DNA from: a virus
Taxonomy: Duplodnaviria; Heunggongvirae; Uroviricota; Caudoviricetes
DNA length: 10,882 nt
Virus record (IMG/VR): IMGVR_UViG_2681813320_000023
Direction: 5' to 3' (one strand)
In this document: positions 1-10,882 of the stretch, one piece after another
Layout of the letters: every line of letters starts with the position of its first letter
Position numbering within the stretch: the stretch's first letter is position 1
Translations under genes and position numbers: made by a program
The notes under the pieces: model-generated
The model's input: only the letters and a program-made list of their open reading frames with translations
Database searches by the model: none
Told to the model about the DNA's origin: nothing

Positions 1-6867: not shown

Positions 6868-6902
6868 TTATGATTTTTTAAGTCAAAGAGGAATTTCTTA
6901 CT

Positions 6903-7109
6903 ATGGCTGAAGAGAAAAAAGGCGGTGTTTCGGTGTACATAAGCCCCGACATCGTGAAGGCGCTCAAGGAACGCCACCAGCAGAACGTAAAAGCAGGCAT
7001 TGCGGCAGGACTTGATCCGCTGGCGATGGTTGAGCCGTCAACAGGCTGGCAGGTACGCGCCTATTTACGCGCGGCGCTGGGTATGAATCAGGTTCACGGG
7101 GGTGAATAA
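6903..7109 (+). CDS. Hypothetical protein (68 aa), first gene of the head module, translationally coupled to the capsid gene
   Basis: ATG 6903 with AAGAGGA upstream. Stop TAA 7107-7109 overlaps the capsid ATG 7109 (TAATG). No recognisable family; position suggests a capsid-assembly accessory. Confidence 0.5.
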   Translation: MAEEKKGGVSVYISPDIVKALKERHQQNVKAGIAAGLDPLAMVEPSTGWQVRAYLRAALGMNQVHGGE

Positions 7110-8164
7110 TGACAGTAAAAGCAATAGCACTTAACACTAACCAGCTTTTTGCGTACCTGAATCGCGAGGATATTGCGGAATTTAAATTCAGTCCGCTGTT
7201 TACCGCGCTGTTTTTCCCGAACGTGGCGACATTCAACACACAGGACATCATGTTAGATAACCTGGATATTGAAGAAGTCACTATGTCGGCGTTTTGTTCG
7301 CCTATGGTGGGTAGCCAGGTTCAGCGCGATAAAGGGTACGAAACAAGCATTATTCGCCCTGGCTACATGAAGCCAAAACACGAAATCGATCCATTAAAAA
7401 CAATAATGCGCATGGCTGGAGAAGATCCAGCACAGCTTAACGACCCTACCTACCGCCGTATGCGCCTGATTACTGGCAACATGCGCCGCCAGATAAACGC
7501 CATTAAAGCGCGCGTGGAATGGCTGGCGGTGAATGCGATAACGACCGGAAAAAACATCATTGAGGGCGAAGGCATAGAACGCTATGAAATCGACTGGAAG
7601 ATCCCAAGTAAAAATATCGCCAGACAGGGACATGGCAAAAAGTGGTCAGAGGCAGATAAGGAAACACACGATCCAATCTATGACATCGAGCTTTATGCTG
7701 ATCAGGCTGGTTGCCCCGCAAACGTCATGATTATGGGCGCTGAGGTATGGCGAACGTTACGCAGCTTTAAAAAATTCCGTGAGCTGTACGATCTTTCCCG
7801 TGGTTCAGAGTCCGCCGCAGAGCTGGCCTGTAAAAACCTGGGCGAAGTGGTGAGCTTTAAAGGCTATCTGGGCGATATTGCCCTTATCGTCTATTCCGGC
7901 AAATACGCCGACAGCGACGGCACAGAAAAATATTTCCTTGAGCCTGATTTGCTTGTCCTGGGCAACACCAACAATAAAGGGCTGGTGGCCTATGGTGCGA
8001 TTATGGATCAGGACGCAGTAAGAACGGGGGCAACGCAAAACATGTACTACCCGAAAAACTGGATTGAGGACGGAGATCCGGCGATTGAGTACGTGCAGAC
8101 GCACAGCGCACCGCAGCCGGTTCCGGCAGATATTCGCAAATTTGTTACTGTCAAAATTGATTAA
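7109..8164 (+). CDS. Major capsid protein, phage lambda gpE-like (351 aa)
   Basis: Colinear similarity to lambda gpE along the whole length, from memory: EFKFSPLFTALFF vs KFKFDPLFLRLFF; PGYMKPKHEIDP vs PGYVKPKHEVNP; EDPAQLNDPTYRRMRLI vs EDPQNLADPAYRRRRII; GDIALIVYSGKY vs GDVAIVVYSGQY; YYPKNWIEDGDPAIEY vs RYPKNWVTTGDPAREF. RBS GGGGGTG upstream, stop TAA 8162-8164. Confidence 0.85.
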   Translation: MTVKAIALNTNQLFAYLNREDIAEFKFSPLFTALFFPNVATFNTQDIMLDNLDIEEVTMSAFCSPMVGSQVQRDKGYETSIIRPGYMKPKHEIDPLKTIMRMAGEDPAQLNDPTYRRMRLITGNMRRQINAIKARVEWLAVNAITTGKNIIEGEGIERYEIDWKIPSKNIARQGHGKKWSEADKETHDPIYDIELYADQAGCPANVMIMGAEVWRTLRSFKKFRELYDLSRGSESAAELACKNLGEVVSFKGYLGDIALIVYSGKYADSDGTEKYFLEPDLLVLGNTNNKGLVAYGAIMDQDAVRTGATQNMYYPKNWIEDGDPAIEYVQTHSAPQPVPADIRKFVTVKID

Positions 8165-8175
8165 CGGGGGATTCT

Positions 8176-8511
8176 ATGGACACTCCATACATTGAGTTAT
8201 TTGCAGGCAGTCAGCAGGTCGCCACGACGCTGGTACATTTTGCCGCTGATGCTGGCGTTATCCAGGAATTTACCCCGCTGATGCTGGCGGACAATGGCGA
8301 GTTTAAGCCGTGGGATGGTCAGGAATCTGGCAAGGCTGTTTATCTGACTTCGTACCCCGTGGACACGTCAAAGCAGAAATCAGCACAGTGTTACAAGACG
8401 GGGATATTTAATATCGCCGCCGTAAACTGGCCTGAGAGCGCCGACACTGACGCGAAAAAATGCGCCGCCTTTGCGGGTTCTGGCGTATCCGTTCAGCCGC
8501 TGGCGCGATAA
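8176..8511 (+). CDS. Head decoration protein, phage lambda gpD-like (111 aa)
   Basis: C-terminal half matches lambda gpD from memory: TPLMLADNGEFKPWDG vs TPLMLDTSSRKLVAWDG; YKTGIFNIAAVNWPESADTDAKKCAAFAGSGVSVQ vs [46 protein letters not shown] upstream of ATG 8176. Confidence 0.8.
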   Translation: MDTPYIELFAGSQQVATTLVHFAADAGVIQEFTPLMLADNGEFKPWDGQESGKAVYLTSYPVDTSKQKSAQCYKTGIFNIAAVNWPESADTDAKKCAAFAGSGVSVQPLAR

Positions 8512-8523
8512 GCAGGGGAAACG

Positions 8524-8937
8524 ATGGCAACGAATGAAAGCATCATGGCGCTACCGCTGGCGAGTAAATTTAAAGCAGAAGCGCGGGCAATGGCTGACAG
8601 AGGTTTATCAACCTACGAGGCCGTATATCAACTCAACAAACTGGAAGAACAGGACAAGCCGCGCGCTGATGCGATTATGGCGCTTCATGAACATAACGAC
8701 TATCAGCCGCTGTTACGTGCAATGGCAAACGTGCCATGTATTAGCGTCGATAATGCTCGTGAAATCCTGAACATGACCATAGAGCAGGAGCGCCCAAAGG
8801 TTGCACCAGAGCTTACCGCAGCCTTTGAAAACTTTATGGACATGCACAGCCCGCAAGCCGTATCAGCTGGCATGGCGTACGATGGCAGAAACCAGGGCGA
8901 TGACGGCGACATCGATCGCATGCTGAAAACCATCTGA
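8524..8937 (+). CDS. Hypothetical acidic protein (137 aa), last gene of the head module
   Basis: RBS AGGGG 5 nt upstream of ATG 8524. Stop TGA 8935-8937 followed directly by a terminator and the cos site. No recognisable family. Confidence 0.55.
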   Translation: MATNESIMALPLASKFKAEARAMADRGLSTYEAVYQLNKLEEQDKPRADAIMALHEHNDYQPLLRAMANVPCISVDNAREILNMTIEQERPKVAPELTAAFENFMDMHSPQAVSAGMAYDGRNQGDDGDIDRMLKTI

Positions 8938-8943
8938 GACAAG

Positions 8944-8967
8944 GCCGGAGAAATCCGGCTTTTTTTT
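8944..8967 (+). terminator. Rho-independent terminator (GCCGGA-GAAA-TCCGGC + T8), near-identical to the hairpin at 6670-6691
   Basis: Perfect 6-bp stem with GAAA loop and eight T, 7 bp after the stop of ORF 8524..8937. Confidence 0.6.
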
Positions 8968-9060
8968 ACGGGTCCTTTCCGGCATATGGACCCGTTACGG
9001 GGCGGCGACCTCGCGGTTTTTCGCTATTTATGAGCCTTTTCAGGGGGGTGGTGGTGGTTT
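8968..9060 (+). other. Lambda-type cos site: cosQ-like and right-end-like sequence (8968-8999), cosN 12-nt cohesive-end sequence GGGCGGCGACCT (9000-9011), followed by a diverged cosB-like region
   Basis: ACGGGTCCTTTCCGG...GTTACG | GGGCGGCGACCTCGCGG(T)TTTTCGCTATTTATGA matches the remembered lambda genome ends almost base for base. Sequence from about 9035 to the TerS start differs from lambda cosB. Confidence 0.75.
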
Positions 9061-9144
9061 TGTTGTTTGCTCTATCTTTATGAATGAAAAGGGAAAGATG
9101 CAAACAATACACCAACCTGAAGCAGTAATTAAGTTGGTGTATTA

Positions 9145-9687
9145 ATGAAATCGCACCTGATGAACAAAAAAAACATGGCGAAAAGCTGCCGTGTAAGTGC
9201 GACAGCGTTCGACAAGTGGGGAGTGACTCCCGTTGAACGTAAAGGCCGTGAGGCGTTTTACGATGTTGCCAGCGTGATAGACAATAGGGTTAACAATGCA
9301 ATTAGCCAGCTTACAAACGACAAAGGCGATATTGATGATGATGAACTCTTACGAGTCAGGATCAGATTACTGACAGCACAGGCGGAGGCGCAGGAACTTA
9401 AAAACGAGCGCGATCGCGGTGACGTGATCGATACTGAGTTTTGCCTGTACGCGCTTTCAAAGCTGGCGAGTCAGATTTCATCAATCATGGACAGCCTCCC
9501 GCTTACTATGCAAAGGAGCTTCCCACAGATTACCCCCGCCATGCTGGATAGGCTTAAAAGGGAAGTGGTTAAAGCCTGTAATGCCAGTGCCAGAGTTGCC
9601 GACAACCTCCCACAGATACTGGCTGATTACTTGAAAGAAACAACCGGAAACGTACCGGAAAAGTTGCAGCCGAATAAAGATAAGTAA
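9145..9687 (+). CDS. Terminase small subunit, lambda Nu1-like (180 aa as tracked; possibly 175 aa from the MNKK start at 9160)
   Basis: C-terminal half aligns strongly to lambda Nu1 from memory: RIRLLTAQAEAQELKNERDRGDVIDTEFCLYALSKLASQISSIMDSLPLTMQRSFPQI vs RLTRAQADAQELKNARDSAEVVETAFCTFVLSRIAGEIASILDGLPLSVQRRFPEL. N-terminus MNKKNMAK... is more weakly similar to Nu1 MEVNKKQLAD.... Located about 135-150 bp downstream of cosN, as in lambda. Confidence 0.8.
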   Translation: MKSHLMNKKNMAKSCRVSATAFDKWGVTPVERKGREAFYDVASVIDNRVNNAISQLTNDKGDIDDDELLRVRIRLLTAQAEAQELKNERDRGDVIDTEFCLYALSKLASQISSIMDSLPLTMQRSFPQITPAMLDRLKREVVKACNASARVADNLPQILADYLKETTGNVPEKLQPNKDK

Positions 9688-9698
9688 CGTAGTACGCT

Positions 9699-9980
9699 AT
9701 GACTGAATCCGAAATACTGCGATTAATCCGCCGCGTCTCTGGAATCAGCCAGCAGGCTGACGAACAGACCACGCAGCCGGACAGCGTGACAGCCGAAAAC
9801 TATGCGCGTGTTGTTGCTGAGGTGATGCGCCGTGATGGTATAGAACTTAATGGCGTGGATATGCGCAACATACGAACCAGAGTTCTTGAGTTGCTGGCCT
9901 ACCGTCGCCGCGTGGAGATGTATCGGGAGAAGGAGAAAATAACGTACCACTGGAAGAAGCCGGAGCGGTTGCGGCGGTAA
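9699..9980 (+). CDS. Hypothetical protein (93 aa) downstream of the TerS-like gene
   Basis: ORF begins 12 bp after the TerS stop, with no strong RBS. Arg-rich, helix-like sequence. No recognisable family. Confidence 0.4.
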   Translation: MTESEILRLIRRVSGISQQADEQTTQPDSVTAENYARVVAEVMRRDGIELNGVDMRNIRTRVLELLAYRRRVEMYREKEKITYHWKKPERLRR

Positions 9981-10275
9981 CTGGTTGATATTCCCGACGG
10001 ACCAAAAATGGGTGGCTACATCCCTCGCTTCTGAGGACTGTTAACAAGCTGCCTGAAAGACAGTCACAAACTACGAAATTTTCGCAGTTTAATTAATGAT
10101 CAGCTTAATCGCTAACCCGCTGATATTTTCGGAAACCTCAATTTGAGGAAGTCGGCGCGGTAACTCGCTGAACTTTAAGCAAAGCGCAAAATTGCGCTTG
10201 CTGAATAATCATTATGATTACGCAGATGATTAAGGAATGACCGAAGGCGGAAATTCGCCTGTGGTTAATGGGGGA

Positions 10276-10538
10276 GTTGCAGATCTGCAACTCGACCATG
10301 AAACTACGGAAACTACCCGTAGTTTGGGTAGTAAGAGTAACACCCAGATTTTGGGTCTTACTCGTGATACCCAAATTTGGGGTATCAGTGGCAACCATAA
10401 CGACTTTCGTTACGGTTGATGCTTTTACCCCATTGGGGGAAAGGTATTACGATAATCATAACACCTACCGAACAGGTAAAGCCCACCAGCCTGATTAACG
10501 TTTAACCGGAAAAAAATTCCGGTAGGTGGGGATCCCCA
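10276..10538. repeat. Cluster of distinct palindromes and hairpins in non-coding DNA
   Basis: GTTGCAGATCTGCAAC (10276-10291, perfect 16 bp); CTACCC-7 nt-GGGTAG (10313-10331); nested hairpin AGTAAGA..ACCCA-gattt-TGGGT..TCTTACT (10330-10362); GATACCCAAATTTGGGGTATC (10366-10386); AACCATAACG-actttcgt/CGTTACGGTT (10393-10417); CCCCATTGGGG (10428-10438); ACCGGAA-aaaaa-TTCCGGT (10505-10523); TGGGGATCCCCA (10527-10538). Confidence 0.4.
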
Positions 10539-10649
10539 TATCGACATTAACGCCCCTCATGAATTGGTGCGCTTCCCCCTGGAAAGATGATCCGCCTGTA
10601 TATTTCTTGTGTCTATTTGTTCCACGTTGTTTCATACAGTGCACCGAAC

Positions 10650-10671
10650 GGTGTAGTCACTGGTGTAGTCA
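10650..10671. repeat. Tandem direct repeat GGTGTAGTCA x2 (period 12) near the right junction
   Basis: ggtgtagtca-ct-ggtgtagtca followed by TTTTG. Its position about 75 bp inside the presumed junction makes integrase or excisionase arm-type sites plausible. Confidence 0.3.
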
Positions 10672-10717
10672 TTTTGCGATTTTTGGCACTTTTTGTGGTG
10701 AAAATTATTTAATTAAA

Positions 10718-10882
10718 TCAACGTGTTATGTGAAATAAGTTATATATAACAGCAATAAATAATGCGAGAATAAACGGCACGATGATCTCGGCGGCAAAAC
10801 GGATACCGCAGAGAATAATGACCAGCATTCCCAACATAATGACGATTTTTAGGCCATTGAGCGTGATGATCGGCTTTGCCAT
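10718..10882 (-). pseudogene. tqsA: 5' fragment of a host AI-2E-family transporter gene (TqsA-like N-terminus), in-frame fusion ending in island-derived sequence (54 codons, start codon at window end)
   Basis: Minus-strand translation from the ATG at 10882-10880: [45 protein letters not shown], then IYNLFHITR and stop (TGA 10720-10718). The first ~45 residues match the remembered N-terminus of E. coli TqsA/YdgG; similarity is lost abruptly, as expected at an insertion junction. Not searched. Confidence 0.4.

Follow-up and report, generated by a model that had tools for sequence, protein, structure and literature searches.

A candidate cos site with a private cosB in a TerS-encoding island of the EcCICFT073 family

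When a cell lyses, the specificity of packaging determines which DNA gets out. The stretch of viral DNA analyzed here (the window; 10,882 nucleotides, IMG/VR record IMGVR_UViG_2681813320_000023) combines a cohesive-end site of lambda type with a gene for a small terminase subunit (TerS) and lacks a gene for the large subunit (TerL), which raises the question of how such an element would have its own DNA selected and cut. In our reading, to which we assign a probability of about 0.7, positions 8968–9144 form a functional cos site of a TerS-encoding, phage-parasitising chromosomal island of E. coli (a phage-inducible chromosomal island, PICI) of the EcCICFT073 family, where the island TerS would read a private cosB and recruit the TerL of a helper phage.

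Gene content of the island

The gene content and synteny of the window are those of a ~11-kb PICI of the EcCICFT073 family. A co-oriented integrase–alpA–primase module lies at an att site, the arrangement by which PICIs are recognized, and a DUF4222 protein and PerC are also encoded. The island sits in the chromosomal gene tqsA, an insertion that is seen in a 95%-identical relative. The block of capsid, decoration and 137-aa genes (7109–8937, + strand) matches the order of the genes 5' of cos1 in EcCICFT073 and is followed by cos, the 180-aa Nu1-family protein and a 93-aa ORF. The terminator-like hairpin between this block and cosQ was also recovered as an inverted repeat, and a sigma-70 promoter scan for terS, 3' of the hairpin, gave no match.

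Table 1 Features of the window. Positions are those of the whole stretch; bp are counted from cosN bp 1.
Feature	Position	Strand	Description
int	1–1218		Tyrosine integrase
AlpA	1593–1781		E 5e-18
Primase	4030–5862		D5-type
Major capsid protein	7109–8164	+	Lambda E-like
Decoration protein	8176–8511	+	D-like
Scaffold-like ORF	8524–8937	+	137 aa
Intrinsic-terminator-like hairpin and T-run	8941–8962	+	9-pair stem, 5 GC pairs, T tail; ends the capsid/scaffold-like operon just 5' of cosQ
cosQ	8970–8976	+	GGGTCCT; 30 nt before cohesive-end bp 1, distance as in lambda
cosQ–cosN spacer	8977–8997	+	Type common to phage PhiR5_1 and EcCICFT073 cos1; differs from lambda's
cosN	8998–9013	+	12-nt cohesive-end sequence GGGCGGCGACCT at 9000–9011 plus 2 flanking bp on each side
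cosN-to-cosB spacer, I2-equivalent (bp 13–34)	9012–9033	+	21/22 identical to lambda
R3-like element (bp 51–62)	9050–9061	+	GGTGGTGGTTTT; register of R3 in N15/Monarch-class phages (GGTTGTTGTTTx); proposed primary TerS binding site
R3–R2 spacer	9062–9105		Partly conserved: CTCTATCT, TATGAAT, AAAGGGAAAGAT; position of lambda IHF site I1
R2-like element (bp 107–118)	9106–9117	-	GGTTGGTGTATT on the minus strand; inverted relative to R3
R1-like element (bp 133–144)	9132–9143	+	AGTTGGTGTATT; abuts the terS start codon
terS	9145–9687	+	180-aa Nu1-family small terminase; N15-like winged-HTH domain, recognition helix SATAFDKW, lambdoid-like C-half

EcCICFT073 (Fillol-Salom 2018, 2019; Murialdo & Feiss 2022) shares with the window the order primase, PerC, E-like, D-like, 137-aa ORF, cos, specificity gene and 93-aa ORF, as well as a lambda-type cosQ/cosN joined to a non-lambda cosB and a specificity gene that starts about 100–145 bp after cosN. 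The single clear difference in synteny lies directly 3' of cos, where CFT073 has rppA (144 aa) and the window has terS, so that an Rpp protein there corresponds in place to a full-length Nu1-family TerS here. The two islands also differ in the number of cos sites, with one in the window and two in CFT073.

The morphogenesis set is partial, consisting of the E-like, D-like and scaffold-like ORFs and terS. No TerL, portal, protease, tail or head–tail connector gene was found in the window, and the ORF that follows terS, in the place of a TerL gene, encodes the 93-aa protein. An island-encoded capsid gene and small terminase are also features of the cf-PICIs of the EcCIEDL933 type, which differ by encoding all capsid-formation and packaging proteins (bioRxiv 10.1101/2022.09.08.507074), whereas TerL, portal and protease are missing here. 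Judged by its sequence, the window element is a satellite. The preliminary description had also read the element as a satellite, noting that an identical nicking site with a different terminase-binding site is what a satellite needs; the reading is upheld by synteny with EcCICFT073 and by the lack of TerL, portal and tail genes. Lambda and phage 21 have the same cosQ and cosN yet differ in cosB and in the TerS recognition helix, with mutually exclusive packaging of more than 1000-fold (PMC4669245), so such an arrangement alone is not diagnostic of a satellite. The logic of that pair is the one proposed here, but both of its members are autonomous phages that encode a TerL themselves, rather than one being a satellite without it.

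The lambda-type left part and the cosB segment

The segment 8968–9144 is laid out as ACGGGTCCTTTCCGGCATATGGACCCGTTACG / GGGCGGCGACCT / CGCGGTTTTTCGCTATTTATGA, and after a further 111 bp comes the ATG at 9145. A scan for lambda cosQ, 20 unspecified nucleotides, ACG and lambda bp 1–34 in a row gave one match in the window, on the + strand at 8970–9033 with one mismatch, and none in 200 dinucleotide shuffles. The sole mismatch is a G-to-T substitution at bp 18 (9017), with no insertion. The cohesive-end sequence, taken with its flanking base pairs as cosN following PMC9026076, occurs once in the window. Ungapped, segment-by-segment comparison with lambda's own ends gave 24/32 identities for bp -32 to -1, where cosQ is identical and the spacer is not, 12/12 for cosN, 21/22 for bp 13–34, 7/12 for bp 35–46, 23/54 for bp 47–100, and 13/45 for bp 101–145; similarity to lambda thus drops off past about bp 46. 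BLAST against phages returned 99 records matching the cos region, all of them ending at window position 9045. The preliminary description had correctly placed cosN at 9000–9011, and its near-exact copy of lambda cosQ and cosN is borne out for cosQ, cosN and bp 13–34 and fails for the cosQ–cosN spacer, which it had elided.

Conservation was assessed in 80 IMG/VR loci with an 83–100% identical TerS, 64 of which have a cosN with at most two mismatches to lambda just 5' of terS. The distance from cosN bp 1 to the ATG is exactly 145 bp in 61 of these 64, and the sequences with this spacing comprise 36 distinct cos sequences. The remaining 16 of the 80 loci have the same R3 and R2 and the cosN variants GGGCGTCAGGCG and GGGCGGAAGGCG; changes in the right half of cosN are known to be tolerated (PMC4669245). 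Across the 36 distinct sequences, cosQ is conserved at 90% or more, and R1 and the cosQ–cosN spacer vary, the latter with three types in the family; bp 13–34 are near-invariant in the family. Spacer and cosQ together contain a perfect 8-bp inverted repeat (8968–8975 and 8988–8995). The left part, comprising cosQ, cosN and bp 13–34, reads as a generic lambda-type substrate for the large terminase of a lambdoid helper, and nicking at cosN is predicted to generate a 12-nt 5' overhang.

The segment to the right is different. Alignment with lambda, set beforehand as a possible refutation in case cosB also proved lambda-identical, revealed that cosB is not lambda's. The earlier picture of a diverged cosB therefore stands at the level of identity to lambda, but requires correction in its class and geometry, as the segment belongs with the N15/Monarch class and keeps the R3–R2–R1 geometry of lambda. 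Searched alone (9040–9144) by blastn against 50,697 phage records, cosB gave nothing meaningful. Salmonella and Plesiomonas prophages from the plasmid collection have a cos region that aligns with the window to about 9120, at 75–78% identity, and is followed by their own TerS and TerL genes. We had considered a cosB confined to satellites; this idea was dropped once these Monarch-like prophages gave an alignable cosB, and the claim was narrowed to a satellite-specific variant of the R sequences.

The prophages carry the 12-mer GGTTGTTGTATT three times, at bp 51–62 (+, as GGTTGTTGTTTx), bp 107–118 (-) and bp 188–199 (+), the tripartite 'Monarch-type' cosB being the layout described by Feiss et al. 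(PMC4669245). The R2-like element of the window lies at the identical bp 107–118. N15 itself has R3 only, at bp 50–61 in our numbering, and its R3 has been experimentally defined at bp 48–59 (PMC4669245). The window thus shares with N15 and Monarch the R3 register (bp 50/51 to 61/62), and with Monarch the tripartite arrangement; it differs in the sequences of R3 (GGTGGTGGT versus GGTTGTTGT) and R2 (GGTTGGTGTATT versus GGTTGTTGTATT), in an R1 moved beside the start codon, and in an IHF scan that found no consensus. That scan, with WATCAANNNNTTR over bp 55–110, gave no match of 7/9 or better in the window and 8/9 in lambda and the Salmonella prophage; a consensus scan of this kind is a weak test. 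Taken together, cosB can be described from its sequence as a three-element site, R3 → spacer ← R2 → R1, with the geometry of lambda and Monarch and satellite-specific R sequences of N15 class. The cosB of Rpp islands is organized differently: according to the proposal of Murialdo and Feiss it has one R3-like site, at bp 48–65, and no repeated R sequences (PMC9026076), against three R elements here.

Conservation of cosB among the 36 distinct sequences is highest in the R3 and R2 blocks. It reaches 90% or more at every position of bp 51–65, where 11 of 15 positions are invariant, and bp 110–122 (9109–9121) are invariant across the family. R1 is present in the window and in O157-type alleles and is degenerate in other alleles. 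Two further inverted repeats span the segment. The first is an imperfect 18-nt repeat (9053–9070 and 9100–9117) with 14/18 complementary positions and 29 nt between its arms, a score reached in 1 of 300 shuffles of bp 35–145. The second is a perfect 11-nt repeat (9106–9116 and 9133–9143), which we considered as an RNA or regulatory hairpin and rejected: only its left arm is conserved, the relatives show no compensatory changes, and R2 and R1 protein sites fit better.

The island TerS and recruitment of a helper terminase

The ORF directly after cos matches Pfam PF07471 (E 2.3e-23) and PHROG 57 (E 2.9e-53), in agreement with the TerS-like gene proposed earlier. Its product is 35% identical to lambda Nu1 over residues 6–166 and 46% identical to N15 gp1, and by sequence homology it is full length relative to lambda Nu1, with N-terminal winged-HTH, central self-association and C-terminal regions. 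None of the 50,697 phage records holds a TerS more than 46% identical, and a PDB sequence search returned spurious matches only, with no Nu1, Rpp or RppC chain.

The protein has a mosaic make-up. In the DNA-binding domain it shares 57% identity with N15 gp1 versus 31–41% with lambda and PhiR5_1, whereas its C-half is closest to PhiR5_1, an E. coli lambdoid phage, at 58% (61% by tblastn) versus 41% to N15. Across satellites of three genera, the N-terminal 50 residues are 66–84% identical to one another, 52–61% identical to those of N15/Monarch-class phages and 27–41% identical to those of lambda and PhiR5_1; the C-halves of the same satellites are just 42–56% identical, that of the Superficieibacter satellite being closest to lambda (73%). 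Such a pattern is to be expected where the DNA-binding domain evolves together with cosB and C-halves are exchanged to suit the terminases of helpers. Similarity to lambdoid TerS is greatest in residues 77–125, with 55% to lambda and 67% to PhiR5_1. Residues 126–166 are 32% identical to lambda Nu1 and 51% identical to the best phage, so direct binding to TerL is not assured; between two E. coli island alleles that are otherwise 96–98% identical, this stretch is 61% identical. Neither the spacer type nor the C-terminal allele of TerS tracks the helper consistently: the O157 allele has the C-terminus of the window with another spacer, and two loci (L013 and L010) have one TerS and different spacers.

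Some copies of the module lie inside prospective helpers. In strain GPEC1035, the island interrupts the portal gene of a prophage that encodes a Nu1 identical to lambda's at 179 of 181 residues. The island cos matches the helper cos at 29/32 positions upstream, 12/12 in cosN and 20/22 in bp 13–34, with 24/54 in bp 47–100, a segment in which the window and the GPEC1035 island agree at 49/54. In WP8-S17-ESBL-12, the island occupies the capsid gene of the same lambda-type helper, and its cosN differs from the helper's at 5/12 positions, all in the right half. The embedded sites are the portal gene in locus L015 and the capsid gene in loci L133 and L018. An island with GGGCGTCAGGCG embedded in a lambda-cosN prophage rules out that cosN tracks the helper. 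The C-terminal TerS region of the embedded copies shows no clear match to the lambda-type helper (16/40). Location inside the late genes of lambda-type prophages is shared with the helper-embedded PICIs (11capE; PMC10111431), which are described without terS (PMC10111431), whereas the island of the window lies in tqsA.

We propose that, after induction by a lambdoid helper, the island TerS would bind R3 and R2 through its N15-derived winged-HTH domain, probably as a dimer of such domains given what is known of the family, with the altered recognition helix fitting the altered R sequences. The lambdoid-like C-half would recruit the helper's TerL, which would nick at 9000–9011 to give the 12-nt 5' overhang and translocate island concatemers into capsids, packaging terminating at the next cosQ/cosN. 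The island cosB would escape the helper's TerS, resulting in selective packaging of the island, probably at the helper's expense. Direct binding of TerL by the island TerS is the favoured form of this mechanism, and PhiR5_1-like lambdoids are the best sequence match as helper. The negative IHF and promoter scans and the lack of R1 conservation across alleles count against the model.

Two precedents frame this proposal. In SaPIs, a satellite-encoded small terminase likewise pairs with the helper's large terminase and redirects packaging (PMC6092414), but these are headful (pac) systems with another TerS family, whereas the window has a cos system with predicted, defined 12-nt ends. Closer to the window, both cos sites of EcCICFT073 have lambda/phi80-like cosQ and cosN and no phage cosB. 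RppA binds the helper TerS, the complex recognizes the cosB of cos1, and swapping cosB moves specificity (PMC6739421). EcCICFT073 cos1 works with lambda and phi80 helpers, its specificity coming from cosB, and deletion of the helper terS abolishes transfer (PMC6092414, PMC6739421). The principle of a private cosB is therefore already published, having been shown experimentally for this sister island.

That precedent suggests a different role for the island TerS, which might hetero-oligomerize with the helper TerS through the central self-association region. The mixed complex would then read the island cosB while the helper TerS contacts TerL, making the helper TerS a requirement, as for EcCICFT073. 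We regard this as unlikely, though it is the strongest competitor to direct TerL binding. The mechanism is proven in the sister island, terS occupies the exact slot of rppA in a syntenic island, residues 77–125 are the most lambdoid-like part of the protein, and residues 126–166 match lambda-type helpers weakly, embedded copies included. Rpp proteins, however, span 135–153 aa and lack the C-terminal TerL-binding part of Nu1 (PMC9026076), whereas the island TerS keeps a full Nu1-homologous C-half in every allele seen. A C-half that is both retained and exchanged with local phages argues that it is used. BLASTP also found no similarity between the island TerS and RppA (E 1.4).

Recognition helix, R sequences and distribution

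The satellite-specific character of the site is clearest when recognition helices and R sequences are read together. A single-protein peptide-pattern scan of species-representative genomes confirmed nothing; an alignment-based scan of such genomes recovered 35 loci whose DNA-binding domain is of N15 type, in hosts that range from Enterobacterales to Pseudomonas and Halomonas. The recognition helix is SVQAFDKW in 31 of the 35. In 29 of these 31 loci GGTTGTTGT lies within 330 bp upstream, a TerL-sized ORF (635–697 aa) then following in 26 of the 29, and GGTGGTGGT was found upstream of none (0/31). The window, with SATAFDKW and GGTGGTGGT, does not match this N15/Monarch class signature of SVQAFDKW and GGTTGTTGT, and it further differs from the class in lacking a TerL gene.

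The loci from Kosakonia and Superficieibacter have no TerL, a GVTAFDKW helix, and GGTGGTGGTGTT exactly 16 nt after ...TATGA, a position that equals the register of the window's R3. Their gene order is E-like capsid, D-like decoration, AlpA-like regulator, cos and terS, and one of them is inserted in a capsid gene. Satellites of three genera, with helix SAT or GVT and no TerL, thus have GGTGGTGGT at R3 in the same register, and their sequences pair a helix change (VQ to AT or VT) with T-to-G changes in the R cores. In N15, yield falls 100-fold when the block at bp 54–59 is scrambled (PMC4669245). Within this block, the window and N15 have different bases at bp 55 and 58, both counted from cosN bp 1; aligned R3 to R3, these are the T-to-G changes at bp 54 and 57 in window numbering. 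The terminases of lambda and phage 21 do not package the DNA of N15, and a terminase of N15 specificity that contains lambda TerL does function (PMC4669245).

These data lead us to suggest, tentatively and at slightly less than even odds, that satellites re-specified an N15/Monarch-class TerS–cosB pair into a private address used by no sequenced phage, through T-to-G changes in the R cores and two helix changes (VQ to AT or VT), while the C-half was repeatedly swapped to fit the local lambdoid TerL.

The same comparison bears on a second alternative, in which cosB and TerS merely match those of an N15/Monarch-class helper whose own terminase, like that of any such phage, would package the island, leaving the island TerS redundant or a decoy. 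The alignable cosB of the Salmonella and Plesiomonas prophages with their own TerL, the 54–57% identity of the DNA-binding domain to the N15/Monarch class, and two Escherichia prophages (L020 and L021) that combine a lambda cosN with a Monarch-type cosB are all compatible with such a helper. We nevertheless consider it improbable: at core positions R3 and R2 depart from a phage consensus that is nearly invariant, with a parallel difference in the recognition helix, no phage among the 50,697 has the window's cosB or a TerS above the 46% limit, and the embedded copies reside in prophages of lambda-Nu1 type rather than Monarch type.

The module is widespread. Of 5,426 complete E. coli genomes, 772 (14%) carry the cosB–terS module (9035–9700), O157:H7 and O55:H7 strains among them, which makes it about eight times commoner than the RppA module, found in 97 of the same genomes. 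It occupies several att sites, including phoQ-proximal and clpS-proximal sites and an IS110 gene, as well as late genes of lambdoid prophages. All 64 IMG/VR loci with a lambda-type cosN have the SATAFDKW helix, and in none (0/64) does an ORF of more than 94 aa begin close to the terS stop; the module was without TerL in every case. That the locus is a relic, a decaying prophage end of cos and Nu1 remnant with no present packaging role, is very improbable: the negative promoter scan for terS and the lack of reported experimental transfer for TerS-type E. coli islands (PMC6092414) fit it, but the 180-aa ORF is intact with a 145-bp cosN–ATG spacing in 61 of 64 loci, 36 distinct sequences share invariant cosB blocks, 772 genomes carry the module, which occupies several att sites and extends to several genera, and the island has a full PICI gene set.

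Helper-dependent induction, packaging and transfer have been shown only for EcCICFT073, and the TerS-encoding E. coli islands IHE3034 and 18098 gave no high-frequency transfer from their native strains (PMC6092414). In the literature searched, we found no later study dissecting a TerS-type E. coli PICI, and no description of the TerS-based version of a private cosB, the Monarch-like three-R architecture or the re-specification of helix and R sites. EcCICFT073, which works through Rpp, is the only Gram-negative cos satellite dissected so far; in complete E. coli genomes, the TerS module is by far the commoner of the two. A direct partnership of the island TerS with the helper TerL, if real, would amount to a second and simpler form of molecular piracy among enterobacteria. 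Such a partnership would also provide a compact and testable TerS–DNA recognition code of helix residues against R-site bases, and an orthogonal cos/TerS pair for engineered transducing particles. Should the re-specification hold, the commonest E. coli cos PICI type would package itself without the helper TerS, by a mechanism distinct from the Rpp route, and the site would be a natural, minimal rewrite of packaging specificity by two residues and two base pairs.

Repeats and the R3 position at cos

A perfect 8-bp inverted repeat encloses cosQ in the window and is also present in the E. coli lambdoid phage PhiR5_1 and in cos1 of the sister island EcCICFT073, whereas lambda lacks it. An 11-nt direct repeat occurs in two copies, the second of which contains the terS start codon. 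At its R3 position, the Rpp-type cosB of EcCICFT073 cos1 carries in reverse-complement form the (GGT)n tract found in the TerS-type R3 of the window, placing the tract at the same site in both islands but on opposite strands; rough hand arithmetic gives a chance expectation of ~4e-4 for this match.

Coordinates of features in the window and in related loci
Feature	Sequence	Location
cosQ inverted repeat	ACGGGTCC / GGACCCGT	window 8968-8975 / 8988-8995
Direct repeat	TATGAATGAAA / TATTAATGAAA	window 9079-9089 / 9140-9150
TerS-type R3 tract	(GGT)n	window 9047-9058
Rpp-type R3 position, EcCICFT073 cos1	CACCACCACCAC	L005:7612-7623 (bp 54-65 from cosN bp 1)
377-aa ORF		window 1839-2972
C4 RNA and a1/b1 element		window 3003-3207
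Iterons (10/11 bp) and inverted pair	GGTGAACAGT[T]	window 5875-5894 and 6004-6035
Second-cos regions in relatives		L011:2466-3345; L001:11842-12720; L005:7559-8310
Variant cohesive-end loci		L133:17027-17100; also L086, L089-L093

Other modules of the island

The variable region following alpA is occupied by a 377-aa ORF that returned no match in a Pfam search and resembles phage 'transcriptional repressor' PHROGs only over its last ~60 residues. An accessory or defence role is possible for this ORF, because one embedded relative (L133, inserted in the capsid gene of a lambda-type prophage) encodes a TIR-domain protein in the same region. A P1/P7-type immunity cassette lies within the island: Rfam models match the C4 antisense RNA at 72.6 bits and, at 46.8 bits, the a1/b1 element that it targets, both directly upstream of the region annotated as an Icd-like gene in relatives. 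Three iteron copies and an inverted pair immediately 3' of the primase gene probably constitute the replication origin.

A second, inverted cos in relatives

Many relatives possess a second cos in inverted orientation (30 of 64 IMG/VR loci), which the window lacks. The cosB of this second site has all three phage-type elements (R3-R2-R1), with a specificity that differs again, and the ~855-bp interior between the two cos sites consists of island cosB, terS and phage-type cosB. The LZHX12 interior is inverted relative to that of O157, with 753/849 positions identical as the reverse complement versus 472/752 on the same strand, a sequence comparison implying that the interior flips when the inverted cosQ-cosN repeats recombine with each other.

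Cohesive ends of satellite and helper

Island cosB and TerS are retained in 16 of the 80 IMG/VR relatives with a different cohesive end, either GGGCGTCAGGCG or GGGCGGAAGGCG. One complete genome houses such a variant-end island within a prophage bearing the lambda cohesive end; thus, the cohesive ends of satellite and helper need not match.

Follow-up and report, generated by a model that had tools for sequence, protein, structure and literature searches.

A satellite that encodes a small terminase and no terL raises the question of whether this protein directs a helper's TerL to the satellite's own packaging site. We addressed this question for terS at positions 9145-9687 of a 10,882-nucleotide stretch of viral DNA (the window). 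The strategies described in the literature that we surveyed are three: carrying the helper cos, SaPI TerS together with Ppi, and Rpp. Among Gram-negative PICIs, packaging redirection has been worked out for Rpp only, and our search of the literature, open journals for the most part, turned up no functional work on a Nu1-type TerS from a Gram-negative PICI. The observation itself is not new: a protein identical over residues 1-174 is found in EcCIIHE3034, which Fillol-Salom et al. listed in 2018 as a TerS-encoding PICI, noting the gene itself but not studying it (PMC6092414). The features that bear on the question are as follows.

8941..8968, + strand: intrinsic terminator-like hairpin (stem 8941-8962, 9 pairs) and T-run, ending the capsid-like operon
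8965..8980, + strand: cosQ-like element TTTACGGGTCCTTTCC, conserved in the anchored alignment
8998..9013, no strand: cosN, the 12-base lambda cohesive-end sequence GGGCGGCGACCT at 9000-9011 with flanking symmetric bases
9035..9144, + strand: satellite-type cosB, with GGTGGTGGTGGT at 9047-9058, bp 48-59 as counted from the cohesive end, then TTTGTTGTTTG at 9059-9070
9145..9687, + strand: terS, 180 aa, ATG start, Nu1-family small terminase; N15-type DNA-binding region, putatively winged-helix (residues ~6-47), linker (48-72), conserved helical core (73-125), variable C-terminal region (126-166), then a 14-residue tail
9699..9980, + strand: conserved 93-aa ORF, phrog_1561 (E=5e-56), unknown function

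Identity of the gene and of its island

For terS, the analysis shows the family to which it belongs, how its domains are arranged, its context, how far it is conserved and the selection acting on it. The ORF is a real, full-length member of the Phage_Nu1 family, well past chance. It matches Pfam PF07471 (Phage_Nu1) at E=2.3e-23, scoring 83 bits where the cutoff is 30, and the phrog_57 "terminase small subunit" profile at E=2.9e-53, the latter covering residues 1-175. BLASTP recovers lambda Nu1 (E=1e-34) and N15 gp1 (E=2e-53), with which the protein is collinear through to their C-termini. The preliminary description's identification of a Nu1-like small terminase is thus confirmed by all three kinds of search; NCBIfam has no model matching this protein or those of the neighbouring genes. 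The clade is satellite-specific: the best phage match among 50,697 records is that of N15, with 46% identity, and homologues with 58-82% identity are all located in satellites. Across homologues 75-95% identical, dN/dS is 0.15-0.25, and terS is under purifying selection over the whole ORF.

The start codon had been described as ambiguous between ATG 9145 and ATG 9160. We place it at 9145, because an Enterobacteriaceae homologue has Leu in place of Met6, which leaves the upstream ATG, preceded by GAGGA, as the sole start there. In addition, N15 gp1 reaches 3-4 residues upstream of LLNK, and the RefSeq annotation uses the 543-bp form.

An AlphaFold2 model built from a 28-sequence alignment was of low confidence (pLDDT 62, pTM 0.29) and was used solely for its secondary-structure pattern. 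For residues 5-57 (pLDDT 62-76) this pattern is strand, helix, helix, strand, strand, helix, a set of predicted helices and a strand pair that would fit a winged helix-turn-helix. The top Foldseek matches in the PDB, MerR-family and RacA DNA-binding domains, were non-significant (E ~0.2). A single-protein sequence search of the PDB gave no meaningful match, lambda TerS being reached by profiles only; a satellite-only profile matches residues 1-98 of lambda TerS at E=0.007.

The island that carries terS is ~10 kb long, is inserted at tqsA and encodes a P4-type integrase, an AlpA-like regulator, a D5-type primase and PerC, in addition to its cos. It is syntenic with EcCICFT073 and EcCIIHE3034. 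The order MCP, decoration protein, 137-aa ORF, cos, rppA or terS, and 93-aa ORF is common to it and EcCICFT073, and we classify it, from this gene content and synteny, as a PICI of the EcCICFT073 family. The island lacks terL and any gene for portal, tail or lysis. The ORF after terS encodes the 93-aa protein rather than an overlapping terL, the expected state for a satellite, and none of the satellite copies of terS examined is followed by terL. The 93-aa ORF lies downstream in all islands of the family, following rppA in EcCICFT073 and terS in IHE3034, LZHX12 and N921; it is assigned to the packaging module by position alone. No candidate for a Ppi equivalent, an inhibitor of phage TerS, was identified, the neighbouring ORFs being without known function.

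The closest described relatives, EcCIIHE3034 and EcCI18098, have the same island architecture, cosQ, cosN and satellite cosB. The window protein shares residues 1-174 with the EcCIIHE3034 TerS (WP_000835278.1) at 100% identity and departs from it in the last 6 residues. These relatives are inserted at cspD-clpS and carry a second, inverted cos (cos2) downstream of terS; in TerS-type islands such as IHE3034 the second cos bears a phage-type cosB. In contrast, the window island has a single cos, so that the satellite-type cos beside terS is its sole packaging site.

Sequence comparison of terS and of the satellite cosB

The preliminary description contrasted a C-terminal half close to lambda Nu1 with a diverged N-terminal DNA-binding region. 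This asymmetry is real in pairwise alignment, yet modest: residues 73-166 are 45% identical to lambda Nu1 (42/94, ungapped), against 30% (20/67, with 17 gapped columns) for residues 6-72. The similarity of the C-terminal half comes from the central core (73-125), which is 55% identical to lambda Nu1 and, at 49-66%, the most conserved segment against phage TerS proteins. The last ~40 residues do not share this closeness. Residues 126-166 are 32% identical to each of the lambda, N15 and 21-like TerS proteins, and their nearest counterpart is the PhiR5_1-type phage TerS (51%). This region aligns with the C-terminal ~40 residues of lambda TerS, the proposed TerL-binding domain (PMC9026076), and no part of the protein is less conserved than this putative TerL-contacting segment.

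The N-terminal region is diverged from lambda, with 30-38% identity in the DNA-binding domain and three deletions that amount to 16 residues, but it is not uniquely diverged. Against N15 gp1, residues 6-47 are 62% identical (26/42) and collinear without gaps; the DNA-binding domain is N15-like rather than novel.

Upstream of terS, the T-run of the terminator, whose sequence is conserved in EcCICFT073, IHE3034 and LZHX12, extends into cosQ, and TTTACGGGTCCTTTCC agrees with cosQ of lambda, phage 80 and EcCICFT073 (PMC6739421 Fig. S1). The cohesive-end sequence GGGCGGCGACCT is matched exactly at one place in the window, where chance alone would give 0.05 matches, and is identical to bases 1-12 of the lambda left end; the cohesive end is lambda's, not N15's. 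As in lambda, the gene lies downstream of cosQ-cosN-cosB. Its start codon is at bp 146 from the cohesive end; the lambda gene starts at bp 191 and that of N15 at bp 89 (PMC9026076). Promoter prediction found no sigma-70-like promoter between the upstream terminator and terS.

In the cosB itself, none of the lambda R3, R2 and R1 sequences is present, whereas lambda has R3-I1-R2-R1. It resembles that of N15, which is short, has a single R3 at bp 48-59 and likewise lacks an IHF site and R2/R1. The window/IHE3034, N921 and Enterobacteriaceae satellites keep the core GGTGGTGG at bp 51-58; one satellite has the variant GGTGGGCG, and in LZHX12 the core is shifted by 1 bp. It sits at the R3 position of N15 and lambda (PMC4669245), in register with N15 R3 (GTTGTTGT), the motif there being (GGT)n in the window and (GTT)n in N15. 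Compared with four phage cosB types, the cosB reaches 56% identity at most, which appears to be background for such a comparison, and its motif is unique within the window. The preliminary description's island-specific cosB directly upstream of terS is confirmed. Across genera, the DNA-binding domain is 79-98% conserved along with this adjacent motif, and the core persists across satellites whose TerS proteins are 58-100% identical. An N15-style rR2, in which the cosB motif would recur in inverted orientation within the gene, was sought in terS and not found.

The relation of such a satellite to a phage can be seen in E. coli N921, where a lambda-type prophage carries a satellite relative (82% identity) within its portal gene. 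The two share cosQ and cosN and differ in cosB, the satellite keeping the satellite type, and the satellite TerS of this pair is 38% identical to the lambda-type counterpart of the window TerS. The pair thus presents the SaPI-type arrangement, a satellite TerS homologous to the helper's together with a distinct packaging site. The embedding of this satellite in a lambda-type prophage points to lambda-like helpers. The C-terminal domain gave no clear assignment of the helper: the best match is the PhiR5_1 TerS at 51%, and in this segment the N921 satellite matches the lambda-type prophage that hosts it at just 41%.

Probable packaging role and alternatives

On this evidence, which is that of sequence comparison, the window TerS is probably the satellite's own small terminase, serving satellite-directed packaging by a helper TerL. 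We infer the following course. After induction of a lambda-like helper, the predicted winged-helix domain of N15 type would bind (GGT)n/GTTGTT ~48-69 bp from the cohesive end. The helical core would assemble TerS, and the C-terminal region would recruit the helper TerL, which would nick the common cosN so that island concatemers are packaged into helper-built virions. Competition for TerL may also lower the yield of the helper. Against this course count the low transfer of EcCIIHE3034 and EcCI18098 given below, the low identity of the putative TerL-binding segment to the lambda, N15 and 21-type TerS proteins, the several classes of TerL N-terminus, the lack of a predicted sigma-70-like promoter, and the low-confidence structure model with its non-significant fold matches. 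The logic would be that of SaPI TerS_S, in which a satellite TerS homologue works with the helper TerL on the satellite's own packaging site. However, TerS_S belongs to an unrelated TerS family and to headful (pac) packaging, whereas the window system is of the cos type, and SaPIs encode Ppi against phage TerS.

The earlier proposal that an island TerS recruits the helper's TerL to its own cos fits the context well: the gene occupies the rpp slot, is under selection, lacks a terL and has a parallel in the N921 pair. Its more specific form, recruitment of lambda gpA, is not established, because the putative TerL-contacting segment is 32% identical to that of lambda and 51% identical to the PhiR5_1 type. 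TerL N-termini fall into several classes, the C-terminus of N15 gp1 is nearly identical to lambda's, and N15 gp1 and lambda Nu1 each adjoin their TerL gene (overlapping terL and gene A, respectively), which is absent beside the window terS. Binding of lambda cosB by this protein would be compatible with island-directed packaging, since the terminase specific to N15 packages the DNA of lambda as well (PMC4669245).

It is unlikely, though the strongest of the alternatives, that the window TerS acts as Rpp does, partnering the helper TerS rather than replacing it, so that the helper terS would still be essential. Mixed oligomers, formed through the core or the DNA-binding domains, would then retarget the terminase to the island cosB and poison recognition of the phage cos. 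RppA, RppB and RppC are encoded at the same locus, directly downstream of cos1 in syntenic islands, with an identical cos layout for rppA, and share the predicted role, cosB specificity for packaging by lambda-like helpers; RppA has been demonstrated to set this specificity in EcCICFT073 (PMC6739421; RppC-TerS structure PDB 6HN7). Rpp has a TerS-like N-terminal winged-helix domain, as is predicted for the window TerS; RppA retains it as a phrog_57 match over residues 7-47, and the two gene types may be evolutionary alternatives. The core, the most conserved part of the window TerS, has been described as the oligomerisation domain of the lambda family (PMC9026076), which also suits this reading.

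The proteins themselves differ. Rpp proteins have 135-153 residues and an unrelated coiled-coil dimerisation domain, and they need the helper TerS to reach TerL because they lack the TerL-binding C-terminus (PMC9026076). The window TerS, with 180 residues, keeps the Nu1 core and a full-length C-terminus and does not follow the Rpp pattern of a short protein with a coiled-coil C-terminus and no TerL-binding region. Its DNA-binding domain is of the N15 type, that of RppA of the lambda-length type, and BLASTP detects no pairwise similarity between the two (E=1.4). RppC was not found at E<=10 by phmmer or the satellite-only profile in a PDB library that included 6HN7, nor at E<=1 by a family profile including phage TerS proteins. 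Furthermore, the dimer-interface residues I11-F12-G13 of the lambda DNA-binding domain align with S-C-R. The window TerS is Rpp-like in its slot and not in sequence or length.

More doubtful still is that terS is an evolutionary leftover, the remnant of a lambda- or N15-like head module beside the gpE-like and gpD-like genes, with the island riding on a phage-type cos alone and the gene having no current packaging role. Some observations on relatives agree with this. Deletion of the capsid- or decoration-like gene c1499 or c1500 left EcCICFT073 transfer within ~2-3 fold of the parent (PMC6092414 Table 1), and islands such as IHE3034 carry the second cos with its phage-type cosB. Transfer of IHE3034 was also negligible: after mitomycin C induction of their own strains, transductants of EcCIIHE3034 and EcCI18098 numbered no more than ~10^2 per ml and for the most part <1 (PMC6092414 Table 1). 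EcCIIHE3034 was not mobilised by resident prophages, and helper induction and transfer were shown only for EcCICFT073 (PMC6092414). Against a leftover stand the purifying selection across the ORF, the intact module in 763 of 5426 complete E. coli genomes, the joint conservation of DNA-binding domain and cosB motif across genera, and the window island itself, in which the cos beside terS is the only one.

Finally, that the window is a decayed prophage and terS simply its TerS is very improbable: lambda-like capsid, decoration and TerS genes do adjoin a lambda cos, but the island has the size and gene set of a satellite, lacks every terL, portal, tail and lysis gene, is syntenic with the experimentally validated satellite EcCICFT073, and has relatives that are discrete insertions within intact prophage genes.

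Prevalence of the TerS cassette and a possible origin of Rpp

The TerS module just counted, O157:H7 strains included, is ~8 times commoner in complete E. coli genomes than the rppA/rppB-type module, which was found in 97 by a megablast search that would miss the more divergent rppC. If the two-cassette scenario outlined below is correct, the majority of E. coli PICIs of the EcCICFT073 family would package through an undescribed cos-type mechanism that combines a satellite TerS with a helper TerL, and the helper's own TerS would be dispensable for it. Were the cassette to replace the helper TerS, mobilisation of these islands by phages would follow rules other than those of the Rpp model, and so would the engineering of PICI-based delivery vehicles.

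These distributions, together with the sequence comparisons, allow a tentative scenario, which we regard as possible rather than probable. The EcCICFT073-family slot would hold two alternative cassettes, of which full-length TerS is the common one in E. coli. The TerS cassette would be modular, with the satellite N15-like DNA-binding domain co-inherited with the (GGT)n cosB and an exchangeable C-terminal TerL-binding segment. This segment could be exchanged by recombination to suit different helper terminase classes. Rpp would then have been derived by loss of the TerS core and C-terminus. The question of Rpp origin was raised in the 2019 Rpp paper, and a candidate source is the terS gene, which takes the same slot in syntenic islands.

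Prophage Sp7 of O157 Sakai was considered as an island of the same type, which would have lent indirect evidence of packaging, and set aside, as it forms capsids and encodes a portal, a protease, TerS and TerL of its own. Sp7 has been reported to be excised and packaged (PMC2669165), and it occupies the same att site.

The comparison with N15 may also be of use for DNA recognition. The satellite motif keeps the register of N15 R3 and differs from it in the middle base of each triplet (GGT versus GTT), and the recognition helices of N15 gp1 and the window TerS differ too, helix residues A19/T20 of the window TerS standing against V/Q in N15. These paired differences could form a compact system for studying the specificity of DNA recognition by TerS.

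The terS gene and its island

Judged by its sequence, the ORF at 9145-9687 clearly belongs to the lambda Nu1 family of small terminases. The 180-aa product, hereafter the window TerS, matches Pfam Phage_Nu1 at 83 bits (gathering cutoff 30; E=2.3e-23) and PHROG 57, 'terminase small subunit', at E=2.9e-53 over residues 1-175. BLASTP gives 35% identity to lambda Nu1 (E=1e-34) and 46% to phage N15 gp1 (E=2e-53, one single-residue gap), and RefSeq annotates the 543-bp gene as 'terminase small subunit' in related genomes. The preliminary description had left the start codon ambiguous between ATG 9145 and ATG 9160. ATG 9145 is favored, since an Enterobacteriaceae homologue has Leu at the Met6 position and its sole ATG is preceded by GAGGA, residues 1-5 are conserved (M-K/T-x-H-L), and N15 gp1 likewise starts 3-4 residues ahead of LLNK.

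An AlphaFold2 model of the window TerS, built with 28 homologues, is of low confidence (mean pLDDT 62, pTM 0.29). Its predicted N-terminal elements (strand 5-7, helices 8-14 and 21-25, strands 31-33 and 36-40, helix 41-57, followed by long helices) are consistent with a winged helix-turn-helix. Foldseek ranked MerR-family and RacA DNA-binding domains first in the PDB, at a non-significant E of ~0.2. The model is thus consistent with the homology-based assignment and not independent proof of it.

The gene lies in a ~10-kb satellite inserted in tqsA, with the following features:

1-1218, integrase
1593-1781, AlpA-like regulator
3749-5862, DUF4222 protein and D5-type primase
6391-6663, + strand, PerC, a PerC-family transcriptional activator (Pfam E=8e-45)
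7109-8164, gpE-like capsid protein
8176-8511, gpD-like decoration protein
8524-8937, + strand, 137-aa ORF, followed 3' by, in order, a terminator, cos, terS and a 93-aa ORF
8965-8980, cosQ-like TTTACGGGTCCTTTCC
9145-9687, + strand, terS, a single ORF with an ATG start
10718-10882, - strand, N-terminus of TqsA (AI-2 transporter), at the right end of the window

In lambda, the region of the 137-aa ORF corresponds to the Nu3 scaffold, and the island may therefore combine genes of capsid, decoration and scaffold type. The terminator is strong, intrinsic and directly upstream of cosQ. No sigma-70-like promoter was predicted between it and terS (8941-9145); readthrough and a helper-dependent activator are both possibilities for terS transcription. 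In E. coli LZHX12, tqsA is split by the island into two annotated pseudogene fragments.

An N15-type DNA-binding region and a satellite cosB

Identity of the window TerS to lambda Nu1 and N15 gp1 by region, from multiple alignments (window TerS numbering)
Residues 6-47 (DNA-binding region): lambda Nu1 38-40%, 16 gapped columns; N15 gp1 62%, no gaps
Residues 6-72: lambda Nu1 30%, 17 gapped columns; N15 gp1 49%
Residues 73-125 (core): lambda Nu1 55%; N15 gp1 51%
Residues 126-166: lambda Nu1 32%; N15 gp1 32%
Residues 73-166: lambda Nu1 45%, no gaps; N15 gp1 43%

The two halves had been described as a C-terminus aligning closely with lambda Nu1 and a diverged N-terminus. The asymmetry is real (45% over residues 73-166, 30% over 6-72), but 'closely' is generous, because the similarity lies in the helical core and the last ~40 residues are the least similar. 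In lambda, the core is described as an oligomerization domain and the last ~40 residues are proposed to bind TerL (PMC9026076). This putative TerL-binding segment is 32% identical to lambda, N15 and 21-like TerS and 51% to that of phage PhiR5_1. The N-terminus has low identity to lambda but is no orphan; it is of N15 type (62%) and shares with N15 its deletions relative to lambda.

Among satellite TerS proteins, conservation is highest in the DNA-binding region (79-98%) and lowest in residues 126-166 (34-61%). Between the window and E. coli N921 genes, dS rises from 0.11 over the DNA-binding region to saturation (about 3) over residues 126-166, indicating recombination. The TerL N-termini of the lambda/N15, 21-like and PhiR5_1/PhiR12_2 classes differ strongly over the first ~30 residues. 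Exchange of the TerS C-terminal segment to fit different helpers is one reading, which the data do not establish; in this segment the N921 satellite TerS is only 41% identical to the TerS of its own host prophage.

A single copy of the lambda cohesive-end sequence GGGCGGCGACCT is present in the window, at 9000-9011, preceded by the cosQ-like sequence and the terminator. The island cos matches lambda up to ~bp 35 from the cohesive end and diverges past that point; over bp 36-160 its cosB is only 46-56% identical to the lambda-type, 21-like, PhiR5_1 and PhiR12_2 types, which bears out the earlier claim of an island-specific cosB upstream of terS. When the sequences are anchored on the cohesive end (bp 1), satellites with a 58-100% identical TerS have in common GGTGGTGG at bp 51-58, then GTTGTT at ~bp 60-68, with two exceptions at bp 51-58: one of these satellites (L009) has GGTGGGCG, and the LZHX12 copy is shifted by 1 bp. 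No inverted copy of the motif was found within terS.

Mapping placed N15 R3, GAGGTTGTTGTT, at bp 48-59 and showed bp 54-59 to matter most (PMC4669245). The satellite motif keeps this register, with the middle T of each triplet replaced by G, while the predicted recognition helix reads SVQAFDKW in N15 and SATAFDKW in the window TerS. We propose, as a hypothesis and not a result, that the helix difference matches the triplet difference and would constitute a specificity switch. The satellite motif GGTGGTGGT (9047-9058) is also the reverse complement of a ACCACCACC run at bp 55-63 of the RppA-type cos1 of EcCICFT073 (L004 7605-7621), proposed by Murialdo and Feiss as the Rpp contact site (PMC9026076). 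The two could be related R sites that face opposite ways, or simple repeats that match by chance.

A probable replacement TerS and alternative readings

EcCICFT073, an experimentally studied Gram-negative PICI, shares the island's gene order, with rppA (144 aa) in the exact place of terS. EcCIIHE3034, located at NC_017628.1 920272-930825 and listed as a PICI by Fillol-Salom et al. 2018 (PMC6092414), encodes a TerS 100% identical over residues 1-174 and has identical cosQ, cosN and cosB. In that paper, the islands of IHE3034 and 18098 are said to 'encode TerS', unlike those of CFT073 and O42, and to have barely transferred on induction of their own strains (PMC6092414). The gene has thus been noted before as a terS, and for a satellite to bring its own TerS is an established strategy; the literature searched yielded no functional study of this gene.

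The best-supported reading, and one we consider probable, is that the satellite encodes a replacement TerS. In this scheme the satellite cosB would be bound by the N15-type domain, and the core and C-terminus would engage TerL from a lambda-like helper; that TerL would cut the shared cosN, the logic of SaPI TerS transposed to a cos system. Redirection of helper TerL to the island cos, as first suggested, is reasonable, with the qualifications that the DNA-binding domain is of N15 type and the TerL segment is the least similar part. Binding of lambda cosB as well would remain compatible with island-directed packaging, since the N15-specific terminase also packages lambda DNA (PMC4669245).

E. 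coli N921 offers a natural helper-satellite pair: a satellite, with a TerS 82% identical to the window's, is inserted in a prophage portal gene. The prophage has a TerS (NohA) and a TerL N-terminus that are practically those of lambda, and its cos has lambda-type R3, R2 and R1. The satellite's cosQ-cosN segment resembles that of the host prophage and its cosB is of satellite type, as would be expected if TerL-contacted sites must match the helper and the TerS-contacted site is private. Satellites with this TerS type occur as helper-embedded islands (N921, L011 1-10800 with L012; Enterobacteriaceae satellites L005-L008); the example in the helper-embedded PICI paper was described as lacking terS (PMC10111431).

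The main rival, possible but distinctly less likely, is an Rpp-like mode in which the window TerS forms mixed oligomers with helper TerS. Rpp proteins (135-153 aa) combine a winged-helix domain like that of TerS with a coiled-coil C-terminus that is unrelated, and bind helper TerS, which is still required for TerL recruitment (PMC6739421; PMC9026076). The conserved core makes such oligomers conceivable, but the complete C-terminus argues against this as the only mode. Identity as an Rpp was itself rejected: pairwise BLASTP with RppA found no similarity (E=1.4), neither the window TerS nor a profile of satellite homologues hit RppC in the PDB (the profile reached 6HN7 chain B, lambda TerS 1-98), and, unlike Rpp, the protein is collinear with Nu1 and gp1 up to their C-termini. 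RppA matches the PHROG 57 profile only over residues 7-47, which agrees with the published idea that Rpp derived from TerS; the terS locus is a candidate for the ancestral or an alternative state.

Several lines of evidence point to a functional gene that is specific to satellites. Nei-Gojobori dN/dS is 0.15-0.31 between the window gene and homologues 75-95% identical. The cos-terS module (coverage at least 80%) occurs in 763 of 5426 complete E. coli genomes, and the rppA/rppB-type module in 97 by megablast, a search that would miss rppC, which is more divergent. N15 (46%) is the closest match in 50,697 phage records; all closer homologues examined are in satellites, at 74-99% identity in E. 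coli islands and 58-59% in Enterobacter/Citrobacter (169-170 aa), where the satellites sit inside the major capsid gene of lambda-like prophages. With the cassette this prevalent, how it works with a lambda-type cos, which phage is the helper and how the gene relates to Rpp are worth testing. A relic gene is improbable in view of selection, prevalence and the co-conserved cosB. A decayed prophage, highly improbable, is contradicted by the element's architecture.

Second cos sites and attachment sites in relatives

The window island has one cos only, and the ~250-bp region carrying cos2 in IHE3034 and LZHX12 is missing. Compared with these two, the last six TerS residues differ (QPNKDK versus LQKKGE; window 9660-9700). 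Other genomes, some O157:H7 strains among them, show the window's terS-end junction as well (matches reach query position 699).

A second, inverted cos, absent from the window, is carried by EcCICFT073 (L004 8100-8308) and EcCIIHE3034 (L010 10190-10380). The former is 92% identical to PhiR12_2 cosB over bp 36-160 and the latter 73% to PhiR5_1 and 21-like cosB, so that by sequence comparison both carry a genuine phage-type cosB. This suggests that cos2 would permit direct packaging by a second helper class, and suggests an answer to the question, left by PMC6739421, of why certain PICIs carry a pair of cos sites. In LZHX12, an 878-bp segment between inverted cosN sites (L001 12342-13219) comprises the satellite cosB, terS and a phage-type cosB. 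It is 96% identical to IHE3034 as the reverse complement and 54% in the same orientation, and is thus inverted, implying recombination between inverted cos repeats.

Different satellites also occupy the roxA-phoQ attachment site in different strains. An Rpp-type island adjoins phoQ in CFT073 (seen on the phoQ side), and in O157 PV15-279 (L016) the island is of TerS type and encodes a RepA helicase. In O157 Sakai the site holds the capsid-forming island Sp7 (L017 34711-50000), with its own portal, protease, TerS and TerL, where the equivalent of the PerC gene is annotated pchE.

Follow-up and report, generated by a model that had tools for sequence, protein, structure and literature searches.

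A patchwork of units of about 48 bp, each of which joins the IHF consensus YAANNNNYTGATW to a sequence-variable palindrome, occupies positions 9975-10443 of the window (the whole stretch of 10,882 nucleotides analysed here). These units are homologous to a segment found inside genes of helper phages, their geometry is fixed, their IHF consensus is invariant, and their dyads are kept up by compensatory changes. We tentatively propose, with a confidence just short of even, that the tract is a candidate array of IHF and Roi/Rha-type binding modules that would either titrate helper regulators, as a sink, or sense them. Binding by IHF and by Roi/Rha-type proteins, as well as the sink-or-sensor role, is predicted from the sequence. 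A preliminary description had offered several options for this palindrome-dense DNA. Its protein-binding-site option fits best in the form of decoy operators for helper regulators, with IHF-plus-dyad modules from roi/rha as the units.

Inserted in tqsA of E. coli, the island belongs to the PICI-type satellites that have lambdoid phages as helpers; the 5' remnant of tqsA runs on the minus strand from 10882 to 10718. The right end of the island had been placed at 10540, but the island actually extends to the att core ATAACAGCA (10746-10754), which is located within tqsA of the host, and the non-coding tract extends from 9981 to approximately 10745. On the left, the tract always directly follows orf93 (phrog_1561; 9699..9980, plus strand; PHROG match 4.7e-56), the terminal gene of the late/packaging operon, and the stop codon of orf93 falls within the first unit, U1. 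In cf-PICIs and lambda-capsid satellites alike, orf93 is located after the terminase genes. It is present in 1567 of 5426 complete E. coli genomes, and its carriers include the experimentally studied O157:H7 cf-PICI. The family is narrow (37 representatives), and the predicted model with three helices (pLDDT 76) has no fold match in the PDB. In a literature search, the papers on PICIs, cf-PICIs and EcCIMP1 did not mention the tract.

The tract does not encode a protein, in agreement with the earlier statement that no convincing ORF covers it. Overlapping ORFs of 86, 76, 60 and 54 amino acids and smaller ones are present, none with a PHROG match in a test of the four of at least 60 amino acids. 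Stops occur in six of six frames, and the frames are not conserved among relatives. In the commonest relatives, the 76-amino-acid ORF on the plus strand is interrupted by an in-frame TAA, and the tracts of relatives differ by 1-nt and 9-nt indels. A coding function was rejected on the lack of Pfam or PHROG matches and on the disruption of frames in relatives, through a stop codon and through a 1-nt deletion.

The unusual density of palindromes was confirmed. Perfect inverted repeats with a stem of at least 6 and a loop of at most 8 number 13 in 9981-10720, against 1.57 +/- 1.2 in dinucleotide-preserving shuffles (0/500 contained 13), and with stems of at least 7 the numbers are 8 and 0.44. When 560-bp sliding windows are compared, the tract holds 12 inverted repeats and the rest of the island 0-7. 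All inverted repeats listed earlier are found in the sequence, although the first two had been placed about 2 nt off: CCTCAA-T-TTGAGG is located at 10136-10148 (previously about 10134-10146) and AAGCGCAA-AA-TTGCGCTT at 10182-10199 (previously about 10185-10200). The others are TAATCAT-T-ATGATTA (10206-10220), GTTGCAGATCTGCAAC (10276-10291, the core of a 20-nt palindrome at 10274-10293), three ACCC..GGGT hairpins within 10301-10387, CCCCATTGGGG (10428-10438), ACCGGAA-A5-TTCCGGT (10505-10523) and TGGGGATCCCCA (10527-10538). A literature search found no paper containing the 16-mer GTTGCAGATCTGCAAC.

Several of these palindromes belong to the repeated unit. The IHF consensus is WATCARNNNNTTR, read here in the form given above. 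U1 (9975..10020) carries a full match, TAACTGGTTGATA at 9978-9990, and a decayed dyad, GGACCAAAAATGGGT at 9999-10013, and its relatives have GGCCCAaaaaTGGGTT at an equal offset. The dyad ACTACGAAATTTTCGCAGT at 10070..10088 carries a single mismatch in this island, and its counterpart in a relative (L007) is perfect. U2 (10110..10155) combines the IHF-type site TAACCCGCTGATA (10113-10125), which fits with R=G, with the dyad at 10136-10148. In U3 (10158..10205), a decayed IHF motif, TAACTCGCTGAAC at 10161-10173, accompanies the perfect dyad at 10182-10199. A U4-like unit within 10206..10268 contains the dyad AGGCGGAAATTCGCCT (10245-10260), which is preceded by the dyad at 10206-10220. Further to the right, the fragment 10393..10443 contains the dyad AACCATAACGA-ctt-TCGTTACGGTT, which is followed by TTGATG and with it resembles part of the ant genes of Stx phages in antisense. 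The second dyad of this fragment, CTTTTACCCCA-t-TGGGGGAAAG at 10422-10443, covaries among relatives.

The geometry of the unit was determined from 69 distinct units of relatives, which have YAAC-N3-YTGATWTT in common. The palindrome is centred 21-23 nt after YTGAT in 64 of the 69 (21.5-22.5 nt in 63), and the full consensus is present in 51 of these 64. In an ungapped alignment of 21 non-coding units, the columns without variation correspond to the IHF consensus positions TAA....TGAT. In the module, the dyad-symmetric element is located 17 bp from the IHF consensus.

Dyad symmetry at this fixed distance from the IHF site is maintained via compensatory change. Six of the seven dyad pairs change on both sides, and 31 compensatory cells were counted, compared with 10.5 +/- 2.3 in shuffles (0/500 reached 31). 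Covariation scores 0.535, while shuffles give 0.128 and slid controls no more than 0.14. A test of G.U versus A.C cells found no strand bias in the unit dyads (15 vs 10). Since there is no G.U bias and complementarity extends to the centre, leaving 'loops' of 1-2 nt, duplex DNA fits these dyads better than an RNA hairpin. Among units, the half-sites are 1 to 5 nt apart, a spread that sits uneasily with a single dimer family.

Judged by alignment, the module is a homologue of a segment internal to antirepressor-type genes, clearly so for roi and rha and weakly for ant. The phage copies are located inside roi/rha ORFs of lambdoid and Stx phages in the opposite orientation, and these ORFs contain Phage_pRha and ANT/KilAC domains. 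Among 162 occurrences of the motif, 94 are in Rha/Roi ORFs, 50 are downstream of orf93 and 18 are elsewhere. The relationship emerged only with short queries at relaxed E-values, and with the entire tract as query, blastn gave no phage match at a cutoff of E<=1e-5. U2 matches roi/anti-repressor genes of HK620, H-19B, Stx phages and others at 32 of 35 nt, always on the opposite strand, and an HK022-type roi allele has the identical 22-nt dyad-plus-spacer sequence. U3 matches Rha-family regulator genes at 21 of 21 nt in antisense, with 92 records at >=99% identity, mostly from Stx2a phages. A type-2 unit related to U3 matches HK639 rha at 19 of 19 nt. Units of another relative (L008) match an anti-repressor gene at 46 of 49 nt (E 2e-11), roi genes at 45 of 49 and another roi allele at about 36 of 41 nt. 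Matches are weak for the dyad at 10070..10088 (23/24 nt to a 'putative DNA-binding protein' gene of Salmonella phage ST65, E 0.9) and for the fragment 10393..10443 (27/32 nt to ant genes in most of 263 phage records; E=7 per match). The latter is on the strand opposite to ant in all but one among the matches listed. The segment 10206..10268 has no phage match. Some satellite dyads are closer to perfect symmetry than the coding copy, with 10+10 bp compared with 9 bp and a G.T in HK639.

The closest known arrangement is in the roi gene of HK022. Roi reportedly binds within its own gene beside an IHF site, and IHF is said to stabilise this binding; we take the module shared by the tract and roi to be that site. 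As in the HK022 roi site, the units are homologous to a gene-internal segment composed of an IHF consensus, a fixed spacer and a dyad. Unlike it, the satellite module is outside genes, is separated from the remainder of roi/rha, and is repeated 1-6 times in tandem with several allelic versions side by side. The array may have arisen when short fragments from inside helper antirepressor-type genes were copied into the right arm of the satellite, where a single gene-internal module would have been retained and tandemly multiplied. Host IHF would bend every unit, and a helper-encoded Roi/Rha-type dimer would bind the dyad adjoining the IHF site. The replicating satellite would thus display many sites of several allelic specificities, which could sequester antirepressor-type regulators, or sense them, in the lytic cycle of the helper.

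Such putative cis sites for helper-encoded DNA-binding regulators have a counterpart in satellite P4, where P2 Cox and Ogr act on P4 promoters, and the island has P4-like features in its TGTTCACC origin iterons and its C4/CI-type RNA. In P4, however, the sites are in promoters of defined operons, whereas those of the tract follow the last late gene, where a promoter is not evident, and are copies of an internal site of a helper gene. Alternation of the IHF consensus with short protein-binding or palindromic elements is also seen in lambda cosB (R sites and I1), in attP arms and in BIME/RIP elements. The tract differs from cosB and attP arms because the cos of the island is elsewhere (9000-9011 plus flanks) and arm sites are confined to 10616-10754. 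By eye, the tract palindromes do not resemble the GC-rich REP consensus.

A broader form of this proposal, which we regard as doubtful, is that the tract is a heritable multi-allelic library of helper antirepressor control sites, with a single short module for each roi/rha/ant allele, refreshed by recombination with phages, which would detect or neutralise many lambdoid helpers by means of a DNA decoy/sensor or an antisense RNA. Much of the diversity of the units may just mirror the diversity of phage alleles gained by recombination. If allele diversity is carried in by recombination, the conservation seen in the satellite may in part be a product of recent transfer.

The same homologies can be read at the level of RNA. 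In this unlikely alternative, late transcripts would continue through orf93 into the tract and so gain a 3' UTR with several complementary stretches of 20-50 nt, which would pair with helper roi, rha and ant mRNAs and silence several alleles. Antirepressor genes are classic antisense targets, as in sar of P22 and C4 of P1. All units have one orientation: like the ant-like fragment, they run antisense to the corresponding phage gene and in the direction of the late operon. U1 overlaps the stop codon of orf93, and no convincing terminator follows this gene. Because of the shared antisense orientation and the lack of a terminator after orf93, an antisense RNA fits these features equally well. The exact or near-exact complementarity of 19-49 nt would be ample for pairing. 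In addition, G.U substitutions on the plus strand occur in an element just downstream, module B, and the island already encodes an antisense RNA of the C4 type, as P1/P7 do. As in P22 sar/ant and P1/P7 C4/icd-ant, the putative targets are antirepressors, and the antisense fragments are co-directional with a transcribed operon. Those RNAs, however, are dedicated small RNAs from the phage of the target itself, whereas here the 3' UTR of a satellite would putatively act on several helper alleles. The unit dyads, moreover, lack a G.U bias on the plus strand, and several units are only about 80% identical to phage alleles. The IHF consensus and perfect dyads are kept where the rest of the unit has diverged, and an antisense role needs neither. 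These points speak against the antisense reading.

The tract is a pronounced mosaic of modules that end sharply, its full length among relatives ranges from 464 to 1147 bp, and the number of units varies. These features would also be expected if the units were recombination debris, namely non-functional scars of repeated illegitimate or Red-type recombination of the satellite with helper phages at recombinogenic palindromes, amplified by slippage. Decayed elements within the window (the dyad of U1 and the IHF motif of U3) and 9-nt slippage deletions in module B point the same way. In one relative (L110), an Abi gene occupies the slot of the tract, which marks the position as a cargo slot. The earlier suggestion of remnants of a cargo locus was thus right about the position, but the fragments derive from helper-phage genes and not from cargo. 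Scars would not readily account for the restriction to antirepressor-type genes, and to one segment of about 48 bp within them, or for compensatory dyad changes and invariant IHF positions in non-coding copies. About 1500 E. coli genomes, with two satellite packaging types between them, retain the arrangement. Debris is an improbable origin.

A structured RNA is possible for one part of the tract. Module B (10269..10391, plus strand) is a sharply bounded element of 123 bp with four hairpins, H1 (10274-10293), H2 (10301-10325), H3 (10335-10363) and H4 (10365-10387). Of 5426 E. coli genomes, 706 carry it, for the most part at 90-95% identity and with unrelated flanks. A variant of 75% identity retains H1, H2 and H4, and changes are mostly in loops. 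Folding of the tract with module B is strong on both strands (z-scores of -7.9 on the plus strand and -9.8 on the minus strand). On the plus strand, 18 G.U cells compare with 6 A.C cells, a weak signal, and one compensatory pair has a U.G intermediate. Against phages, module B has only a chance-level match to hypothetical genes of Yersinia phages (E=7). Module B is a separate element, possibly a plus-strand RNA in the 3' UTR of the late operon.

An extension of this view to the whole tract holds that it stabilises the 3' end of the late mRNA, terminates transcription before attP/int or blocks read-in from tqsA, and that the likeness to roi/rha is incidental. The tract is suitably placed between the late operon and int in the circular form of the island, and hairpins followed by U-rich tails can be seen by eye 3' of module B in both tract classes. 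An intrinsic terminator scan, however, returned 2 sites against 1.4 expected, neither convincing, and the promoter and terminator scan of the tract gave nothing exceeding expectation. The unit palindromes, with centres of 1-2 nt and stems of 5-6 bp, are not strong enough for RNA hairpins and lack a strand bias, and the invariant IHF consensus would be left unexplained. An Rfam scan, which had been proposed as a check, found no family matching the tract at any threshold. At the gathering score, the only hits in the window were C4 (3120-3207) and c4-a1b1 (3003-3052), both outside the tract, and a permissive scan of 9900-10882 gave best E-values of 3-5.6, all far under gathering scores. ARAGORN detected no tRNA or tmRNA in the tract. 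We consider a structural role for the whole tract very unlikely, and of the structured ncRNA suggested earlier, only the weak plus-strand signal in module B is retained. The array of IHF and Roi/Rha-type modules, in turn, leaves module B and 10444-10615 unexplained.

The right third of the tract has only chance matches to phages. It includes a satellite-specific spacer (10444..10615) with the dyads at 10505-10523 and 10527-10538, which is kept in satellites at other integration sites, and a single promoter-like site on the minus strand (10615->10587). Beyond it are integrase arm-type sites on the plus strand (10616..10671; TTTGTTCCACGTTGTTTCA, then a direct repeat of GGTGTAGTCA), which are kept in islands at other att sites, and an IHF consensus on the minus strand (10716-10728). 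Both arms carry a 23-nt CGGTGTAGTCACTGGTGTAGTCA block, one copy being in the tract and the other, in a relative, upstream of int at the left end. The combination of arm-type repeats, an IHF consensus and a core that is expected of an attP arm for a P4-family tyrosine integrase is present only at 10616-10754 and not in 9981-10615. The earlier idea of integrase, excisionase or IHF arm sites therefore holds for the last 140 bp or so. That the entire tract is an attP arm with sites for integrase, excisionase (AlpA) and IHF is extremely improbable, as the rest is mosaic, shared across att sites and homologous to phage roi/rha genes.

Other known elements were considered and rejected. A lambda-type cos is not located in the tract: the exact cosN GGGCGGCGACCT is at 9000-9011 within a cos site (8960-9140) that has a cosQ-like sequence at 8960-8999 and is followed by a Nu1-like terS (9145-9687), and the search for cosN within the tract gave a single chance match with 3 mismatches. 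A P4-type origin or crr was likewise rejected; the TGTTCACC iterons are absent from the tract and cluster at 5870-6100, downstream of the primase, in an origin region that has no 11-mer in common with the tract. Unit copies are 72-78% identical with the palindrome as the variable part, unlike a CRISPR array or solitary repeats. By eye, integron attC-like sites (no R'/R'' pairing match and no integron integrase), a CsrB-like sponge (GGA motifs outside loops) and sigma-54 or sigma-70 promoters inside units were dropped. Iterons of the lambda ori type were also dropped by eye; the dyads look alike, but the units map to roi/rha and not to O genes.

Knowledge of how lambdoid helpers are recognised and manipulated by Gram-negative PICIs and cf-PICIs is incomplete. 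The interfaces in the literature involve proteins, among them Rpp-TerS and AlpA, and which signal from the helper induces alpA is not known (PMC6739421, PMC11773190). The composition of the tract suggests that helper regulators may be sensed, soaked up or silenced by the satellite. Binding or silencing of Roi/Rha/Ant-type regulators by the arm, if it occurs, would add a cis-acting or RNA layer to the conflict between satellite and helper. Since roi and ant influence the lytic cycle, this would affect the biology of Stx phages. Should the tract be a multi-allelic library, it would be a nucleic-acid recognition array against helper regulators, a satellite-helper interface new to description, and might even close the gap in explaining how induction of Gram-negative PICIs depends on the helper.

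The rha genes of phi80 and P22 are reportedly regulated by IHF. Inside roi/rha coding sequence, a covarying palindrome is located beside an IHF site, an observation that bears on the old Rha/Roi-IHF phenotype.

The window is a PICI-type phage satellite of about 10.75 kb, integrated within tqsA, a host gene of which the first 54 codons are found on the minus strand (10882 to 10718). Its genes are a P4-family integrase (1-1218), a C4-type antisense RNA with its target (3003-3207), a D5/P4-alpha-like primase-helicase (4030-5862), PerC (6391-6663), lambda-like major capsid gpE, decoration gpD and a scaffold-like protein (7109-8937), a Nu1-like small terminase, terS (9145-9687), and orf93, a 93-aa protein (9699-9980). 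The palindrome-rich right end (the tract) directly follows orf93, the last gene of the late operon. In E. coli O157:H7, a capsid-forming PICI integrated at this tqsA site also ends in the tract, with 100% identity. This element looks like the cf-PICI EcCIEDL933 (bioRxiv 10.1101/2022.09.08.507074), and an HK97-type packaging module quite unlike that of the window precedes its tract. Since the identical tract stands behind differing packaging modules, orf93 and the tract constitute a right-end module, which is common to satellites differing in capsid genes and integration sites. The C-terminus of orf93 (Y-x-W-KKPERLRR; window 9950-9980) is near-invariant even in homologues of 45% identity (alignment A4), and the codons for it overlap the beginning of the first tract unit.

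The preliminary description had reported an unusual density of palindromes in a non-coding stretch ending at 10540. All of the listed palindromes are present in the sequence, two of them displaced by about 2 nt. The density is indeed unusual, with 13 perfect inverted repeats (stem of at least 6, loop of at most 8) in 9981-10720 versus 1.57 +/- 1.2 in dinucleotide shuffles, none of which reached 13 (0/500). Other 560-bp windows of the island contain at most seven. The tract is non-coding: stops are present in all six frames, the tested ORFs have no family match, and the tract ORFs are interrupted in relatives by a stop codon and indels. The right end at 10540 had to be abandoned, since the tract reaches the att core ATAACAGCA at 10746-10754. 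Four Dam sites (GATC) are located in the tract (10098, 10282, 10531 and 10589), and two of them are the exact centres of the perfect palindromes GCAGATCTGC and GGGGATCCCC.

Comparison with relatives resolves the tract into a mosaic of modules, the first part of which is built from units of about 48 bp in tandem. At the head of every unit stands (G/C)(G/C)TAAC-N3-YTGATWTT, an IHF consensus read as YAANNNNYTGATW, and a palindrome (dyad) comes after it. U1 (9975-10020) overlaps the orf93 stop codon and has a decayed dyad. It is followed by an additional dyad (10070-10088), U2 (10110-10155), U3 (10158-10205), in which a decayed IHF motif accompanies a perfect 8+8 dyad, and a U4-like unit ending at 10268. 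Among the loci collected, 102 tracts gave 69 distinct units. Their palindromes are highly variable in sequence (CCTCAA/TTGAGG, CCCCCA/TGGGGG, CCTGCA/TGCAGG, CAGCC/GGCTG, AACGCAA/TTGCGTT, AAGTGCA/TGCACTT, TTCGCC/GGCGAA), and the geometry is fixed: 63 of the 69 have the palindrome centre 21.5-22.5 nt downstream of the Y in YTGAT. In 64 units the palindrome centre follows YTGAT by 21-23 nt, and 51 of these have the full IHF consensus. The invariant columns in a gapless alignment of 21 non-coding units are exactly the IHF consensus positions TAA....TGAT. The dyad is maintained by compensatory change. Six of its seven pairs change on both sides, and compensatory cells number 31 versus 10.5 +/- 2.3 in shuffles (0/500 reached 31). 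The covariation score is 0.535, versus 0.128 in shuffles and at most 0.14 in slid controls.

The units are homologous to roi and rha, antirepressor-type genes of lambdoid phages. Scanning viral contigs for the unit IHF motif yielded more than 120 loci. Among the 162 occurrences in the loci examined, 94 are in opposite-strand long ORFs, 50 are downstream of orf93, and 18 are elsewhere. The motif-bearing ORFs belong to the nin region of lambdoid prophages. Their products, for instance MTSIEIAELVGKRHDNVKRTIETLAKNGVIRLPQIEDCGRINGLGL..., carry Phage_pRha and ANT/KilAC domains, and the genes are named roi, rha or anti-repressor in GenBank. The roi genes of HK620, H-19B, CUS-3 and many Stx phages match U2 at 32/35 nt (E 6e-5). 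U3 matches Rha-family genes at 21/21 nt, and these matches account for a band of 92 phage records with >=99% identity, largely from Stx2a phages. A common type-2 unit matches HK639 rha (19/19 nt), and a Salmonella phage gene for a DNA-binding protein matches the dyad at 10070-10088 (23/24 nt). For the units of relative L008, the matches are 46/49 nt to an anti-repressor gene (E 2e-11), 45/49 nt to roi genes and about 36/41 nt to a further roi allele. Within the phage genes, the IHF consensus codes for ...INGLG... or ...YID..., and the dyad occupies the four codons upstream of it (PQIE, PPMG, PPME or RNFA). The coding palindrome is 17 bp from the consensus (roi/rha, e.g. L113 3201-3923, L306 363-923, L226-L305). 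It is palindromic despite the differing amino acids, so the roi/rha ORF contains an embedded nucleic-acid element. Some satellite dyads are more perfect than the coding copy.

Clerget & Boccard (1996) reportedly found that Roi binds a site in its own gene near an IHF site and that IHF stabilises the complex. IHF consensus sites in rha are said to have been noted by Henthorn & Friedman (1995). Rha of phi80 and P22 has been cited as harmful to lytic growth without IHF (PMC4936722).

Judged by these comparisons, the units may be protein-binding modules, a reading that we favour tentatively and at slightly less than even confidence. Host IHF would bend each unit, and a Roi/Rha-type dimer of the helper, the phage exploited by the satellite, would bind the dyad beside the IHF site. 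A replicating satellite would therefore display many such sites, with several allelic specificities. Less confidently, these sites could act as a sink for, or a sensor of, helper antirepressor-type regulators. P4 and P2 provide a precedent for satellite cis sites that respond to helper regulators, P22 and P1 provide one for antisense control of antirepressors, and IHF-plus-operator modules inside roi are reported for HK022. In the PICI/satellite literature searched, we found no satellite with a module extracted from helper antirepressor genes and arrayed. The apparent novelty is that several allelic versions of one antirepressor-gene module are arrayed at the satellite right end. The sequence evidence for this extracted, arrayed module is strong; the function of the array is putative, and the hypothesis is directly testable in EcCIEDL933.

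The main rival is that the tract is an antisense array, which we consider unlikely. Every fragment has the orientation of the late operon and is antisense to the phage genes, there is no convincing terminator after orf93, and antirepressor genes are classic antisense targets. The hairpin at 10393-10417 weakly matches ant of 933W and most of 263 other records (27/32 nt, E=7 per hit), almost always antisense among the records listed. The island itself encodes a C4 RNA. Rfam matches on the plus strand to C4 antisense RNA (3120-3207, 72.6 bits) and to its a1/b1 target (3003-3052, 46.8 bits) lie upstream of an Icd-like gene and therefore identify a P1/P7/P4-style RNA immunity module on a PICI-type satellite. 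A structured RNA had also been proposed for the tract, where no Rfam family, tRNA or tmRNA was matched. Mismatches flanking the unit dyads have no strand bias (15 G.T versus 10 A.C), and the dyads are complementary right to the centre, with "loops" of 1-2 nt. For both reasons, duplex DNA fits the dyads better than an RNA hairpin. Separately, 10481-10495 is an exact 15-nt inverted match (GCCCACCAGCCTGAT) to 2029-2043, inside a 377-aa ORF (1839-2972) with no Pfam family. The motif is kept in the tracts of relatives, and the match may be either a site of antisense pairing or a coincidence.

Module B (10269-10391) is a 123-bp block with sharp borders that folds into four hairpins (H1-H4), and its flanks are unrelated between copies. 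Neither module B nor 10444-10615 has a meaningful phage homologue. Of 5426 complete E. coli genomes, 706 have module B and 1567 have orf93; the module B copies are mostly 90-95% identical. Some islands (L018, L043, L064) contain two copies about 434 nt apart, and in the second copy of L018 homology ends about 90 nt in. In one database protein, P0135, the 3' half of orf93 is joined to a reading frame from module B, an indication of rearranged copies. Substitutions are mostly in loops, and two independent 9-nt slippage deletions both preserve the AAACTAC/GTAGTTT stem. A 75%-identity variant retains H1, H2 and H4, not H3. With little variation overall, one-sided changes comprise 18 plus-strand G.U cells versus 6 A.C, and in one pair C-G has become U-A, U.G intermediates being observed as well. 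These changes hint weakly that module B acts as a plus-strand RNA, which would place it in the late-operon 3' UTR.

It is improbable that the tract is non-functional recombination debris in a cargo slot. In a relative from E. coli AHB30, an opposite-strand abortive-infection family gene (L110 1746-2507) follows a diverged module B at the tract position, which therefore doubles as a cargo or defence slot; the compensatory changes and invariant IHF positions of the units are the evidence on the other side. A generic RNA terminator or insulator region is less likely still. That the whole tract is an attP arm is very unlikely, as the proposed integrase/IHF arm sites hold for 10616-10754 only and not for the rest.

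The tract was ruled out as cos by an exact lambda cosN GGGCGGCGACCT at 9000-9011, which has a cosQ-like sequence just upstream and lies directly before the Nu1-like terS (cos region 8960-9140). The cosB region (9012-9140) is unlike that of lambda, suggesting satellite-specific packaging with its own TerS. The tract was also ruled out as origin by a cluster of P4-type TGTTCACC iterons at 5870-6100, where at least ten ACTGTTCACC/GGTGAACAGT iterons in both orientations lie just 3' of the primase-helicase gene. As these iterons are the P4 type I repeat, both origin and replicase are P4-alpha-like. The arm at 10616-10754 contains the block TTTGTTCCA...CGGTGTAGTCACTGGTGTAGTCA, which a relative also has at its opposite end, upstream of int; a perfect IHF consensus lies between the block and the att core. 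In L029, L012, L034 and similar viral contigs, the tract is followed by other sequence instead of the GGTGTAGT arm repeats, which suggests satellites embedded in prophages. The sequence after the tract in L029 is long and open, and our guess is that it represents phage structural or terminase genes.

Follow-up and report, generated by a model that had tools for sequence, protein, structure and literature searches.

The stretch of DNA analysed here, 10,882 nucleotides long and hereafter 'the window', ends in what looks like the beginning of a host gene, tqsA (formerly ydgG), which encodes an AI-2 exporter. Such an arrangement raises the questions of whether the element has integrated into a protein-coding gene rather than beside a tRNA gene, by what means it selected that site, and what becomes of a gene occupied in this way. 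We consider it very probable that window 1–10745 is a Gram-negative phage-inducible chromosomal island (PICI) that integrated site-specifically at a 9-bp core in tqsA, splitting and inactivating the gene, and that its excision would restore it.

At the right end of the window, the list of open reading frames (ORFs) contains a minus-strand ORF of 54 codons (10718–10882), the ATG of which is at the final base. Residues 1–46 of its product are all identical (46/46) to those of TqsA of Escherichia coli K-12 MG1655 (b1601, 344 codons), and the underlying host DNA is free of mismatches (Table 1). After residue 46, K-12 TqsA continues with LNPLVQ and the window ORF with YNLFHITR followed by a stop; among these eight island-derived codons, N48 agrees with TqsA by coincidence. 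An earlier note on this sequence had proposed a match of about 45 residues to TqsA, followed by nine unrelated codons and a junction near 10745. Comparison with K-12, the check that it had proposed, bears out the match, gives the codon counts to within one codon, and places the junction at 10745/10746. To the left of 10746, the match to K-12 tqsA stops except for GTTA at 10739–10742. Chance does not explain the match, as 5,423 of 5,426 complete E. coli genomes contain this 5' tqsA DNA and the 5' fragment in relatives bears the RefSeq label 'pheromone autoinducer 2 transporter, incomplete, missing C-terminus'. The native tqsA start codon is retained in the fragment, and the host promoter side falls beyond the window.

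The 54-residue ORF is a fragment of tqsA with an incomplete AI-2E domain. Pfam AI-2E_transport (PF01594) covers residues 14–328 of the 344-residue TqsA, the structure of which has been solved (7NB6), and the full-length K-12 protein matches it at 8.6e-80; the cut at residues 46/47 therefore falls inside this domain. The window ORF, which stops at codon 54, has no Pfam match.

Table 1. Features of the window and attachment-site sequences; a slash marks the island boundary.
Feature	Position	Strand	Sequence or basis
Tyrosine integrase, P4/CP4-like (Arm-DNA-bind_3 + Phage_integrase), tqsA-specific variant	1–1218	+	Pfam, structure match
AlpA-family small DNA-binding protein, PICI hallmark, likely excision or induction regulator	1593–1781	+	PF05930, 5e-18
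DUF4222 protein, 99 aa	3749–4048	+	Pfam; directly upstream of primase
D5/P4-alpha-like primase-helicase, island replication module	4030–5862	+	Profile match
PerC-family transcriptional activator	6391–6663	+	Profile match
Lambda gpE-like major capsid homologue	7109–8164	+	Profile match
Lambda gpD-like head decoration homologue	8176–8511	+	Profile match
Nu1-like small terminase homologue	9145–9687	+	Profile match
Non-coding right arm: P arm of attP and further sequence	9981–10745	+	ARAGORN, Rfam, phage collection search
Tandem arm-type repeats GGTGTAGTCA-ct-GGTGTAGTCA, ~75–95 bp from core	10650–10671	+	Same pair on other arm in relatives
Truncated tqsA 5' fragment: 46 native codons, 8 island-derived codons and stop	10718–10882	-	ORF list, translation, K-12 comparison, pseudogene annotation in relatives
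Extended imperfect core GTTA-TAT-ATAACAGCA	10739–10754	+	attB/attL = GTTA-AGA-ATAACAGCA, 13/16 match
attR copy of 9-bp core ATAACAGCA, identity block of attB and attP, crossover inside	10746–10754	+	Junction alignment, tandem-island attP, secondary site
Host tqsA DNA	10746–10882	-	DNA alignment, 137/137 identical to K-12 MG1655 b1601
attB (K-12)			...GGGTTAAGAATAACAGCAATAAATAATGCG...
attL (relatives)			...GGGTTAAGAATAACAGCA/TTTTATCATTTAGTG...; boundary reads GGGTTAAGAATAACAGCA/TTTTATC
attR (window)	10733 onward		...AATAAGTTATATATAACAGCA/ATAAATAATGCG...

The window begins at the integrase start codon, and the left junction was therefore read in relatives. In O26:H11 11368, LZHX12, and O157:H7 PV15-279, the gene left of int is a 906-nt tqsA pseudogene ('missing N-terminus'), beyond which lie pntB and pntA, and the opposite island end is followed by the 5' tqsA fragment, ydgV, mdtJ, and mdtI, which is the usual K-12 neighbourhood of tqsA. 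Four complete genomes have the 3' part of tqsA (~300 codons), and next to it pntB–pntA, directly left of int. The exact 405-residue integrase of the window is present in 486 blocks of the sequence collection; contigs encoding it have an AI-2E remnant, pntB, and pntA on the left in four of the six listed places and in 18 similar places, the remnant being gene-called as 291 residues starting at M54. From these contigs and the relatives, we infer that the 3' part of tqsA is also left of this genome's own island, which is where the earlier note had expected the remainder of the gene.

The sole duplication is the 9-bp ATAACAGCA in tqsA codons 44–47. This direct repeat, for which the earlier note had suggested looking, stands at both junctions, with the left copy read in relatives, and an imperfect 16-mer, GTTA-nnn-ATAACAGCA, encloses the 9-bp identity block. 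The reciprocal site can be read directly. A metagenomic scaffold (TEEM22-1_SAMN25043316 scaffold_9; L013:3741-3830) carries two tandem islands at one site, and the sequence at their joint, ...AAGTTATATATAACAGCATTTTATCATTTAGTG..., is identical to the attP deduced from attL and attR. In the LZHX12 locus (L004), the attL layout puts the left core ~190 bp upstream of int; applied to the window, this gives an island length of about 10.9 kb. The arm repeats in the right arm (GGTGTAGTCAnnGGTGTAGTCA, 10650–10671) are two exact copies, against 0.38 matches expected by chance; matching repeats occur on the other arm in relatives (outside the window), ~130 bp from the core and just upstream of int, and the repeats are conserved, with variants, in sister islands. 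Arm-type sites are arranged in this way in lambda- and P4-like attP, and the repeats are putative integrase sites.

Additionally, the absence of tRNA-like sequence from 9981–10745, as claimed from the letters alone, is upheld by ARAGORN, with not one tRNA or tmRNA predicted across the whole window, and by Rfam, no family of which is found in 9900–10882 even at E ≤ 1. The right arm (765 bp) matched nothing in the phage collection when searched in distant mode, no cos site was placed in it by homology, and promoter and terminator scans of it gave no excess over shuffled sequence. It includes a palindrome (10265–10302; perfect spacing, 19-nt arms, 84% complementary) and, after it, short motifs that recur, GAAACTACGG / AAACTACCCGTAGTTTGGGTAG and ACCCAGATTTTGGGT / ACCCAAATTTGGGGT (10265–10400, plus strand), all of which may serve packaging (cos) or regulation.

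These data show that the island integrated by conservative site-specific recombination of its attP with the ATAACAGCA core of tqsA, which split the gene. Its 5' part, comprising the promoter and codons 1–46, remains at the right junction and continues into eight island codons and a stop, yielding the 54-residue ORF, and codons 47–344 are stranded promoterless beyond the integrase. With an attP that brings no substitute gene end, tqsA would be off while the island is resident, and excision would restore it exactly.

Population counts were made over 5,426 complete E. coli genomes. A continuous span across attB is present in 5,169 of them, the attL junction in 247, and attR with the island end as in the window in 233. 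The site is interrupted in 254 genomes, in none of which a second copy spans it; an intact tqsA elsewhere, named beforehand as the result that would speak against an insertion here, thus does not accompany the split gene in these genomes. This int–att module accounts for nearly every one of the 254 interrupted loci. Hosts with an island at the tqsA site include serotypes O157:H7, O55:H7, O26, and O103 and strains PCN033 and LZHX12, and the tqsA-site integrases are mutually 97–99% identical. When the PV15-279 island (14,878 bp core to core) is removed in silico, the result is the empty site of O157:H7 F6294, with 0/3159 mismatches on the left and 2/3141 on the right, so that the comparison with island-free strains that the earlier note had advised also favours insertion. 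Rejoining the halves gives an intact 344-codon tqsA ORF in LZHX12, O26 11368, and O157 PV15-279.

EHEC genomes often show large inversions between prophages, and the islands of this family share long homologous stretches, with one segment inverted between relatives; the junction might accordingly be suspected of being a non-specific rearrangement, a product of homologous recombination, or an assembly artefact. The junctions are, however, base-exact in 233–247 complete genomes and in many independent assemblies, and with them come the repeated core, the arm sites, an empty site that matches, and an attP that was read directly. These data refute such an origin, to which we assign a negligible probability.

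A split gene need not be a silent one. Many integrative elements in coding genes bring a replacement gene end, and a 61-residue island ORF (WP_001332680.1) points outward to attL in a frame that matches the tqsA remnant. Were the island to supply a 5' end or promoter at attL, or were attP to carry a duplicate that leaves tqsA intact, the gene would not truly be inactivated; we judge this very unlikely. The duplication is only 9 bp long, and the 61-residue ORF terminates in frame 5 nt short of the junction and carries the same annotation at the unrelated eprI site described below; it is therefore wholly island sequence and not a fusion partner of tqsA, and was rejected as a source of a new 5' end. 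None of the 16 island ORFs scanned encodes an AI-2E transporter, and the 254 interrupted genomes offer no intact copy. The 3' part lacks promoter and start codon as well as residues 1–46, which hold both N-terminal hydrophobic segments (11–27 and 33–47, read from sequence), and its first in-frame methionine is M54; RefSeq flags both halves as pseudogenes in relatives. Inactivation of tqsA by the resident island, as judged from sequence, is the reading that we retain, and the open 291-residue frame from M54 may have some residual expression. A tqsA mutant reportedly accumulates intracellular AI-2 and forms more biofilm (Herzberg et al. 2006, J Bacteriol), and, by analogy, this phenotype would be expected of an island-split tqsA.

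How the site is chosen is best approached through the integrase, which matches PF13356 (1.4e-18) and PF00589 (2.8e-16) and, with its N-terminal domain, the CP4-like integrase structure 3JTZ. The motifs ARTVE, HDIRRT, GH, and VY are readable in the sequence, with the catalytic R..HxxR..H..Y residues assigned by eye; together with the presence and absence of the island across the population, they suggest that this copy is active. Its target is within tqsA rather than at a tRNA or tmRNA 3' end. The earlier note, starting from the premise that P4-family integrases usually use tRNA or tmRNA genes, had called such a target for this element and treated it as exceptional. The target itself stands but the exception does not, as a non-tRNA target is the rule for this integrase family. 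One sister island, in strain 95-3192 (L006:2998-4212), lies between roxA (ycfD) and phoQ and has an integrase ~90% identical to that of the window; another lies between cspD/yljB and clpS and has an integrase ~74% identical. With these two sites, and with the six attB sites that the PICI literature counts in E. coli, a protein-coding target is unsurprising for the family.

At the phoQ site, the core (GGACATATTT) is just past the phoQ stop codon, and the arm repeats (GGTGTAGTTA) differ slightly from those of the tqsA-site island (GTTA versus GTCA). The window and phoQ-site integrases differ at 36 of 405 residues; 21 of the differences fall in residues 1–100 (the arm-binding domain), nine in 101–200, and only one beyond residue 300, a pattern that would be expected of a recent change of DNA specificity. 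A search of contigs from other genera for the integrase found only one locus, in Shigella flexneri, and the integrase there is 98% identical to the phoQ-site integrase, not to the tqsA-site one.

An identical copy of the window integrase occurs, in a single case, at a secondary site. This copy, in E. coli strain 2313 (NZ_AP027159.1, ~3,880,660–3,895,400; L014 / L016), belongs to a capsid-forming PICI in an ETT2 type III secretion needle gene (eprI-like), which is cut at about codon 12. The attB of eprI is GGATATCAGCAATCAAT, compared with GAATAACAGCAATAAAT in tqsA, with one base differing within the 9-mer; attL reads ...GGATATCAGCA/TTTTATC and attR ...ATATAACAGCA/ATCAATTTG. This look-alike core and the phoQ-site sister integrase argue that sequence, not the function of the target, drives site choice.

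The gene content supports assignment of window 1–10745 to the Gram-negative PICIs (phage satellites), with helper dependence presumed by analogy: int, alpA, and the primase gene are in the conserved order, the size is in the ~10–15 kb range, and the island has no tail or lysis genes. Portal, large terminase, and full protease genes are likewise absent from the island; a 137-residue protein (8524–8937, plus strand) is weakly similar to a head maturation protease family. Rfam places a C4 antisense RNA and its a1/b1 target element in 3003–3052 and 3120–3207 (plus strand), with scores of 72.6 and 46.8 bits, respectively; beside Icd-like ORFs, the two form a predicted P1/P7-type immunity module. 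The window has an unbroken 377-codon ORF at 1839–2972, and relatives have a truncated pseudogene and short Icd-like genes. The DUF4222 protein matches RgdR (ECs1581), which is encoded on O-island 51 and activates LEE type III secretion, in size and position, and on these grounds is probably a member of the RgdR family; its residues 20–22 are PGA, not the RGD motif reported to be functionally important, and, like the ED1a orthologue, it may be an inactive variant.

The Nu1-like segment (window 8969–9688) is inverted in strain LZHX12 (L004:13532-14250). Two relatives (L006 and L007) have an inverted repeat of ~65–77 bp on both sides of the Nu1-like gene; the window has only the upstream copy, and 11 bp downstream of the gene compared with ~256 bp in relatives. 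An inverted repeat pair flanking the window's gene was thus rejected as the cause of the LZHX12 inversion, the downstream copy being missing here.

EcCICFT073 and EcCIED1a (Fillol-Salom et al. 2018, via bioRxiv 10.1101/2022.09.08.507074; PMC10111431), both classical Gram-negative PICIs, share this organization. As these sources portray them, they are ~11 kb long, lack tail and lysis genes, and share with the window the order int-alpA-(icd/c4)-DUF4222-primase-ssb-perC-gpE-like capsid-gpD-like-Nu1-like; EcCICFT073, by the same account, sits at ycfD(roxA)–phoQ, unlike the tqsA island. The ED1a element is likened to the window island by map position and description, as a relative of O-island 51 in ED1a was mapped in 2011 between ydgD and ydgG (tqsA) (Flockhart et al. 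2012; PMC3378721). O-island 51/CP-933C/Sp7 itself is the cf-PICI EcCIEDL933 of O157:H7 (PMC3378721; Alqurainy et al., bioRxiv 10.1101/2022.09.08.507074). It has an int-alpA-rep module of the same family as the window but lies between ycfD(roxA) and phoQ without splitting a gene, whereas the window island splits tqsA, and its cargo is a full HK97 head module, whereas the window carries a lambda-like set of capsid, decoration, and Nu1 genes. Two islands at the tqsA site, those of O26:H11 11368 and O157:H7 PV15-279, likewise have HK97-type capsid-forming cargo, and their right ends are 99% identical to window 9699–10882. Indeed, the tqsA-site int–att module carries at least three cargoes, namely primase-type, RepA-helicase-type, and HK97-type capsid-forming PICIs.

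Insertion of integrative elements at tqsA is already published. The gene is listed among those disrupted by prophage integration (Bobay et al. 2013; PMC3603311) and is one of 19 new regulated-gene-integrity candidates in the TIGER survey (Mageeney et al. 2020; PMC7192596), the supplement of which names Eco33.11.tqsA, Eco557.15.tqsA, and Eco282.16.tqsA, with the UPF0118 domain disrupted. According to their catalogue entries, these elements share species, target gene, and outcome with the island described here (UPF0118/AI-2E disrupted without restoration), and their sizes match as well (11 kb for the window type, 15–16 kb for the capsid-forming type); nothing in the entries sets them substantively apart from this island. 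A full-text literature search joining tqsA with PICI found nothing. Relative to what those entries and lists record, new here are the base-level core, the arm sites, the eprI secondary site, the phoQ-sister comparison, and the genome counts. The review of regulated gene integrity in the TIGER paper (PMC7192596) covers the Listeria comK prophage, the Bacillus sigK skin element, and the E. coli mlrA Stx phages, all of which, like the tqsA island, split a gene, bring no replacement end, and leave the gene restored on excision. By that account, they are established cases, whereas the tqsA element is a satellite that normally excises with helper-phage lysis, and a phenotype, programmed excision, or benefit in its case would be hypothetical.

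The insertion may be asked, then, to be more than an accident of targeting: as an instance of regulated gene integrity, it would be a selected, reversible switch of AI-2 export that alters biofilm or quorum behaviour to the benefit of host or island. Several observations have the form that this concept calls for. Islands that differ in lineage and cargo have repeatedly integrated at exactly this position, their integrases form a tight clade, uninterrupted alleles are present, and the target domain is disrupted without attP-borne restoration. Moreover, in three genomes the halves of tqsA have not decayed further and rejoin exactly, and the gene is among the published candidates. On short timescales, however, a 1-kb remnant free of decay says little. 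The site is intact in ~95% of genomes, the look-alike core in eprI serves the identical integrase as well, and the 90%-identical sister integrase inserts immediately after the phoQ stop codon. Furthermore, PICIs are established to excise on helper-phage induction, by which time the cell is close to lysis and would rarely gain from a restored tqsA. We therefore think it unlikely that the insertion is such a switch, and slightly less likely still that the tqsA-specific integrase was selected to knock out AI-2 export, making tqsA a satellite-controlled quorum switch instead of a neutral landing site. Disruption of tqsA as collateral of site choice, rather than as a selected trait, fits these observations better.

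For work on tyrosine integrases, the tqsA-site and phoQ-site enzymes are a natural specificity-switch pair, and the base-level att anatomy, together with a 90%-identical sister integrase that has a different core, makes them a convenient case for studying how target specificity changes. For E. coli biology, ~4.6% of complete genomes have their AI-2 exporter gene split by a satellite, a natural tqsA knockout to be considered when quorum-sensing or biofilm phenotypes are compared between strains. If knockout of export were selected after all, satellite carriage would reprogramme host quorum signalling and biofilm formation and could raise cell density or encounters with helper phages, and excision would restore export.
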